Shown here: piece by piece, positions 1 through 64,000 of the stretch
Numbering within the stretch: position 1 is the first letter of the stretch
Layout: every line of letters starts with the position of its first letter
Virus record (IMG/VR): IMGVR_UViG_2852342079_000003
Length of the DNA: 64,000 nt
Source of the DNA: an uncultured virus (IMG/VR IMGVR_UViG_2852342079_000003)
Taxonomy: Duplodnaviria; Heunggongvirae; Uroviricota; Caudoviricetes
Direction: 5' to 3' (one strand)
The notes under the pieces: generated by a model
Databases searched by the model: none
What the model was told of the DNA's origin: nothing
The model's input: the letters and a program-made list of their open reading frames with translations, nothing else
Translations under genes and position numbers: made by a program

Positions 1-996
1 TCATAATTCAATATAGTCACTACCTCTATTATCAAGATACCTGTCAGTCATTTGCATGGACTTATGACCAAGTATCTTTTTGGCAAATTCGGCTCCTTTT
101 TCATCTTCATATAACCTTGCTGATAAACTCCTTATCTCATGGAATGTTGGCATATTGTCTTTTTGAGGTAAGGATTGCAAGAAAGCCTTTCTTATGGATT
201 GAGCTTTAACGCCACAGATAAAATCACCTTTCTTTTCTATATTACCAAGCACTTCTTTTATAGAGACATTAACAGCATCGATTTTTAAGGACGTCGGTAT
301 TGATATTTTTGCTCCCGTTTTAATTTGAGTTATATATATCCTATCATTTTTTATATCACTCCATTTCATATTTTCTATATCACTAATTCGTTGTGCTGTA
401 AGTAATGCTAGTAAAAATAAATTTTTGTATTTTTTATTTGTATGATTTATTGCGTAATTAAAATCATCCAAGGTTAATCTAGCTCTATTAACCTGTGTTT
501 TCGGTGCTCTAGTTACCGATACAGGGTTTTCATTTAGTAAACCTTCTGCTATAGCTTCATTAAATGCATCAAGCAGAGTGACCCTCATTAACTTTGCCAT
601 AGAGCGTTTAGAATAATTTGAGATAAAGCTAGCAATATCCTTTGTGGTTATTTCATTGAGCGGAGCGTCAGCAATATTTAACTTGATTATTTTTATTTTA
701 GAGTTGTAATCATATAACGTTTTTTTCCTCAATCCTCTTTTCTTTAACCCATCTTGATATTTATCCAACCATTCATGCAATGTTACACAGTGAACATTAT
801 TAATTCTGTCAACTAATGACTCTTTAGGTTTATAAATAGCTAAATTGGCTTGTATGGCTTCGGTTATTGCCAATGATTTGTTTGAGCCAACAGAAAATTC
901 CTTTTTAGTTCTTACATCCCTGTAATAGTAAATCCCTTTACGCAAATACAAGTTAGGCGGTAAACCCTTGTTCTTTGCACTTCTGCTTCTGCCCAT
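1..996 (-). CDS. int: Lambda-type tyrosine integrase
   Basis: N-terminal arm-binding domain (LPPNLY..YYYRD), TAQRISD, FHEIRSLSARLY, LGHKS..MT.RY catalytic motifs. Confidence 0.95.
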   Translation of the reverse strand: MGRSRSAKNKGLPPNLYLRKGIYYYRDVRTKKEFSVGSNKSLAITEAIQANLAIYKPKESLVDRINNVHCVTLHEWLDKYQDGLKKRGLRKKTLYDYNSKIKIIKLNIADAPLNEITTKDIASFISNYSKRSMAKLMRVTLLDAFNEAIAEGLLNENPVSVTRAPKTQVNRARLTLDDFNYAINHTNKKYKNLFLLALLTAQRISDIENMKWSDIKNDRIYITQIKTGAKISIPTSLKIDAVNVSIKEVLGNIEKKGDFICGVKAQSIRKAFLQSLPQKDNMPTFHEIRSLSARLYEDEKGAEFAKKILGHKSMQMTDRYLDNRGSDYIEL

Positions 997-1198
997 TAAT
1001 TTTCTCCATTAAATACTGCGGTTCCCTTACCATTTTGTCATTTGTTAGAATTGTCCACGGCTCTAACTCATATTCTCTACCAACCTTTTCTGGAGCAGGG
1101 TATAACCTACCTTCCTTTATATAGCGAGATAATTGCCGTTGACTTCTAGGGTTAGCGAAATATTTATTATTCCATTCTGATAATGTTATTCGCTTCAT
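953..1198 (-). CDS. xis: Excisionase
   Basis: ITLSEWN..PRS..L.RY..EGRLYPAPEKVGREY, lambda Xis-like, overlaps int start. Confidence 0.9.
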   Translation of the reverse strand: MKRITLSEWNNKYFANPRSQRQLSRYIKEGRLYPAPEKVGREYELEPWTILTNDKMVREPQYLMEKINGQKQKCKEQGFTA

Positions 1199-1539
1199 TG
1201 ATTATTCTCCGTATCCTTCATCATTAAAAAAACTTCCATAGCGCCACGGTATGGGTTTTTATTTACTGACATGAAGTCATAATCAAGGCAGTCAGCTGTC
1301 CATTTATTAGAATGGTACATTGGTGATAACCCTATTTTATTTTCAATAATAATCGGCATTGCGTCTGATGGGTTATTGCATGGGTCGAAAAAGCGATAAC
1401 CAAACGAGCCATCAACAAGGAATTGGATAATATCCATTGTTTGTTTAATTACATCGTATTGCGTTTCAGGTAAAACAGATTGAGCTACTAATAAATTAAT
1501 CTCGAAATCAGATAGTTCGGTGTATTTATTCATTATCAT
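1195..1539 (-). CDS. NinX-family (DUF2591-like) phage protein
   Basis: YTELSDFEINLLVA and FDPCNNPSDAMPII motifs. Confidence 0.75.
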   Translation of the reverse strand: MIMNKYTELSDFEINLLVAQSVLPETQYDVIKQTMDIIQFLVDGSFGYRFFDPCNNPSDAMPIIIENKIGLSPMYHSNKWTADCLDYDFMSVNKNPYRGAMEVFLMMKDTENNQ

Positions 1540-1702
1540 CTCCTAGTATTTCATTAATAGTATTTCTGATGTCAATTAAGTCTTGTTTTGTCACATCTAT
1601 ATTCCAAGATGGAGTATTTAAAACAAAGCAATCTTTTGTTGTAGGTTCAATCTCAATACAATCTTTGTAATTTTCTAAGCCAGCATAATATTTATCTTTC
1701 AT
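1526..1702 (-). CDS. Hypothetical phage protein
   Basis: ATG at 1702 preceded by GGAGAGG; conserved in prophage 2. Confidence 0.6.
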   Translation of the reverse strand: MKDKYYAGLENYKDCIEIEPTTKDCFVLNTPSWNIDVTKQDLIDIRNTINEILGDDNE

Positions 1703-1853
1703 TCCATACCTCTCCACAAACAACTTTAACATTCCTCACTGACATTAAATATTCAGCACGTTTATTGCATTCCGATTGCGTGTATATATCTTCCGTTACA
1801 GGTACAGTAGAACCCTGTATTAGCATGAGTAATACATATTCAATTATTTGCAT
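1692..1853 (-). CDS. Small hypothetical protein, 53 aa (MQIIEYVLLMLIQG...GEVWNER), not in ORF track
   Basis: Translated by hand; ORF conserved at 54775-54936. Confidence 0.6.
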   Translation of the reverse strand: MQIIEYVLLMLIQGSTVPVTEDIYTQSECNKRAEYLMSVRNVKVVCGEVWNER

Positions 1854-1877
1854 GAATTGTTACTCTGAATTTTAGGT

Positions 1878-1902
1878 ATAAAAAACCCTGCTAGTGCAGG
1901 GT
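1878..1902 (-). terminator. Intrinsic terminator after membrane moron
   Basis: ACCCTGC-ACTA-GCAGGGT followed by a T run on the minus strand. Confidence 0.7.
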
Positions 1903-1910
1903 GATGATTT

Positions 1911-2426
1911 TTAAATTTCATTAGCTCTTCTTTTTGCCTTCTTTGTTAATTTATCATAACAATAATTCATAACAAAAAAACTTATCAATGAGAAAAAGGC
2001 AATTAAAAAACTGAAATATGATATTAGAAAAAACATTCCAATAAACGGAAATGTAAATGATAGAAATTTAAACATACCAAAAATTCTATACTTGAAAATT
2101 ATTATTGTTTCTACTTTATCAAGCTCATTACTAGATGATATAAATAATGAGAAAAGAAAAAATGAATTTAATGAAAGAGACATGGAAAATGAAAATATTG
2201 ATAAATATATTTCTATTAACTCAATTACTCCAGCCGATTTAAAATTAAAACTTAGCATTCCTATAAAAAAAGTTGCTGAAATTATTGATAAGGATGCTGA
2301 TGATATAAAATAAAAATTGTACTCCTTATTTCTATAATTTTCATCGGCAAGTAGGTCGATCTTTTTTCGCATATAAGGCGTATGTGAAAATAGTTTTCGA
2401 TAAGATTTTATATGTTTATTTTCCAT
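1911..2426 (-). CDS. AT-rich multi-pass membrane protein (moron)
   Basis: About four hydrophobic segments, very low GC, own terminator. Confidence 0.65.
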   Translation of the reverse strand: MENKHIKSYRKLFSHTPYMRKKIDLLADENYRNKEYNFYFISSASLSIISATFFIGMLSFNFKSAGVIELIEIYLSIFSFSMSLSLNSFFLFSLFISSSNELDKVETIIIFKYRIFGMFKFLSFTFPFIGMFFLISYFSFLIAFFSLISFFVMNYCYDKLTKKAKRRANEI

Positions 2427-2466
2427 GATATTGATAAATATTTTTCAGGATTACGTTGTCATGACT

Positions 2467-2931
2467 TTACTTTTTTATATAGTGAAACTCAATAACCCAT
2501 ACCCAATCTTTATTCATCCAGCTATCAATTCCGTATATGCTAATCCATACAGCGGCGAATTCAGACGTGCATGAGTTCAATTTCCTATCGAGTCCTTCGG
2601 CTTTGGCATCGCTTTCGCTGATATCATTTACTTGCTGCAACCAAATATCAGTAATTTCAATTTTCCCTTTGATATTACCGTCCTTGTTTGCAATGTTGAT
2701 AATGTCGCCAATCTCACCATACGGGCAATCAACATCAACAAATCCATGCCGCCATGCTGCGCATACTTGCTCTGATAGTGTGTAACCACCTTGCCATGCG
2801 CTAAGATAGCGTAACCCATCTTCGGTTACTTTTGGTTGTGGTTTAATCGGCCTGCGTGTCTGCGTTTTTCTGCCATCTATGACAGCCTTTAGCATTACAT
2901 CGTTAAACTTGATTCTGTCTTTCATATTCAT
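2467..2931 (-). CDS. ASCH-like phage protein
   Basis: GRKTQTRR motif, ISESDAKAEG, WVWVIEF ending. Confidence 0.7.
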   Translation of the reverse strand: MNMKDRIKFNDVMLKAVIDGRKTQTRRPIKPQPKVTEDGLRYLSAWQGGYTLSEQVCAAWRHGFVDVDCPYGEIGDIINIANKDGNIKGKIEITDIWLQQVNDISESDAKAEGLDRKLNSCTSEFAAVWISIYGIDSWMNKDWVWVIEFHYIKK

Positions 2932-2963
2932 TCCTCTTCATTACATCCCTGCGAGTTAAATTA

Positions 2964-3143
2964 TCATGCGAATTTTGGTAGCTTATTACCTGTAAGTTCC
3001 TCTGCGTCCTTCATAAAGTCGGTGGCTTGCTCTTCCATTCCAACGCCGAAATCATATTTATGAACCGCTTTAGCCATTAAGAAAGCGCCAGCAAAAAGCA
3101 CTTCTTTCAACTTTTCATTTTCTTCTTTGAGTTTATCTGTCAT
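2964..3143 (-). CDS. Hypothetical protein (MTDKLKEE...)
   Basis: ATG at 3143 after CAGGAG RBS. Confidence 0.6.
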   Translation of the reverse strand: MTDKLKEENEKLKEVLFAGAFLMAKAVHKYDFGVGMEEQATDFMKDAEELTGNKLPKFA

Positions 3144-3210
3144 ATCTATCTCCTGTTTGCATCCTTGCACTGAGTAATGGTTATATTCTTTGGTTAAACG
3201 GGTAGGGTGG

Positions 3211-3639
3211 TCAAAACGGGATATCAGAGTCATCGAAATCCATTGGTGGCTGACTACTCTGTGCTTGCGGTTGCTGTGGTTGTCCCCATCCTTGAGACTG
3301 TGACTTCTGGCTTCCTGCCTGATTACCACCGTTACCGCCAAAATCCAATTGGTTAACGACAATTACTGGAGCTGATTTCTTCTCGCCACTCTGGCTTGTC
3401 CATTCTTCCATGACGAACTCACCAGTAACCGTAACCTTTGTTCCTTTGGTTAAGTATTCAGGTAGCTTTTCAGCTTTAGAACCAAACATCTTACAGATAA
3501 CCCAAGATACTTTTTCGTGCTCTCCGTAACCTTGTTTCACTGGCAAACTAAAAGATGCAACCGCTTTACCATTTGGCGTCCATCGCTGTTCGCAATCTTT
3601 ACCTAAGTTTCCACTTGCCGTTATTGTGTTAATTGCCAT
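3211..3639 (-). CDS. ssb: Single-stranded DNA-binding protein
   Basis: GNLGKD OB-fold start, acidic DFDDSDIPF tail. Confidence 0.9.
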   Translation of the reverse strand: MAINTITASGNLGKDCEQRWTPNGKAVASFSLPVKQGYGEHEKVSWVICKMFGSKAEKLPEYLTKGTKVTVTGEFVMEEWTSQSGEKKSAPVIVVNQLDFGGNGGNQAGSQKSQSQGWGQPQQPQAQSSQPPMDFDDSDIPF

Positions 3640-4327
3640 ATACACTCCATTGATTGCCAAATTGAATGCCTAACTTGTTTAACCCCTGATCCATTACCTC
3701 AATGAACTCAGGTACTAACTCGTCGAATTCTTTCATCATTTTTTCGTCACGCTCAACAGGGAAATATGCGATTTCTTTCCCTGCCGGCATGCGTGGGTCA
3801 AAATTTGCAAAGTGCCAGATATCCTTACCTGTAACCCACATGGAATATTGAACTTGAGCCACATATTCCTTTTTCATTGCATCGATTCCATTCAATGCCA
3901 AGTCTATAAATACGTCCGTGTTATTAGGGCATTTAAGCTCTAATCCAGAGCCATCACTGCAAATGCCGTCTGGTGAGCAAGCCATCCGTAGTTGCTCATC
4001 TTTAAATATTATTGGCACTTCCTTTACCGTTAATCCGGTGTAAAACTCGAATGTCATCCTTGCTTCTAGTTCGTAGTTTTTACCCCAGTCCAGCGTCCTT
4101 GCTGATACTTCCTTGTAAACTCCTGTACAGACTTCACCAATAAGTGTGTTTAAATATGTTTTCTTTGTGTCTGTCCATTTTTTCCCTGACTTTGGCTTAG
4201 AGATAACTTTCCATGCCTCAGAGGCGGTTACAACACCGAGCCTGATAGACATCCATTCTTCGCTTCCTTGCTCTATTTTGGTTAAATCGATGCCTGTTTT
4301 GCTTAGAATGATGTCATTACTAATCAT
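3629..4327 (-). CDS. Lambda-type (YqaJ family) exonuclease
   Basis: QGSEEW..RLGV.TAS, CSPDG, ELKCP, QVQYSMWVTG motifs. Confidence 0.9.
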   Translation of the reverse strand: MISNDIILSKTGIDLTKIEQGSEEWMSIRLGVVTASEAWKVISKPKSGKKWTDTKKTYLNTLIGEVCTGVYKEVSARTLDWGKNYELEARMTFEFYTGLTVKEVPIIFKDEQLRMACSPDGICSDGSGLELKCPNNTDVFIDLALNGIDAMKKEYVAQVQYSMWVTGKDIWHFANFDPRMPAGKEIAYFPVERDEKMMKEFDELVPEFIEVMDQGLNKLGIQFGNQWSVYGN

Positions 4328-5208
4328 TTCCCTTCTGCCTTTTTCCTTAGCATGTCGATAATGGTATTGGCTTCAAATGCGGTTAATTGCTCTGGATGGG
4401 ATATTTGATGGTTGAATTTTTTACTAATGAATGTGAAAAAAGCATCACTCCACTCGCCATTAACTTTAAGCATCAAGTCCGTGATAGCCTTTAATTGATC
4501 TTCACTTGCTGGCGTTATGTCCTTTGCTTTATTTGCTGGCACATCAAAATCATTGCCTTCGCCTGCCTCGGTGTTCACATAATCAATGGCTTGATCTAAC
4601 CTTTCACGACGAGGCCAGTATTTACTTGCTCTTTTCACGATTGTTTTACGAGCCATCTCATCCCACCATGTTTTCCATGGCCCATTTCTTGATTTACTTG
4701 TAGCTTCAACAGCTTTTATCTCATCTAGCCTCATCTCTTCCGTGAGATAGTCACCACTTGCTGTTTTCACTGTGCAATAACCACCAATAACACTACCTCT
4801 GTCACTAAATGCGTTATATTTGTGGGTTGGTGGGGTGTCTAGACCATTGGATTCATAAACGTCATTTTCATGCACTAACTTGCATTGACCCCATTCGATA
4901 GCTTGAGTCGCTTGAGCTAAGTGCATAAGCCCCATGTAGCTAATATCAAGGCAAACAAAACCTTTCCTTGGCACTAAATACGCCAGTTTGCTTGCTGGAT
5001 TCAATGTGATCCCAATCGCTGCGACGTTAATAATGGCGTTCTGTGCGCTAGCGGGGTTTTCCATAGCCACTCTTGCTAGCTCATCATTTCGTTGAAACGC
5101 TTGGATTGCGAACTGGCTTTCCTTAGCCCATGTGATCGTTTGATCTGTCAGTGCGTTACAAAACAATGGTTCTTGTTGCTGCACAAACTCAATAATTGAC
5201 GTGCTCAC
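4324..5208 (-). CDS. RecT-family single-strand annealing protein
   Basis: LNPA.KLAYLVPR, ISYMGL, PW.TWWDEMARKT.VKRASKYWP. Confidence 0.85.
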   Translation of the reverse strand: MSTSIIEFVQQQEPLFCNALTDQTITWAKESQFAIQAFQRNDELARVAMENPASAQNAIINVAAIGITLNPASKLAYLVPRKGFVCLDISYMGLMHLAQATQAIEWGQCKLVHENDVYESNGLDTPPTHKYNAFSDRGSVIGGYCTVKTASGDYLTEEMRLDEIKAVEATSKSRNGPWKTWWDEMARKTIVKRASKYWPRRERLDQAIDYVNTEAGEGNDFDVPANKAKDITPASEDQLKAITDLMLKVNGEWSDAFFTFISKKFNHQISHPEQLTAFEANTIIDMLRKKAEGK

Positions 5209-5456
5209 AATACCTCCTTATCTATCCCAATCTGTATTGCTGTTCTAATTCCATCTAAAACTGCATCAAGTGCTTGGGGGCTAATTTCAAATACCGGATT
5301 TAACTTCCTTGCCAAATCCATGCACAGTAGTTCTTCGGGCAGGCTATCCATAACCTCATCAACTGATATTTTATCTTCCTGAGAATTAACAAACGCTTCT
5401 CGTTCCATTTGGCGTTCGTACCAGTCGTTTCTGAGTCCGTATGTATTCGTTAACAT
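5205..5456 (-). CDS. Hypothetical phage protein
   Basis: GGAGG RBS, coupled to recT. Confidence 0.6.
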   Translation of the reverse strand: MLTNTYGLRNDWYERQMEREAFVNSQEDKISVDEVMDSLPEELLCMDLARKLNPVFEISPQALDAVLDGIRTAIQIGIDKEVL

Positions 5457-5465
5457 AGAGCCTCC

Positions 5466-5642
5466 TTAGGTAAACGCGCGCTCCTTGCGTGTGTTAATTT
5501 CATGCTGAATGAGGTTTGTGCGCTCCATAGACACTTTCATTTTCCATTGAAAAACTAAGTCGTCGATTTGCTCATTTGTCATTTCAGACTCTCGCAATAG
5601 TGCGAATATCTGATGTTTTATGTGTTTCTGCTTTGCGTTCAT
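5466..5642 (-). CDS. Hypothetical protein, 58 aa (MNAKQKHIKHQIF...), not in ORF track
   Basis: Translated by hand; GGAG RBS; stop abuts next RBS. Confidence 0.55.
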   Translation of the reverse strand: MNAKQKHIKHQIFALLRESEMTNEQIDDLVFQWKMKVSMERTNLIQHEINTRKERAFT

Positions 5643-5766
5643 GCTGTACTCCGTATGCTGTTTTTAATGTTTCGTTTGCTTCGCTCCATCCGTCCTCGTC
5701 CGTGAGAGATAAAGCAATTCCAGCTTTACTTTGGGCTACACGTAATTTGTATTTATCAATATTCAT
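5584..5766 (-). CDS. Hypothetical protein in the kil/cIII-like position
   Basis: GAGG RBS; position in the pL operon. Confidence 0.45.
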   Translation of the reverse strand: MNIDKYKLRVAQSKAGIALSLTDEDGWSEANETLKTAYGVQHERKAETHKTSDIRTIARV

Positions 5767-6114
5767 GCTTACCTCTGGATGTGCGAAATCTGCGCTAATC
5801 TTGCGATAGCGATTGTTATTTGGTTTCTCTGGTGTTGGTGCGGTAGGTTAATTACCTGATGCGCTCAGGCTAGCAAGCCAGCTTACATAAATCCTCCGAT
5901 TCAAACGGTGCTTAGTAAATATGGCGAGACCGATTTATCGCCTTTGGTTTATTGGTCTAAAAAAGCTATCTCACCACAGCCCACCTTGATGGACTGTAAT
6001 TAGTTAACTGTGCCTGCTTTTAACCACGTCAGGCGAGGTGGTTCCTTACATTCCCCAATGCAAGAAATTTGTGTATAATTTAATCACCCCAATGCAAAGA
6101 AAAGGATTGAACTA

Positions 6115-6330
6115 ATGAGTATTAAAGTAATTTCTGATGACAACCCTGTTAAACGAGTTGCTTTTGATATGGCGCTAGCTTTAGCCGTTAAACAGGATTC
6201 TATTAAAACTCCTGAGCAACTTATGGCTGAAATTGAATCGCTTTATCCTGAGTGTTTAGAAGTGGCTGAAAAGCAATACAAAAAAGAGACTCCACCTCCA
6301 ATGGGGGTTTTGCTAAAAAGTACAATCTAA
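6115..6330 (+). CDS. Small hypothetical protein antisense to the pL operon (moron)
   Basis: AAGGA RBS, upstream TG-TGTATAAT -10-like element. Confidence 0.6.
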   Translation: MSIKVISDDNPVKRVAFDMALALAVKQDSIKTPEQLMAEIESLYPECLEVAEKQYKKETPPPMGVLLKSTI

Positions 6331-6542
6331 GACTTTAATTTCTCTATCTTTATGTGATGCATTTTTAAAAACTCTTCTAGCGGAACTAAGTCCATAATGG
6401 TTGTTCCGCAATTTAGAGTTAATTTAGTGATTGGTTGCCCATCTGACAAAGTCTCTTCCTTTATTGAAGAAATACTTTCTGTCTTAAAGAAAATTCTTGC
6501 TCCGTCATTTCTTAGATATTCATACATTTTTAAGTTAATCAT
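6327..6542 (-). CDS. Hypothetical protein
   Basis: ORF immediately after the N-like gene. Confidence 0.5.
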   Translation of the reverse strand: MINLKMYEYLRNDGARIFFKTESISSIKEETLSDGQPITKLTLNCGTTIMDLVPLEEFLKMHHIKIEKLKS

Positions 6543-6550
6543 GTTTAATC

Positions 6551-6862
6551 CTATCTCGCCGTAACCCCGAACCCACTGCTCGGCTGTTTTGTTTTAACTC
6601 CTGAAAATACTGCTACATTAGGTAAGCAACAGTTATCTCCACTTGGATAATGCTTTGTTGGTTTGAGAGAGAGAACAGGGCGTTCTTTCTTCTCTTTCAC
6701 TGAGTTAGCTTTAGCAATTTCTTCTTCTTTCAGTTTGTTAGCTCTGAAAGATGCATATCTAGCGTATTGCCTAGCCTTGAATGAGTTGCTGTTAACTTTC
6801 TTAACGCTAACTGGTGTTGGGTTGCCTTTAAATTTTTTTGGTGGTTGATAGTAAATTTCCAC
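6551..6862 (-). CDS. N-like transcription antiterminator
   Basis: First pL gene; basic ARM-like segment NSFKARQYARYASFR and C-terminal CLPNVAVF..VTAR resembling lambdoid N proteins; boxA upstream. Confidence 0.6.
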   Translation of the reverse strand: MEIYYQPPKKFKGNPTPVSVKKVNSNSFKARQYARYASFRANKLKEEEIAKANSVKEKKERPVLSLKPTKHYPSGDNCCLPNVAVFSGVKTKQPSSGFGVTAR

Positions 6863-7088
6863 ATAACCTCCGTTATTCTTTTACTTACCATAGACCACTC
6901 ATTGAATGACCTAGAATTAGTATTCTTGCGCTTACATACCTAACATCTGCCAGTGTTGCCTATTCCTATCTGTAATCACTCTCGTGCAGTAGTAACATTC
7001 TCACTAGCCAGATCGTGCCTAGTGATACGTCGCATTTTTGCGTAAGGGTCTAAACAGGGTAGGTATGCTGTTCCGACTTTCCAAATTA

Positions 7089-7098
7089 TTAAAGAACA
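7089..7098 (-). promoter_or_regulatory. boxA-like element (nutL)
   Basis: TGTTCTTTAA on the minus strand just downstream of pL. Confidence 0.5.
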
Positions 7099-7141
7099 TT
7101 AGGCTGTTTTTCATGTTGCTTGCCTTTGATGAGTTATATTT

Positions 7142-7179
7142 AAAACTATAGTTGTTTTATTGTCAACAACCAAAGTTGT
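7142..7179. promoter_or_regulatory. OL operators / pL
   Basis: AAAACTATAGTTGT (7142-7155) and ACAACCAAAGTTGT (7166-7179), same 14-bp ACAA-N6-TTGT pattern as OR. Confidence 0.75.
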
Positions 7180-7293
7180 TTATAGTTGTGTTTTTATATT
7201 GGTTTGGTTTTATTTGGTTGTTTTTGTTGGTAATTTATTTTCAAATAAATCTCAGTTTGGAACTCAGATCACTTCTTTGGCAGGGAGAGGGCA

Positions 7294-7319
7294 CAAAAAA
7301 GCCCTCGCGGGGAGGGCTA
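7294..7319 (-). terminator. Terminator of the cI-protease transcript (t-imm-like)
   Basis: AGCCCTC-CCCGC-GAGGGCT followed by a T run on the minus strand. Confidence 0.75.
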
Positions 7320-7330
7320 GATAAATGGAG

Positions 7331-7510
7331 TTATCTAAAATTTAATCTACTCATAGCAGAGGATGAGTTATTGAAAATATCAATTGAACCAAAATTATTT
7401 TTATCTCCAGAGAATATTTTCTTTTCATCTGGAATGGTTATTTCTTTAATAGATTTATTCTGATTTGCTTTTGCTGTTAACTCTGCTTTTTTTGGGTTTT
7501 TCGCTGTCAT
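7331..7510 (-). CDS. Small basic peptide (59 aa) overlapping the protease 3' end
   Basis: ATG at 7510 after AAGGAAGAAAGAG; ends just before the terminator. Confidence 0.45.
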   Translation of the reverse strand: MTAKNPKKAELTAKANQNKSIKEITIPDEKKIFSGDKNNFGSIDIFNNSSSAMSRLNFR

Positions 7511-8423
7511 CTCTTTCTTCCTTAATTTCTTCAACTGGTTGTTGTTCCGATTGAGCTGCCTCTTTTTTTCTTTGTTCTGTCATCTCCCTTATGATAGAGA
7601 GATTTAATACAAGACAACTTCTTGATCTTGTTTTGAATTGCTGATTTACAAAAGATACAATATCTGCTTGGGCTTCATCAAGTGGAGGTGATACATTCTT
7701 GAAGAGTTTAGAAGCCTCTTTCCTATCAATAACGAATGAATGTGATGGATACCCTGCTACTAATTCGTTCATTGCATTGTCTTGTAGTATATGGTCATAT
7801 TCGTTCAGCCTTTCGCCATATGACTCAGCAATTTGAACAGCTCGCTGAACCTCACCTAATTTTATTGGATCAAGTTGAGCATATATCTTAGAAAATAGTC
7901 CTGTCGTCAAGTTAGATGAAAATTCCGCAGCCATTTTTGCTGTAACACCGAAATTTGATTTCATATCTAACAAGTAGTCTTTAAAAGCTGATTTTGCGAA
8001 GTGTTGCAACCCAGATAAAGCTTGATAGTAGTCAAGAGCAGAACTATTTTCGAACATTTCATCTTGTTTCCGCAGCTGAACATCTAGCGGGCCTAGCTCT
8101 CCACAATCACCAATTATTAAATTAGTTGCACCAATTGTTATAAGCGTACCAGCACTTTTGCAGTCACTAGGTATTATTATTGTTAATTTTTTATAGTTAT
8201 GCCTGATAGCTCTTGCAATTCTATAAGCTGCGTTTGGATCACCTCCGTATGTGAGCAAGATAAGTATAGCATCCTTTTCTGGATTTGACTGCCTACATAA
8301 TGATGTTATTTTTTCATATCCATTCCAGTTTATTGGTCCATTGTAATAAAGTAGGTCATGAGTATCTTTATACGGTAGAGATAGATTTTGAAATACATCA
8401 AACATAGATTGGTTATCTGACAT
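7455..8423 (-). CDS. SDH-family Clp-fold serine protease
   Basis: TYGGDPNAAYRIAR, CKSAGTL nucleophile motif, ELGPLDVQ, YPSHSFVIDR motifs. Confidence 0.8.
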   Translation of the reverse strand: MSDNQSMFDVFQNLSLPYKDTHDLLYYNGPINWNGYEKITSLCRQSNPEKDAILILLTYGGDPNAAYRIARAIRHNYKKLTIIIPSDCKSAGTLITIGATNLIIGDCGELGPLDVQLRKQDEMFENSSALDYYQALSGLQHFAKSAFKDYLLDMKSNFGVTAKMAAEFSSNLTTGLFSKIYAQLDPIKLGEVQRAVQIAESYGERLNEYDHILQDNAMNELVAGYPSHSFVIDRKEASKLFKNVSPPLDEAQADIVSFVNQQFKTRSRSCLVLNLSIIREMTEQRKKEAAQSEQQPVEEIKEERDDSEKPKKSRVNSKSKSE

Positions 8424-8560
8424 TAAAGATATCCTTATTGCTTAACTAAAAACAAAGAATTCTCTATATAGAGAGCCATCCATCTGGTGCTAAAATAAGT
8501 TATCTGTTAATATTATTATGTTTAGAACCACACCCTAAAACGTGTCGTCAGGCCATTGTG

Positions 8561-9286
8561 TTAGCCGTGGAACTTATAAGTAATAGACTGGCTAACTAGC
8601 ACCTTAGCGCATATATAAAGCCCATTAAGAGCATCTTCGTCTAGATACCAAGTTTCATATCTAGGGTTGTCAGATATAACTGCTAGGCGCTTATACTGTT
8701 TCTGCAATCGCTTTATGTAGAGCTGGTTATCCAATACGAACACATAAATCCCGTCACCATCAAAAAAGTTTGTGGTTATATCTACGAATATCTGATCCCT
8801 AGGTTCGAACGTTTCAGCCATTGAATCACCTTTTACAGTGATCATCTTTATCGTATTTGAAGGTCTTCCACCGAATAATCTTTTTGCTTCATCCGCTGAA
8901 TACTCAATAGCCGTGATAGTCTCGATAAAATCATCGATAACCATCACGCCAGCACCTGCACTCGCTTCTACGTCTAGTATTTCAACCTTATAAGCATTAC
9001 TAATACCACCCCCTTCATCCGAGTGCGTACCAGTACTTATGTTGCTGACTTCCGAACTATGGATAACAGGAATAGTTGGCTCTTCGCCATTACCAGACGA
9101 CAACCATTCAGGAGAGACCCTCAGAACTTTAGCTATTTCTATTAATTTTGTTGAATTTTGTGCATTTCCAACCTCAATCTTTTGAATTGCAGCCTGTGAT
9201 ATACCAACAGCCTCGCCTAGTTCTTTTTGAGATAAGCCCGACAATTTACGAGCTTTTTTTAATCGTTGTGCAAGAGTAGTTTTCAT
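8561..9286 (-). CDS. cI: CI repressor (434-like HTH plus S24 peptidase)
   Basis: XRE HTH at N-terminus, VKGDSM and YIKRL autocleavage motifs, AG cleavage site. Confidence 0.92.
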   Translation of the reverse strand: MKTTLAQRLKKARKLSGLSQKELGEAVGISQAAIQKIEVGNAQNSTKLIEIAKVLRVSPEWLSSGNGEEPTIPVIHSSEVSNISTGTHSDEGGGISNAYKVEILDVEASAGAGVMVIDDFIETITAIEYSADEAKRLFGGRPSNTIKMITVKGDSMAETFEPRDQIFVDITTNFFDGDGIYVFVLDNQLYIKRLQKQYKRLAVISDNPRYETWYLDEDALNGLYICAKVLVSQSITYKFHG

Positions 9287-9298
9287 AGTCTTAAATAT

Positions 9299-9359
9299 AC
9301 AACCGCAGTTGTTGGCATTCAAACAAATATAGTTGTTGATTAAAAACAACTAAGGTTTT
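9299..9359. promoter_or_regulatory. OR operators / pR-pRM
   Basis: ACAACCGCAGTTGT (9299-9312), ACAAATATAGTTGT (9323-9336), ACAACTAAGGTTTT (9346-9359). Confidence 0.8.
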
Positions 9360-9391
9360 ATTATATGTAAAATAAACAACGGAGGTTTTTT

Positions 9392-9619
9392 ATGAACGAA
9401 GCAATTAAAACCGCCATTGATATTGTAGGGACACAAAAAAAACTAGGTGAAGCATGTGGCATAACACAGCAAGCAGTTTTTAAGTGGCTACATAACAAGG
9501 CAAAAGTATCACCTGAGCATATCCCATTAATTGTTAAAGCTACAAACGGTCAAGTTAAAGGAAAAGATATTCGCCCTGACTTACCGCACTTATGGGATTT
9601 GGGTAATAAATACTGGTAA
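9392..9619 (+). CDS. cro: Cro-like repressor
   Basis: Small HTH divergent from cI, IRPDL ending. Confidence 0.88.
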   Translation: MNEAIKTAIDIVGTQKKLGEACGITQQAVFKWLHNKAKVSPEHIPLIVKATNGQVKGKDIRPDLPHLWDLGNKYW

Positions 9620-9625
9620 CACAAT

Positions 9626-9635
9626 CGCTCTTTAA
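9626..9635 (+). promoter_or_regulatory. boxA (nutR)
   Basis: CGCTCTTTAA directly after cro. Confidence 0.7.
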
Positions 9636-9761
9636 AAATTCATGCAGTGCCTTTTGACTTCAATCGGCAAATTATTATCAACAATCCGCTCATACGGAAT
9701 GAGCCACGGATCATTACTGCTGTTTCCAATATGGGAAGTAATCTAAGAAGGACTTTAACAA

Positions 9762-10109
9762 ATGGAATGTGCAAAAAATATCAAAGTAGAGTGCTCATCA
9801 AACGAATTGATGACGTTTTACATTCAACAAATGTATTCAGTCGGTAATAACGGACTCGCTAAGGCGCTAGGAATACACCCTTCAAAATCCAGTCGAGATA
9901 AAGCCAGAATATTCGATTTAGCTTGCCAGTTGGTAAGTAAGTTCGGATTACCCCCTGACTCTGTAAATATCAGCGATAAGCCAACGAAAGTTGTTCTTGA
10001 AGGTGATTATGCAGAAAGGGTTATTCAGGCTCTTGAAGGGAAGGGAAAGGTTAAAAGAAAAGCCCCAGCAGTAACTGAGGCTTCTCAACAAATGGACTTA
10101 ACCATTTAG
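9762..10109 (+). CDS. CII-like activator
   Basis: Position after cro; LAKALGIHPSKSSR HTH and KRKAPAVTEAS.Q tail. Confidence 0.75.
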   Translation: MECAKNIKVECSSNELMTFYIQQMYSVGNNGLAKALGIHPSKSSRDKARIFDLACQLVSKFGLPPDSVNISDKPTKVVLEGDYAERVIQALEGKGKVKRKAPAVTEASQQMDLTI

Positions 10110-10122
10110 ACTAACAAATACA

Positions 10123-10138
10123 CTGTATCAATAACCAG
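10123..10138. promoter_or_regulatory. LexA (SOS) box at the oop-like promoter position
   Basis: CTG-TATCAATAAC-CAG just after cII, the location of the lambda oop LexA site. Confidence 0.55.
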
Positions 10139-10205
10139 TATTAAAGGGAAGCTGATTTCTAGCTTTCCTTTTGCTGATACAGCTTAGGAATGGAGAAATT
10201 ATACC

Positions 10206-10379
10206 ATGAGACAAAGAATAAATCATGAATTTAATAGCTGTGATGAGCATAAAAACATCATGAGAAATAGGCTATTACAAGAAATAACCCCACTGGGTTG
10301 TCAGCGTTTAAAGGAAGCATTGAAAGACGCAAAATTAAGGAAAGCACATCGGGATAAGTTATTAGGAGAGCGAAAATGA
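10206..10379 (+). CDS. Small hypothetical protein, 57 aa (MRQRINHEF...), not in ORF track
   Basis: GGAG RBS, ATGA overlap with the replication gene. Confidence 0.6.
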   Translation: MRQRINHEFNSCDEHKNIMRNRLLQEITPLGCQRLKEALKDAKLRKAHRDKLLGERK

Positions 10380-11143
10380 GTATGCTTCTCATGGCAAAAG
10401 CCATGCAATTACAGGTGGGGGGTACAGCACAAAAAATGGTGCTACTGAAACTTGCTGATAATGCCAATGATAAAGGTGAGTGTTTTCCTTCTTATGAAAC
10501 TATTGCACGTCATTGCGAAATTAGCCGTCAAAGTGCGATAAACCACATTAAAAGTTTATGTAAAAAAGGGTTTGTTCGTAAAGTTACGCGAAAAACTGAT
10601 AAGGTGCATACTTCCAATTTATATATTCTGGATTTGGAGGCTAAATCTCTTGATGACGGTAGTCAAAATACAGTACCACCTAGTCAAAATTCTGTACTAG
10701 AGGTAGTCAAAGAATTTGACCACGGTAGTCAAACGGTTGGACTAGGGGGTAGTCAAAAAATTTTACCCAGAACCAGTCAGTCTTTTAACCAGTCAATTAA
10801 CCCTAAAAAATTATCGTCTGACGACTCGAAACCTGCAAAGCAGATTTCAATTAATCGGCAAGCTAACATTCCTTATCAGGAAATTATGCAAGCCTTCAAC
10901 GAATCGGCAGGGGATAGATTACCCAATGCCGAATCACTGAATGACAAACGCAAACGAGCAATATCCAAATTCCTGAAAGAGCTCAAAGAACCCACAGTTG
11001 AATCAGCTAAAAATTATTTTGATTATTTTATGGAAACGGCGAGTGCTTGGTATTTCGGCGAAAATAATCGAGGTTGGCGAGCAAATTTTGATTATTTACT
11101 CAGACCTGAAACGGTACTCAAAACAAGGGAAGGAGCACTGTGA
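10376..11143 (+). CDS. Replication initiator (O-like, N-terminal wHTH)
   Basis: KLADNANDKGECFPSYETIA..CEIS, GWRANFDYLLRP; internal iterons. Confidence 0.85.
   Translation: MSMLLMAKAMQLQVGGTAQKMVLLKLADNANDKGECFPSYETIARHCEISRQSAINHIKSLCKKGFVRKVTRKTDKVHTSNLYILDLEAKSLDDGSQNTVPPSQNSVLEVVKEFDHGSQTVGLGGSQKILPRTSQSFNQSINPKKLSSDDSKPAKQISINRQANIPYQEIMQAFNESAGDRLPNAESLNDKRKRAISKFLKELKEPTVESAKNYFDYFMETASAWYFGENNRGWRANFDYLLRPETVLKTREGAL
10658..10758 (+). repeat. Replication origin iterons
   Basis: Five copies of TAGTCAAA at 10660, 10681, 10704, 10726, 10750. Confidence 0.75.
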
Positions 11144-12528
11144 TGAACCAAGTTCCGAATAATTTAATGGCGGAACAAAATGTTATTGGAGGACTACTGC
11201 TTGACCCGCAAAGTGATAATGCGCAATCAATTTTTTCACTGCTAAAACCTGAAGATTTTTATACCCGACACCATCAAATTATCTATCTCACTCTGCGAGA
11301 AATGTATACCCAACGTATGCCAATAGACATCATGACGGTGACGGATTATCTGGAGTCAAAAGGGCGAATTAATCAATCAGGTGGTTTTGCCTATCTTGCT
11401 GAGATGGCAAGAGAAACACCGAGTATTGCTAACATTATGGCTTATGCGAAAAAAATCCGAGAGTGTTCCGCACAGCGTTTTGTTATCGAAAAGACGGTTG
11501 AAATTCAAAAACTCATGATGGTGCCAAGTGAGTTAAGTTTTACGGATAAAATTGAACAAGCACAACGCTTGCTTGATGAAGCCACTTCGTTTGGAAAAAT
11601 GGGAAAAAAAACAGGGTTGCGCCGAATTGATGATGTGTTGGATGATGTTTTTACCGACATTTGTGACCGACAAGATAACCCAGAGAAACATCGAGGATTA
11701 AAAACGGGATTTAAAGATTTTGACCGCCTATTAAGCCCGAAACAGATTGTTATCGGTTCACTGTTCGTGATTGGTGCTCGCCCTAAGATGGGGAAAACAA
11801 CCGTTCTCACTGAAATGGCAAAAAATGTCTCACAACAAGGTAAGCCTGTATTGCTGTTCAGCATGGAAATGACGGATAAACAGCTTGTAGAACGGACACT
11901 AGCCCAACAAACCCAGATTAATTCAGATAAATTTTACCAAAAGTTAGAGGAGCATGAATGGGATAGGCTTTGCAGTGCCATCGGTCGCCTTAAAGATGAG
12001 CCCAATATTTGGGTGGATGATACACCTGGCATGTCCTTACAACACATTCGTTCTGAAAGTCGGAAAATCAAACGCAAAGTCGGTGATATTGGGTTTATTG
12101 GTGTCGATTACCTCACTCTGATGCAAGCGGGAAAAGCTGACCGTAATGATATTGCCTATGGTGAAATCACTAAGGGGCTAAAAATATTGGCAAAAGAGCT
12201 CAATACGGTGGTTGTGTTGCTTGTACAACTGAATCGGGGATTAGAAAACAGGGCTGACAAACGTCCCGTACCAAGTGATTCAAGAGACACAGGACAAATC
12301 GAGCAAGATTGTGATTATTGGTTAGGCATTTATCGTGATGCGGTGTACCACGATAATGCGGATGAAACGCTGACCGAGATGATTTTAAGGCTCAATCGAC
12401 ACGGTAAAACAGGCACCGTGTATGTTGATCAACAAGGATTGAGTATTACACCGGTTGATCAATATATGGCTGCTTATCGCGCTCAACCGAAACGAGAACC
12501 CAAAAAATATTGTGAAAAATCGTTTTAA
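11140..12528 (+). CDS. DnaB-family replicative helicase
   Basis: GARPKMGKT Walker A, FSMEM, VDYLTL, QLNR, IEQDCD. Confidence 0.93.
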   Translation: MMNQVPNNLMAEQNVIGGLLLDPQSDNAQSIFSLLKPEDFYTRHHQIIYLTLREMYTQRMPIDIMTVTDYLESKGRINQSGGFAYLAEMARETPSIANIMAYAKKIRECSAQRFVIEKTVEIQKLMMVPSELSFTDKIEQAQRLLDEATSFGKMGKKTGLRRIDDVLDDVFTDICDRQDNPEKHRGLKTGFKDFDRLLSPKQIVIGSLFVIGARPKMGKTTVLTEMAKNVSQQGKPVLLFSMEMTDKQLVERTLAQQTQINSDKFYQKLEEHEWDRLCSAIGRLKDEPNIWVDDTPGMSLQHIRSESRKIKRKVGDIGFIGVDYLTLMQAGKADRNDIAYGEITKGLKILAKELNTVVVLLVQLNRGLENRADKRPVPSDSRDTGQIEQDCDYWLGIYRDAVYHDNADETLTEMILRLNRHGKTGTVYVDQQGLSITPVDQYMAAYRAQPKREPKKYCEKSF

Positions 12529-12549
12529 TTCGATAGAGGGATTTTAGAT

Positions 12550-12885
12550 ATGACAATAAAACAACTACAGAAAAAAATTCATCAACAAAACATTGAGGCT
12601 GGATGGTGGGATATCCCAAGGGAAAAAGGAACCTTACTTTGCTTGATCCATTCTGAAATTAGTGAAGCAATGGAGGGAGAGCGTAAAGATCTAATGGATT
12701 ACCATTTACCACATAGAAAAATGGCAGAAGTTGAACTTGCTGATGCTGTTATTCGTATTTTGGATTATGCGGAAGAGTTCGGTTACGACATCGAAAGCGC
12801 TATTACAGAGAAACTCGAATACAACAAACATCGAGTAGATCATCAGCGAGAAAATAGAGTTAAAAAAGGAGGTAAACGATTTTAA
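12550..12885 (+). CDS. MazG-like nucleotide pyrophosphohydrolase
   Basis: LIHSEISEAMEG and ELADAVIRILD motifs. Confidence 0.75.
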   Translation: MTIKQLQKKIHQQNIEAGWWDIPREKGTLLCLIHSEISEAMEGERKDLMDYHLPHRKMAEVELADAVIRILDYAEEFGYDIESAITEKLEYNKHRVDHQRENRVKKGGKRF

Positions 12886-12952
12886 TTTAGCAATTTCCGA
12901 GATGAAACTAGGTGTTTGTATATTTAAAAAATAATGATGGAGAGGTTGTTTA

Positions 12953-13402
12953 GTGACAGATGATATCTGTCTCCATAAATCTAATCTCAACAGTATTTTC
13001 AAAGTGCTCTCCGAAATCGTGACAACAGGTAAACGCTATCGCATCAAAATCACCGAGTGGCGTGATTTAAGAACCATACCCATGAATAAAACATGGCGTA
13101 TGTGGATGGAAACCACAGGCGAGTGGTTACGTGCACGTGGCGTTGTTATCGATATTAAAAATGGTGTCGGTGAAGTTGTTTTATCAAAGCCCATCACTAA
13201 TGAGGAAACTCATGAATATTTCGTTGGACATTGGCTAGGACGCAATGAAAACGGTGAGCGTGAAAAAACCAGCAAGATGGATAAAGCAAGGATGCTTTAC
13301 ATGATGGAGAAACATGAACAATGGTGCATTGAGAAGGGAATTCCGATCATCATTCCTCGTAATTCTGAATATATGAGTTTGAAAAGAAAGCAAGAAGAAT
13401 AG
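12953..13402 (+). CDS. NinB/YbcN-like protein
   Basis: nin-region position; RTIPMNKTWRMW and TSKMDK motifs. Confidence 0.6.
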   Translation: MTDDICLHKSNLNSIFKVLSEIVTTGKRYRIKITEWRDLRTIPMNKTWRMWMETTGEWLRARGVVIDIKNGVGEVVLSKPITNEETHEYFVGHWLGRNENGEREKTSKMDKARMLYMMEKHEQWCIEKGIPIIIPRNSEYMSLKRKQEE

Positions 13403-13480
13403 GAAATAGTGATGATTATTTCAGTTAATAACATGATCGTTTTTATTTTAAAGTGATAAAAAATAGTAATCAGGAGGCTC

Positions 13481-13771
13481 ATGATGAATTTACGCAATGA
13501 GGCAAAAGGGCGTGAATGTCAGATTAGAATACCTTCAGTTTGTAATGGTAACTCTGAAACGGTTGTTTTAGCCCATTACAGAATGTCAGGTCTTTGTGGC
13601 GTCGGAATAAAATCGCATGACTTATTTGGCGCTTGGGCTTGTAGTGCATGTCACGATGAAGTTGATAGACGAACACGATTTACGGATATGGAGTATGCAA
13701 AACAATGTCACCTAGAAGGTGTTTTGAGAACGCAAGCCATATTGATCCAAGAAGGGAAGTTGAACGTGTGA
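13481..13771 (+). CDS. DUF1364/YbcO-like putative nuclease
   Basis: GRECQIRIP.VCNGN.ETVVLAHYR, CSACHDEVD. Confidence 0.8.
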   Translation: MMNLRNEAKGRECQIRIPSVCNGNSETVVLAHYRMSGLCGVGIKSHDLFGAWACSACHDEVDRRTRFTDMEYAKQCHLEGVLRTQAILIQEGKLNV

Positions 13772-14116
13772 AGGTCTTTAATATCGAACCAGTACCTAAA
13801 CCAAGGATGACTCAGGCTGATAAATGGAAAAAACGTCCCCCAGTTTTAAAGTATTTTGCGTTTAAGGACGAAGTAAAGTTAAACAAAATCACCCTACCTG
13901 AATCACATTACATTCATTCTACCCATGCCGAAGAGTTGGAGTAAAACTAAACGCTCCGAAATGAACGGTAAACCCCATCAACAAAAACCGGATAAAGATA
14001 ATCTCGAAAAAGCATTACTTGATGCTATTTTTGACGATGATTCACGTGTATGGGATGGGCGGGTAACAAAAGTGTGGGGAAAAAGGGGGCAGATAATTAT
14101 CCAAGAGGTGCGATAG
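13768..14116 (+). pseudogene. rusA: Frameshifted RusA-family Holliday junction resolvase
   Basis: PVPKPRMTQ.DKWKKRP in one frame and KPDKDNLEKALLDA..DDSRVWD in another; shift near 13905. Confidence 0.8.
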
Positions 14117-14748
14117 TGAATATTGAGTGGATACGCGAGCGAGTAAGTACAGCGTTGATGAATGTTTGTATTATAGAAAATGGGCCGTTAAGTGCCATGG
14201 AGGAACAAGCAATACTTGTAACCGATAGGTTTAAAAGAAACCCAATACGCTATGCGGGTGAAAGAAAGTCTCGATACAGACTCCCCTCACATCCACTCAA
14301 AATTAAGCAAAAACATGCCAAAGGAAAATCAAAACCATTAATTAATGAAGTTACTTATCGCACTTCATCATGGCGCAGAGGTATTCATCAATTGCCTAAC
14401 GAAATGCGCTTATGGTTACTCTATTGCTATGGTGATTATCAATATTATCGTGAGCAAATACTCATTGTTCCCTATATTTGGCATGAGTTTCAGCGATTAA
14501 ATAGTAAAAAAAGGATAACGAAAAAAGTTAAGCAACGACTTCAATCTCTTACCTTACTAGCCATTCAGGCGGTAAAAGCAGAAATTAATCAAACAGCAAA
14601 AAAATATACGGATGTTAAGCTCGCTGGATTGTTGGGCGTCAGTGCTGATGCTTGGCGAAAGAGCTATAAACTGTATTGGATTTGTTTATTAGATTGTTGC
14701 TATCAATTAGATAGAGATTCGCTATTCAAAATTAGCGCTTTAAGCTGA
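14116..14748 (+). CDS. Late antiterminator Q
   Basis: SSWRR..WLLYCYG, LAGLLGVS..W..Y motifs; precedes pR'. Confidence 0.8.
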   Translation: MNIEWIRERVSTALMNVCIIENGPLSAMEEQAILVTDRFKRNPIRYAGERKSRYRLPSHPLKIKQKHAKGKSKPLINEVTYRTSSWRRGIHQLPNEMRLWLLYCYGDYQYYREQILIVPYIWHEFQRLNSKKRITKKVKQRLQSLTLLAIQAVKAEINQTAKKYTDVKLAGLLGVSADAWRKSYKLYWICLLDCCYQLDRDSLFKISALS

Positions 14749-14757
14749 TTAAAAAAG

Positions 14758-14786
14758 TTGCAAAACTCCGTTTTTTTCTATAAATT
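14758..14786 (+). promoter_or_regulatory. Late promoter pR'
   Basis: TTGCAA-17 bp-TAAATT immediately after Q. Confidence 0.65.
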
Positions 14787-14826
14787 AAATGCAATATTTA
14801 TATAATATTATAAATGTAAGTATTTC

Positions 14827-14859
14827 AAACCTCGCTTCGGCGGGGTTTTGTTTTTTTTT
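14827..14859 (+). terminator. tR'-like terminator
   Basis: AAACCTCGC-TTCG-GCGGGGTTT plus T run. Confidence 0.75.
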
Positions 14860-15059
14860 AAAATATATTTATAATTATTAATTAAAAAATTTGTTGGAAG
14901 TTTTTCGTTTTCATTGATTGTTTGTTTATATTTAAGATGAAATTTATTGTTATCCTATAAGAATAAACCTGCAGTGTTTAACTAATAATTAAAATAATAA
15001 ACAGGTATTCTTATCTCTACTATACTCATAATATTCAATTTATAGAGCGAGTATATATA

Positions 15060-15581
15060 ATGATTGATTTGTTTAAGTTAACGAAAAAAAGTTCTAGGCA
15101 TATTGGTATAGCAATATATGTTGGTATTATAGCGGGTATCTTTTCAGCTTTAGTTAAATCTGGTTTTGAAGACCTAATTCCCCCGAGAACACTTGAAACG
15201 ACACCCCCGCCAGTCGTCTTACTCGAAAAGCTTGGATTAAATATAGATACTATGACTTATCATTGGATGGGATATAGTATTAATTGGGGCGGTAATGGTG
15301 TTCATATATTATTCTCAATAGTTATCGCTGTGACATATTGTGTTATTGCTGAATTCTTGCCAAAGGTTAAATTATTACACGGTATTTGTTTTGGTATTGG
15401 CGTTTCTGTTTTTGCTCATGGTTTAGTCGTACCTCTACTAGGATTGTCTGGCTGGCTTTGGACAGCAGGTTATCAAGCATTAATTTCTGAGTTTGTTGGA
15501 ACCGCTTTTTGGATCTGGTCAATTGAAGCGATTAGACAAAATTTGCGTTATTGTTTAACTAAAGAAAATGATGCTGAGTAG
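15060..15581 (+). CDS. YagU/DUF1440-family inner membrane protein (moron)
   Basis: GIFSALVKSG.E..IPPRT, PP..LLE.LG, HILFSIV, SEFVG..FWIWSIE..R. Confidence 0.8.
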   Translation: MIDLFKLTKKSSRHIGIAIYVGIIAGIFSALVKSGFEDLIPPRTLETTPPPVVLLEKLGLNIDTMTYHWMGYSINWGGNGVHILFSIVIAVTYCVIAEFLPKVKLLHGICFGIGVSVFAHGLVVPLLGLSGWLWTAGYQALISEFVGTAFWIWSIEAIRQNLRYCLTKENDAE

Positions 15582-15618
15582 ATAAGGAAGTTCAACCTTA
15601 ATCTGTTATAAATTTCTT

Positions 15619-15643
15619 AAAGATCGCTTAGGCGGTCTTTTTT
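15619..15643 (+). terminator. Terminator after the yagU-like moron
   Basis: AAGATCGC-TTAG-GCGGTCTT plus T run. Confidence 0.7.
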
Positions 15644-15739
15644 CGTATATGCCGACCACAGAATCAATCACCCTCGTTATCACGTTCACACAAGAGCTGT
15701 GAGTCGGCACCTTATTAACTAAATAAATTGGTAAATGTT

Positions 15740-16162
15740 ATGTCAAAAGAGATAAGCGAATTACAGTTTAGTCTTCACTATGCCTCAGAAACAGACAGTG
15801 AAAAGAATACCTCCATCATTTTAACGGCGAATATCCATACGGCTGATGGTGAAACTCAACAACTGACACAATTAATTTGCACGACATCTTCCGCAGGTAA
15901 AAAGCAATATCGAATCGGCTTGCAAAAAATTAGTGATGCTGGTGCTCCATTGCTGGTGGCGATTGAATCCTATTGGCGCAAAAACACACAAGAGAGTTGT
16001 GTTTATTTGTTAGAGAAAGCGAAGCAATTTATTCAAGGACACTTACAACAAACGAATACATGGATATCTATGTATGGTCTTGTGATTGTTTCTAATGCGT
16101 CACTGGAAGAACAGTTGCCTGAAGGTTTATTAAAGACACTTAAAGTATCAATCCCCGCCTAA
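15740..16162 (+). CDS. Hypothetical protein
   Basis: Open frame between moron and holin. Confidence 0.55.
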   Translation: MSKEISELQFSLHYASETDSEKNTSIILTANIHTADGETQQLTQLICTTSSAGKKQYRIGLQKISDAGAPLLVAIESYWRKNTQESCVYLLEKAKQFIQGHLQQTNTWISMYGLVIVSNASLEEQLPEGLLKTLKVSIPA

Positions 16163-16209
16163 TTTTTTTAACACTTTCACACTAATCATCAACGGACACT
16201 CCTCTGGGG

Positions 16210-16485
16210 GTGACTATGCGTATGGAAAAATTAACCAATGTAACTTATGGAACAGCAGGCCTAACGGCCTTTTTTGCCAGTCTTTCGTTATATGAATGGG
16301 GATTTGTTATCGGGATGGCGTTCAGCATGGTTCTCGGTTTAGCCACTTACTTTATGACTCGTCGAGAACAACGAAAACGCACTCAATTATTTGAAAAGCT
16401 TGTTCGTCATGTTGACCCACAAAACCCGACCGAAACCTTAAAAAAGCTTGCTGAATTAATGGTGAAAGCGCCAAAGGATATTTAA
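16210..16485 (+). CDS. Holin
   Basis: Small protein with two hydrophobic segments and a charged tail, overlapping the endolysin start. Confidence 0.8.
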   Translation: MTMRMEKLTNVTYGTAGLTAFFASLSLYEWGFVIGMAFSMVLGLATYFMTRREQRKRTQLFEKLVRHVDPQNPTETLKKLAELMVKAPKDI

Positions 16486-16955
16486 TGTCTCTCAAACAGA
16501 AAATAGCGGTGATAACAACAGCAGGAGCAACAGCCATCGCGTTAGTAGTAATAGCCCATTTTGAAGGTGTACGTTATGAACCTTATCGTGATGTGGCAGG
16601 TGTTCTAACTGTTTGTTATGGACATACAGGCAAAGACATTATTCAAGGCAAGAGATACACACAGCAAGAATGTGATGCGTTATTACAAATCGATTTTATT
16701 AAGACACAACAGCAAGTCGATGCATTAATCAAAGTATCACTCGATGACTACACCAAAGCTGCTTTATATTCCTTTGCTTTTAATGTGGGTACAACCGCAT
16801 TTGCTCGCTCAACATTACTCAAGAAACTAAATGCGGGTGATAGAGCGGGTGCCTGTGAAGAAATAAAACGTTGGGTATATGCGGGTGGAAAGGTTTGGCG
16901 AGGTCTTGTTAGTCGTCGAGAGGCGGAGTCAGTACTATGTCATGGAAACCTTTAA
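16485..16955 (+). CDS. SAR endolysin (GH24 lysozyme)
   Basis: N-terminal SAR segment, FEG..PYRDVAGVLTVCYGHT triad, GLVSRREAE. Confidence 0.92.
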   Translation: MSLKQKIAVITTAGATAIALVVIAHFEGVRYEPYRDVAGVLTVCYGHTGKDIIQGKRYTQQECDALLQIDFIKTQQQVDALIKVSLDDYTKAALYSFAFNVGTTAFARSTLLKKLNAGDRAGACEEIKRWVYAGGKVWRGLVSRREAESVLCHGNL

Positions 16956-17095
16956 TCATCATTATCAGCTTTATTCTTGCATTACTCATTACAGTCGCTG
17001 GTGGCATTTATCTCTTGATTGATAACTCATGTACCAAAGACCAAGTGAGTTTAGAAAAGCGCTGTCAGATTGCACTCTCATATCATCGGTACTAA
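16937..17095 (+). CDS. 52-aa single-TM protein inside the lysis cassette, not in ORF track
   Basis: MSWKPLIIIISFILALLITVAGGIYLLIDNSC...; GGAG RBS; stop 2 nt before Rz ATG. Confidence 0.6.
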   Translation: MSWKPLIIIISFILALLITVAGGIYLLIDNSCTKDQVSLEKRCQIALSYHRY

Positions 17096-17097
17096 TC

Positions 17098-17559
17098 ATG
17101 AAATACGGAAAACTCTATGCCGTCATTGCGATGGTAGGCATTATTGTGGGAGGCTATTGGGTGATTAATTGGCAAGCTAACAGAATTAATCTATTAGTAG
17201 AAACAAACAAAGAACTAACGGAGGCTCTCGAAGAACAGAAGTCTATTAATACTGACTATCAAGCACGCATAATGCGATTAAATCAGTTGGATATTCAATA
17301 TACGCAGGAGCTAGCGAATGCTAAGAATGAAATTAGTCACTTGCGTGATATTAGTGAGCGTCATCCAGAGCGGGTGTACATCAAAGCCGAGTGCCCCAAA
17401 GTCAAAACCACTCCCTCCACCAGCTTGGCTTATGCAACCACCGCCCGACCTACTGACACCGCTATCCGAAATTATTGGTTACTCAGAGAGCGAATTGCAG
17501 AGTCAGAACAGATGATTAAAGGGTTGCAGGATTATATCAAACAAGAATGCATGGAATAA
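17098..17559 (+). CDS. Rz-like i-spanin
   Basis: N-terminal TM, coiled coil, A.RNYW.LRERI..GLQDYI..C. Confidence 0.88.
   Translation: MKYGKLYAVIAMVGIIVGGYWVINWQANRINLLVETNKELTEALEEQKSINTDYQARIMRLNQLDIQYTQELANAKNEISHLRDISERHPERVYIKAECPKVKTTPSTSLAYATTARPTDTAIRNYWLLRERIAESEQMIKGLQDYIKQECME
17318..17515 (+). CDS. Rz1-like o-spanin lipoprotein (embedded)
   Basis: Alternative frame in Rz; lipobox-like QSGC, proline-rich PLPPPAWLMQPPPD. Confidence 0.85.
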   Translation: MLRMKLVTCVILVSVIQSGCTSKPSAPKSKPLPPPAWLMQPPPDLLTPLSEIIGYSESELQSQNR

Positions 17560-17767
17560 AAAAAAGCCCAGCATGGGTGCATGGGCAAACTAACAGGATA
17601 TTAATCAAAGTATAGTGATAATTACTTAGTATAGCTTAAGTAAATATATATATCAGCAATTAGATAAGTCGTTTATCCATTAAGGAGAGTGATCATATCT
17701 TGACTGCTAGGAACAGACTAGAAGTGACCAAAGTAACGTAGTGACACGTGATGATGGTTGCGAATGG

Positions 17768-18196
17768 TTACTTTTTGTCGTCTGTATATATAGGTTTGGT
17801 GCAGGTGGCTTCCATCACAGGCATCCCTGGGGATGATATGGATTCAATTATTACTTTTGTGTCATTTCCACGAAGTAATGTAAGCCTTGTATCGTGGCTC
17901 ATCCAATAGAATTCTTTGTAATAAGGTACTCCGAATTGAGATGAGTATGCTCCTTTTACCTTCATAGCATAGGTCGGAGATGGCATATGACTACTCTTTT
18001 TAGCTGGCGCTATCTTGAGGATTTGTGTTGCATTTGATTTATAAACAGAAAATATCTGGCTATCCTCACTTTTTTTGGTGGTGCCGTCTTGGGAGTAATT
18101 AATCCAAGAGCACTCCATTTCAAATATCAGGGTTTCATCTGTTGCATTAGCGCACACAGTGAACGGTATAAGTAAAGCAAAAAGATACTGTCTCAT
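17768..18196 (-). CDS. Exported hypothetical protein (moron)
   Basis: Signal peptide MRQYLFALLIPFTVCANA, two further Cys, GAGG RBS. Confidence 0.65.
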   Translation of the reverse strand: MRQYLFALLIPFTVCANATDETLIFEMECSWINYSQDGTTKKSEDSQIFSVYKSNATQILKIAPAKKSSHMPSPTYAMKVKGAYSSQFGVPYYKEFYWMSHDTRLTLLRGNDTKVIIESISSPGMPVMEATCTKPIYTDDKK

Positions 18197-18480
18197 GATC
18201 CCTCTATGTCAATGCAATATCGTCTTACGACAAGACTATCACAAGAAGAGCTAACTATGACTGAAAAATATCACGTAATAGCAACTAAGAAAGATGGCTC
18301 AACATATAAAGGCATAATGACCACTAAAGAGCCTTATGTGACCAATAGGATAATCGGTAGCGCAAAAATAGAATACTAAATAAATTAGACCCAAAATAGC
18401 GTGTTTTGGGCATTCTTCAGGCCTGTGAGGATAAATAAAGGTGAGCAATTAAGCTCTATAAAAGACACAGGAGAATTCTA

Positions 18481-18645
18481 ATGTCTAAAACAACCGATCA
18501 GCTGATCAACAATCTTAAGCATAACTTCAAGTTACTGGAAACCATTTATCAATCAGGCTTGTCAATTTACTACAATACTGACGTAATCCATGATGCTATT
18601 GATGCAATCATTGATGAGTTAAGGCGACGAGGAGTTGCTATCTAA
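18481..18645 (+). CDS. 54-aa hypothetical protein, not in ORF track
   Basis: CAGGAG RBS, followed by terminator GCCCGC-TCCG-GCGGGT plus T run. Confidence 0.55.
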   Translation: MSKTTDQLINNLKHNFKLLETIYQSGLSIYYNTDVIHDAIDAIIDELRRRGVAI

Positions 18646-18724
18646 CAATAGCCCGCTCCGGCGGGTTTTTTATTGCAAATCACAAAGCTCACTACGGTGA
18701 GTTTTTTAATTTGTTATTGAGGAT

Positions 18725-19333
18725 ATGAATATGGCTAAAAGACCAGATTGGGAGGCCATCGAGTTGGCTTACCGAGCTGGCGTGATGTCCATAAGGGAAA
18801 TAGCCTCTCAATACGAGATAACCCATCAGGCGATAAGTAAGCGCGCCAAGAAAGAAGGATGGGAGCGAGATCTAAAGGCAAAGGTTAAAGCTAGGGCTGA
18901 AAACTTGGTTGCCAAAAGGGAGGTTGCCAGTCTGGTTGCCACCGAAAAGGCTATTTCAGAACGGCAACTTATTGAGGCTAATGCCGAGGTTATCGCTAAT
19001 GTCCGCATGGAGCATAGAGGCGATATTCGAAGGGCTAGAGAGTTAACCAACAACTTATTTGATGAACTATCTGCTGAATGTGCTGATGTGCCAGCCTTAA
19101 GAAAACTTGGCGAGTTAATGTTTAGTCCTGATGATAACGGACGCGACAAACTCAATGAAATTTATCACTCAATCATCTCCCTGCCTGAGCGCGTTAAGTC
19201 AGCCAAATCATTAAGCGAAACATTTAAAAATTTAGTTGGCCTTGAGCGTCAAGCATATGGCCTTGATGATGTTCAGCCGAATAAGACAGCTAGTCAGCTA
19301 TCAGAACTAATGGACGACTTATCTAAGGAATAA
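18725..19333 (+). CDS. Terminase small subunit
   Basis: PDWEAIE..YRAG..S.REIA HTH, RAKKEGW.RDL; precedes terL. Confidence 0.8.
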   Translation: MNMAKRPDWEAIELAYRAGVMSIREIASQYEITHQAISKRAKKEGWERDLKAKVKARAENLVAKREVASLVATEKAISERQLIEANAEVIANVRMEHRGDIRRARELTNNLFDELSAECADVPALRKLGELMFSPDDNGRDKLNEIYHSIISLPERVKSAKSLSETFKNLVGLERQAYGLDDVQPNKTASQLSELMDDLSKE

Positions 19334-19335
19334 TC

Positions 19336-20823
19336 ATGAAGCCAGAACATCTTGCATTATTGAGAGATAAGCTCTGGCGATTAAATCACCTCTACTGGAT
19401 AACCAATAAAGAAGGCAAGCCAGTTCGATTTAAAATGACGCCTGAGCAACTCGAATATTTTGAAGGGATGCACACGCGAAACATTATCCTTAAAGCCCGT
19501 CAGCTTGGCTTCACTACTGAGGTCTGCATTATCCAGCTAGACGCAGCGTTATTTGAGGCGGCTAAATGTGCATTGATAGCCCACACACTTAACGATGCTA
19601 AGCGGCTATTTAGGGAAAAGATAAAGTATGCCTATGACAAGCTACCCGATGAAATCAAAGCGGCTAACCCAGCGAGTAATGATGCGGCTGGTGAGTTGGT
19701 GTTTAGCAAAGGCGGCTCGCTTTATATCAGCACGTCATTTCGTGGCGGTACACTCCGTTATTTGCACGTTTCTGAGTTCGGTAAGATATGTGCTAAGTAT
19801 CCAGAGAAAGCCCGTGAGATTGTCACTGGCGCATTTGAGGCGGTATCAAGCGATTGTTTTACGACGATTGAAAGCACAGCGGAGGGTCGAGCAGGTTATT
19901 TCTTCGATTATTGCCAGTCTGCTGAGAAAGCGCAAATTCAGAATAAGACTCTCTCTAACCTAGACTGGAAGTTCTTTTTCTTCTCATGGTGGAAGAATCC
20001 AGAGTATGCCATTAATCCTGTTGAGCCATTACCCCAGCGGTTAGTTGATTACTTTGATGAAATAGCCAGCAAACATGGTGTTCAATTAAATGAGCGCCAG
20101 AAAGCATGGTATTACGCCAAAGAGAAAACGCTTGGCGACGATATGAAACGGGAATATCCGTCAATACCGTCTGAGGCATTCCAACAATCGGTTGAAGGCG
20201 CTTACTACGCCAAGCAGTTCCGCTTCCTGTACGAAAATAAACGCATTGGCACACTTCCTGATAACTCGCACTTACCGGTTCACACGTACTGGGATATTGG
20301 TGTGGGTGACTCAACGTCAATTTGGTTTATTCGTGAAGTGGGCGAGGAGTTCCACATTATAGACCACTACTCAAACAGTGGTGAAGGTCTACGGCACTAC
20401 ATGAAAGTACTGAAAGACAAAGGCTACACATATGCAAGTCACAATGGCCCTCATGATATCGATAACCGTGAGTTTGGCTCGGATGCGAAATCTCGGCGTG
20501 AATTAGCGCGTGAAGGGTACGAAATAGACGGACAAATTTACTCAATCCGATTTGAAGTGGTGCCAAAGCTTTCAGTCGATGAAGGTATCGAGGCAGTACG
20601 TGAAATTCTGCCACTTTGCGTGTTCGATGAACACAAATGCAGTGAAGGCATTGCTCATCTAGAAGCTTATCGCAAAGAGTGGGATGACAAGCGGGGCTGT
20701 TGGAAAGATAAACCGCTTCACGATTACACGTCACATGATGCTGATGGATTTAGATATTTTGCGGTGAGCAGAAGAAATACCAAGCGCCCAGCATTCGAAA
20801 TTAACCTAGGAACAACCTTCTGA
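19336..20823 (+). CDS. Terminase large subunit
   Basis: ILKARQLGFTT, LHVSEFG, WDIGVGDST, SHDADGFRY. Confidence 0.93.
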   Translation: MKPEHLALLRDKLWRLNHLYWITNKEGKPVRFKMTPEQLEYFEGMHTRNIILKARQLGFTTEVCIIQLDAALFEAAKCALIAHTLNDAKRLFREKIKYAYDKLPDEIKAANPASNDAAGELVFSKGGSLYISTSFRGGTLRYLHVSEFGKICAKYPEKAREIVTGAFEAVSSDCFTTIESTAEGRAGYFFDYCQSAEKAQIQNKTLSNLDWKFFFFSWWKNPEYAINPVEPLPQRLVDYFDEIASKHGVQLNERQKAWYYAKEKTLGDDMKREYPSIPSEAFQQSVEGAYYAKQFRFLYENKRIGTLPDNSHLPVHTYWDIGVGDSTSIWFIREVGEEFHIIDHYSNSGEGLRHYMKVLKDKGYTYASHNGPHDIDNREFGSDAKSRRELAREGYEIDGQIYSIRFEVVPKLSVDEGIEAVREILPLCVFDEHKCSEGIAHLEAYRKEWDDKRGCWKDKPLHDYTSHDADGFRYFAVSRRNTKRPAFEINLGTTF

Positions 20824-22193
20824 TGAGTACAACAAATGTAGATTTCACTCGACCGGAGTATAAAACGGCTGCTCCTCAGTGGGAGTTAGTGCGCTCTGTT
20901 TGCCGAGGCGGTGAAGATATAAAAAATTATCTTCCTGAGCTTGAAGAGCAAGATGGCGAGCGTAAAAAGAAGCGCAATAAAGATTATCAAGACCGTGCGG
21001 TGTTCTATCCAATAACAGGCAATACTCGCAACGGAATGATAGGGATGGCATTTAAAAAAGATCCCTTAGTTGCTATTGTCGAAAAGCTTTCGTGTTTAAA
21101 AGATGATGCTGATGGTGCGGGTTCAAGTATTTATCAATTGGCGCAATCTTCACTTGAGTCAGTATTGGAAGTCGGTCGGCATGGTCTGTATGTTGATTAC
21201 AACAGTGATTCGAAACTCCCGTACATATTCCAATATCGTGCTGAAGACATCATTAACTGGCGTACAGCTCGTATTAATGGGCGCACGATGTTAACGCTGG
21301 TGGTATTGCGTGAAACGGTGGAAGAAGAGGACGGGTTTGGTTTTAAGGATGAGGTTCAATACCGTGTATTGTCGATAGAAGAAGGTAAGTTTGTCTGTCG
21401 TGTCTATCGCAAGCCCAGTGGAAGTAGCGTTTTTGAAATTTCTTCTGAGTATATACCTGCGCGTGCTGGTAACGGTGTGTGGAATGAAATTCCATTTACA
21501 TTTATTGGTGCACAGAATAATGATCACACTATTGATGAAGCCCCACTTCTAGGATTGGCAAAAATCAACCTAGGGCATTATCGAAACTCTGCTGATTATG
21601 AAGATTCTGTTTTCTTCTGTGGGCAAATACAACCTTATCTAGGTGGGCTAGGAACAGAATGGCGTGACTATCTAGAAAAGAAAGGCGTTATGGTTGGTTC
21701 TCGCTCGCCAATTATGTTGCCAGAAAAAGGTTTCTTTGGTTACGCTCAGGCTCAACCTAACATGCTGGCAAAAGAAGCAATGGACAGTAAACGCGATTAT
21801 ATGGTTGCGCTCGGTGCTCAATTGGTTTCTGCTGATAGCAAAGTTAAAACGGTTATTCAGTCTGTCGGTGAACAGAACGCACAAACCTCTATCCTGAGCA
21901 TCTGTTGCTCTAATGTTTCCGATGCATGCAGTAAATCGCTAATATGGTGTGCTGAATACTTAGGTTTAGATACTGCAGGCATTTCGTTTGAGATTAACAA
22001 AGACCTCGTTAATCACATTGCCGATAGTTCGATGATCCGTGAAATCGTCGCAGCATGGCAATCTGGCGCAACGCGTAAATCTGACTTAGTGAGAAGTTTG
22101 CAGAAATATGATGTTATCGACCCCGCTGATGATGTTGATGTGGTGGTGGATGAGCTTAATAATCAAGAGCCGACAATGGTAGGTGAGACATGA
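20823..22193 (+). CDS. Portal protein (DUF4055-like)
   Basis: Position and size; IPFTFIG, PLL.LA.IN.GHYRNSADYE. Confidence 0.85.
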   Translation: MSTTNVDFTRPEYKTAAPQWELVRSVCRGGEDIKNYLPELEEQDGERKKKRNKDYQDRAVFYPITGNTRNGMIGMAFKKDPLVAIVEKLSCLKDDADGAGSSIYQLAQSSLESVLEVGRHGLYVDYNSDSKLPYIFQYRAEDIINWRTARINGRTMLTLVVLRETVEEEDGFGFKDEVQYRVLSIEEGKFVCRVYRKPSGSSVFEISSEYIPARAGNGVWNEIPFTFIGAQNNDHTIDEAPLLGLAKINLGHYRNSADYEDSVFFCGQIQPYLGGLGTEWRDYLEKKGVMVGSRSPIMLPEKGFFGYAQAQPNMLAKEAMDSKRDYMVALGAQLVSADSKVKTVIQSVGEQNAQTSILSICCSNVSDACSKSLIWCAEYLGLDTAGISFEINKDLVNHIADSSMIREIVAAWQSGATRKSDLVRSLQKYDVIDPADDVDVVVDELNNQEPTMVGET

Positions 22194-23311
22194 GATCAGT
22201 GAATGAGCGGTTAATGGATGAATTGATTGCTCACTCCCTGTTTTCTGGTCGCTATTCTACAGGGGTGGCTAGACGCATGATAAAGGCACTTAATGAGTTT
22301 GATGCTGAATTAACTGCTTCACTTATAGTGTCTTTAGATGATACCTCCATCGATGTTAATAGTTTCACTGCAAGGCGATTGGAGTCGTTGCTGTCCAGCG
22401 TTAGAAGTATTAATAAGCGTGCAGTTGATAGTGCTTTTTCATTGTTAACAGAAGAAATGAGAGCGCATGCATTATATGAGGCTGGCTACTACCCATCACT
22501 GTTTGATGCTCTACTACCTGATGTTGTTCTACGCAAATATCCACTAATGAGCATTACAGAGGAAATGCTATTTTCCTCAGTCATGTCTCGCCCATTTCAA
22601 GGGAAATTACTTTCTGAATGGGCTGATGGATTAGAATCAGATCGCATGACACGCATAAATAACGCTGTTCGGAATGGTTATTTAAATGGTGATAGTGCGG
22701 TAGAAATCGGACGTAAAATCAGAGGACATGCAAACCAAGGTTATAAGGATGGCGTATTGCAACTAAGCCGAGCTAATGCGACGACAATAGCTAAAACGGC
22801 CATTAGCCATTTACAAGCAACAGCGCGAGATCAGTTTGCTGATGCCAATAAAGACATTCTTGATTGTAAACAATGGTTATCTACCCTCGATAATAAAACA
22901 TCTCACGATTGCATTATTCGGGATAGGTTGAGATACACGCTGGAAGGTAAGCCTATTGGTCATAAAGTTCCTTATCTACAAGGCCCCGGAAAAATCCACT
23001 TCAATTGCCGTTCAACAGAAACATTGGTTACTAAATCATGGCGTGAATTAGGCATTGATTTAGATGAGATGGATGCAGGAACGAGAGCATCAATGGACGG
23101 GCAAGTGCCAGCGGATACTAATTTTCTTGATTGGATACAGCGACAACCTGAGTGGCGACAGCGACAGGTGTTTGGGGAGACGCGATTTAGGTTGATGAAA
23201 GAAGGCGGCATGAATCCTTCTGAGTTTTATACTGACAAAGGTGAGTTTATTTCTCTCGAACAACTCAGGGAGATAGACAAGCAGGCATTTAGAGAGGCTG
23301 GATATAGCTAA
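22190..23311 (+). CDS. Minor head protein (Mu F / SPP1 gp7-like)
   Basis: WLSTLDNKTS..C, HFNCRST. Confidence 0.85.
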   Translation: MRSVNERLMDELIAHSLFSGRYSTGVARRMIKALNEFDAELTASLIVSLDDTSIDVNSFTARRLESLLSSVRSINKRAVDSAFSLLTEEMRAHALYEAGYYPSLFDALLPDVVLRKYPLMSITEEMLFSSVMSRPFQGKLLSEWADGLESDRMTRINNAVRNGYLNGDSAVEIGRKIRGHANQGYKDGVLQLSRANATTIAKTAISHLQATARDQFADANKDILDCKQWLSTLDNKTSHDCIIRDRLRYTLEGKPIGHKVPYLQGPGKIHFNCRSTETLVTKSWRELGIDLDEMDAGTRASMDGQVPADTNFLDWIQRQPEWRQRQVFGETRFRLMKEGGMNPSEFYTDKGEFISLEQLREIDKQAFREAGYS

Positions 23312-23422
23312 TCAATAAACCATTTAACAAGGTCACCTCGGTGGCCTTTTTTATTACCTAAACTCAGCTCAGGGCTGAGTTATTACAACGCGCTAGGCGC
23401 ATCTAATCCCAAGGGGAATCAC

Positions 23423-24184
23423 ATGTTATTTATGAATATCGAACGCAAATATTATTCACAGGCTGATGATGGTTCGCAAGGTGGAGGTGGTGGAACACCG
23501 GAAATCACTCCAGAAATTCAAGCTATTATCGACCAGCAGGTTTCAGGGCTAAAGGCTAAAAACAGTGAGTTGCTAGGCAAGCTCAAAGAGCAAGGCGATA
23601 ACCTGAAACGTTTTGAAGGCATTGACCCAGACACTGTGAAGGGCATGCTTAAACGCTTTGAGAATGACGAAGAAGCCAAGCTCATTGCAGATGGCAAGAT
23701 TGACGAGGTTCTCAATAAGCGCACTGAGCGTTTGCGTGGTGATTTCGACAAGAAGTTAAAAGAAGCAAGCTCTAAAGCTGAAAAGGCAGAGGCGTTTGCA
23801 AATAAATTCCGTACTCGTGTGTTAGGCGATGAAATTCGTTCTGCAGCAGGGAAAGCGGGTGCATTAAGCAGCGCTCAAGAAGATTTAATTTTACGTGCCA
23901 AAGGCATTTTTCAGATCAACGATGAAGGTCAGGCCGTAGCCGTTGATGAAGATGGCAATCCAATCATGGGCAAAGATGGTCGCACGCCATTATCACCTAT
24001 TGAATGGATTGAATCCCTAAAAGAAAGTGCTCCTCACTTATTCCCCGCAGCCTCTGGTACAGATGCAGGGAAACATAAACAAGGTGGTGCACATTTTAAA
24101 CGTTCTCAAATGTCCGCCAGTGACAAGGCTGATTATATTCGCCGATACGGGCGTGACGCATATTTAAAACTTCCAAAAGAGTAA
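23423..24184 (+). CDS. Capsid scaffolding protein
   Basis: Coiled-coil, charged, APHLF near C-terminus, precedes capsid. Confidence 0.75.
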   Translation: MLFMNIERKYYSQADDGSQGGGGGTPEITPEIQAIIDQQVSGLKAKNSELLGKLKEQGDNLKRFEGIDPDTVKGMLKRFENDEEAKLIADGKIDEVLNKRTERLRGDFDKKLKEASSKAEKAEAFANKFRTRVLGDEIRSAAGKAGALSSAQEDLILRAKGIFQINDEGQAVAVDEDGNPIMGKDGRTPLSPIEWIESLKESAPHLFPAASGTDAGKHKQGGAHFKRSQMSASDKADYIRRYGRDAYLKLPKE

Positions 24185-24197
24185 GGAAATATAAGTA

Positions 24198-25151
24198 ATG
24201 GCTACGACGACTAATAATGATTTAGTAATTTATAACGATTTAGCACAAACTGCGTTTTTAGAACGCCGTCAAGATAATTTAGCAGTATTTAATCAGGCAT
24301 CAAACGGCGCAATTGTGCTGGATAACCTTTTTATTGAGGGGGACTTCCGTAAGCGTGCATTTTATCAGATCGGCGGTTCGATTGAGCATCGTGATGTAAA
24401 CTCCACAGCATCTGTAGAGAACAAAAAAATCGGCGCGGGCGAATCTGTTGATGTAAAAGCACCTTGGAAATATGGTCCTTATGCAACGACAGAAGAAGCA
24501 TTTAAACGCCGTGGCCGTGATGTATCGGAGTTCTCTGAGTTAGTGGGTACCGATGCGGCAGATGCTTCACTAGAGGGTTATATCAAATACTCTTTAGCTG
24601 CTTTAGGTGCCGCTATTGGCAATAACAAAGAAATGGTGGTGACTGCGGATATTGCGACAGATGGCAAGAAAACACTGACCAAAGGTTTACGCAGATATGG
24701 TGATAAGTTCAACCGCGTAAATCTGTTTGTTATGCACTCAACCACCTACTTCGATATTGTTGATCAGGCCATTGACAACAAAGTGTATGAAGAAGCGGGT
24801 GTGGTTATCTACGGTGGACAGCCAGGCACATTAGGTAAGCCTGTGCTGGTAACGGATACAGCGCCAGTAGATGCCATCTTTGGTTTAGTGCCGGGTGCTG
24901 TGACTATCACTGAATCCCAAGAGCCGACTTTCCGATCTTATGAAATCAATGACAAGGAGAACTTGGAAGTTGGTTATCGTGGTGAAGGCGTGGTTAACGT
25001 TGGCGTTCTGGGCTATAGCTGGGATGAATCAAAAGGAAAAAACCCTGATTTAACACAGTTAGGCACCGCAGGTAACTGGAAGAAGCATTTCACTAGCAAC
25101 AAATTAACCGCTGGCGTCATGATTAAACTGACTGCCGAAGAGGGAAAGTAA
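24198..25151 (+). CDS. Major capsid protein
   Basis: Position and size; GKPVLVTD, GYSWD...NP...L....NW. Confidence 0.85.
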   Translation: MATTTNNDLVIYNDLAQTAFLERRQDNLAVFNQASNGAIVLDNLFIEGDFRKRAFYQIGGSIEHRDVNSTASVENKKIGAGESVDVKAPWKYGPYATTEEAFKRRGRDVSEFSELVGTDAADASLEGYIKYSLAALGAAIGNNKEMVVTADIATDGKKTLTKGLRRYGDKFNRVNLFVMHSTTYFDIVDQAIDNKVYEEAGVVIYGGQPGTLGKPVLVTDTAPVDAIFGLVPGAVTITESQEPTFRSYEINDKENLEVGYRGEGVVNVGVLGYSWDESKGKNPDLTQLGTAGNWKKHFTSNKLTAGVMIKLTAEEGK

Positions 25152-25438
25152 CCCTGTCAGCGGATAAAACGTCCGCTATCGCTGACAGTACAGATACAGT
25201 AACGATCACTCTTAATTACACCAAGGGCAGCTCTCCAGTCGAAGGAGCTACCGTTAATTGGTCTACAACAGGTGGTAAATTAAGCGTTACTTCATCTAAG
25301 ACGGGCAAAGCTAGTGGTGCGACAGTGAAATTAACTTCTGATTCACAGGGTGAATTTATTGTCACAGCCACTGTTGATGGTGTTGCACAAAATACTGATG
25401 CAATTACATTCACAGAAAAAACTTCTCCAGACGAGTAA
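25148..25438 (+). CDS. Ig-like (Big-1 type) capsid extension reached by -1 frameshift
   Basis: 96 codons without ATG (VTLSADKTSAIADSTDTVTITL...VTATVDG) in the -1 frame behind GGGAAAG. Confidence 0.8.
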   Translation, partial: VTLSADKTSAIADSTDTVTITLNYTKGSSPVEGATVNWSTTGGKLSVTSSKTGKASGATVKLTSDSQGEFIVTATVDGVAQNTDAITFTEKTSPDE

Positions 25439-25476
25439 TTTAAGGGGCTTTGTGCCCTCTTTTTTTTGAGGTGAGC

Positions 25477-25956
25477 ATGATTGATCCTGATAAGAACTCT
25501 CCAATATTTAATAGCTACGCAAGTGTGGATGATTTGAAGAAATACGCTGAGGATAGAAATATCACTTTGGCAGATAGTGGATTAGAGGCATTACTAATTA
25601 CGGCGATGGATTATCTTGAATCGCAAAAATGGTTAGGTAAACGAACTAACCCAAATCAACCTTTATCTTTCCCTCGCTCAGGGCTATCTCGCGACGGTGT
25701 TGCCATCCCAAGCGATCAGATACCAAAGCAATTAATCCAAGCTCAATGCCGTTTAGCGATTGAATCAGTAGAAAATGACCTACAGCCCACGTTAGGTGCT
25801 GAAATCACCTCAGAGCGAATTGAGGGCGCTATTACTGTGCAATATGCCGAAGGCACTAATACTGGCGCACCAAACTTTCCTTGGTTAAAAGGTTTATTGT
25901 CTGGCTTGATTGATGTCTCGGATGGATTTGCCATTAATACATTTGCAATGAGGTAG
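25477..25956 (+). CDS. Head-tail adaptor (DnaT-like annotation family)
   Basis: NSYASV, AMDYLE, Q.LSFPR, IP.Q...AQC.LA. Confidence 0.7.
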   Translation: MIDPDKNSPIFNSYASVDDLKKYAEDRNITLADSGLEALLITAMDYLESQKWLGKRTNPNQPLSFPRSGLSRDGVAIPSDQIPKQLIQAQCRLAIESVENDLQPTLGAEITSERIEGAITVQYAEGTNTGAPNFPWLKGLLSGLIDVSDGFAINTFAMR

Positions 25957-25958
25957 CC

Positions 25959-26309
25959 ATGAACATTTATCAACGTGGGCAGAGTACAGCATTAAGGATG
26001 TTGAAAAAATATGGCGTTTCCTATCAGGCTAAGCGTGATGGTAAGCATTGGGTTGATGATGAGGGGCAGGAACACTTTGAGCCAGAAACGTTATTTTCTG
26101 TTGTCGGGGTAAAAACGCAATATAAACCTTACGAAATCGATGGCACGCTTATTCTCTCTACGGATATTAAAATGATACTTCCTCCAGATATTGATATTCA
26201 GAAAGGGGATAAGCTGCTTGTCGATGGCGTTTGGTTGCGCGTTCATGAACCGAACCCTGTTAAACCCGCTGATATTATTATCTGCTATCAGTCTCAACTG
26301 AGGGCGTGA
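25959..26309 (+). CDS. Head closure protein
   Basis: Position, IDGTLI, Y..QLR ending. Confidence 0.6.
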   Translation: MNIYQRGQSTALRMLKKYGVSYQAKRDGKHWVDDEGQEHFEPETLFSVVGVKTQYKPYEIDGTLILSTDIKMILPPDIDIQKGDKLLVDGVWLRVHEPNPVKPADIIICYQSQLRA

Positions 26310-26310
26310 C

Positions 26311-26892
26311 ATGTCAGATCAGTTCATGAAGTCGATTAATATCTTTATCGACAAATCTAACGCAAATATTGAAACGGTTGTCAAAAATACAGGGTTTAAA
26401 ATATTAGCGAAGCTTGTTGATATGTCACCTGTTGGAAATCCTGAATTATGGGAAGTTAATAGGGTTGCCTCAAACTACAATAAAGCAGTTTTTGAACATA
26501 ATGAATATCTAAAACAAGATCCTAATAATTTAACACCAAAGCGACGTCAATTAAAAAAGCGTGTTCGTGTTAATGACTCTATGGATATTTATGTTCCTCC
26601 TGGTTATACAGGGGGGCGGTTTAGAGGTAATTGGCAGGTGTCATTTGATGCCCCAGCGGAAGGCGAGACGGGGCGCATAGATAAGTCAGGCAATATGACA
26701 AAGGCGTTAGGCAACGTTGTTATTGAACAATTTAAGGTAGGAATGAAAGCTATCTATTTCACAAACAATGTGCCTTATGCTTACCGCCTTGAAATGGGGC
26801 ATTCGAAACAAGCACCTAACGGTATGGTTGCTGTGACTGCTGAGGAATTTAGTCAGTTTTTCAACTCTGCCGTATCGGAAACTAAATCATGA
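26311..26892 (+). CDS. HK97 gp10-like tail completion protein
   Basis: GGRFRGNWQV, NNVPYAYRLEMGHSKQAPNGMV. Confidence 0.75.
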   Translation: MSDQFMKSINIFIDKSNANIETVVKNTGFKILAKLVDMSPVGNPELWEVNRVASNYNKAVFEHNEYLKQDPNNLTPKRRQLKKRVRVNDSMDIYVPPGYTGGRFRGNWQVSFDAPAEGETGRIDKSGNMTKALGNVVIEQFKVGMKAIYFTNNVPYAYRLEMGHSKQAPNGMVAVTAEEFSQFFNSAVSETKS

Positions 26893-27290
26893 ATCAGTCG
26901 ACAATTAATACTGAAATACGAAAGCTGGTGGCGAGCATTGGCAAGGATTTAAATCTTAAAATCGCATGGCCCAATCTTCCTTTTAATGATATTAACGATC
27001 CCTATCTTCAACTCCATATCATGCCAGTAGAAACGGATAATATTGGGTTATCTCAGGATATGCTTGTTTATCGTGGTGTTATTCAAATTAACGTGGTTGG
27101 CAAAGTAGGGGGTGGAGACTCGCGACTCTCAACGATTGTTGATGACGTTAAAGCCAGATTGGAGAACGGATTAACATTAGGGGAGGGTATCTACATTAAC
27201 GGAGAGCCTAGCCAGTTCCCTCCAATTTCAGATGAAACAAATTATACCATTCCTATTCGTGCATCCTATCGATGTAATGCAATCCGATAA
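26889..27290 (+). CDS. Tail terminator-like protein
   Basis: IAWPN..F, YRGV.QINV; precedes tail tube. Confidence 0.7.
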   Translation: MNQSTINTEIRKLVASIGKDLNLKIAWPNLPFNDINDPYLQLHIMPVETDNIGLSQDMLVYRGVIQINVVGKVGGGDSRLSTIVDDVKARLENGLTLGEGIYINGEPSQFPPISDETNYTIPIRASYRCNAIR

Positions 27291-27335
27291 CACCGCTTAA
27301 TTGCGGTTTTTTTATACCTAAAATAGAGGTTAACA

Positions 27336-27992
27336 ATGGCCTATAACATTCCTAATGGGTCGCGTGTTTACGTCGCAAGTAAATACGATGACGAAATTAA
27401 AATTACCGAGGCAACTAATGCCGAAGAAGCCGTACTAACAGTTGATGATGTGGGTGACATTGCTAAAGGCGATATTGTTCATGTTACATCTGGCTGGAAA
27501 AAAGCTTCGGGTGCTTTCCGTGTTGCAAGTGTCGCTGAATCTAAAATCACCTTAGAAGGTGTCGATACAAGTGATAAAAATGTGTTTCCTGCTGGTGGCG
27601 GTACAGGAACATTAAAGAAAGTATTGTCATGGGAAGTCATGCCACAGGTAATGACACTTTCTACAGAAGGTGGGGAACAGCAAACTCAAGAGGTTCAATT
27701 TCTTGAAGATGAGCAGGCAGAAACTATCGATACCTATAAAAATGGTGTTGTACAGGTTTATACCTTTGCTCACGATGCTAAGCTGCCTATCCGTAAATTG
27801 CTAACAAAATTGGACGACAGTAAGCAAGTTACTGCAATCCGATTCTTCAATAAACGCGCAGAAGAAGATCGCTATTACACAGCTTCAATTTCATTCCAGC
27901 GTGTGCCAAACACTGCTATCAACGAAGTTGAAAACGTAACAGCGCGATTCTCACTTAAATCTGAAATGCAGATTTATACCAACGCATCTTAA
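27336..27992 (+). CDS. Major tail tube protein
   Basis: IPNGS start, GGEQQ...VQFLED. Confidence 0.8.
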   Translation: MAYNIPNGSRVYVASKYDDEIKITEATNAEEAVLTVDDVGDIAKGDIVHVTSGWKKASGAFRVASVAESKITLEGVDTSDKNVFPAGGGTGTLKKVLSWEVMPQVMTLSTEGGEQQTQEVQFLEDEQAETIDTYKNGVVQVYTFAHDAKLPIRKLLTKLDDSKQVTAIRFFNKRAEEDRYYTASISFQRVPNTAINEVENVTARFSLKSEMQIYTNAS

Positions 27993-28043
27993 TCAATAAA
28001 TACTCACAACAGCCCCGAAACAGGGGCTTTTTAAGGACTGATA

Positions 28044-28349
28044 ATGCCTAAATTTACACTCGTCCCAAATCCAACCTTCAAAGCTAACGTTAAAATTCCT
28101 GTTGCCGGCAAAGAAAAGCCAGAAGTAGTTACATTCACATTTAAACATCACTCAGTAAGTGAGCTTGATGGAATGCGAGAAAAACCGATTTCTGAGTTCT
28201 TTGAGCAGATTATTGCTGACTGGGCGATCGAAGAGCCATATAACAAAGAAAATTTAAACATATTGTTAGATAACTACCCTTCAGCCTCTCGTGCTATTTC
28301 ATCAACGTATTACAACGAACTGTTAGGTAACCGCGAAAAAAACTCCTAA
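28044..28349 (+). CDS. Tail assembly chaperone (gpG-like)
   Basis: PNPTFKA.V.IP, ends REKNS with A-AAA-AAC slip site. Confidence 0.85.
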   Translation: MPKFTLVPNPTFKANVKIPVAGKEKPEVVTFTFKHHSVSELDGMREKPISEFFEQIIADWAIEEPYNKENLNILLDNYPSASRAISSTYYNELLGNREKNS

Positions 28350-28651
28350 CGGTCGCCGAGGCAATGTATGGCGGAATGAGTTCAAAAGAATCGACTGAGT
28401 TCGAGCGTGCTTTTGGCTTTCCGCCTGATATTGATGATGTTGAGGTGTGGCCTGATGTTTGGGATTCGTATCAAGTATTTTCAGCTATGAATACACAGTG
28501 GCGTGTAGGTATGAATGGTATCACAGGCTTGGATTACAACCCATTAAACCAAATAATGGACTTACTCAACATCAAAGATAGAGCGACCATTTTTAGCGAT
28601 ATCCGCATTATGGAGGCTAAGGCGTTAGAGGTGATGCATAAGAGACCATAG
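28343..28651 (+). CDS. Tail chaperone frameshift extension (gpT-like, DUF1799-like)
   Basis: -1 frame open from the slip site (LLTVAEAMYGG..); TQWRVGMNG.TGLDY. Confidence 0.8.
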   Translation, partial: LLTVAEAMYGGMSSKESTEFERAFGFPPDIDDVEVWPDVWDSYQVFSAMNTQWRVGMNGITGLDYNPLNQIMDLLNIKDRATIFSDIRIMEAKALEVMHKRP

Positions 28652-28679
28652 TCGCGCTTTTGTAAAGCAATAAACCTAT

Positions 28680-28913
28680 TTAAAGTTCTATTACGCTTAC
28701 TATCGCCACTCGTCTAGCATATTTATCAATTTTTCTAGCTTCAGAGCAGGCAACTTCAGTAAAGGTATTCAATATTTCCTCAATACCTTTTCCGGATTCT
28801 ATTTTTATAGCAGCGTTTCCTTTTAATAAGAATACATTTGTATTGTCGAATGCTTCATATACAAGTAGGTATTTTTTGGATGGCATTACAATGTCCTCAT
28901 TGAAGTGAGCCAT
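28680..28913 (-). CDS. Hypothetical protein (moron)
   Basis: ORF antisense to tail genes; GAGG RBS before internal ATG. Confidence 0.5.
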   Translation of the reverse strand: MAHFNEDIVMPSKKYLLVYEAFDNTNVFLLKGNAAIKIESGKGIEEILNTFTEVACSEARKIDKYARRVAIVSVIEL

Positions 28914-29038
28914 TATAGTATGACGTTAATGCATGACTGACAAATAAAATGCTAATCAGTGGTAAGCGCAGATTGGTGAGCAGAAAGAGAAAGTAGCCAA
29001 TTATCAGGCTTGAGATATTTTATAGTAAAGGTAGGAAT

Positions 29039-29410
29039 ATGAACAAAATCCTAAGGCAGTATCGACATATGAAGGTGCCTTTATTTGAATCTGGATATAT
29101 TATCTATTGTGGCTCTTGGGATGATTGGCGCTCTCTACATGAAAAACTAGGCATTGATGGTGGGGATAGTTTTGTTAACGGTGCAAGTCATACAGTTACT
29201 AACACTCAGTGTGTACTCCATATTATTGGTGTGTTTAACGGTAAATTATCTACTCTAGCTCACGAATGCGCACATATAGCGTTCGACATTTGTTACCGCG
29301 TCGGTGTGAGCGTTGAAACAGGAGCCGCGAATGAAACATTTTGTCATCTTATTAGTAGGATGGTGGATTTCTGTGTTAAACCCAAAAAAGCCGACGTAGG
29401 CCGGCTTTAA
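29039..29410 (+). CDS. Hypothetical protein with HEXXH motif
   Basis: LAHECAH followed by a downstream E (NETFC). Confidence 0.6.
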   Translation: MNKILRQYRHMKVPLFESGYIIYCGSWDDWRSLHEKLGIDGGDSFVNGASHTVTNTQCVLHIIGVFNGKLSTLAHECAHIAFDICYRVGVSVETGAANETFCHLISRMVDFCVKPKKADVGRL

Positions 29411-29423
29411 TTATTACAACAGG

Positions 29424-29606
29424 TTAAGGACGCTTACTGTTTGGTGTTCTTTTTTCAAGAACCCATGTGTTGCCTGATTGCGTTGTTGGTGGTAGCTTTT
29501 CGTTGTCTCTCACTGTGGCATAATTGTTTTTTAAACCGCCACGAGGTCCAACTTCTCGATAGATACCGCCATCTTTACCTGTGTTTTCACCGGGTTTTTT
29601 ACCCAT
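29424..29606 (-). CDS. YjzC-like small protein
   Basis: KPGE...GIYREVGPRGG.......LPPT...NTW; AGGAG RBS. Confidence 0.75.
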   Translation of the reverse strand: MGKKPGENTGKDGGIYREVGPRGGLKNNYATVRDNEKLPPTTQSGNTWVLEKRTPNSKRP

Positions 29607-29809
29607 AATAAAAACTCCTTGTAATGCTCGTTATTGAGCAGAACAAATATTAGACGTGAATTTAATTAAGTCAAATATCCGTACAAAGTAAATGGGGCTG
29701 CTACTAACCTGATGACGTTTGGTCCTTTATTGTTTTTTGAAAGTGCTAATCCCAGCCTTGTCCGAAGATAGCCGAACGGTGGATTTGAGCCGTTTTGTAG
29801 GTAGTGGTA

Positions 29810-29825
29810 CTGTGTTTAGATACAG
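29810..29825. promoter_or_regulatory. Putative LexA box
   Basis: TACTGTGTTTAGATACAGTT, close to the SOS consensus. Confidence 0.5.
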
Positions 29826-29996
29826 TTTAAATTTCCTCTAAATAGAGATTTATCTCTTGTGATAGATAGTGATACTCCTCTCGGAGGCACAAACTTTTAT
29901 TGAAGTTAACTAAATGTTGTTTTACGATAGCTCCAGTTATATTTAGCAATTTGATGTAACCATGAACTATAGTCTTCAACTAAGCGGAGGTGTCAT

Positions 29997-30200
29997 ATGA
30001 CAGCAACAATGCGCAGATATCTCATAGCTATGGGTAGCGTAATGGACTTAGCTCCTGCTACAAATTACAGAAGAATGGCAGCTCAAGGGCGAGACCAAGA
30101 CCGCCTAAAAAAAGATATCGAAGCCGTAGGGAAAGATATGAGCAAGGCTATTTCTCAACTTGTGAGTGAAAGTGATGAGTTCAGAGCAAGAACAAGATAA
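29997..30200 (+). CDS. Small hypothetical protein
   Basis: GGAGGT RBS, overlaps the next gene. Confidence 0.65.
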   Translation: MTATMRRYLIAMGSVMDLAPATNYRRMAAQGRDQDRLKKDIEAVGKDMSKAISQLVSESDEFRARTR

Positions 30201-30672
30201 GCATCACACGATAATGTCGGAAGAGGAATTAACAGGGGCGGTCGCTAAAATAGAAAGCGCAGTTGAAGAGAATCCAGCTGTTCTCGAGAGACTGTTGGAC
30301 CGCCCTAAAATAATGTCAGTTATCCAAAAACGTGAAATATTCCACGGACCTCTCCCACACCCAGATCACCTTAGGCAATACGAAGAAATTGTTCCTGGCA
30401 TGGCTGAGAGAATACTTTCTTTCACAGAGGCTGAGCAACGCTTCAGGCATGAAACACAAAAAGCTGCACTGAATGGCGCTATCAAAAAAGACAAAAGGGG
30501 GCAATGGATGGCTTACTCCTTGTCATTGCTTATTTTTTTGCTTGGTGGGTACCTTATGTGGAAAGGTGAGTATGGTGCAGGTGCGGGGCTAATAACTATG
30601 AATGTTATTGGACTTGCTGGCGTTTTTGTTTTTGGAAGAAAAGCAAAACAACCCACCCCTGATGATGAATAA
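30175..30672 (+). CDS. DUF2335-like membrane protein
   Basis: FHGPLPHP..L..YE.IVPG.AERI....E.EQ..RH plus two C-terminal TM segments. Confidence 0.8.
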   Translation: MSSEQEQDKHHTIMSEEELTGAVAKIESAVEENPAVLERLLDRPKIMSVIQKREIFHGPLPHPDHLRQYEEIVPGMAERILSFTEAEQRFRHETQKAALNGAIKKDKRGQWMAYSLSLLIFLLGGYLMWKGEYGAGAGLITMNVIGLAGVFVFGRKAKQPTPDDE

Positions 30673-30679
30673 CCAAACC

Positions 30680-30703
30680 AACCCACTCCGGTGGGTTTTT
30701 TAT
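30680..30703. terminator. Terminator between convergent genes
   Basis: AACCCAC-TCCG-GTGGGTT plus T run. Confidence 0.7.
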
Positions 30704-30931
30704 TGCCTGAATATCTCAAATTATTGATATTGTTTGATTGTTCTAACTTGAAATGACCGACCTACAAAATAATTGTAGGTAACTACAAAAGTTTTGTAGT
30801 TCAAATATTGAGCGACTCCTAAAGAGTTTTACAAAAAAGTTGTAAAACTTATCTTGTGTAATTTATTGATATAGTTTGATTATAGCGAATCGCGAGAATT
30901 GATAGCCCGTCCTTGGGCGTTACTACTATTG

Positions 30932-31768
30932 TTATGCAATTAACGGAGTATTTAAAATATCTCCGCTTTTCTCACCTTGCATAACTTGGGTGCGTAAGCG
31001 GAAGTTTTGCAGTAACTCAATAAGAGCATTAGAGTCACGTTGTAATTTTTGAATGTATTCAACACTGACAACGTTATGACCATCAACGCTAACTACTTGT
31101 TGCTTTCCATTTTTATAAGAAACCAACCATCTTCCCTCTTTGGGTATGGTTACAGTGATTGAGTTTTGATTTGGCTCAAAAAGTATATTTTCTTCCTGTT
31201 TAGGAATGTATTCACCCTCAAGAACGAACTTGTGAATATACTCAACCGCATCAGGTATCTGATCTGCTGTTAGCTCTTCAATGCTACTAACATTAAATTT
31301 CTGGTGAACAAGAGAATAGGCTTCTGGGTACATGATGCCTTTCTTGCTAACCAGTAGATTAACAGCATTCTTTAATGGGTTGCGTTCCTGAACAGTTGAT
31401 TTGTGTTTTTTCTTAACCTCACCAGTAGTCCAATATTCGTAAAGTACATCGTCACACTCTTCTTGATACTTGATTACTTTATCGCGGATCTCTGGTTTTA
31501 CCTTGTTAGGGCTGATAGTGTGAAGCCAGCCTGCAAGTTTACGGAGAGCTAGGCAAATCATATTGCGCTCCTTGCCGTCTGCGGCAACTATCACGATTTC
31601 CGTGATGGTTGATTTAAATCGTTGTTTTATCTTCTCAAATTGAGATTGCCAAGTTAATCCCATACCTTCGACGATAGGTTTCATCGGTACATATGGCTGA
31701 CCTTTATAATTCACAACATATAAATTGTTACCGTGGAAAGGTACATTGATAGTTGATATAGTATTCAT
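30932..31768 (-). CDS. P22 Ant-like antirepressor
   Basis: VPFHG..L..V....PYVPMKPIVEGMGL.W..Q, YQEECDDVLYEYWT. Confidence 0.9.
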   Translation of the reverse strand: MNTISTINVPFHGNNLYVVNYKGQPYVPMKPIVEGMGLTWQSQFEKIKQRFKSTITEIVIVAADGKERNMICLALRKLAGWLHTISPNKVKPEIRDKVIKYQEECDDVLYEYWTTGEVKKKHKSTVQERNPLKNAVNLLVSKKGIMYPEAYSLVHQKFNVSSIEELTADQIPDAVEYIHKFVLEGEYIPKQEENILFEPNQNSITVTIPKEGRWLVSYKNGKQQVVSVDGHNVVSVEYIQKLQRDSNALIELLQNFRLRTQVMQGEKSGDILNTPLIA

Positions 31769-31932
31769 GGTTCGTTTCCTAATTTTTCGAATCAAACTAG
31801 AAGCCCTGACTATTGCAAGTAGTTAGGGCTTCGCTATTTTACATGCTTAAAAGTCATAGACAGTCATCATTAATCATGTAAAATATATCTTATACTCAAA
31901 ACAACACTTGTCAATACTATTGATGACTAATT

Positions 31933-32322
31933 ATGATTAAAAATAACTCTATTGCAAAAAGACTAACTGAACTAAGGGCGCAAAAAGGCTTGTCACAAAG
32001 TGAGCTTGCCGAATTGTCAGGTGTGGCACCGGCTCAAATATCTAGATATGAATCAGGTATTAATGTGCCAAGAGCCCACATTATTGCCAAATTAGCGAAA
32101 GCTCTTGGTGTTCAGTATTCATTTCTAGAGAACGGATTTTCTATGGATGGTGAGAATCTTTTAACGCAAATGTCCATGAATAAAGACAATACTGCAACAA
32201 TATCACTTGAACTGGATAATGAGACCCTAGAGATTGCTAAAAAATCGGCAGAAATCAGAGGAATATCATTAGAAGATTATTTGAAGTGGCTTCTAGTGTA
32301 TGGGATAACAGGCCCTAAATAA
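31933..32322 (+). CDS. XRE HTH regulator divergent from the antirepressor
   Basis: GLSQSELAELSGVAPAQISRYESG; possible C-terminal ribbon-helix-helix-like segment. Confidence 0.8.
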   Translation: MIKNNSIAKRLTELRAQKGLSQSELAELSGVAPAQISRYESGINVPRAHIIAKLAKALGVQYSFLENGFSMDGENLLTQMSMNKDNTATISLELDNETLEIAKKSAEIRGISLEDYLKWLLVYGITGPK

Positions 32323-32474
32323 CGAACATTCTTGATAAATTAAAACAATAGGGTGGTTTAGTGGGTAATAAAAAAGATAGTGGAAATTTCCATCTTTGCT
32401 GTAAATAAGATCAGTAACACCTTGCTTAAAACAAATGGTTAAATGTATTCACATTTTACTAATAAGTGTTGCTC

Positions 32475-32876
32475 ATGAATACAGAAAGAATAGCTTTTTT
32501 ACACCCATATAATCCTAGTGATGATGAGTCTCCGTTACTGTCTTTTGATTGTGACGAAATACCTGTTGTGCTTGATTTCCATTTCAAGGTGTTCATGTTA
32601 GACCTTAAGGATGATGAGCCAATATCTCTTCAAAATAGGTTGTTTAGGATTGATGGTGAAAAAATAACTCCAATTTGTGATCCGAAATCGATATTAATTA
32701 AGGTAAAGGATACACAAGGGAAGCCTAATGAAGTAATGGCATCCATAAAACTCACCTTTGAAAAATGTAAATTTATAGAAGAAGGAACCTACTTTATTGA
32801 GTCATCATTTATAAAAAATGCAGAGATGATAAACAGCAATAGAGCTTATTTCAAAGTGAGTAAAACAAATGAATAA
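32475..32876 (+). CDS. Hypothetical beta-rich protein
   Basis: ORF overlapping next gene by 8 nt. Confidence 0.6.
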   Translation: MNTERIAFLHPYNPSDDESPLLSFDCDEIPVVLDFHFKVFMLDLKDDEPISLQNRLFRIDGEKITPICDPKSILIKVKDTQGKPNEVMASIKLTFEKCKFIEEGTYFIESSFIKNAEMINSNRAYFKVSKTNE

Positions 32877-33261
32877 TCAAGCCATTGACTCTAAGTTAAG
32901 TAGAAATAGGTTAAGAATAGTAAAGCCTAATGAAAGGGTTGAGGATTTTTGTACTACTATCTATGGTGGCAGTGGTGGAGGTGGAGATATGGAAGCTAGA
33001 ATTGCAAAACTAGAAGCAAATGTAGAAAGCATTCAGGCCACATTAACTGATATTAAATCAGACATGAAAACGTCTAAGGGTGATATAAGCACCTTAAAAT
33101 CTGACACTGCGGTAATTAAGTCTAATTATGCCACAAAGCAAGATATTGAAGGTGTAAAAACAGAAGTTCAAAAGGCAATATCAACACAAACTAAATGGCT
33201 TATGGCTACTATATTTATTGCCTTAGGTGCGGGAATTACCATAGCTAAATTACTTTTCTAA
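32869..33261 (+). CDS. Membrane-anchored coiled-coil protein (DUF1640-like architecture)
   Basis: Gly linker, heptads, ATKQDI neck-like motif, C-terminal TM. Confidence 0.65.
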   Translation: MNNQAIDSKLSRNRLRIVKPNERVEDFCTTIYGGSGGGGDMEARIAKLEANVESIQATLTDIKSDMKTSKGDISTLKSDTAVIKSNYATKQDIEGVKTEVQKAISTQTKWLMATIFIALGAGITIAKLLF

Positions 33262-33328
33262 TTTGCTCCCATTTGCGACTACACTCGGCTACCATTAAGA
33301 AAACTAAATAAAGAACTGAGAGGACGGG

Positions 33329-33562
33329 ATGAGACAACTATTATTAATTATTGTTATTTTAATAGCAGGATTTTTGATTTATGGCGCAATTATGTCATCT
33401 TCACCAGAAAGCAAAGAAAAATCAAAAGACCGAAATGCAATAAGTTATTGTTGGAAGGAGTATGATAAAAAATCTCTTTCTGACGAACAAAAACGATTTA
33501 TTGCTAGTTCATGTGAAAAGATGGAATCTGATTTTCGCTCTCGATATGGCGTGAATCCTTAG
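33329..33562 (+). CDS. Small membrane-anchored protein with two Cys (moron)
   Basis: N-terminal TM, GAGG RBS, own terminator. Confidence 0.65.
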   Translation: MRQLLLIIVILIAGFLIYGAIMSSSPESKEKSKDRNAISYCWKEYDKKSLSDEQKRFIASSCEKMESDFRSRYGVNP

Positions 33563-33687
33563 TTAAATAAATTAATAACATTATCAATAACCACCTTCGG
33601 GTGGTTTTTAATTATCTAACGTTTGCTTTGTTTTGCATTTACATCGAGCTATCATAAATGAATAAGTAAAAATTTAGTGAGGGCTAC

Positions 33688-34509
33688 ATGAAAGGTTTCG
33701 GATGGGTATTGCTTGTTATAGGTATTTTGGCAGCATTTGCCGCTTTTAACATGGATGTCAGTGTGGCAACTAGCTATGGAGGTAGGGTAAATAATTTCGG
33801 GCTGATGGCGCAAAGGCAGAATTATATTCTAATTAGCTGTTTTGTTATTTTTTGCGGGCTAATGATGGTCATATTTGGTGGTAGAAGAACAATTGAGTCA
33901 GGCCAAGTTAAATGTCCATTCTGTGCGGAATTCATAAGTAACGAAGCTATTAAGTGTAAGCATTGTGGTAGCGATTTATCAGAACATAAAAGATTACAGA
34001 AAGAAAAAGAGACTAACTTAAAAATAAAATTCAATGCCATTAATTATGATCAAACAGAACTGTACGATACTTCATCCGGAAAAGCTGTTCTAAATTATGA
34101 AAAATTGGCTAAACTTGTTCAGCGGATTAAATTTGAGGATGAAGATATTTCCGGTGAAGCACTGCTAGCTAGACAGAAGTTTAATATTGAAACAATTCAG
34201 TCACGTCTACCTAAAGAAATAAAAAAAGAGTTTAGAGACAAAGCGAGTCAATTAATATTAGATTCATTTATAAAATCAGACAAATTAGGGGAATTACATT
34301 ATAGATTTATTTCCATAGATAATGGAAATTATCGAATAAATAAGGATGAAATTAAGAAGTTTGCTGAACATTTAATTTCTAAGTTGCCTTATGGTCACGA
34401 TGTATTCACTGATTTTAACGATGAGATATCTAAGGCAATGAAATCTATACCTAGCGATGTTAGGGGAGATTTTATGAGCAATCTGCATCATTTTGTTTAT
34501 GGTAAATAA
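33688..34509 (+). CDS. Two-TM zinc-ribbon protein (moron)
   Basis: Two TM segments then CPFCAE.I...AIKCKHCGS. Confidence 0.75.
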   Translation: MKGFGWVLLVIGILAAFAAFNMDVSVATSYGGRVNNFGLMAQRQNYILISCFVIFCGLMMVIFGGRRTIESGQVKCPFCAEFISNEAIKCKHCGSDLSEHKRLQKEKETNLKIKFNAINYDQTELYDTSSGKAVLNYEKLAKLVQRIKFEDEDISGEALLARQKFNIETIQSRLPKEIKKEFRDKASQLILDSFIKSDKLGELHYRFISIDNGNYRINKDEIKKFAEHLISKLPYGHDVFTDFNDEISKAMKSIPSDVRGDFMSNLHHFVYGK

Positions 34510-34569
34510 TAGAGAACATTCACAAACAAGCCACCTTCGGGTGGTTTTTTTATATCTGGAGGAAATTAA

Positions 34570-37500
34570 ATGGCAGATATAGCAACAATATCATTAAAGG
34601 CTGATACGTCAGATCTAGAGCGTGGTACACAAAAGTTAAAGGAGTTCGGCGATACAGCAGAAAAAGTAAGTAGTTCTTCGCGAAATTTAAATGACCAGTT
34701 TAATAGAGGGGTTGATCATCAAAAGAGAGCAGCCGACGCGATAAAGAGGCAAAAGAAAGAACTTGATGACTTATTAAATTCAATAAATCCAACCAATAAA
34801 GCATTTGATGCGCTTGATAAAGCCACTCAAAAATTAATAGAGGCAAATAAAAAAGGGATATTACCAAAGGATCAGTTTGCAGACTATAACGCCATACTTG
34901 AGCAGACTAGAGATAAATTAACACGAGTTAATATGTCTCTTACGGCTGAAGGGCGGGCGCTATTAGCTCAAGAGGCGACAACAAATAGAGCCAAGCAAGC
35001 TGCTGATGATTTTTTAAATTCACTGAAAAATCAAACTGAAATTATAGGCAAAACGAGGACAGAGATTTTAGAGCTAAAAGCTGCTCAACTTGGTGTGTCG
35101 CAACAAGCTGCGCCGATGATCAATAAGCTAAAAGAGCAAGAAAAAGCCTTTATGAATGGCTCAATTACCATTGGTCAATATAAACAAGCAATGCGTCAAC
35201 TTCCCATGCAAATGACAGATATTGTTACGTCATTAGCATCAGGAATGCCAGTCTGGATGGTGATGATACAACAAGGGGGGCAAATAAAGGACTCATTTGG
35301 TGGTATTGGAAACTCGTTGAAGGCGCTTGCATCGATAATTACTCCAACAAAGATTGCTATTGCAACAGCAACAACTGCATCACTAGCCCTGGCTTACTCT
35401 GCTTATAAAGGATCTCAAGAATTTGCTGAGTTTAATAAGCAATTGATAATGACGGGACGTTACGCTGGCAAAACAGCCTATGAATTAAATCAATTATCTA
35501 AAACTTTAGTTGGGAACTGGATTACTCAGGGTGACATGGCCTCAGCTCTAACTAAAGTGGTGGGTAGTGGGCGTTTTCAAGGAGACCAGATTTTGTTGGT
35601 GGCAAGGGCTGCAGCACAAATGGAGCAATCCACCGGAAAATCAATAGATGAAACAATAAACCAATTTAAGAGGCTAAAGGATGATCCTGTAAATGCTATT
35701 TTAGAATTAGATAAAACATTGCATTTGTTGACTGCGTCTGAATACGAGCACATTAAGTCATTAGAAATAGCAGGAAAAACACAAGAAGCTTCTGAGTTTT
35801 CAATTAAAAAACTGTCAGAGGAAACTGATAGAAGAACTAGATCTATGAATCAAAATATAGGTTCATTAGAGAGAGCATGGAATGATGTTGCAACCGCAAT
35901 AAAGAATGCAGGAAATGCTTTAAAAAATATTGGTAAACCTCTTTCCGATGCGGAGGCGTTAGCTGAGATAAACGACAGAATAAAAGAATGGGAAAATGCT
36001 GGATTTTGGCATGGAACCAAAGAACAAAGAGAAAATATGATTCGCAACTTAAAGGAGCAACAAAAGATTTTAAGTTTCGTCGTATCTTCTCATGAAGGTT
36101 ATGAAAAAGCACAAAACAAATCCAAGGAGGCGGATGAAAAAAGAAAAGAATCAATTAGAGAATATAATAAATTATTAGAAGATACTGCAACTAACGCTCA
36201 AAAAAGAACAGCGGCCCTAAATAAGCTATGGGAGCAAGTTAGAAGAGACCCTGAATTTTGGACTGAAGATAAAAGGAAGTTAGCAGTACAAAATATAAAT
36301 AATAAATTTAAAGATAGAACATCTAAAACCCCAACCTACCGACCAGATTATGGTACTAGAGTAGACGAATCAGCAAATCAAGCCCTACTATCCCTGCAAG
36401 CACAATTGAAGGTGCTAAAAGAGCATAAAACAGTCAGTGATGTGATTAGCTCTGAGCGTAAAAAGCTGTGGGATATGGAGGCGAAAATATCAATCCTTGA
36501 GGAGGCTCAGAAAACAAGACAGTTAACCAAGGACGAAAAGGCGTTGCTTGCTAAAAAGGACTACATTCTTGCTTCTCAAGAAGCATTGGCCATAGCTGGT
36601 GATGATGTTGAGCTTCAAAAGCAAAAAAATAGAGAGCTAGACCAACAGAACAAATGGATGGACAACCTTAATGCAAAAATAAAAGCATTGAGGGAAGGAG
36701 CAGGGCTATCTAGCCGATTGCAACAAAGAGAAAGCGCATTAAATCAAGCTGACACTCCTGAAAAAAAGGACAAATTAAAGGAATGGTACGCTGAAGAAGA
36801 CGCTATTCGTGCTAACTGGGAGTTAGGCGTTAAGAAAGGCTTTGCTGAATTCCAAGATCAGGCAACAAACGTTTACGGTAACGTAGCTCAAATTAGTCAA
36901 TCAGCATTTCAGGGCATGAGTAACAGTCTCTCTGATTTTGTATTGACGGGCAAAGCTAATTTTGCTGACTTCACTCGCTCATTCTTAGAAATGACCACCA
37001 AGATGTTAATGCAGATGGCTATGCTAAATGCTATGAAAGCGGCATTTGGTGGTAGTGCGGTAGGTAATTTCTTTGGATTTGCAAGTGGTGGTTATACAGG
37101 CGATGGTGGAAAACATGATCCAGCGGGTGTAGTACATAAAGGCGAGTTCGTCTTTACCAAGGAAGCAACGCAACGATTAGGTATTGCCAACCTTTATCGA
37201 CTAATGGATGCAGGAAAGCGAGGTTATGCTTCAGGTGGTCATGTCGGTGGTTCAGCGCCAATATCGGTTACACAGCCAACAGCATTTATCGCTCGCAATC
37301 CTCAAATTGCTAGTGGTGGAAACGTACAGATTAATTTAGGAGATATTAATATTGAAAATGGACAACAGCAACAGCCGTCAAGTAATCAAGCCAATGCTTC
37401 ATCATTAAAGCGTGAATTCCAGCAAATGGTGGAAAGTGGGGTTAACAATTTACTTAGAAACCCAGCATCTGCATTATCAAGAACAATCAAAGGCAATTAA
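34570..37500 (+). CDS. Tail tape measure protein
   Basis: QQGGQIKDSFGG, helical body, GGYTGDGGK..PAGVVHKGEFV. Confidence 0.92.
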   Translation: MADIATISLKADTSDLERGTQKLKEFGDTAEKVSSSSRNLNDQFNRGVDHQKRAADAIKRQKKELDDLLNSINPTNKAFDALDKATQKLIEANKKGILPKDQFADYNAILEQTRDKLTRVNMSLTAEGRALLAQEATTNRAKQAADDFLNSLKNQTEIIGKTRTEILELKAAQLGVSQQAAPMINKLKEQEKAFMNGSITIGQYKQAMRQLPMQMTDIVTSLASGMPVWMVMIQQGGQIKDSFGGIGNSLKALASIITPTKIAIATATTASLALAYSAYKGSQEFAEFNKQLIMTGRYAGKTAYELNQLSKTLVGNWITQGDMASALTKVVGSGRFQGDQILLVARAAAQMEQSTGKSIDETINQFKRLKDDPVNAILELDKTLHLLTASEYEHIKSLEIAGKTQEASEFSIKKLSEETDRRTRSMNQNIGSLERAWNDVATAIKNAGNALKNIGKPLSDAEALAEINDRIKEWENAGFWHGTKEQRENMIRNLKEQQKILSFVVSSHEGYEKAQNKSKEADEKRKESIREYNKLLEDTATNAQKRTAALNKLWEQVRRDPEFWTEDKRKLAVQNINNKFKDRTSKTPTYRPDYGTRVDESANQALLSLQAQLKVLKEHKTVSDVISSERKKLWDMEAKISILEEAQKTRQLTKDEKALLAKKDYILASQEALAIAGDDVELQKQKNRELDQQNKWMDNLNAKIKALREGAGLSSRLQQRESALNQADTPEKKDKLKEWYAEEDAIRANWELGVKKGFAEFQDQATNVYGNVAQISQSAFQGMSNSLSDFVLTGKANFADFTRSFLEMTTKMLMQMAMLNAMKAAFGGSAVGNFFGFASGGYTGDGGKHDPAGVVHKGEFVFTKEATQRLGIANLYRLMDAGKRGYASGGHVGGSAPISVTQPTAFIARNPQIASGGNVQINLGDINIENGQQQQPSSNQANASSLKREFQQMVESGVNNLLRNPASALSRTIKGN

Positions 37501-37511
37501 GAGAGGTAGTT

Positions 37512-37802
37512 ATGAAAATCAAAGTAGAGTTCCCATTGTTATCAAACAAATTTTCAGGAGTGGAAATTACAGGGGATGTAAAAAGATATGGCATTGGGGC
37601 CATAAAAATAAGTGAAAAACCTATATTAACGTCAGAAATTACAGTAATGGAGATAGTGGGAAATAATACCCCAGATGAAGAACCAAAGTTACAATTTAAG
37701 TACACAGAGGATTATAACCCAAATGAAACATTTGCTTCATTTATGGGGAGAGCGGAAAAATATGCAAGAACCATGATAGATCGCATAAAGGCGGCACAGT
37801 AA
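37512..37802 (+). CDS. Hypothetical protein
   Basis: GAGG RBS after tape measure gene. Confidence 0.55.
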   Translation: MKIKVEFPLLSNKFSGVEITGDVKRYGIGAIKISEKPILTSEITVMEIVGNNTPDEEPKLQFKYTEDYNPNETFASFMGRAEKYARTMIDRIKAAQ

Positions 37803-37821
37803 CCGCCTTTATAATATGGTA

Positions 37822-38021
37822 CTAATTATGTAAATGTGACTGAATGATACCAAACGCCTCGATAGTTACAGGACTATCATGCGATACTCTATTTAATTTA
37901 CTAATAAGTTTTTTTTTTCAATATCAGACATATTCCTAATCATTACTTGAATTATATACTCTAAAGCAAGAGTACGTGTTTGAAGGGCCTCTATGTCTTT
38001 TGCCATTTCACTAACTAACAT
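37822..38021 (-). pseudogene. Small moron ORF interrupted at an A10 tract
   Basis: ATG at 38021 with GGAG RBS; frame stops just after A10 and an alternative frame continues to 37822. Confidence 0.45.
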
Positions 38022-38164
38022 ATTCAATTCTCCATCGAAGTAAGTCAGCCATTCCTTCGGTAAGTTTCTCTGGGCTGAATATATAAAATAACCTAATGGA
38101 TATTTATTAATATCCTGATATTTGATCAGGCGGCTTTGTATCGCCTTTTTTATTGGAGTAACCA

Positions 38165-38506
38165 ATGGAAGAGTTTAAATGGCGAACACAAATACAAGAT
38201 TCGCCAAGCGGTGAGTTCAAGCATCGCATTAAAGAAGTTGAATTTGGAGATGGTTACAAACAAGTTGCTGGTGATGGTATTAATCCAGAATCTCAAACGT
38301 GGCCATTTGCTTATATGGGACTAAAAGATGAGGTGATGCCTATTTTTAAATTCATTCGGCGACACACAGCAAAATCATTTATTTGGACGCCTCCATTTGG
38401 TGAAAAAGGGCTTTATCGTGTTAAAGCTGATTCAATAACGATGCTCCCCATCTCTGATGGAGTAATGAAATTGACAGCTACGTTTGAACAGGCATTTAGC
38501 GCATGA
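38165..38506 (+). CDS. Minor tail protein M-like
   Basis: FGDGYKQ...DGIN, SFIWTPP, ATFEQAF. Confidence 0.88.
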   Translation: MEEFKWRTQIQDSPSGEFKHRIKEVEFGDGYKQVAGDGINPESQTWPFAYMGLKDEVMPIFKFIRRHTAKSFIWTPPFGEKGLYRVKADSITMLPISDGVMKLTATFEQAFSA

Positions 38507-39246
38507 ATATCACAGCAGATGTACAAAAATTAGAGCCGGGTAATAAGGTTCAATTAATTGAGGTGGATGGTAGTGGGTTTGATGGCCCTATTCTTCGCTT
38601 CCATGCTTATAACTTACCTCACACACCGGAAGAAATAGAGAAATCTAATGGTGTTATCAAGCCAAAACCAATTTGGTGGCAAGGAAATGAATACGGAGCA
38701 TGGCCTTACGAAGTTGAAGGAATGGCAAAAAATAGTGATGGTAGTCCAGCGAGACCATCTCTAAAGGTTGCCAATATAGATGGCTTAATTTCATCTCTAT
38801 GTCTTCAGTTTGACGACATGGTGCAAGCCAAAGTAACTATTTATGAGACATTTGCTCACTATCTTGATGCTAAAAACTTTCCTGAGGGAAATTCAACAGC
38901 TAATCCAGACGAATGCTTTAAACAAGTTTATTACATCGATCGTAAAACTAATGAGGTGGCTGGCGAATCCGTAGAGTTCGAGCTGTCTAGCCCGTTTGAT
39001 TTGCAGGGAGTAATGATACCCGTTCGACAAATTCATAACCTTTGTTATTGGTGCATGAAAGGCGATTATCGTAGTGGTAATGGGTGCTCATATTCAGGGA
39101 GTAAATATTTTGATGAGAGAGGAAACCCTGTTGATGATCCTGCGCTAGATAGTTGTGGTGGACTTATTAGTGATTGCAAAAAACGCTTTGGTGAGAATGA
39201 GCCATTAGATTTCGGAGGGTTTCCTGCTGCGGGGTTAACGAGATGA
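38503..39246 (+). CDS. Minor tail protein L
   Basis: YLDAKNF..GN..A.P, conserved Cys, FGGFP. Confidence 0.92.
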   Translation: MNITADVQKLEPGNKVQLIEVDGSGFDGPILRFHAYNLPHTPEEIEKSNGVIKPKPIWWQGNEYGAWPYEVEGMAKNSDGSPARPSLKVANIDGLISSLCLQFDDMVQAKVTIYETFAHYLDAKNFPEGNSTANPDECFKQVYYIDRKTNEVAGESVEFELSSPFDLQGVMIPVRQIHNLCYWCMKGDYRSGNGCSYSGSKYFDERGNPVDDPALDSCGGLISDCKKRFGENEPLDFGGFPAAGLTR

Positions 39247-39953
39247 TCACAAAAAAATTAAGGGAATCGATATTTCAACATGTAAAAGCTGAATATCCAA
39301 AAGAAGCTTGCGGAGTTATCTGTCAGAAAAGTCGAGTTAAAAAATACTTTCCTTGTAGCAATCTTTCAGATAGTCCAACAGAGCATTTTGAGCTTTCTCC
39401 AGAGGGTTACGCCCTTGCTGAGGACTGGGGAGAGCCAATAGCAATTGTGCACAGCCATTGTGGAGATGGTGTAACGACTCAACCTAGCGAAATAGATAAA
39501 CTACAGTGTGATGCGACAGGATTACCTTGGGTGATCGCATCATGCCCAGAGGGTGATATTCGAATTATTTACCCTCGAGGTGAACGAGAATTAGAAGGAC
39601 GGCCTTTTGTGTTGGGCTATGCTGATTGCTGGTCGTTAATTATGGACTACTACCACCAAAAACACGGTATTGAGTTACATAACTACAGCGTTGATCGGTA
39701 TTGGTGGGAAGAAGGCGAAAACTTGTATATGGATAATTACCAAAAAGCAGGTTTTGTTGATATTGCTGGTGAGCCGAAAGAGGGTGACATGATCATCATG
39801 CAAGTGCAAGCCGATGTACCTAATCACGCTGGTGTGATTATGAATGGCATGTTACTTCACCATCTTTATGGTCAACTCAGCAGGTTGGTTCCTTACAGTG
39901 ATTATTGGCGAGATAGAACCGTAAAAATTGTGCGGAGGAAAGAGTTTGTATGA
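39243..39953 (+). CDS. Tail assembly protein K (JAB plus NlpC/P60)
   Basis: YPKEACG, VHSH, DCWSL, NHAGV, LHHLYG. Confidence 0.92.
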   Translation: MITKKLRESIFQHVKAEYPKEACGVICQKSRVKKYFPCSNLSDSPTEHFELSPEGYALAEDWGEPIAIVHSHCGDGVTTQPSEIDKLQCDATGLPWVIASCPEGDIRIIYPRGERELEGRPFVLGYADCWSLIMDYYHQKHGIELHNYSVDRYWWEEGENLYMDNYQKAGFVDIAGEPKEGDMIIMQVQADVPNHAGVIMNGMLLHHLYGQLSRLVPYSDYWRDRTVKIVRRKEFV

Positions 39954-40555
39954 GCCTAAAAACAATACGTCTATATGGTGTTCTTGGCGCAAAGTTTGGG
40001 CGTGAACACAAATTAGATATAGATTCACCTCGCGAAGCAATTAAGGCGCTCTCCGTGCTTTATGATGGGTTTGAGCCGTTTCTTGCTAATGCACACCTGA
40101 AAGGGCTGGAGTTTGCCGTATTTAAAGGTAAGCGCAACATTGCTGAAGATGAATTATATCTTGATACCACAGAAGAGATCCGCATAGCGCCAGTGATAAA
40201 AGGTAGCAAGCGTGGTGGGTTTTTCCAGACTATTTTAGGCGTAGCCATGATTGGTGCTGCCATGATGTTAGGTCCTGCAGGTTGGGCTGCATTCGGTGCG
40301 GGTGGTTTTGCTGGTGGTGCTTTAGCTATGGGCGGGGCAGCAATGGCGCTAGGTGGCGTAGTGCAAATGCTGTCACCTCAGCCGCGTGGCTTATCTGTGC
40401 GTCAAGACGCCGACAATAAACCTTCATACGCCTTTGGTGGTGTTGTAAACACAACCGCACAAGGAAATCCAGTTCCTTTACTTTATGGACTAGATAGGCG
40501 AGAAGTGGGTGGAGCGATAATCTCTGCAGGGATTTACACAGAAGATCAGCAATAA
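39950..40555 (+). CDS. Tail assembly protein I
   Basis: IRLYG.LG.KFGR, SYAFGG.VNTTAQGNPVPLLYG. Confidence 0.92.
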   Translation: MSLKTIRLYGVLGAKFGREHKLDIDSPREAIKALSVLYDGFEPFLANAHLKGLEFAVFKGKRNIAEDELYLDTTEEIRIAPVIKGSKRGGFFQTILGVAMIGAAMMLGPAGWAAFGAGGFAGGALAMGGAAMALGGVVQMLSPQPRGLSVRQDADNKPSYAFGGVVNTTAQGNPVPLLYGLDRREVGGAIISAGIYTEDQQ

Positions 40556-40606
40556 CATAAACGAATTTCAGAATAGCCACTATGTGGCTTTTTTTATGGG
40601 TGAAAT

Positions 40607-43600
40607 ATGGAATTAATTCATGGTGCAAAAGGTGGTGGCGGTGGCGGACATACGCCCACGGAATCACCAGATAGCTTACTTTCTGAATCAACAGCTAAGA
40701 TTTTATTGGCTATCTCAGAAGGTGAAATTGCTGGTGGCTTAGACGATACTCGTATTTTTCTTGATGATACACCGATTGGCAATGCGGACGGTACTAAGAA
40801 TTTTGAGGGTGTCACTTGGGAATTTAGACCGGGTAGTGAACACCAAGAATACATTCAGGGTATCCCATCAGTAGATAGCGAAACATCGGTAGGGTTGGAA
40901 TTAAAAGACGATCAGCCCTATGTGCGGAGCATTAATAACACTCAGCTATCTGCTGTGCGCATTAGACTATCTGTTCCTCAATTGTTTCAACAACACGATA
41001 ACGGGGATACTACAGGCTATAGAATTGAATATGCTATTGACTTATCTACAGATGGTGCTGGATATAATGAAGTATTAAAGTCTGCTTTTGATGGTAAAAC
41101 GACCAGCGAATACCAGCGAACACACCGCATTGACTTACCCAAGGCAAATACAGGTTGGCAGATCCGTGTCCGACGATTAACTAAGAATCAGAATACAGCC
41201 AGAATTGTTGATAAGGTTACTATCTCTGCTGTTACTGATGTTATCGATGCTAAATTGCGTTATCCAAATACGGCCCTATTGTTTATTACTTTCAATGCGC
41301 GTCAATTTAATAACCGCATCCCTAAAATTAGCGTTCGCCCAAAAGGTGGCTTGCTTATCAAAGTGCCCACGAATTATGACCCGATTAATCGGGCCTATTC
41401 AGGCGTATGGGATGGCACCTTTAAACTTGCAGCAACCAATAACCCGGCATGGGTATTTTATGATTTAGTACTCAATAATCGCTACGGCTGTGGTGACCGG
41501 ATCCAGTCTTCTCAGGTTGAAAAGTGGGACCTGTATAAGATTGCGCAATATTGTGATGAATTGGTACCCGATGGGCATGGTGGTGATGGTAAGGAGCCTC
41601 GATTCCTGTGTGATGTTTATATTCAATCGCAAGAATCGGCATACCAAGTACTGAGAGATATAGCGGCTATTTTTCGTGGTATGACATTTTGGGCTGATAA
41701 CAAGGTTAATGTTGTCGCTGATATGCCAGATAGTATTTTTAGAACGTTTACTAATGCCAATATTGTTGGAGGTAAGCCTACCTATTCAGGAGGTAGTCAG
41801 CAAAATCGATATACGCAAGCATTAGTTTCCTACACAGACACCAATAACCACAGTAATGATGCGATTGAGGCTGTGGCCGATATTAAACTACAGCGTCGTT
41901 ACGGAGTACGCAAAACTGAAATATCAGCGATAGGTTGCACTCGACAGACGGAGGCTAACCGTAGAGGTCGCTGGGCGTTACTCACCAATGCTAACGACAG
42001 AGTTATTAGTTTTGCGACAGGATTAGAGGGGGCAATACCTTCTCCTGGTCATATCATTGCTGTTGCCGATTCTACATTGGCTGGAAGAGATAATGGTGGA
42101 CGTATATCGCGTGTAGAAGGCAGAAAAATAACACTTGATCGCAGAGCCAATATTAAAGCTGGTGATAGGTTGATTGTTAATCTGCCAAACGGGCGCTCAG
42201 AGGGAAGAACCGTATCACTGGTTGCTGATAATATCATTACAATTTCAACGGAGTACTCACAGGAACCAGAGAAAAACGCAGTTTGGACAGTTGATGCTGA
42301 TGATTTAACATTACAACTTTATCGGGTCGTTAATATTACTGATAATGGCGATAATACATACACTATTACTGGCGCAATCCATAACCCAAGCAATTACGAT
42401 CACATTGACTCTGGCGCAAGAATAGGTGAGCGTCCAATCACCATTGTTCCACCGAGTGTGCAAGCACCACCTAAAAACATTCGTATATCATCCTATTCTC
42501 AGGTTAATCAAGGTATTTCATTTATTACTCTGCGTGTTGATTGGGATGCAGTTGATAATGCCATTACCTATGAGGCTCAATGGCGGAGAGATAATAATAA
42601 CTGGGTATCAATGCCAAGAACATCAACATGTGGGTTTGAAGTTGATGGCATTTATGCTGGTCGTTATCAGGTGAGAGTTCGTGCGATAAATGCGTCTGAA
42701 ATATCCAGTGTATGGACTAATGCGCCAGAAACAACACTGACAGGAAAAGTAGGGAGCCCGCCTAAACCTGTAAACTTTAGAGCTTCACCGCTCGTATTTG
42801 GCATTAAGTTAGGCTGGGAATTTGGTGAAAACACCAGTGATACGTTAAAAACGGAAATTCAGTACAGCAAAACCAATAATGGTGAAGGTCTGATGCTGTT
42901 ATCTGATGTTCCTTATCCCTCAAAAACCTATGAAATGGCAGGGTTATCAGCAGGTTTAACGTTTTATTTTAGAGCAAGACTGGTAGATAAAATAGGTAAT
43001 CATTCCGAATGGACTGAGTTTATTCTGGGAGAATCTGAGTTTGATGCTAGTATTATTCTTGATGAATTAGCGGGGCAAATCAGCCGAGACCAACTCGCAC
43101 AAGACTTATTGGGTGAAATTAACAGTAAAGCTAACCAAATCTATATTACTGAATTACATGAGTTGATGAGGATAAATCACGACAAGCTTTTAGAAGAGTC
43201 AATGAGGCATGGAGCAACGATTGAAGAAAGTGAAAAAAAATGGGAGGAGGCCGAAAAATTACTGGCTGAGCGGATGAACCAAGTTTCAACGGCAACAGAA
43301 GCACAGGCTGCCGCAATTAAACAAGAGCAACAAGCACGTATTGAGGGTGATAAAACCGAAGCGCAACAACGGCAATCCTTAGCTACTCAACTTCGTGGTG
43401 ATTATACTGGCAATGATTTATCGAAAGTGACCGCAGGACTCATTTCCGCCGAGAAACAAGCGCGTGTTACAGGCGACCAAACAGAAGCGAAAGCCCGACA
43501 ATCACTGGAAACACGGATGAATGGGAATGTTTCCGCGATTAATAAATCATTAGGAACCCTCACCTCGAAACAGCAAGCACAAACGCAAGAGATTTCAACA

Positions 43601-44800
43601 CTCAATTCAACTCTAAAAGGGAAAGCTGATAGCAGTGCAGTAAATGCGTTAAATACGCGAGTAACTAATCTCGATGGCAAAGTGACGTCCGCAACCTTTC
43701 AGGTACAAACGTTATCCAGCAAATTAGAGACGGTAAAAGCTGATTTAACGGGATCTGTGGTGGTGGATTTAGATTTATCTAAACTCAATGAAAACACCTA
43801 TTATCCGATTATTTTGCCATTAGTAACTTCTCGACGTTATGCCTTTAAGGTTTTTAGGACCTTAGGGCAATATAGAGACAATAAACCGAGCTATGCGACT
43901 CACAATACCAAAGGTTTTGCCATGATTGTGGAATGGCAAGTGAGTGGTTCTGGATGGGGAACCCAGTCTGAAAACCGCATCATTGATAATTTTGATTGGC
44001 GATGGACAAATCAATCCCCTGTGATGGGGCCAGCTCAATTAACGAATGGTTCTGTGGAATATATCTATTTGCGAGGAGGGGCTAAATATCAGCTCACTAA
44101 GCATAAAAGTGTTAACCATCAAATTATCACCCGCACTTATACCAATAACAAACAATCGGTGGCACCGAAAGGATTTGTGGCGAATGAAGTACCTAAGTCC
44201 AGCGAACAGAAAGCCAATGCAACGGCGAATGCGGTAAACCAACTTGAAACTAAGGTGACTGAGATCTCAGGTAAAGTGACCTCTACCGCCCAGCAAGTCA
44301 CTCGCCTTGAAAGCCAAGTGGGTACAAGTTCAGCCAAAATTGAACAAACGTCGAAAGTGGTCACCGACATAAATGGCAAAATTTCCGCATCATGGACAAT
44401 GAAAGTTCAGCAAGATAGCAAAGGGAATAAAGTCATTACGGGCATTGGCTTAGGGTTTAATGCACAAGGAAATAGCCAATTTCTGGTCAATGCCCAAAAC
44501 TTTGCGGTGATATCGTCATTAAACGGCAAAGTGGTGACACCGTTTATCGTGAAGAATGGACAGGTAGTTGTTAATGAAGCTTTTATTGGTGATGCAACTA
44601 TTACCAGTGCAAAAATAGCTAATGTATTGCAATCAACCAATTTCAGCCATGCAAACAAGGTGGGCTATCAACTTAATATGCGCACTGGTGAAGAAATTAA
44701 ATATGGGAATAACGCTCAGGGGTACTGGATTGAAACAAACATATTAAAACGTTTGTTTGATAAAAAAGGCACAATGCGTATCAGAATGGGGATATGGTAA
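40607..44800 (+). CDS. Tail tip / host specificity protein J
   Basis: GAKGGGG start, SEGEI, NNPAW, FN3-like repeats, PFIVKNGQV.....FI.DATITSAKI. Confidence 0.93.
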   Translation: MELIHGAKGGGGGGHTPTESPDSLLSESTAKILLAISEGEIAGGLDDTRIFLDDTPIGNADGTKNFEGVTWEFRPGSEHQEYIQGIPSVDSETSVGLELKDDQPYVRSINNTQLSAVRIRLSVPQLFQQHDNGDTTGYRIEYAIDLSTDGAGYNEVLKSAFDGKTTSEYQRTHRIDLPKANTGWQIRVRRLTKNQNTARIVDKVTISAVTDVIDAKLRYPNTALLFITFNARQFNNRIPKISVRPKGGLLIKVPTNYDPINRAYSGVWDGTFKLAATNNPAWVFYDLVLNNRYGCGDRIQSSQVEKWDLYKIAQYCDELVPDGHGGDGKEPRFLCDVYIQSQESAYQVLRDIAAIFRGMTFWADNKVNVVADMPDSIFRTFTNANIVGGKPTYSGGSQQNRYTQALVSYTDTNNHSNDAIEAVADIKLQRRYGVRKTEISAIGCTRQTEANRRGRWALLTNANDRVISFATGLEGAIPSPGHIIAVADSTLAGRDNGGRISRVEGRKITLDRRANIKAGDRLIVNLPNGRSEGRTVSLVADNIITISTEYSQEPEKNAVWTVDADDLTLQLYRVVNITDNGDNTYTITGAIHNPSNYDHIDSGARIGERPITIVPPSVQAPPKNIRISSYSQVNQGISFITLRVDWDAVDNAITYEAQWRRDNNNWVSMPRTSTCGFEVDGIYAGRYQVRVRAINASEISSVWTNAPETTLTGKVGSPPKPVNFRASPLVFGIKLGWEFGENTSDTLKTEIQYSKTNNGEGLMLLSDVPYPSKTYEMAGLSAGLTFYFRARLVDKIGNHSEWTEFILGESEFDASIILDELAGQISRDQLAQDLLGEINSKANQIYITELHELMRINHDKLLEESMRHGATIEESEKKWEEAEKLLAERMNQVSTATEAQAAAIKQEQQARIEGDKTEAQQRQSLATQLRGDYTGNDLSKVTAGLISAEKQARVTGDQTEAKARQSLETRMNGNVSAINKSLGTLTSKQQAQTQEISTLNSTLKGKADSSAVNALNTRVTNLDGKVTSATFQVQTLSSKLETVKADLTGSVVVDLDLSKLNENTYYPIILPLVTSRRYAFKVFRTLGQYRDNKPSYATHNTKGFAMIVEWQVSGSGWGTQSENRIIDNFDWRWTNQSPVMGPAQLTNGSVEYIYLRGGAKYQLTKHKSVNHQIITRTYTNNKQSVAPKGFVANEVPKSSEQKANATANAVNQLETKVTEISGKVTSTAQQVTRLESQVGTSSAKIEQTSKVVTDINGKISASWTMKVQQDSKGNKVITGIGLGFNAQGNSQFLVNAQNFAVISSLNGKVVTPFIVKNGQVVVNEAFIGDATITSAKIANVLQSTNFSHANKVGYQLNMRTGEEIKYGNNAQGYWIETNILKRLFDKKGTMRIRMGIW

Positions 44801-45162
44801 TGGGCATGGGTTTAGAAATATATGATGAGAAAGGGCGACTCATTATTGGAGAAGACACTATTATACCGCGCCACTTGGGGCAATTTGACCTTCCTTTGTC
44901 CCAATATGGATCTCTTACTATTCCTGAGATTTCCTTAGGAGGTGAGGTTGTTTGCCATTTCTGGCTACGGTATCGCTCTCGATGGAGTGGTGAGTTTCAT
45001 GTAGATAAGCCTAATGAGAGAACAGAATACTCCATATCTGGAAATACGTTAAACTACCGCGTTGATTACAATATCTATCGCTGGGAGAACAATGGCTCTG
45101 GTGGCGGGCAGACACAAGCGAATGACTCATTCTCAAGTCATGTTGTCGTATGGGTGGTGTGA
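44800..45162 (+). CDS. Tail-tip associated hypothetical protein
   Basis: GLEIYDEKG motif, coupled to J. Confidence 0.6.
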   Translation: MGMGLEIYDEKGRLIIGEDTIIPRHLGQFDLPLSQYGSLTIPEISLGGEVVCHFWLRYRSRWSGEFHVDKPNERTEYSISGNTLNYRVDYNIYRWENNGSGGGQTQANDSFSSHVVVWVV

Positions 45163-45163
45163 A

Positions 45164-45778
45164 ATGGTTGGTGTAGAAATTTACACAAATAATAGGCTGA
45201 TACAATTAACCGATAAACTCGAAACAATATGTGTTTTGAGAAAAGCAACTCCTGATGAACTAACGTCATCATCAGGCCCTCATGATAGCTATCCGAGAAT
45301 CTATGCGTTAAATAGCCAATGGATGGTTGCTCCGATTTCCAAGGTAAGCATACCTCAACACGGAGTTGGTCTTGAAGTTTATGATGAGCAAGGGAAAATG
45401 AAATTTTCATCTCTTGCTAAGTTGGTCTGCTTTGAGAAATATTATGATGTCAATACGGGGAGCGCTGGCAAAGGCTCATTAAGAATCGCAGGCAAAAGTG
45501 GTCATCGGTATGGCATGATTAAGACTCGCTCTATGGGGTATTTTCATAATACAAACATACGAAGCTACATAGACCCTGACACGTGGGATGAAGTTTGGAC
45601 ATTCAAAAGATATAGCGAGCGTTATGTCTTGATTGATGATGTGGGAGGGTTAACATTTGAGTATCGATACGAGTTCTTAGGAGAAGAGGATGGCTGGATA
45701 AGTATGCCTCCGAGTCGAGAAGGTTCTGGATTAATGGAACAAGGGCTTATGATAGACGTTTCAATGTTAGAAGATTAA
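45164..45778 (+). CDS. Tail-tip associated hypothetical protein
   Basis: GLEVYDEQG..FSS motif typical of genes following J. Confidence 0.6.
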   Translation: MVGVEIYTNNRLIQLTDKLETICVLRKATPDELTSSSGPHDSYPRIYALNSQWMVAPISKVSIPQHGVGLEVYDEQGKMKFSSLAKLVCFEKYYDVNTGSAGKGSLRIAGKSGHRYGMIKTRSMGYFHNTNIRSYIDPDTWDEVWTFKRYSERYVLIDDVGGLTFEYRYEFLGEEDGWISMPPSREGSGLMEQGLMIDVSMLED

Positions 45779-45827
45779 ATACCGCACTAATGTGGTTTTT
45801 TTGTATCTAAATTTTAGGAAATAAATC

Positions 45828-46200
45828 ATGATATACACAACAGGCACTGTTAGCACAGTGTCAGGGTCTGCTATTGTCTCTGGCACAGGTACCATTATTT
45901 TAATTAAAAATGGTAATGCTAATTTTATTTATATGGTGGACAGGGTTAATAGCGATACAGAATTAGTCATTTCACAACCGGCTACATTTACCGTAAAAAA
46001 CACTAGTTACAGCATTAATCTCACTGAGCCGAACTCATACAGCGACGCTAATAATCGTATGACCGCTATTGCATCAGATATTACGTAGTTCTTAAACGAG
46101 CAACGAGTTACGCTCGATGGTGTTAAAAAAGTGCTGGGGGATATTAGTAAAAAGTTAGATAAAAGTGGTGTGGACCTTTCAGGGATTTCGAAGTGCGATT
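45828..46200 (+). pseudogene. Truncated side tail fibre gene
   Basis: MIYTTGTV...VSGTGT..VNSDTEL N-terminus; in-frame TAG at 46086-46088 with plausible continuation FLNEQRVTLDG..KKLDKSG. Confidence 0.65.
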
Positions 46201-46223
46201 ACACGTAATACACAAATGGCTTA

Positions 46224-46773
46224 TTGTGTGTTTCGACAAAAATCCACCTTAAAGGCGGGCGCTATTGGTCTTTGCCGACAATATTATCGCATTTAGATAA
46301 GTGTGTTGTGTTTTATCATACCACCAACCCTCAAGCGGAAGTGAGCTATTTAGCGCATAAAAAGCAATTATACAGTTCAGCCCAAACAGACATTTATGTG
46401 TGTGTATTCGTTTCAGGAATGGTTTTGACCCCGAAGAAACGTTGGGGGTTATCACTGTACAGTGAAGATGGAGCACGGGTCTTTAATACGGACTATCTGC
46501 CTTTTACCCGAGGACAATCAATGGCATTGTTATTACGGAAGGGGAGTGTAGAGACTCCATATAGCTTGCCTTTAGTCTGTGCAACCAGTCAGTTTGTGAA
46601 TGCATCTTATCAGGATGACCACATTGATTGGGCCAAGCGCAATACGGGGATACGGGGATTCGTTTTCGGGGAAAACAGATTTTTGTGAGCGAACGAATAC
46701 GTGATGCTCATCGGCAACATCATGTAGAGCAACGTATTCCCTTTTATGTCCTTAATGGTTCACATTATTTTTA
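46224..46773 (+). pseudogene. Remnant of a tail-tip associated gene
   Basis: WGLSLYSEDGARVFNTDYLP motif but no clear start. Confidence 0.4.
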
Positions 46774-46796
46774 ATAAAATGAATACCTGTCTATAT

Positions 46797-47111
46797 TTAT
46801 GTGGGATACATGTCGCTTTTCTTTATTGGCATAATGCTTTCTGCTGATAATGATTGTTTTGCTTTAATCATTTCTTTTTCATTTGAAAATTTATAATTAG
46901 GCAATAGTTCTTTAGGTTTGACACCTAAAATAAACGCGATAGAGAATAAATGTTCTACTGTTATTTTGGTATGTCCATTCTCTATACGTGAATAGTGCTG
47001 TTGACTTATTTCCAATGAATGGGCTATTTCCCTCCCTGTCATCCCTAATTCTTTTCTTTTTTGCATTATTCTATAAGCAATAATGGAATTAATTGTACTC
47101 ATGAACTTCAT
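46797..47111 (-). CDS. ucaJ: MrpJ-family HTH regulator
   Basis: ISQQHYSRIENG resembles the MrpJ SQQQFSRYE motif; last gene of the fimbrial operon. Confidence 0.8.
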   Translation of the reverse strand: MKFMSTINSIIAYRIMQKRKELGMTGREIAHSLEISQQHYSRIENGHTKITVEHLFSIAFILGVKPKELLPNYKFSNEKEMIKAKQSLSAESIMPIKKSDMYPT

Positions 47112-47202
47112 TCTCCAACAATAAACAGATTTTTAAGTTTAACAGAGTAAAAAGCATTTGTTATAAAAGCATTTTACTCTACTTATAAAACTCAATTAAT
47201 TT

Positions 47203-48285
47203 TTATTGATATGAAAAAGTAATCGTTGCTACTGCTTTTACACTTCCTGGCGTAATAGTATTTTCTGTTTTTATATAATTAGCTTTTAATTTTATACGTG
47301 GATTTATCTCTCCTCTATAATTTGAAAAATGCCATTGATTTTGATTTCCTTTGTTAGGAGTGTCTGAACCATAACTAATCGCAGTTACTTCATTATTTTT
47401 ATATAATCTTAGCCCAACGCCTTTTGCCGTAGAATCCGTTGCTAATGTTAATATATCAGAACGATTCCCATGTTGGGTCGCATCATTTAATGTAGCATAA
47501 ACATCAATACCGTCTTGGCATTGAAGTTGTATATTAACTTCCCCTCCTTGCACTTCTTTATACAAAGACGTGAACTGGGATTGATAGACAGTATTTAATG
47601 GAACAACATAATTCTTTTGATTCATCGAGCATGTTTGGCTTTGCACTTGGATGCGCCCTCCATTTAACATAACAGGAGCTGTTAATCTTTTATTATTCAA
47701 ACTTGCCCGATTAGATTCCAATAAAATATGGCCCAGTTGTTTGGTTGGTATCGTTACATACCCATTAGGTAATCGTCCTGTTGCGACAAAAGCAACATAT
47801 AAACGAGCACCAAAACTTCCAGTTGCACCATTATAAGCATTTGGATTTGTATTGGCGGCAACAGGATCAATATATATACTTGAGCTGTTTATGGGAACCA
47901 ATGGCGTTGCAGGCCAATAGCCCGCCATACCAATAATAATACCTAGCCCTGGAACTCCAGTATCAAATATATCGAAATCGGAAGATTGAGTGTTATTTCC
48001 TTGGCGAAAGTTATATGTGATTTTGCCTATTTTAGGTAATGTAGGAGTAAATTTTCCACGCATTAATGCTATTAAACTACCGCCGTTAAATATATATTGA
48101 TTACTTGTTCCGGTGAGTTCCCCTATCACTCGTGGGTAAGTATGGGCATCAGCAGGACCAATAACAACAACAGGGAGGGTAGATGTGTTGATTGTTATTG
48201 GAGACGGTACGTAGTCATCTGCACCAGCAACAGCTAGACTAGGGAATAGAGTTAAAAGAAATAATATGACAAAGATTCTTTTCAT
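47203..48285 (-). CDS. ucaD: Fimbrial tip adhesin (F17G-like)
   Basis: Signal peptide, lectin domain plus pilin domain, ATITFSYQ ending. Confidence 0.8.
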   Translation of the reverse strand: MKRIFVILFLLTLFPSLAVAGADDYVPSPITINTSTLPVVVIGPADAHTYPRVIGELTGTSNQYIFNGGSLIALMRGKFTPTLPKIGKITYNFRQGNNTQSSDFDIFDTGVPGLGIIIGMAGYWPATPLVPINSSSIYIDPVAANTNPNAYNGATGSFGARLYVAFVATGRLPNGYVTIPTKQLGHILLESNRASLNNKRLTAPVMLNGGRIQVQSQTCSMNQKNYVVPLNTVYQSQFTSLYKEVQGGEVNIQLQCQDGIDVYATLNDATQHGNRSDILTLATDSTAKGVGLRLYKNNEVTAISYGSDTPNKGNQNQWHFSNYRGEINPRIKLKANYIKTENTITPGSVKAVATITFSYQ

Positions 48286-48294
48286 GGTTTGTTC

Positions 48295-50829
48295 CTAATT
48301 AGAGTGCGGTATACACTGAACAGGAATGGTTTGAGGTCGCATGTCAGTTTCATTGCGTGTCGCATGATATGTAAATGAGCATTTATCGTCATGATTTGGT
48401 CCCCATATCACATCAAGTTGACCTTGTTTAGGAAGACCGCGGGTAAATAAGCGTCCAGCTTGAGCCACATATCCGACTAACTGCTTATGCTCATCCAAAA
48501 CCTCGGAAGCCATTGGAGGAGTACTACCATCTGGCATTCGAATATCAAATAGTAGGCTTCTCCCTGTTTGAGTATTAAATGTCACTAACGTGGCACTATT
48601 AGCGCGAGGAATGATTTCTTGTTCTGTTGCTGATAACTCAACATTCAAATCCAAATTAGTGGGGTCGATGCTAATTTGATTTTTTTCATAAGGCGTGACA
48701 TAAGGCACAATACCATTTCCCCAAAAATCTAATCGGCTACCTGGTGCATTATTAATGACCGCACCTTGTGCTCCTTTTGCATGGATAATGGTAAAAGTAT
48801 CACTTAAATCATTACTTAACGTCACTCCATAAGGATGTACGACAACGGCCCCCGACGCACCCAATGACATTTGACGATTATGTTGAGTATCTTGCCCGAC
48901 GGTTGCGGTTACATTTACATAAGGTGAACGATAGCCTCCATTCATCGCATAGCCGGAAGGTCCACTTTCCTGACTATTACCTGAAATACCATAAGAGAAT
49001 TGATTATCTTCCCCAGCGATACCGCTGATGGATGTTTGAATGCTGTTTTTCTCGCCTTTATTATAATTTAAGACAGTAGAAAAAATGGGGCTTTGAACAC
49101 GCTCTCCCAAAGGAAGCGTAAAGTTCACATAAAATCTGTCATCTCGGCGTTGTTGCTCATTATCTCGTGATTGAGAAAAGCCAATCTGATAACCAAGTTT
49201 TTTCCAAAAATGGCTATATCCCATCTGATACTCATTACGACTTCCTTTATGCTCCCAGTAATTATAAGTGGTACCAGTTAAAAATATATTTCCCCATTTT
49301 TCACCTAATTCTTGATTAATTGAAACTTGGAATTGATTTTTAGGGCGATAAAATGCGGCACTTTTTATGGAAACATCATCAATAAATTCACTGTGATTAG
49401 CCAATAGCGCATCTTTCAAATGGTAAAAATCTTTAGATGAATAACGATAGGCTGCTAACGTGATATTTGTACTCGTGGTCGGAATATTGACGCTATAGCT
49501 AGTATGTAAACTGTAGCCTTTACGCGTTACGTTAGAGTGATTAAATGTTGTTCTGGACAATGTAATGTCAGATGCAATTGCCCCAATCGGCGTGTTAAAA
49601 GCAACACCAGCCAATCCTGCGGTATATTTTGAGCTTGTGGTCAGTCCACTATTTAAAGTGATATCATTTGTCAAACCATATTGATATGTGCCTTGTGCAA
49701 TTAAATCATGATATGTCTCATTTGCATAACGATAGCGTCCCACTGACATTTGCCAACGGCTAAATCCGGGACGAATAAGTTGGGCAACAGAAGCAAAAGG
49801 AACCGTAAATGTTCTTGTTTGTCCATTAGATTCGGTTATTTGCACAAGAAGGTCGCCAGCATATCCACTGGGATACAAATCATTAATGACAAAGGGGCCA
49901 GCAGGCACAGTTGTTTCATAAAGGATGTGAGCATTTTGATAAATCGTAACTTTAGCATTACTATTAGCAATGCCTCGCACGATCGGAGCGTAGCCACGTA
50001 AAGAGTTGGGTAACATTCGTTCATCCGATGCTAATCGAATTCCCCGTAAGCTAAGGCTATCCATTAACTCGCCATTCGTATAAAAATCACCTAATGTGAA
50101 TTGTGCCCGTAACCGAGCAATATCATGCGTCACATTTGTTTCGATATTCTGATACCCAGTAGAATGACCATTATTCCAGCTTTCACCACCACGGTGACGA
50201 AAAGCCCATCCCCATAAATTGAGTCCCGCTTTTAACCCAAGGTAAGTCTGCTCATTATTTATATCCGGAGTATTGTATTGATAATAGTTAACATCATAGT
50301 TGACAAATGCGGCAGGGACTCCACTTTGCCACTGTGCAGGGGCAATATATCCTCGAGGTCGAGTATTCACTTGTGCCTGAGGAATTTCTATATTCAGCTT
50401 TAAAGTGGATAAATCAAAATGAAATTTTGCTGAGGGGAGTCCTTCTGAGGCGGGATAACAAGTGGCTTTATAACTGTTTTCAGGAACAGTGCCTTTGACG
50501 ACATCAATTAATGAAAGTAATTCCGGCGTTAGACATAACGTCGACGTATTCGCATTGTCAGTATATAAATACTGTACATTAGCTTTTCCTTTCCATTCAT
50601 TATTGAGATAGATATCAGCGTAATACTTGCCCTCAGGAATAGGGTTGCCATAATTAAAGCGACGTATATCAATCGCATTCTTTCCTTGCACTGAATGCAA
50701 AAAGCTAGGATCAAATTCAGCTTCTTCAGCAGCGAATGAAGAAATTGTTATCACCCCAATCCCCAAAGCAACACAAAACGGAAGAGAATAACGATAAGAA
50801 ATGAGGTGTAACCGATTATTAAAATTCAT
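48295..50829 (-). CDS. ucaC: Fimbrial usher
   Basis: EFDPSFL, RG..LASDERMLP...RGYAP..RGIA, VPAGPF.I.DL. Confidence 0.9.
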   Translation of the reverse strand: MNFNNRLHLISYRYSLPFCVALGIGVITISSFAAEEAEFDPSFLHSVQGKNAIDIRRFNYGNPIPEGKYYADIYLNNEWKGKANVQYLYTDNANTSTLCLTPELLSLIDVVKGTVPENSYKATCYPASEGLPSAKFHFDLSTLKLNIEIPQAQVNTRPRGYIAPAQWQSGVPAAFVNYDVNYYQYNTPDINNEQTYLGLKAGLNLWGWAFRHRGGESWNNGHSTGYQNIETNVTHDIARLRAQFTLGDFYTNGELMDSLSLRGIRLASDERMLPNSLRGYAPIVRGIANSNAKVTIYQNAHILYETTVPAGPFVINDLYPSGYAGDLLVQITESNGQTRTFTVPFASVAQLIRPGFSRWQMSVGRYRYANETYHDLIAQGTYQYGLTNDITLNSGLTTSSKYTAGLAGVAFNTPIGAIASDITLSRTTFNHSNVTRKGYSLHTSYSVNIPTTSTNITLAAYRYSSKDFYHLKDALLANHSEFIDDVSIKSAAFYRPKNQFQVSINQELGEKWGNIFLTGTTYNYWEHKGSRNEYQMGYSHFWKKLGYQIGFSQSRDNEQQRRDDRFYVNFTLPLGERVQSPIFSTVLNYNKGEKNSIQTSISGIAGEDNQFSYGISGNSQESGPSGYAMNGGYRSPYVNVTATVGQDTQHNRQMSLGASGAVVVHPYGVTLSNDLSDTFTIIHAKGAQGAVINNAPGSRLDFWGNGIVPYVTPYEKNQISIDPTNLDLNVELSATEQEIIPRANSATLVTFNTQTGRSLLFDIRMPDGSTPPMASEVLDEHKQLVGYVAQAGRLFTRGLPKQGQLDVIWGPNHDDKCSFTYHATRNETDMRPQTIPVQCIPHSN

Positions 50830-50838
50830 TATATTACC

Positions 50839-51564
50839 TTATTCCAAAGTAGATTCACCTTGTTGGTATCCACCATAATCATTAACAACAACCCAAGTGA
50901 CTTTATTTGTTAATGTTGGCTTCTCTTTAAGTGAAAATATTTTTGAAGAAAAAGGAGCTATCATCCCACTTTGTTCAACAGGCGTTAGCTGTTTATCCTG
51001 ACCCACTGAGATTTTGTTGTAAGTGATGTAATAAGGTGTTGGGTTAATCGCTTTAATGCGTAGTGCTCCTTCCTGATGCCAAGTCACTTTTTGGTAAGCA
51101 TCATCAGGCGTTACGTTGAGATTATCAGGGCGAAAGAAAAACTTAATGCGACTACGAACGGCTAATTGTAAGTAATTGTTATTTCCCTCTGAGTTTTCCG
51201 AATTTTCTTCCACTTTAGGTTTTGCTGGAATGTCTAAGACATTTAGATAGAAAAGAGACTCTCTATCTTGTGGTAATGATTCACCGGTATAGACAATCCG
51301 GATGGTTTGCCCTGATTTCGGCTCCATACGAAATATGGGAGGAGTAATGATAAAAGGAACGTGAATTGAATCTGGTGCTGCAGCTGCGTTTCCGGTATCT
51401 AACCAAGACTGAATTAATGCGGGGGATTCATCGTTATTATTTAATTGAACATTAATGCTTTTTTGCGTTGCGGGATAAACAACGCGGGTCCCCATAATAA
51501 CCACACTGGCTTGAGCCACTGTGGATACAAACAGAGTCAAGAAAATAAGAATGAACTTTAACAT
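50839..51564 (-). CDS. ucaB: Fimbrial chaperone (PapD family)
   Basis: GTRVVYP, LIQSWLD, LPQDRESLFYLNV..IP, NPTPYYIT, NDYGG. Confidence 0.9.
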   Translation of the reverse strand: MLKFILIFLTLFVSTVAQASVVIMGTRVVYPATQKSINVQLNNNDESPALIQSWLDTGNAAAAPDSIHVPFIITPPIFRMEPKSGQTIRIVYTGESLPQDRESLFYLNVLDIPAKPKVEENSENSEGNNNYLQLAVRSRIKFFFRPDNLNVTPDDAYQKVTWHQEGALRIKAINPTPYYITYNKISVGQDKQLTPVEQSGMIAPFSSKIFSLKEKPTLTNKVTWVVVNDYGGYQQGESTLE

Positions 51565-51582
51565 AATACCTCTAGAAGGAAA

Positions 51583-51603
51583 TGGGGCAGTTTTTTCTGC
51601 CCC
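51583..51603 (-). terminator. Hairpin between major subunit and chaperone genes
   Basis: GGGGCAG..CTGCCCC; may attenuate transcription or stabilise ucaA mRNA. Confidence 0.5.
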
Positions 51604-51629
51604 GTAAAATAAAAGCAATCCAATAAACC

Positions 51630-52175
51630 TTACTCATAGGCAATGGTGTAATGAACGGTTGCTTTTACATCCCCAGCGGTAGATGATCCGGTTGCATAAT
51701 ATTGAGCAAAATATGGAAGGTTTACATCAGCATTGTCGATTTGTACTTCCTGAACATTTTGTGAGTTAACATCAGTACCTAACTGAATTGTTGTTGCTGC
51801 ATCTGAGTTAAGTAATTGAACTTGAACATTATTCGCTTTAGTTCCTGTTGCTGTATTTTTTAAATTATGTGTAGTTAAATCAGTATCAGCGGATGGTTCA
51901 AAATATACTTTAACGTTTTTAGCACCATCTTTATCTGTGGAACAACCAGTTAACTTAATTGTAAATGGAGTTAAGCCTGCTGTTGTTGCTACATTATTTA
52001 ATGTTGCGACTGAAACAGTCGGCAAAATAACAGCTAAATTTTTTGATTGGGTATCAACAGAACATGTTTGATCAACAACTTTACCTGTAAATGTAATTGT
52101 TCCGTCATACGCCATAGATGAGCCAGCAAATGCAGCAGAAAGAATAGTAGCTAGTGCTATAACTTTTCTTTTCAT
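51630..52175 (-). CDS. ucaA: Major fimbrial subunit (UCA / F17-like)
   Basis: Mature N-terminus YDGTITFTGKVVDQTCSV, AGDVKATVHYTIAYE ending. Confidence 0.85.
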   Translation of the reverse strand: MKRKVIALATILSAAFAGSSMAYDGTITFTGKVVDQTCSVDTQSKNLAVILPTVSVATLNNVATTAGLTPFTIKLTGCSTDKDGAKNVKVYFEPSADTDLTTHNLKNTATGTKANNVQVQLLNSDAATTIQLGTDVNSQNVQEVQIDNADVNLPYFAQYYATGSSTAGDVKATVHYTIAYE

Positions 52176-52668
52176 ATATTTATGATTCCTATTTTAAATT
52201 AAAGTTAAGTTATTTTTTGTTTTTCAAAAAAATGAAAAGTATTATTGAATAATAAAATATATATAATCCTATTAAATAGAGTTTATAGTGAGGTTTATAT
52301 TTGTAGATTATATAAATAATAAAGATATTAAGTTTTTTAATGGTGATGTAGCAAATATAAAAATAAATAATTGAAATTATTATTTCAAATATCACTTAAG
52401 TAAAGATGGTTTTTTCGATCGATGGCGTTGATTTTGATAGTTACGACCTATTAATGGTTGGTGAAATGATCGTTAAAATCGATCTTGTTATTGTTGTTCA
52501 ATGTGTTATATCAATGATTGATGATATATATATGAGAAGGTTATTAGTCAAAACTTGAGTTTTAATATAAATCAAATTGCTTAGCTCTTTCAGATATGGT
52601 GCAGAATTCCCATGTAGCAACTTCTTATTTTTTTCACTATAAAACACTAACCCTTTATTAAAATACAT

Positions 52669-52809
52669 TCATAAATGTGCTGGTTGTTGTCGTTCAACTT
52701 CGGACGCAACAATTGGCATGTTGAGCCGTTCTTTATATGCGACACCTGAAGCAGCCAAATCGACATTGATTTTGTCTTTTTCTTCTTGAGATAAGTTTGC
52801 GAGGTTCAT
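52669..52809 (-). pseudogene. holE: Truncated DNA polymerase III theta (HolE/Hot-like), not in ORF track
   Basis: [46 protein letters not shown] then TGA. Confidence 0.8.
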
Positions 52810-52867
52810 AACGGATCCGGTTAGTTTTTGGAGAGTATAGCAGGGTGGGAGAATTTAACAGAAAACA

Positions 52868-53090
52868 CACTCACTAAAACTTGTAATATATTGATTTATT
52901 TGTCCGGTATTGTCATGTTTTGTCGTATGTTTTCTCATCAATCATAGGGTCATTTATCCGTAATTTATTGATTTAGATACATAACTAAACTTATATAGAG
53001 CTTTCTTATATAAAGTGGTTGTTATAATTTGTACATATAAATCAAATAATTAAAATAACTACTCATTACCACTCACTATTGACTCATAAT
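52868..53090. other. attP-like junction between tandem prophages
   Basis: Arm-type ACTCA-Y-TA repeats, three IHF consensus matches, core GAGCTTT-CTTATAT-AAAGTGG at 52998-53018. Confidence 0.75.
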
Positions 53091-54079
53091 TCAATATAGT
53101 CACTACCTCTATTATCAAGATACCTGTCAGTCATTTGCATGGACTTATGACCAAGTATCTTTTTGGCAAATTCGGCTCCTTTTTCATCTTCATATAACCT
53201 TGCTGATAAACTCCTTATCTCATGGAATGTTGGCATATTGTCTTTTTGAGGTAAGGATTGCAAGAAAGCCTTTCTTATGGATTGAGCTTTAACGCCACAG
53301 ATAAAATCACCTTTCTTTTCTATATTACCAAGCACTTCTTTTATAGAGACATTAACAGCATCGATTTTTAAGGACGTCGGTATTGATATTTTTGCTCCCG
53401 TTTTAATTTGAGTTATATATATCCTATCATTTTTTATATCACTCCATTTCATATTTTCTATATCACTAATTCGTTGTGCTGTAAGTAATGCTAGTAAAAA
53501 TAAATTTTTGTATTTTTTATTTGTATGATTTATTGCGTAATTAAAATCATCCAAGGTTAATCTAGCTCTATTAACCTGTGTTTTCGGTGCTCTAGTTACC
53601 GATACAGGATTTTCATTTAGTAAACCTTCTGCTATAGCTTCATTAAATGCATCAAGCAGAGTGACCCTCATTAACTTTGCCATAGAGCGTTTAGAATAAT
53701 TTGAGATAAAGCTAGCAATATCCTTTGTGGTTATTTCATTGAGCGGAGCGTCAGCAATATTTAACTTGATTATTTTTATTTTAGAGTTGTAATCATATAA
53801 CGTTTTTTCCCTCAATCCTCTTTTCTTTAACCCATCTTGATATTTATCCAACCACTCATGCAATGTTACACAGTGAATATTATTAATTCTGTCAACTAAT
53901 GACTCTTTAGGTTTGTAAATAGCTAAATTGGCTTGAATGGCTTCGGTTATTGCCAATGATTTGTTTGAGCCAACAGAAAATTCCTTTTTAGTTCTTACAT
54001 CCCTGTAATAGTAAATCCCTTTACGCAAATACAAGTTAGGCGGTAAACCCTTGTTCTTTGCACTTCTGCTTCTGCCCAT
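53084..54079 (-). CDS. int: Lambda-type tyrosine integrase, second copy
   Basis: Differs from first copy at two visible residues (NNVH/NNIH, RKKT/REKT). Confidence 0.95.
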   Translation of the reverse strand: MGRSRSAKNKGLPPNLYLRKGIYYYRDVRTKKEFSVGSNKSLAITEAIQANLAIYKPKESLVDRINNIHCVTLHEWLDKYQDGLKKRGLREKTLYDYNSKIKIIKLNIADAPLNEITTKDIASFISNYSKRSMAKLMRVTLLDAFNEAIAEGLLNENPVSVTRAPKTQVNRARLTLDDFNYAINHTNKKYKNLFLLALLTAQRISDIENMKWSDIKNDRIYITQIKTGAKISIPTSLKIDAVNVSIKEVLGNIEKKGDFICGVKAQSIRKAFLQSLPQKDNMPTFHEIRSLSARLYEDEKGAEFAKKILGHKSMQMTDRYLDNRGSDYIEL

Positions 54080-54281
54080 TAATTTTCTCCATTAAATACT
54101 GCGGTTCCCTTACCATTTTGTCATTTGTTAGAATTGTCCACGGCTCTAACTCATATTCTCTGCCAACCTTTTCAGGGGTAGGGTATAACCTACCTTCCTT
54201 TATATAGCGAGATAATTGCCGTGGACTTCTAGGTTTGGCGAAATATTTATTATTCCATTCTGATAATGTAATTCGTTTCAT
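54036..54281 (-). CDS. xis: Excisionase, second copy
   Basis: Three visible residue differences from first copy. Confidence 0.9.
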   Translation of the reverse strand: MKRITLSEWNNKYFAKPRSPRQLSRYIKEGRLYPTPEKVGREYELEPWTILTNDKMVREPQYLMEKINGQKQKCKEQGFTA

Positions 54282-54622
54282 TGATTATTCTCCGTATCCT
54301 TCATCATTAAAAAAACTTCCATAGCGCCACGGTATGGGTTTTTATTTACTGACATGAAGTCATAATCAAGGCAGTCAGCTGTCCATTTATTAGAATGGTA
54401 CATTGGTGATAACCCTATTTTATTTTCAATAATAATCGGCATTGCGTCTGATGGGTTATTGCATGGGGCGAAAAAGCGATAACCAAACGAGCCATCAACA
54501 AGGAATTGGATAATATCCATTGTTTGTTTAATTACATCGTATTGCGTTTCAGGTAAAACAGATTGAGCTACTAATAAATTAATCTCGAAATCAGATAGTT
54601 CGGTGTATTTATTCATTATCAT
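54278..54622 (-). CDS. NinX-family phage protein
   Basis: Copy of 1195-1539. Confidence 0.75.
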   Translation of the reverse strand: MIMNKYTELSDFEINLLVAQSVLPETQYDVIKQTMDIIQFLVDGSFGYRFFAPCNNPSDAMPIIIENKIGLSPMYHSNKWTADCLDYDFMSVNKNPYRGAMEVFLMMKDTENNQ

Positions 54623-54785
54623 CTCCTAGTATTTCATTAATAGTATTTCTGATGTCAATTAAGTCTTGTTTTGTCACATCCATATTCCAAGATGGAGTAT
54701 TTAAAATAAAACAATCTTTTGTTGTAGGTTCAATCTCAATACAATCTTTGTAATTTTCCAAGCCAGCATAATATTTATCTTTCAT
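54609..54785 (-). CDS. Hypothetical protein
   Basis: Copy of 1526-1702. Confidence 0.6.
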   Translation of the reverse strand: MKDKYYAGLENYKDCIEIEPTTKDCFILNTPSWNMDVTKQDLIDIRNTINEILGDDNE

Positions 54786-54936
54786 TCCATACCTCTCCAC
54801 AAACAACTTTAACATTCCTCACTGACATTAAATATTCAGCACGTTTATTGCATTCCGATTGCGTATAAATATCTTCCGTTACAGGCACAGCAGAACCCTG
54901 TATTAGTATGAGTAATACATATCCGATTATTTGCAT
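54775..54936 (-). CDS. Small hypothetical protein, 53 aa
   Basis: Copy of 1692-1853. Confidence 0.6.
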   Translation of the reverse strand: MQIIGYVLLILIQGSAVPVTEDIYTQSECNKRAEYLMSVRNVKVVCGEVWNER

Positions 54937-54942
54937 GGGTAT

Positions 54943-55188
54943 TTATTTAGAATATTTAATTAGAATTTCTTTAATCCAATTTTCAGCCTCGTCATTACAT
55001 GACAAAACATTTTCCATCATTAATTCAATATCTATTGATTCGTTTGCAACGAGAGATAATGTATTCATAAACATTGCGAACTGGCATTCGTCACATTCAA
55101 TAAAGTTTGCTTTATATGAGCTAATTAAATGATTGCGAGCATATAGAACACCTAATTTCATTTGTTCTCTATTATATTCATTATTCAT
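54943..55188 (-). CDS. Hypothetical protein
   Basis: Tightly packed left-operon ORF. Confidence 0.55.
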   Translation of the reverse strand: MNNEYNREQMKLGVLYARNHLISSYKANFIECDECQFAMFMNTLSLVANESIDIELMMENVLSCNDEAENWIKEILIKYSK

Positions 55189-55453
55189 CTTTTATTTTCA
55201 CTCCATTGCTGATTAAGCTGTGTCTTATGGCTGTTGATAACGCTGAACGTAAGCATTGACACCCTTGATATTTAATAGCCGTATCTCTTGCGGTATTAAC
55301 AAGCTCTCTTAGTTGATGATGTTTAATTTCTGGCTCAGCACTTTCGCGCGATGCTTCCCACACCATCCACATGACAGGGATAATACCTTTTACCCAAGGG
55401 TAATCACCTTTACTTATAAATGCTTCAAATTGCTGCCTTGATTTATCCATCAA
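55181..55453 (-). CDS. Hypothetical phage protein
   Basis: MDKSRQQFEA..W..WEASR pattern common in lambdoid early genes. Confidence 0.6.
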   Translation of the reverse strand: MMDKSRQQFEAFISKGDYPWVKGIIPVMWMVWEASRESAEPEIKHHQLRELVNTARDTAIKYQGCQCLRSALSTAIRHSLISNGVKIKDE

Positions 55454-55629
55454 TCCACCTTATTTAATATATCAAATCCTGATTTTGTTAGTGTCCATCC
55501 AAGGATGGTCTGTCTAATTAACCCTTTTTTCTCAAAAGACTTAAGTGTTCTACCATCAATTCCAGCGCCAAACTTATCTCTCACAATATCCAGTGTTTTA
55601 ATTTGCTTGCCTGTTAATTTCATATTCAT
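55450..55629 (-). CDS. Small hypothetical protein (MNMKLTGKQIKTL...), not in ORF track
   Basis: Translated by hand; starts in conserved linker with GAGG RBS. Confidence 0.55.
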   Translation of the reverse strand: MNMKLTGKQIKTLDIVRDKFGAGIDGRTLKSFEKKGLIRQTILGWTLTKSGFDILNKVD

Positions 55630-55658
55630 TCCTCTTCATTGCATCCCTGCGAGTTAAA

Positions 55659-55985
55659 TTAAGCTGTCCGTAGCTTTTCAATTTCTGGATATAACTCACG
55701 AGTTATTTTTAACGCCCGCTCGGTGCTTACTGCGCCTTCCATTTGTTTATTAAACCAAGCGTTAATATCTCCAGTATTGCTTTTCATCTCTTCGTAAAAC
55801 TCTGAGTCAATCCACTGGAATATGCTTTGCGCCCACAAGTGAGCCTCTTTGGAATTATTTTCTGAAAGGTAATGCTCAATCACTAAAAGTAATAAATTTA
55901 GTCTGTGTAACTCCCACTCATATACGTGACCTCTAGCTACTTCTTGTTGAAGTGCGTTAATCTCTTCTTTGAGTTTATCTGTCAT
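55659..55985 (-). CDS. Hypothetical protein (MTDKLKEE...)
   Basis: CAGGAG RBS in conserved linker. Confidence 0.6.
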   Translation of the reverse strand: MTDKLKEEINALQQEVARGHVYEWELHRLNLLLLVIEHYLSENNSKEAHLWAQSIFQWIDSEFYEEMKSNTGDINAWFNKQMEGAVSTERALKITRELYPEIEKLRTA

Positions 55986-56018
55986 ATCTATCTCCTGTTT
56001 GCATCCTTGCACTGAGTC

Positions 56019-56357
56019 CTAATTCCAATTAGAGATTTCTTCTTCGATTAAGTCATCTATTTCGTCGTTAGTAGCTTCTTCGTTGAGAAACAAACGTGCT
56101 TCGGTAATGTACTTCTCTCGGTTCTCGTCAAAGAACTTTGAAAATTCAGGTGACCATCCATGGCGTTTACCATCAAAATCAACGTGAGCATTACCCTCTG
56201 CCATGTTTAGAATCATCATGTCAGCAGTAATAACGCCACATTCACGACAAAATCCTTTTAAGTCGCGTTTTCTGAAATAAGGTGAAACCTTCGAATCGCA
56301 AACATCTTTAAATCTCAGTTTCCAACGACGAATACAGCGACCATGTAGCGTTTTCAT
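56019..56357 (-). CDS. Hypothetical phage protein
   Basis: ORF filling the slot between two conserved linkers. Confidence 0.6.
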   Translation of the reverse strand: MKTLHGRCIRRWKLRFKDVCDSKVSPYFRKRDLKGFCRECGVITADMMILNMAEGNAHVDFDGKRHGWSPEFSKFFDENREKYITEARLFLNEEATNDEIDDLIEEEISNWN

Positions 56358-56372
56358 GGTTATACCCTTTGG

Positions 56373-56870
56373 TTAAATCACATAAATAGCGTGGCGTGGG
56401 TAGGGGAGTCCGATAGGGGCAAAGGGGATGTCGTCATCGAAATCCATTGGTGGTTGACTACTCTGTGCTTGAGGTTGAGCCGGTGGCGGGTTTTGCTGTG
56501 CCGGTTGTGAACCTGCTGATTTACTAGCACCACCTAGCATTTGCATTGAACCGCCAATCTTTACAACAATTTCTGTTGTATAGCGTTTAACGCCGTTATC
56601 ATCCCACTCGCGCGTTTGTAGTTGGCCCTCGATATAAACTTGCGAGCCTTTACATAAATAGCCACTGGCGATATCAGCGAGTTTTCCAAACAGAACGACA
56701 CGATGCCATTCTGTTTTTTCGCGATTTTCACCTGTTTGTTTGTCACGCCATTTTTCTGATGTGGCCACAGCTAAATTGGCAACAGCACCACCAGAAGGAA
56801 GATAACGAATTTCAGGATCACGCCCTAAATTGCCGATAAGAATTACTTTGTTTACTGATCCGTTAGCCAT
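56373..56870 (-). CDS. ssb: Single-stranded DNA-binding protein
   Basis: [33 protein letters not shown] with extension. Confidence 0.92.
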
Positions 56871-57396
56871 TCTCAACCCCCTTATAAAATTCATTAAAAC
56901 GGCGTAAGAATAGGAATTTTGCTTGTCGAGGGGGTAGCGGGGTGACAGCAAAATCGCTAGCTGGAATACCTTCAAGCATTAACCAGTTACTACCTGCATC
57001 AATGTCTAAATCACGCTTTTCTGTAGCTAACATCATTAGATCTGCAAAATGGACTTCATCAGACATATTTTCAGGTAATCCAAACTTTTTGCGGATCATC
57101 TTTTCCACACGCAATTCAATTAATTTATATTCAGGCAATAACTTTTTAAGTGGTGACGGTAGGTCTTTGACATAAGCTTCACTGGCATCATGAAGTAGGG
57201 CCTCTAAAGCAAATTCAGGTGCAACTAAATAACTTGCATATACAGAATGCTGAGCAACAGAATAGAAATTATCAATCTGTCCATTAAAGCGACACTCATT
57301 AGCTAAACCTGTCGCAATATCTTGAATGTCTATATCTTCGATCCGTACATCGAGGTAATAGAAATGTTTATTTGTTGCTGTTGCAATATAAGACAT
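56863..57396 (-). CDS. HD-domain hydrolase (YfdR/YfbR-like)
   Basis: CRFNG...[20 protein letters not shown]. Confidence 0.85.
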
Positions 57397-57452
57397 TATT
57401 CTCTCCACACAATTTACAAATGCCACCAAGTTAGTGGCATTTGTGCGATTAA

Positions 57453-58280
57453 TTACGCTGAAAATTTACCAATGAATGTTTCGATTTTGCTTTCATTGAA
57501 TTCATTGCAAAGCATATCTCGAAACTCTTGAGCGATTTGTTCTTCAAGTTTTTCAAGTTGAATGATTCGAAGAACTAAAACGGGAATATCATCACCAGTG
57601 AGTACGCTATAACGTAATTTAATGCTACGTTCTTTTAATTCGTCATAAGGAGTACAAGTAAACTGGAATGTAGCAGGCATAATGTCTTTGCTTCTTGCTT
57701 CAACATTTTCTAACACTGAGCGTTTAGCACTAAAATCAGCATTTTCATGTTCAGCAGAGCGTGTTGATTCAATCGTAATACGACGAACAGCAGAAATAGC
57801 TTGTTTGATATCTAAAACATTACCGTCAGCATCAAATGCCATTAAATAATCGTGCCAATCTTCTAACCACTCGGCTAATTGTTTTTGACGATATTTAACA
57901 CCATCCATTTTTAATAATGCTGTGAATGGGGCGGTTTGTTTTAATTTCACAATAGCAGTGTTATCAGCATGACCTGCTTTACCTATTGTGCCGAGATTAA
58001 AAATAGTTTCGGCACTCATTTCATCGGCATCAATAAAGCAGCTAACACCTTCATCAATTGCATTCTTGATTGAGTATTTAACAAAGTCGCTGATACTGGT
58101 TGTTTTCATTTCCCCGCGAAAACGGAAACGACCTTCTTGTAAATTTTCTAAACTACTTACTTCAAAGTCATTCGGAAGCACAATCGCTGGACAAAGAGAT
58201 TTTTCTATTGCTTCGAGGCTTAATGAAGCCACGGTCATATCTTGAATTTGCGAAATAGCATTACCGTCTAATTGAGACAT
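57453..58280 (-). CDS. YfdQ/DUF2303-family protein
   Basis: RFRFRG, GHADN.A, LAEWLEDW, TFIGKFSA. Confidence 0.85.
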   Translation of the reverse strand: MSQLDGNAISQIQDMTVASLSLEAIEKSLCPAIVLPNDFEVSSLENLQEGRFRFRGEMKTTSISDFVKYSIKNAIDEGVSCFIDADEMSAETIFNLGTIGKAGHADNTAIVKLKQTAPFTALLKMDGVKYRQKQLAEWLEDWHDYLMAFDADGNVLDIKQAISAVRRITIESTRSAEHENADFSAKRSVLENVEARSKDIMPATFQFTCTPYDELKERSIKLRYSVLTGDDIPVLVLRIIQLEKLEEQIAQEFRDMLCNEFNESKIETFIGKFSA

Positions 58281-58345
58281 GAGTAGACTCCTACTTATTT
58301 AAAAGTATTAAATTAAATGGATAGGTTTAATTAAAAATAAGAAAA

Positions 58346-58720
58346 CTAATTAATGGCTTTTAATTTCCCGTCGGGCCGACCTTGCAAAGAAAATAATTGA
58401 CCTCGATCTTCTTGCATAATGGTCAACTTGCCACCTTTACCTACGTACATAGGTGTTTTGGTGGTATCTTCCTCAGTCCGTTTTCCTCTAGGTGTTGGTG
58501 CAGAGAATTTAAGCTTATGAGTTATTTCAACTCGTTTTTCTTCCATTGAATTACTAAGGCGAGCAAAATCTAATTCAATAGTGACTTTGCCTTTTCCACC
58601 ATTATTTAAAACGCCTAAAGCCACATCATTTAAAACAGCAGAGACTTTATTTTCAAAAACGCCAGCGTCCAATTCGGAAAGAAAGTCAGGGACATTTGTC
58701 TTACGATCTTCTTGGCTCAT
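58346..58720 (-). CDS. YfdP-like phage protein
   Basis: TNVPDFLSELDAGVFE, PTPRGK..EED...TPMYV.KGGKL. Confidence 0.7.
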   Translation of the reverse strand: MSQEDRKTNVPDFLSELDAGVFENKVSAVLNDVALGVLNNGGKGKVTIELDFARLSNSMEEKRVEITHKLKFSAPTPRGKRTEEDTTKTPMYVGKGGKLTIMQEDRGQLFSLQGRPDGKLKAIN

Positions 58721-59015
58721 TTCTATAACCTCATGTTATCTTTTCACACAATAAGAAAGGGCACTAGCGAGTTGATACAACCCGGATAAGACATTTCACA
58801 AATAATGCCAGTACCCTTACTTATTGTTAGATTTGATAAAATGGCTGACTGAGCAGAACATTATCACCACAACCCCTTTTAATGGTAAAAGACTCAGCCA
58901 GCCATTGTTTCTCTTCACACGTTCTCTTCACACTTCAAATATTGTGCCTGATTATTTTCCACCTCAGGCGGTGGTGGTATTCTTGGAAGCTCCTACACAA
59001 CCAAGAGATAATAAA

Positions 59016-59510
59016 ATGTCTAATTTTGATAGAGACCTACAATTTAAAATTTTAGAGTTAGCTGTGAATGATTATCCCAATCAAATAGATGATGGCAATG
59101 TACCTCCAGAACTCTATGAAATAGATAATAAAAAACTATGTGCTAATATTGCTTACCTCCAAGAAGAAGGATTAATTACTGGTGGTGTCGAAATGTACAT
59201 GGATGGCCCCGAAGCCGATTTTGCTTTTATTAAGGCAACATATAAAGCCATAATCCTTTTAAGTGAAGAAGGTAGTATATCTGCACCATTAAATCTTATT
59301 ACTGTAAAATTACATGACGATACACTAACCGCCATTCGTGAATACATAAACCAAACTATCTCTGACCCAGAAGAAAGGAGAGGATATCTGCAGCGCTTAA
59401 AAGAGCTTCCCGCTGACGCCACAAAACACATCGTGCTTCAACTATTGGGTAAGGGACTGAATCAGATACCGGACGCAGTTCAGTGGCTACAAACAGTGCT
59501 CCGTTCTTAA
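59016..59510 (+). CDS. Hypothetical protein antisense to left operon (moron, possible wHTH)
   Basis: FDRDLQ..IL, ANIAYLQEEGLI, ITVKLHDDT, LKELPADATKH. Confidence 0.65.
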   Translation: MSNFDRDLQFKILELAVNDYPNQIDDGNVPPELYEIDNKKLCANIAYLQEEGLITGGVEMYMDGPEADFAFIKATYKAIILLSEEGSISAPLNLITVKLHDDTLTAIREYINQTISDPEERRGYLQRLKELPADATKHIVLQLLGKGLNQIPDAVQWLQTVLRS

Positions 59511-59679
59511 CAAACTCAGATTCTTCACTATGTTTTACAAATTTAATCCAACCGATGGTTTCGTGTAGCTCTAACCAAAAGTCTTCATGGATATTGTCGG
59601 TTGACAGAGTTAGCGCGTTCTTATGAAAGACTAAGGCATAGATTTTGATGTTTTGTTTTTCATTAGTAATATTACTCAC
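59356..59679 (-). CDS. Hypothetical protein
   Basis: GTG start after GGAGG; overlaps convergent gene. Confidence 0.45.
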   Translation of the reverse strand: MSNITNEKQNIKIYALVFHKNALTLSTDNIHEDFWLELHETIGWIKFVKHSEESEFVKNGALFVATELRPVSDSVPYPIVEARCVLWRQREALLSAADILSFLLGQR

Positions 59680-59722
59680 GCTAATTTCCCTCCACACAAT
59701 TGATTCTCTTCACACATAAAAA

Positions 59723-59926
59723 TCATTTACTTTGTATCTGAATAGCGCTTTTACTGATGTACTCTGCTATTTCGGCATCTAGCTTTTTTACATCGCTCAT
59801 TAGTCTTTCTCGCTTACCGTGTAAAACAGGGAGATAATCTATGCACTGCAACTTGTCCCTCATCCACTTTTCGATATCTTCATTAGTGAAACCATCTGGC
59901 GCTATGATTATTGGTTCAGTTGTCAT
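59723..59926 (-). CDS. First gene of prophage 2 left operon, hypothetical
   Basis: AGGAG RBS just downstream of operators. Confidence 0.6.
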   Translation of the reverse strand: MTTEPIIIAPDGFTNEDIEKWMRDKLQCIDYLPVLHGKRERLMSDVKKLDAEIAEYISKSAIQIQSK

Positions 59927-59934
59927 GATAACTC

Positions 59935-60003
59935 CTAAGCTTCGTTAGTTATAAATCTAAGATAACTTAGATGTTATGTCAATACAAATCTAAAATAAAT
60001 TAG
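59935..60003. promoter_or_regulatory. Prophage 2 OL operators
   Basis: CTAAGCTTCGTTAG, CTAAGATAACTTAG, CTAAAATAAATTAG 14-bp near-palindromes. Confidence 0.7.
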
Positions 60004-60021
60004 ATTTGTATGATGTGGAAT

Positions 60022-60654
60022 TTAGATTTCGTACTGTACACCCTTGACTACACCGACTATTTCACAATTTCCATTAATAGGAATATTTGGGTAGCGTGGG
60101 TTTAAAGGAGAAAGATATTTATTTGGACCATCAATAATGAGTTTTTTTATAGTAACTTCATCGCTTCCAGTAAGGCGTGCAACGACAATTTTACCATTTA
60201 TAACCTCAGCCTCAGGATCCACTATGACTTTAACACCTTCCGGGATTGATGGCATTCCTGATGGGTTGGTCATGGAATCCCCTTTAACATGAAGAGCAAA
60301 ACTTGATGGGGAAACCTTTATTGACGTTTCAATGTATTCCATTGTTTCATCATATATTTCTTTAGAAAGACATTCTGTAAATTTTCCCGCCTGAACATAA
60401 GAAAGCACAGGCAATCTCTTCATTGAGGTGATTATAGAATTATCATTTTGCTGTGATATACCATAAAGGATATAGGATTCAGTTGTATTGAAGAACTGAG
60501 CTAATTTAATTAAAGCTTCACCATTTGGTGAATTAAGATCTTTTTCCCAATAACCAACAGCAACACCAGATACTCCACAATACTTACCTAATTCATTCTG
60601 TGTTGTTTTTGTTGCCTGCCGAAGCTTTTTTATTCTGCTTCCCACTGTGTCCAT
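60022..60654 (-). CDS. cI: CI-like repressor (HTH plus S24 peptidase)
   Basis: HTH, VQAG cleavage site, VKGDSM, TIKKL. Confidence 0.92.
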   Translation of the reverse strand: MDTVGSRIKKLRQATKTTQNELGKYCGVSGVAVGYWEKDLNSPNGEALIKLAQFFNTTESYILYGISQQNDNSIITSMKRLPVLSYVQAGKFTECLSKEIYDETMEYIETSIKVSPSSFALHVKGDSMTNPSGMPSIPEGVKVIVDPEAEVINGKIVVARLTGSDEVTIKKLIIDGPNKYLSPLNPRYPNIPINGNCEIVGVVKGVQYEI

Positions 60655-60664
60655 CTTCTAATCC

Positions 60665-60742
60665 TAAGTTAGGTTATTACTAAGTTATCTTATTTTTTAT
60701 TGATAAAAGATAACTTATATCTTAATATCTAACATAACTTAC
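60665..60742. promoter_or_regulatory. Prophage 2 OR operators
   Basis: CTAAGTTATCTTAT, AAAGATAACTTAT, CTAACATAACTTAC matching the OL pattern. Confidence 0.7.
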
Positions 60743-60756
60743 ATTTGGAGGTGTTT

Positions 60757-60948
60757 ATGACGACACAAGAAGTAGAATCTTATTTCGGTGATGCTAATAA
60801 AGTCGCCACTTTTTTCAAAATAACCCCGGAAGCTTTTTATCAATGGAAAAAAAGACCTGGTCAATTAATACCAAAAAATAGGGCTATCGAGGCTGATTTG
60901 CTCACTAAAGGAGGTCTCAAATATAACCCTAACTTATACAAACAATAA
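60757..60948 (+). CDS. cro: Cro-like protein
   Basis: YFG..KVA.FF.ITP.A.YQW...IPK..A....T.GGLKY.P.LY. Confidence 0.85.
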   Translation: MTTQEVESYFGDANKVATFFKITPEAFYQWKKRPGQLIPKNRAIEADLLTKGGLKYNPNLYKQ

Positions 60949-61017
60949 CAAAGCTGTTTAAAGCAGTTAACTACAAGAATCTATCAATGGTGGTAGGAAA
61001 TGAATCACTCAATAAAA

Positions 61018-61449
61018 TTAACGTCGTTTAATAAAAACCATAAGGTTATTGATATTGGGGATCATCTCTGCAGGGTTCCTAATAACAGGATAAATCCAAT
61101 CGTTCTCATAAAGCTCATTGCTTTTAAGAGTATCAAAAAAGCTGTCTACGGCATGGTTATAGTTGTTGCATTGTCTTGTGGTCAAGTGAGGGCGCAAGGC
61201 TCTGAAGTCATCACGAGTGATGCGAGGCATGTCTCTTTTCCCGTCTTTACAATCGTCGAGGAATTTATCAAGAAGCAAGAACAACGGATCTGCAATGGCA
61301 TTGAATTCCTTTCTTTTGTCTCTTCTGCGAGCGAGGGAATGACCAAGCCAAGTTCCCAAGAAAAAGGAAAAAATAGCCCAAAAGAAAGTAATAAGACTGA
61401 GGCTGGTTTTGAGAAACGAGACCAAGTGACCCAAGAAGATATCGAGCAT
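61018..61449 (-). CDS. Membrane-anchored moron protein
   Basis: N-terminal TM followed by RRRDKRKEFN; antisense to the pR operon. Confidence 0.6.
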   Translation of the reverse strand: MLDIFLGHLVSFLKTSLSLITFFWAIFSFFLGTWLGHSLARRRDKRKEFNAIADPLFLLLDKFLDDCKDGKRDMPRITRDDFRALRPHLTTRQCNNYNHAVDSFFDTLKSNELYENDWIYPVIRNPAEMIPNINNLMVFIKRR

Positions 61450-61677
61450 GTTAAGTCATCCCTTATCGGTATGTTATTTGCGTCCTTAGTGATGATCCCA
61501 CTAGGGATAATGTTTAGCGAGTGTATTAGCCCACGAATATTAGCAAAACGTAAGCGCTGGATGAAGCTTCATGAGCTAAAAGCCAAACGGTTTTACCGGA
61601 ACAACCCAGGGAAGTATTACGTGATGCCACGCAAGACTTTTTGCCAATGGCTGTGGTTTTAATAAAGAGAGGTATTT

Positions 61678-62136
61678 ATGAGTAACCAATCAATAAAACA
61701 AGTAGTGAAAGAAATGTGTGAGGCAACAGCTGGTGGGCGTGAAGCGATGGCTGGGGCGTTGGGTTTATCTCTGACTTCATTCAATAACAAATTGTACGAG
61801 AAAAACGGCTGTCGTTCGTTTGATTTAAACGAGCTATTAGCGATGCAAGATATTTCTCAGACCGTTTTATTTGCTGAATTTGTCGCTCGTGAATCAAACC
61901 GCTTACTCGTGGACAGAATTAGCCCTGCAGATTTAGATCAGACAGAACTATTCACATTACGTAGCAATGTTGACGAAATGCAGGGGCGTTTAGCGTTATT
62001 GATGAAGGACAGCTTAGCTGACGGCGTTATTGATAACGAAGAAGAGCAGAAAATAAAAATGATGTTAGATGGATTAATTTCGCAGATCCGCACATTTATG
62101 AATGCATTTGTTTCGTTACATCAAAAGAGAAATTAA
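61678..62136 (+). CDS. YmfL-like regulatory protein
   Basis: GGREAMAGALG.S...FNN.LYEKNGCR.F, DGVID..E. Confidence 0.85.
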   Translation: MSNQSIKQVVKEMCEATAGGREAMAGALGLSLTSFNNKLYEKNGCRSFDLNELLAMQDISQTVLFAEFVARESNRLLVDRISPADLDQTELFTLRSNVDEMQGRLALLMKDSLADGVIDNEEEQKIKMMLDGLISQIRTFMNAFVSLHQKRN

Positions 62137-62223
62137 AGATGGCTATATCCAGAAAGGGTGAAGCCAACGATGTACGGTCGCTGGCTTCGGTTGCAAATTT
62201 CAATTGTGTGAAGAGAAATTAGC

Positions 62224-62433
62224 ATGAGTAGATTAGCGCATTTAGTACCTAAAAAGCAATTCCGATGTTTACCTGTCTCAGGTCGTCAGTCATTCCGCTA
62301 TGTAGAAATCATAGTCTCTGACGAACAACCAGACAACTACAAGAAATCTGCATGTTTGGTAGATAGACAGTCTCTTAAAAAGGCATGGGCTGATTTTTAT
62401 TTTTCAAGTGGAGAGCGGGACAATGAGCAATGA
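62224..62433 (+). CDS. Hypothetical protein
   Basis: Usual slot between ymfL and DUF4222. Confidence 0.5.
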   Translation: MSRLAHLVPKKQFRCLPVSGRQSFRYVEIIVSDEQPDNYKKSACLVDRQSLKKAWADFYFSSGERDNEQ

Positions 62434-62602
62434 GAACCCAAACCAACTTGATCGCTACTATAAAAATCACCGAGGTATCGTTGTTCATGTTGTTCGTTAT
62501 GACAGAGAAAAACAGCGCGTTATTTTTATGCTTGATGGTTGTGACGACCCACAGTGTGAACCTGTACAGCGTTTTAAAGAGAAGTACACACGTATTAAGT
62601 AA
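62423..62602 (+). CDS. DUF4222-like protein
   Basis: YKNHRG.VVHVVRYDR...RVIFM..G....C..PV..F. Confidence 0.75.
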   Translation: MSNENPNQLDRYYKNHRGIVVHVVRYDREKQRVIFMLDGCDDPQCEPVQRFKEKYTRIK

Positions 62603-62614
62603 TGAGGTGGCAAG

Positions 62615-63676
62615 ATGAGTTTATTATTACTAAAAAGTCGCCCTTTAGTCGTTATTCCTGAATTAGCGGTACGCCTTGGTTTAAATGAGGCGATGCTGTT
62701 ACAGCAAATTCAATATTGGCTAACTGAAACCACTTCAGGTGTTGAATATGACGGCTCACGCTGGATTTATAACACAGTTGAGGAGTGGAAGAATCAATTT
62801 CCTTTTTTCTCTGAATCAACGATTAAACGTGCTTTTACTAATTTGAAAAAGCAGGGTGTTTTACGCATCGAGCAAATCAATAAATCGAACCATGACCGCA
62901 CTAATTATTATGCGATTAACTACGATCACCACTTGCTGACCGATGAGGTCAATATGACCCAATCGAATGGTGATAATTCATCTGATCGAACAGTTCAAAA
63001 TGACCTTATCGATAAGCGCAAATTGAAACCGTCAAACAGTTCAAAATGCGCTGTTCTGAACGGGTCAAAATGGCCTGATCTTACAGAGAATACAACAGAG
63101 ATTACTTCAGAGAGTACAACAGAGACTAACTCTTCTTGTCAGGTTCCTACTGAACCCGACAACGCTCCTGAAAAATTAATTTTGGATTATTTCAACAAGG
63201 TGACAAATTCCAAATATCGTGAAGGAAAAACAACAACCGGGCATATCAAGGCGCGATTAGCAGAAGGATTTACCTCTGAAGACTTGATATTAATTACGGA
63301 TTACCTGACAGCTAAATGGCAAAAAGATCCCAAGATGCGTGATTACTTACGCCCTAAAACATTATTTGTTCCTGAAAACTGTATTGAATACCAAGATAAA
63401 GCGATCAAATGGCGTGATGCAGGGCGCCCTGAATGTGTGAATGGTCGTTGGTTAAAGCCTGGAGAAGTTTCAGTGGAAATTAACACGGTTGAACGCGATG
63501 AAACTTTTAGAAAAATGTTCACCTCAGGCTGGAAACCTGAAAATCGTATTCAAGCATTAGCAGTCGAGCAAGCAAAGAAAAATGGTCTTGGTCGTATGAG
63601 TGAAGTTGCTGGTTTAGCTTCATTCCGTGGTATCTGGAAACAGGCGACAGAACAAGTTGCACTGGAGGCTCAGTGA
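62615..63676 (+). CDS. Phage replication initiator
   Basis: PELAVRLGLNEA..LQQ..YW, WIYNT..EW..QFPF, YLRPKTLF. Confidence 0.85.
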   Translation: MSLLLLKSRPLVVIPELAVRLGLNEAMLLQQIQYWLTETTSGVEYDGSRWIYNTVEEWKNQFPFFSESTIKRAFTNLKKQGVLRIEQINKSNHDRTNYYAINYDHHLLTDEVNMTQSNGDNSSDRTVQNDLIDKRKLKPSNSSKCAVLNGSKWPDLTENTTEITSESTTETNSSCQVPTEPDNAPEKLILDYFNKVTNSKYREGKTTTGHIKARLAEGFTSEDLILITDYLTAKWQKDPKMRDYLRPKTLFVPENCIEYQDKAIKWRDAGRPECVNGRWLKPGEVSVEINTVERDETFRKMFTSGWKPENRIQALAVEQAKKNGLGRMSEVAGLASFRGIWKQATEQVALEAQ

Positions 63677-64000
63677 TGATTGATTACGCACTGAAATTAC
63701 AGGAGTTAAAAAGCCAACCTGCTCATAAATTAAAAGAAATTGGTGACCAATGGCAATCACCAGATAACCTTTACTACGGTATTAACTCTAAATATGGACC
63801 GTTTACTTTAGATTTATTCACTGATGGTCAAAACAGTAAATGCCCGCATTTCTATACCGTTGAGGACAACGCACTCACTCAAGATTGGGCTGAAAAACTG
63901 AAAGAGATCGGCGGTTCAGCATTTGGCAATCCTCCTTACTCGCGTAGTTCATATCACGAAGGCCAGCCTTTAACAGGTGTTGGTCACATCATGAGTCATG
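63676..64000 (+). CDS. Phage N6-adenine DNA methyltransferase, partial, not in ORF track
   Basis: Translated by hand: GDQWQSPD, FTLDLF, EDNALTQDW, AFGNPPYSR. Confidence 0.88.
   Translation, partial: MIDYALKLQELKSQPAHKLKEIGDQWQSPDNLYYGINSKYGPFTLDLFTDGQNSKCPHFYTVEDNALTQDWAEKLKEIGGSAFGNPPYSRSSYHEGQPLTGVGHIMSH

Follow-up and report, generated by a model that had tools for sequence, protein, structure and literature searches.

A ClpP-fold serine protease and an overlapping small gene behind a prophage repressor: a widespread pair that is probably an anti-phage module

What is the role of a ClpP-fold serine protease that is encoded directly behind a prophage repressor, and does it act alone? In many bacteria and phages, annotations show SDH-type ClpP-fold proteases as single genes. 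The literature searched offered one passing mention of them (PMC13532340), no mechanism and no account of their function. The window analysed here is a stretch of 64,000 nt from an uncultured virus of the Caudoviricetes (IMG/VR record IMGVR_UViG_2852342079_000003), in which an earlier note had seen such a protease together with a small peptide as a candidate for an undescribed defence system. In our reading, the two genes represent a widespread pair, probably an anti-phage module. The relevant features of the window are as follows:

8561..9349, minus strand: cI-type repressor with HTH_3 and Peptidase_S24 domains (PF00717, E = 2.6e-19; PF01381, E = 5.6e-15)
8424..8560, minus strand: cassette leader with the Shine-Dalgarno (SD) sequence AAGGA at 8432-8436
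7455..8423, minus strand: SDH-type ClpP-fold serine protease, 322 aa (Pfam and PHROG profiles, alignment, structural model)
7519..7523, minus strand: internal SD sequence AAGGA for the small ORF, within the protease coding region
7331..7510, minus strand: small ORF, 59 aa, in the +1 frame relative to the protease (stop codon included in the coordinates)
7300..7318, minus strand: intrinsic terminator hairpin AGCCCTCCCCGCGAGGGCT followed by a T run (terminator scan)
7085..7200, minus strand: oL/pL region with operator-like repeats at 7144-7195 and a promoter-like site at 7114-7085
6551..6862, minus strand: N-like antiterminator gene, first of the leftward early operon (phrog_271, E = 1.4e-7)

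Read along the minus strand, the order of cI, SDH protease, 59-aa ORF, terminator, oL/pL and N is that of the lambda rexAB slot. This lambda-type order of repressor, cargo, terminator, operator region and antiterminator is confirmed by the operator-like repeats, with AAACAAC/GTTGTTT half-sites at 7144-7195 and 9344-9389, by the terminator and by the N-like gene, whose PF25694 score stays under its cutoff. The longest ORF of the repressor begins with TTG at 9349; the ATG at 9286 (MKTTLAQ...) is the likelier start. The earlier description of a co-oriented protease directly behind cI, in a unit ended by a terminator, proved correct: the protease ORF starts 137 nt downstream of the HTH_3 and Peptidase_S24 repressor, and a single terminator-like hairpin on the minus strand (7318-7300) with its T run closes the two-gene unit. 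This hairpin is the equivalent of tImm and the right-hand junction of cargo exchange.

The leader contains a perfect 14-bp palindrome, TCTCTATATAGAGA, at 8461-8474; in the six other loci checked, there is no conserved palindrome upstream of the protease. Scanning of the minus strand of the leader (8424..8560) gave neither a terminator nor a promoter and, since none was found between cI and the cassette, protease and small gene would be co-transcribed with cI in the lysogen, the small gene being translated from its own RBS inside the region that encodes the protease tail. In one set of raw RNA reads (X21), depth was zero across 6733-9700; three further RNA-library records (X1, X3, X4) are contigs, a format that cannot reveal transcription.

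The larger gene product matches PF01972 (SDH_protease) with an E-value of 1.2e-9 and 38 bits against a cutoff of 31.3, limited to residues 36-119 (profile positions 78-161 of 286), as well as phrog_21683 (E = 3.5e-93). Its structural model (pLDDT 74) has its best structural matches in ClpP (Z 13.0), 1510-N (Z 10.9) and SppA (Z 10.3); VIA-align superimposed ClpP1 (4jcq, Z 13.0) with an rmsd of 3.1 over 156 aligned residues, the top match in Foldseek was 3viv (E = 1.6e-3), and BFVD returned a giant-virus 'serine dehydrogenase proteinase' (E = 1.3e-6). In an alignment of 15 sequences with 40-78% identity, S90 (CKSAGT, codon 8154-8156), D114 (GELGPLD, codon 8082-8084) and H228 (YPSH, codon 7740-7742) are invariant and, judged from this alignment, the active site is intact, with Ser90, Asp114 and His228 in that order. 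Lys119 is also invariant and sits in a loop modelled at pLDDT <50. The tail (residues 295-322) is charged and, with pLDDT <50 in the model, predicted to be disordered. The PF01972 match above its cutoff, ClpP as the best structural match, the invariant residues and the properties of the tail bear out what the earlier note had read from the sequence, namely an SDH/ClpP-fold protease with intact S, D and H motifs and a charged disordered tail.

The core fold of this protein is common to ClpP, SppA (S49) and the stomatin-specific protease NfeD/1510-N, and Ser97 of 1510-N is located in the same xSAGT turn as the nucleophilic serine of the window protease. The presumed catalytic residues are arranged differently, namely Ser-His-Asp in ClpP and Ser-Lys in SppA and 1510-N, in contrast to Ser-Asp-His in the window protease. 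Sequence similarity to these proteins is marginal: the PDB profile match to 1510-N is weak (E = 0.17, with the serine aligned), the NfeD1b_N profile stays under its cutoff of 40 with 18.6 bits, and the Pfam profile CLP_protease (peptidase S14) gave no match at E <=0.1. Unlike its ClpP-fold relatives, the window protease has neither a membrane segment nor an ATPase partner gene. It misses the threshold of the NCBIfam equivalog NF047768 (Clp_like_SDH) with 53.2 bits against a cutoff of 250; its E. coli relatives nevertheless bear the RefSeq name 'SDH family Clp fold serine proteinase'.

A copy of the cassette (7231-8560) with 99.6% identity follows a different cI, and contigs that share the flanking sequences hold 1347 or 1185 other letters in its place. 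The boundaries obtained by comparison with related contigs indicate that the leader travels with the cassette. Positions 7320-8520 of the minus strand make up a self-contained cassette of two genes that is horizontally mobile, a moron in the cI - terminator - pL slot of a lambda-like prophage. Among metagenome contigs the sole match was an identical copy, and a scan of genome contigs for close relatives with a single protein gave no match. SDH-type proteases as a family are found in at least 1327 protein clusters, at least 295 species genomes, at least 137 viral contigs and at least 49 of 5426 E. coli genomes. At 21 of 50 viral loci, an S24 repressor on the same strand is the first gene upstream, and the layout cI - protease - N was present in both E. 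coli records examined (2/2). A 71-aa HP encoded upstream in a Klebsiella phage was considered as a conserved partner and rejected, being confined to its own lineage.

Among 143 neighbours at 77 loci, defence-type genes comprise BstA, HsdR, PDC-S13, PD-Lambda-2_B, a methylase and PD-DExK, and capP/capH-like regulators occur near the protease at 6 loci. BstA stands behind the protease cassette in the slot of one Gilliamella prophage (L059; PADLOC, E = 6.7e-117). This adjacency supports the earlier view that the slot behind cI holds defence genes, and the other cargo of related phages marks it as a site of cargo exchange. Many family members lie between the housekeeping genes purL, rplQ, pheS, infC, obg and polA with no phage or defence neighbour; integrases stand beside the protease at 3 loci and transposases at 6. 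In many loci the protease adjoins XRE + M78 (ImmA-like) pairs or S24 repressors, as might be expected if it served the phage life cycle, cleaving a repressor, an antirepressor, a CII-like factor or a host regulator and thereby tuning lysogeny or induction. We regard such a role as very unlikely, since close relatives that match it in the cI and pL flanks have unrelated cargo at this place, which makes the cassette dispensable for the switch, and since an identical cassette follows another cI and family members also turn up far from phage genes.

The second gene was sought in the whole family as an ORF of at least 35 aa in the +1 frame that spans the protease stop. Such an ORF exists at 73 of 80 genome loci and at 58 of 61 distinct viral loci, compared with 3/81 and 3/61 for the +2 frame and with 79/338 and 61/336 (approximately 20%) for other genes as background, numbers to be read with the fact that a K/E/Q/S-rich tail by nature has few stop codons in its +1 frame. 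The +1 overlap thus exceeds chance, while the extension past the protease stop alone is unremarkable (median 52 nt in the +1 frame vs 47 nt in the +2 frame). Conservation of the small ORF, which had been proposed as a check on the locus, therefore holds across relatives, and the +1-frame pairing with the protease extends across phyla.

When the same DNA was scored in its three frames, mean pairwise BLOSUM62 values for the +1 frame, frame 0 and the +2 frame were 54.7, 18.3 and 1.2 at 11 loci and 160.7, 112.5 and 117.5 at 11 enterobacterial phage loci. Within the +1 frame, variation peaks at the third codon position in both 11-locus sets (entropies of 1.04/0.97/1.36 and 0.33/0.17/0.74). By these measures, selection in two subfamilies is purifying on the +1 frame and not on the protease tail. 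Searched against 20,510 six-frame pieces, a subfamily HMM had its sole match at the overlap site. An SD-like motif is located 5-17 nt before the proposed ATG at 33 of 42 loci, as opposed to 77 of 884 control windows.

The constant offset of +1 and an A7 run inside the overlap (7487-7493 in the window, and present also in the relative G002) would equally suit programmed +1 frameshifting or slippage, by which the two frames would be joined into a protease with an alternative C-terminal extension. This is extremely unlikely: at those 33 of 42 loci, a strong SD is spaced for initiation at a conserved ATG, which points to separate initiation, runs of A are expected in a Lys-rich coding sequence, and among 283 protease sequences no in-frame fusion with small-protein motifs was found.

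Across the family, the small proteins are diverse. None matched a PHROG profile (0/41 and 0/7), apart from a lone match of P0124 that lies in an unrelated N-terminal part. No single profile covers all of them, subfamily HMMs stay inside their own subfamily, and hhalign E-values of 0.009, 0.0098 and 0.28 make the similarity between subfamilies merely suggestive. In 120 distinct peptides, 49% of the last five residues are hydrophobic, compared with 33% under the null (maximum 40.5% over 2000 draws). The overlapping gene is unannotated in the 3 records examined; if it accompanies nearly all of these proteases, it also points to a blind spot of gene callers, in which genes overlapping a neighbour by 50-250 nt stay uncalled.

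For the window, the earlier claim of a 59-aa ORF with its own RBS overlapping the protease was upheld: the ORF at 7331..7510 shares 56 nt with the 3' end of the protease gene, and AAGGA stands 8 nt before its ATG. The relative G002 has AAGGAG at the aligned place of the internal SD, and SD and ATG are conserved between both. The two peptides align with a Smith-Waterman score of 66, compared with 24.7 +/- 4.5 for shuffled sequences, and 0 of 2000 shuffles reach 66. The G002 peptide in turn resembles those of relatives with 57% identity (p ~0.002-0.003), which links the window peptide via G002 to proteins of 56-68 aa.

It could still be argued that the window protease acts alone and that the 59-codon ORF is only a shadow, decaying or without function, of the gene in its relatives. 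In a 97% variant, the peptide differs by 4 non-synonymous changes (A3V, T25I, K31N, G35R) vs 1 synonymous change, and the substitution density in 7334-7454 (5/121 nt) is about that of the leader (5/127 nt) and higher than that of the protease (17/969 nt), which has 15 synonymous vs 2 non-synonymous changes. An HMM from another subfamily misses the window peptide even at E <=10, a word search gave a single further protein cluster and a profile search 4 representative clusters, and the peptide folded alone shows no fold and is predicted to be disordered (pLDDT 57). These points fit a shadow ORF, which we nonetheless judge improbable: G002 has the SD and the ATG in common with the window, every copy seen has an open frame, and the 97% variant preserves the stop (TAA -> TAG). 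In addition, three of the four changes that separate the last codons (M-x-RLNFR-stop) from those of G002 are synonymous, so that the C-terminal motif is retained, and the peptide resembles that of G002 significantly and, by way of G002, the 56-68-aa proteins. By its substitutions, the window peptide is a fast-evolving, weakly constrained member of the family. It appears polar and is probably disordered, as modelled, with a hydrophobic C-terminal end. The ESM Atlas contains the exact peptide, without usable neighbours.

Concerning function, we hold with moderate confidence that the cassette is a lysogen-expressed anti-phage module whose peptide checks or feeds the protease. The cassette product would act as an exclusion or abortive-infection module in the lysogen: the peptide would restrain the protease or serve as its dedicated substrate, its C-terminus would dock at the protease, and infection would upset the balance between the two. 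Docking of a C-terminal peptide has a precedent in SppA, a crystal structure of which, according to its title, holds the protein's own C-terminus in the active site (4kwb). The PADLOC search that had been suggested for the locus came out negative: in PADLOC-DB v2 no family matched the protease, the small ORF or two neighbours at E <=0.1. The N-like protein gave a chance-level match to Cas4c.

More tentatively, and with a good deal of doubt, the protease and its overprinted peptide may constitute a widespread unrecognised abortive-infection or TA-like switch. A disordered peptide of ~60 aa, initiated at an internal RBS, would gate or feed the protease via its hydrophobic C-terminus, the charged tail of the protease would be largely a coding shadow, and hundreds of 'single-gene' SDH proteinases would really be two-gene systems. 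If the overlapping gene does travel with nearly all of these proteases, it provides a concrete handle on the control of the system and explains their odd low-complexity tail.

The same compact two-gene unit, patchy across phyla and often alone between housekeeping genes or near integrases (3 loci) and transposases (6 loci), could also be a selfish TA-like or addiction module, in which the small protein would be a labile antidote to the toxic protease, and which persists by being hard to lose, with no direct anti-phage role. The small partner is fast-evolving, many partners have nonpolar ends and, in the peptide listings, some of these ends resemble an LAA degron of the ssrA type. Phage copies, however, strongly prefer the slot downstream of cI (21/50), which is the home of lysogen-expressed defence genes, and defence genes adjoin several loci; we consider the purely selfish alternative unlikely. 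TA-type and abortive-infection readings are compatible with each other. With type II TA modules, only the architecture of two coupled genes, one of them small and fast-evolving, agrees.

The anti-phage reading has its closest known counterpart in FS_HP_SDH_sah, reportedly an experimentally validated two-gene anti-phage system on mobile elements with PF01972 as its signature protein, said to originate from work of Fillol-Salom et al. in Cell in 2022. PF01972 was formerly named SDH_sah, and no mechanism of the system is known to have been described. The window protease has the SDH_sah component by its PF01972 match. The window contains no gene between cI and the protease and no small upstream gene, and the family-wide partner here is the +1 overlapping gene downstream. 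Of the earlier claim of an undescribed two-gene defence module, the real and conserved two-gene unit stands, whereas 'undescribed system' is probably too strong, given that FS_HP_SDH_sah uses PF01972. One passage of PMC13532340 lists that system by name among DefenseFinder systems. The Tai system, considered as a follow-up of the PICI protease system, is unrelated to the SDH protease: a search of PMC11364771 for the words protease, SDH, serine, ClpP, SppA and domain gave no occurrence of any of them. The overlapping small gene as a family-wide partner of the protease does look undescribed.

A nested gene pair and a small peptide of lambda offer parallels without homology to the window genes. 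The gene for Rz1 lies in the +1 frame inside that for Rz, and their products act together; the window cassette likewise encodes a second protein in the +1 frame, its overlap being confined to the 3' tail of the larger gene. CIII, a peptide of ~54 aa, is a competitive substrate or inhibitor of the FtsH protease and thus a precedent for a small phage peptide acting on a protease, although the target here would be the cassette's own enzyme. Lambda rexAB and BTP1 bstA share the position and orientation of the cassette, after cI and before the terminator and oL/pL, and from this common slot the cassette is presumably lysogen-expressed. Their proteins have no sequence relationship to those of the window by PADLOC. 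RexAB is of the ion-channel type and BstA acts in abortive infection as a DNA-binding protein, whereas the window cassette has a protease; the hotspot downstream of cI, known from rexAB and bstA, gains a protease-based occupant.

The cassette behind cI is, by comparative sequence evidence, a two-gene unit of an intact protease and a small polar protein which travel together and prefer a cargo slot expressed in lysogens. The gene order at the window locus is that of lambda (cI - rexAB - tImm - oL/pL - N), and the cassette stands where lambda has rexAB. The elements described there in the earlier note, namely the protease, an overlapping 59-aa ORF, a terminator and cI upstream, are all present on the minus strand and are laid out as follows.

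Features of the locus behind cI
8561-9349, minus strand: cI-type repressor with HTH_3 and Peptidase_S24 (ORF and Pfam profile match)
Between cI and the protease ORF, minus strand: leader of 137 nt
7455-8423, minus strand: protease ORF, 322 aa
7331-7510, minus strand: small ORF of 59 codons in the +1 frame, overlapping the last 56 nt of the protease gene
7318-7300, minus strand: single terminator-like hairpin
7144-7195: operator-like repeats whose half-sites, AAACAAC/GTTGTTT, recur beside cI at 9344-9389
6551-6862, minus strand: N-like gene

A scan of the interval between cI and the protease found neither a terminator nor a minus-strand promoter, so that co-transcription of the cassette with cI would be the simplest reading. 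A minus-strand promoter-like site at 9322-9294 (region 9284-9322; TTGAAT, 17-nt spacer, TATATT) stops 8 nt short of the ATG at 9286 from which cI probably starts, and given the position of this predicted site the cI message would be leaderless, as from lambda pRM. A perfect 14-bp palindrome (TCTCTATATAGAGA, 8461-8474) within the mobile cassette, some 40 nt ahead of where the protease starts, may act as an operator or belong to a weak promoter; it was not reported by the repeat search, and no palindrome was found upstream of the protease in six other loci checked.

The protease exceeds the gathering score of Pfam PF01972 (SDH_protease) over residues 36-119 only, matches phrog_21683 (unknown function) with an E-value of 3.5e-93 and stays far below the cutoff of the NCBIfam equivalog (53 bits, cutoff 250). 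In an alignment of 15 relatives with 40-78% identity, S90 (CKSAGT), D114 (GELGPLD) and H228 (YPSH) are invariant, which bears out the S (KSAGT), D (GPLD) and H (PSH) motifs originally read from the sequence; D62, R68, R71, H75, K89, K119, D233 and R234 are likewise invariant. The AlphaFold model (pLDDT 74, pTM 0.65) is confident in its core; the loop at 116-127 is floppy and the tail at 295-322 unstructured, the latter as anticipated. The nearest solved structure by sequence is 1510-N (E 0.17), also the best, albeit weak, Foldseek hit against the PDB (E 1.6e-3), followed by SppA and ClpP. VIA-align placed ClpP1 (4jcq; Z 13.0, rmsd 3.1, 156 residues) before 1510-N (Z 10.9), SppA (Z 10.3) and crotonases (below 10), indicating a ClpP/crotonase fold. 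The profile match, the invariant S/D/H residues and the modelled fold mark the protein as a divergent ClpP-fold serine protease of the SDH type whose catalytic set looks intact.

Relatives of this protease are widespread. A word-indexed search yielded 1327 proteins at E ≤0.001 among 2232 candidates, named “SppA protein” or “SDH family Clp fold serine proteinase” in their sources. Among contigs from one genome per species, 295 of 362 pattern matches encode relatives, and taxa range from Proteobacteria to Chlorobi, Planctomycetes, Acidobacteria and Cyanobacteria; 80 of the 295 were kept as the genome locus set. In IMG/VR, 137 of 147 pattern matches encode relatives, of which 80 were kept; these comprise 61 distinct proteases, the viral set. 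A copy occurs in 49 of 5426 complete E. coli genomes, and only two of 50,697 GenBank phage records matched by tblastn.

The conservation of the small ORF in these neighbourhoods, which the earlier note had proposed to check, was confirmed. A same-strand, ATG-started ORF of at least 35 aa runs across the protease stop in the +1 frame at 73 of 80 genome loci (+2 frame, 3 of 81) and at 58 of 61 loci of the independent viral set (+2 frame, 3 of 61). Control genes of at least 200 aa from the same genome loci have stop-spanning ORFs in 79 of 338 (+1) and 61 of 336 (+2) cases. The +1 ORFs have a median length of 66 aa, and their open stretch upstream of the protease stop is long (median 175 nt, versus 27 nt in +2), with an extension past the stop that is not unusual (52 versus 47 nt). 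Because the +1 frame of a tail rich in K, E, Q and S is stop-poor, part of this excess is expected and openness alone proves little.

Conservation on the same DNA was therefore compared between frames. Over 99 nt of 11 Burkholderiales-type loci, the mean pairwise BLOSUM62 score was 54.7 (36% identity) in +1, 18.3 (21%) in the protease frame (frame 0) and 1.2 in +2, and nucleotide entropy by +1 codon position (1.04, 0.97, 1.36) was highest at the third. Over 114 nt of 11 enterobacterial phage loci, the scores were 160.7 (79%) in +1, 112.5 (56%) in frame 0 and 117.5 (58%, with stops) in +2, with entropies of 0.33, 0.17 and 0.74. In an all-vs-all BLASTP (E <0.01) of the segment from -180 to +60 at all loci, the +1 frame gave 65 pairs, frame 0 gave 28 and +2 gave 22. 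An HMM of the first small-protein subfamily hit 12 of 20,510 six-frame pieces at E ≤2e-11, all at the place of the small gene (next best E 0.17). With likely start methionines picked from peptide alignments before upstream inspection, GGAG, GAGG or AGGA lies 5-17 nt before the start at 33 of 42 loci, compared with 77 of 884 control windows inside protease genes. The conserved +1 frame and the Shine-Dalgarno-like motifs show that the overlapping gene is real, that it has its own initiation and that purifying selection acts on it. The low-complexity protease tail, in turn, seems to be largely a passenger frame of it.

The small proteins had no PHROG match (0 of 41 and 0 of 7), and the profile of the window's own subfamily found only four representative clusters among 1.84 billion proteins. 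A 56-aa protein, P0122, was found as well. The gene lacks annotation in the Klebsiella phage ST13-OXA48phi12.4 record (L001) and in both RefSeq E. coli records examined (L085, L086); the protease is annotated and an overlapping gene of about 61 aa (MPKNLQPEME...LFAL) is not (L001 5794-6009, L085 6734-7009, L086 6827-7012).

The window's own small ORF shares a conserved ATG and Shine-Dalgarno sequence (AAGGA) with G002 (AAGGAG), a relative at 78% identity. Their peptides reach a Smith-Waterman score of 66 (shuffles 24.7 ± 4.5; reached by 0 of 2000), and three of four differences in the last seven codons are synonymous. G002 links in turn to the peptides of relatives at 57% identity (score reached by 6 and 3 of 2000 shuffles), to which the window peptide compares directly only marginally (105 of 2000); the alignment has a common core and a common end, S-x-(A/S)-M-x-x-L. 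The HMM of another subfamily did not detect the window peptide, and hhalign between subfamilies (E 0.009, 0.0098, 0.28) is suggestive only. A 97% variant keeps frame and stop (TAA to TAG), with A3V, T25I, K31N and G35R versus one synonymous change in the peptide and 15 synonymous and two non-synonymous changes in the protease. We read the ORF as a fast-evolving family member; a non-functional window copy seems improbable. An A7 run at 7487-7493, in the overlap of both frames and also present in G002, is a possible slippage site and is equally expected from Lys codons.

The cassette is mobile and the slot behind cI a hotspot. An IMG/VR contig (L088, 2179-4746) contains 7231-8560 of the window at 99.6% nucleotide identity and nothing else alike nearby. 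It comes from a heteroimmune lambdoid phage whose 236-aa cI and N-like gene both differ from those here, and a near-identical cassette beside these points to recent module transfer. In the RNA library X3, one contig covers 7284-8550 (about 97% identity) between unlike flanks, and a second aligns at 7289-7320 and 8520-8551 alone, the two stretches being separated by 1185 other letters; an X4 contig has the same pL and cI-cro flanks and 1347 other letters where the window has 7319-8482. The terminator (7289-7320) and the bases immediately following the cI stop (8483-8551) are the junctions of cargo exchange.

On viral contigs, the closest ORF of at least 90 aa on the upstream side is a same-strand Peptidase_S24 repressor at 21 of 50 distinct loci and HTH-only at three more (two window-type copies and nine loci without such an ORF in reach were left out). 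Both E. coli records examined have the order cI - protease - gap - N. In a Gilliamella prophage (L059, 3663-7732), the slot behind cI holds two stacked cargo units: an 81-aa ORF comes first, then the SDH protease together with its +1 ORF, and directly after these a BstA homologue (PADLOC E 6.7e-117). Among 143 nearest neighbours at 77 genome loci were S24 repressors (5 loci), M78/ImmA-like proteins (4), integrases (3) and transposases (6) as well as purL, rplQ, pheS, infC, obg, rplU, polA and aceE; non-phage family members are scattered. In three related Competibacteraceae genomes (L005, L006, L007; ~4800-6000), what looks like a stably chromosomal, non-phage copy is flanked by purL and a gene for a zinc-type alcohol dehydrogenase; the +1 peptides there are 82-87% identical and run 127 nt past the protease stop. 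PADLOC found type I HsdR, PDC-S13, PD-Lambda-2_B, methylase and PD-DExK near the cassette at genome loci, and capP/capH-like regulator pairs at six. Pairs of XRE-type HTH and M78 (ImmA/CapP-like) genes, scored as capH/capP, adjoin it in L001, L010, L045, L056, L064, L066 and L074; capH/capP are regulators controlling other defence systems.

The slot, these neighbouring genes and the DefenseFinder listing of FS_HP_SDH_sah as a validated system suggest that the cassette would be expressed in the lysogen and would act against incoming phages, a role to which we give roughly even chances. How the peptide would act is more doubtful: it may control the protease or be its substrate, a tentative proposal which draws, indirectly, on the obligate co-inheritance and coupling of the two genes, the predicted disorder of the window peptide folded alone (pLDDT 57) and the hydrophobic enrichment of the last five residues across 120 distinct, phylogenetically non-independent peptides (share 0.49 versus a null of 0.33, null maximum 0.405 in 2000 draws). 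It also draws on the structural relative SppA, where, by the title of PDB 4kwb, a C-terminus sits in the active site.

PADLOC, named in the earlier note as a check for a known system, returned no match for the protease. The closest known system is FS_HP_SDH_sah, listed by DefenseFinder as a validated system and reportedly stemming from Fillol-Salom et al. 2022. The Tai system from the same laboratory, considered as a counterpart, is unrelated, judged by the text searched. The SDH protease family is probably already listed as a defence gene. The proposal of an undescribed two-gene defence system is partly supported: the unit stands as real and plausibly defensive, and “undescribed” probably does not hold for its protease. 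The name FS_HP_SDH_sah occurs in one passage of PMC13532340. The literature searched yielded no discussion of the function of PF01972 proteins in phages. The single small gene annotated beside a relative, of 71 aa and upstream in Klebsiella phage ST13-OXA48phi12.4, occurs in that lineage only. Unlike this gene, the downstream +1 gene is family-wide, and the new element is this near-universal overprinted partner gene.
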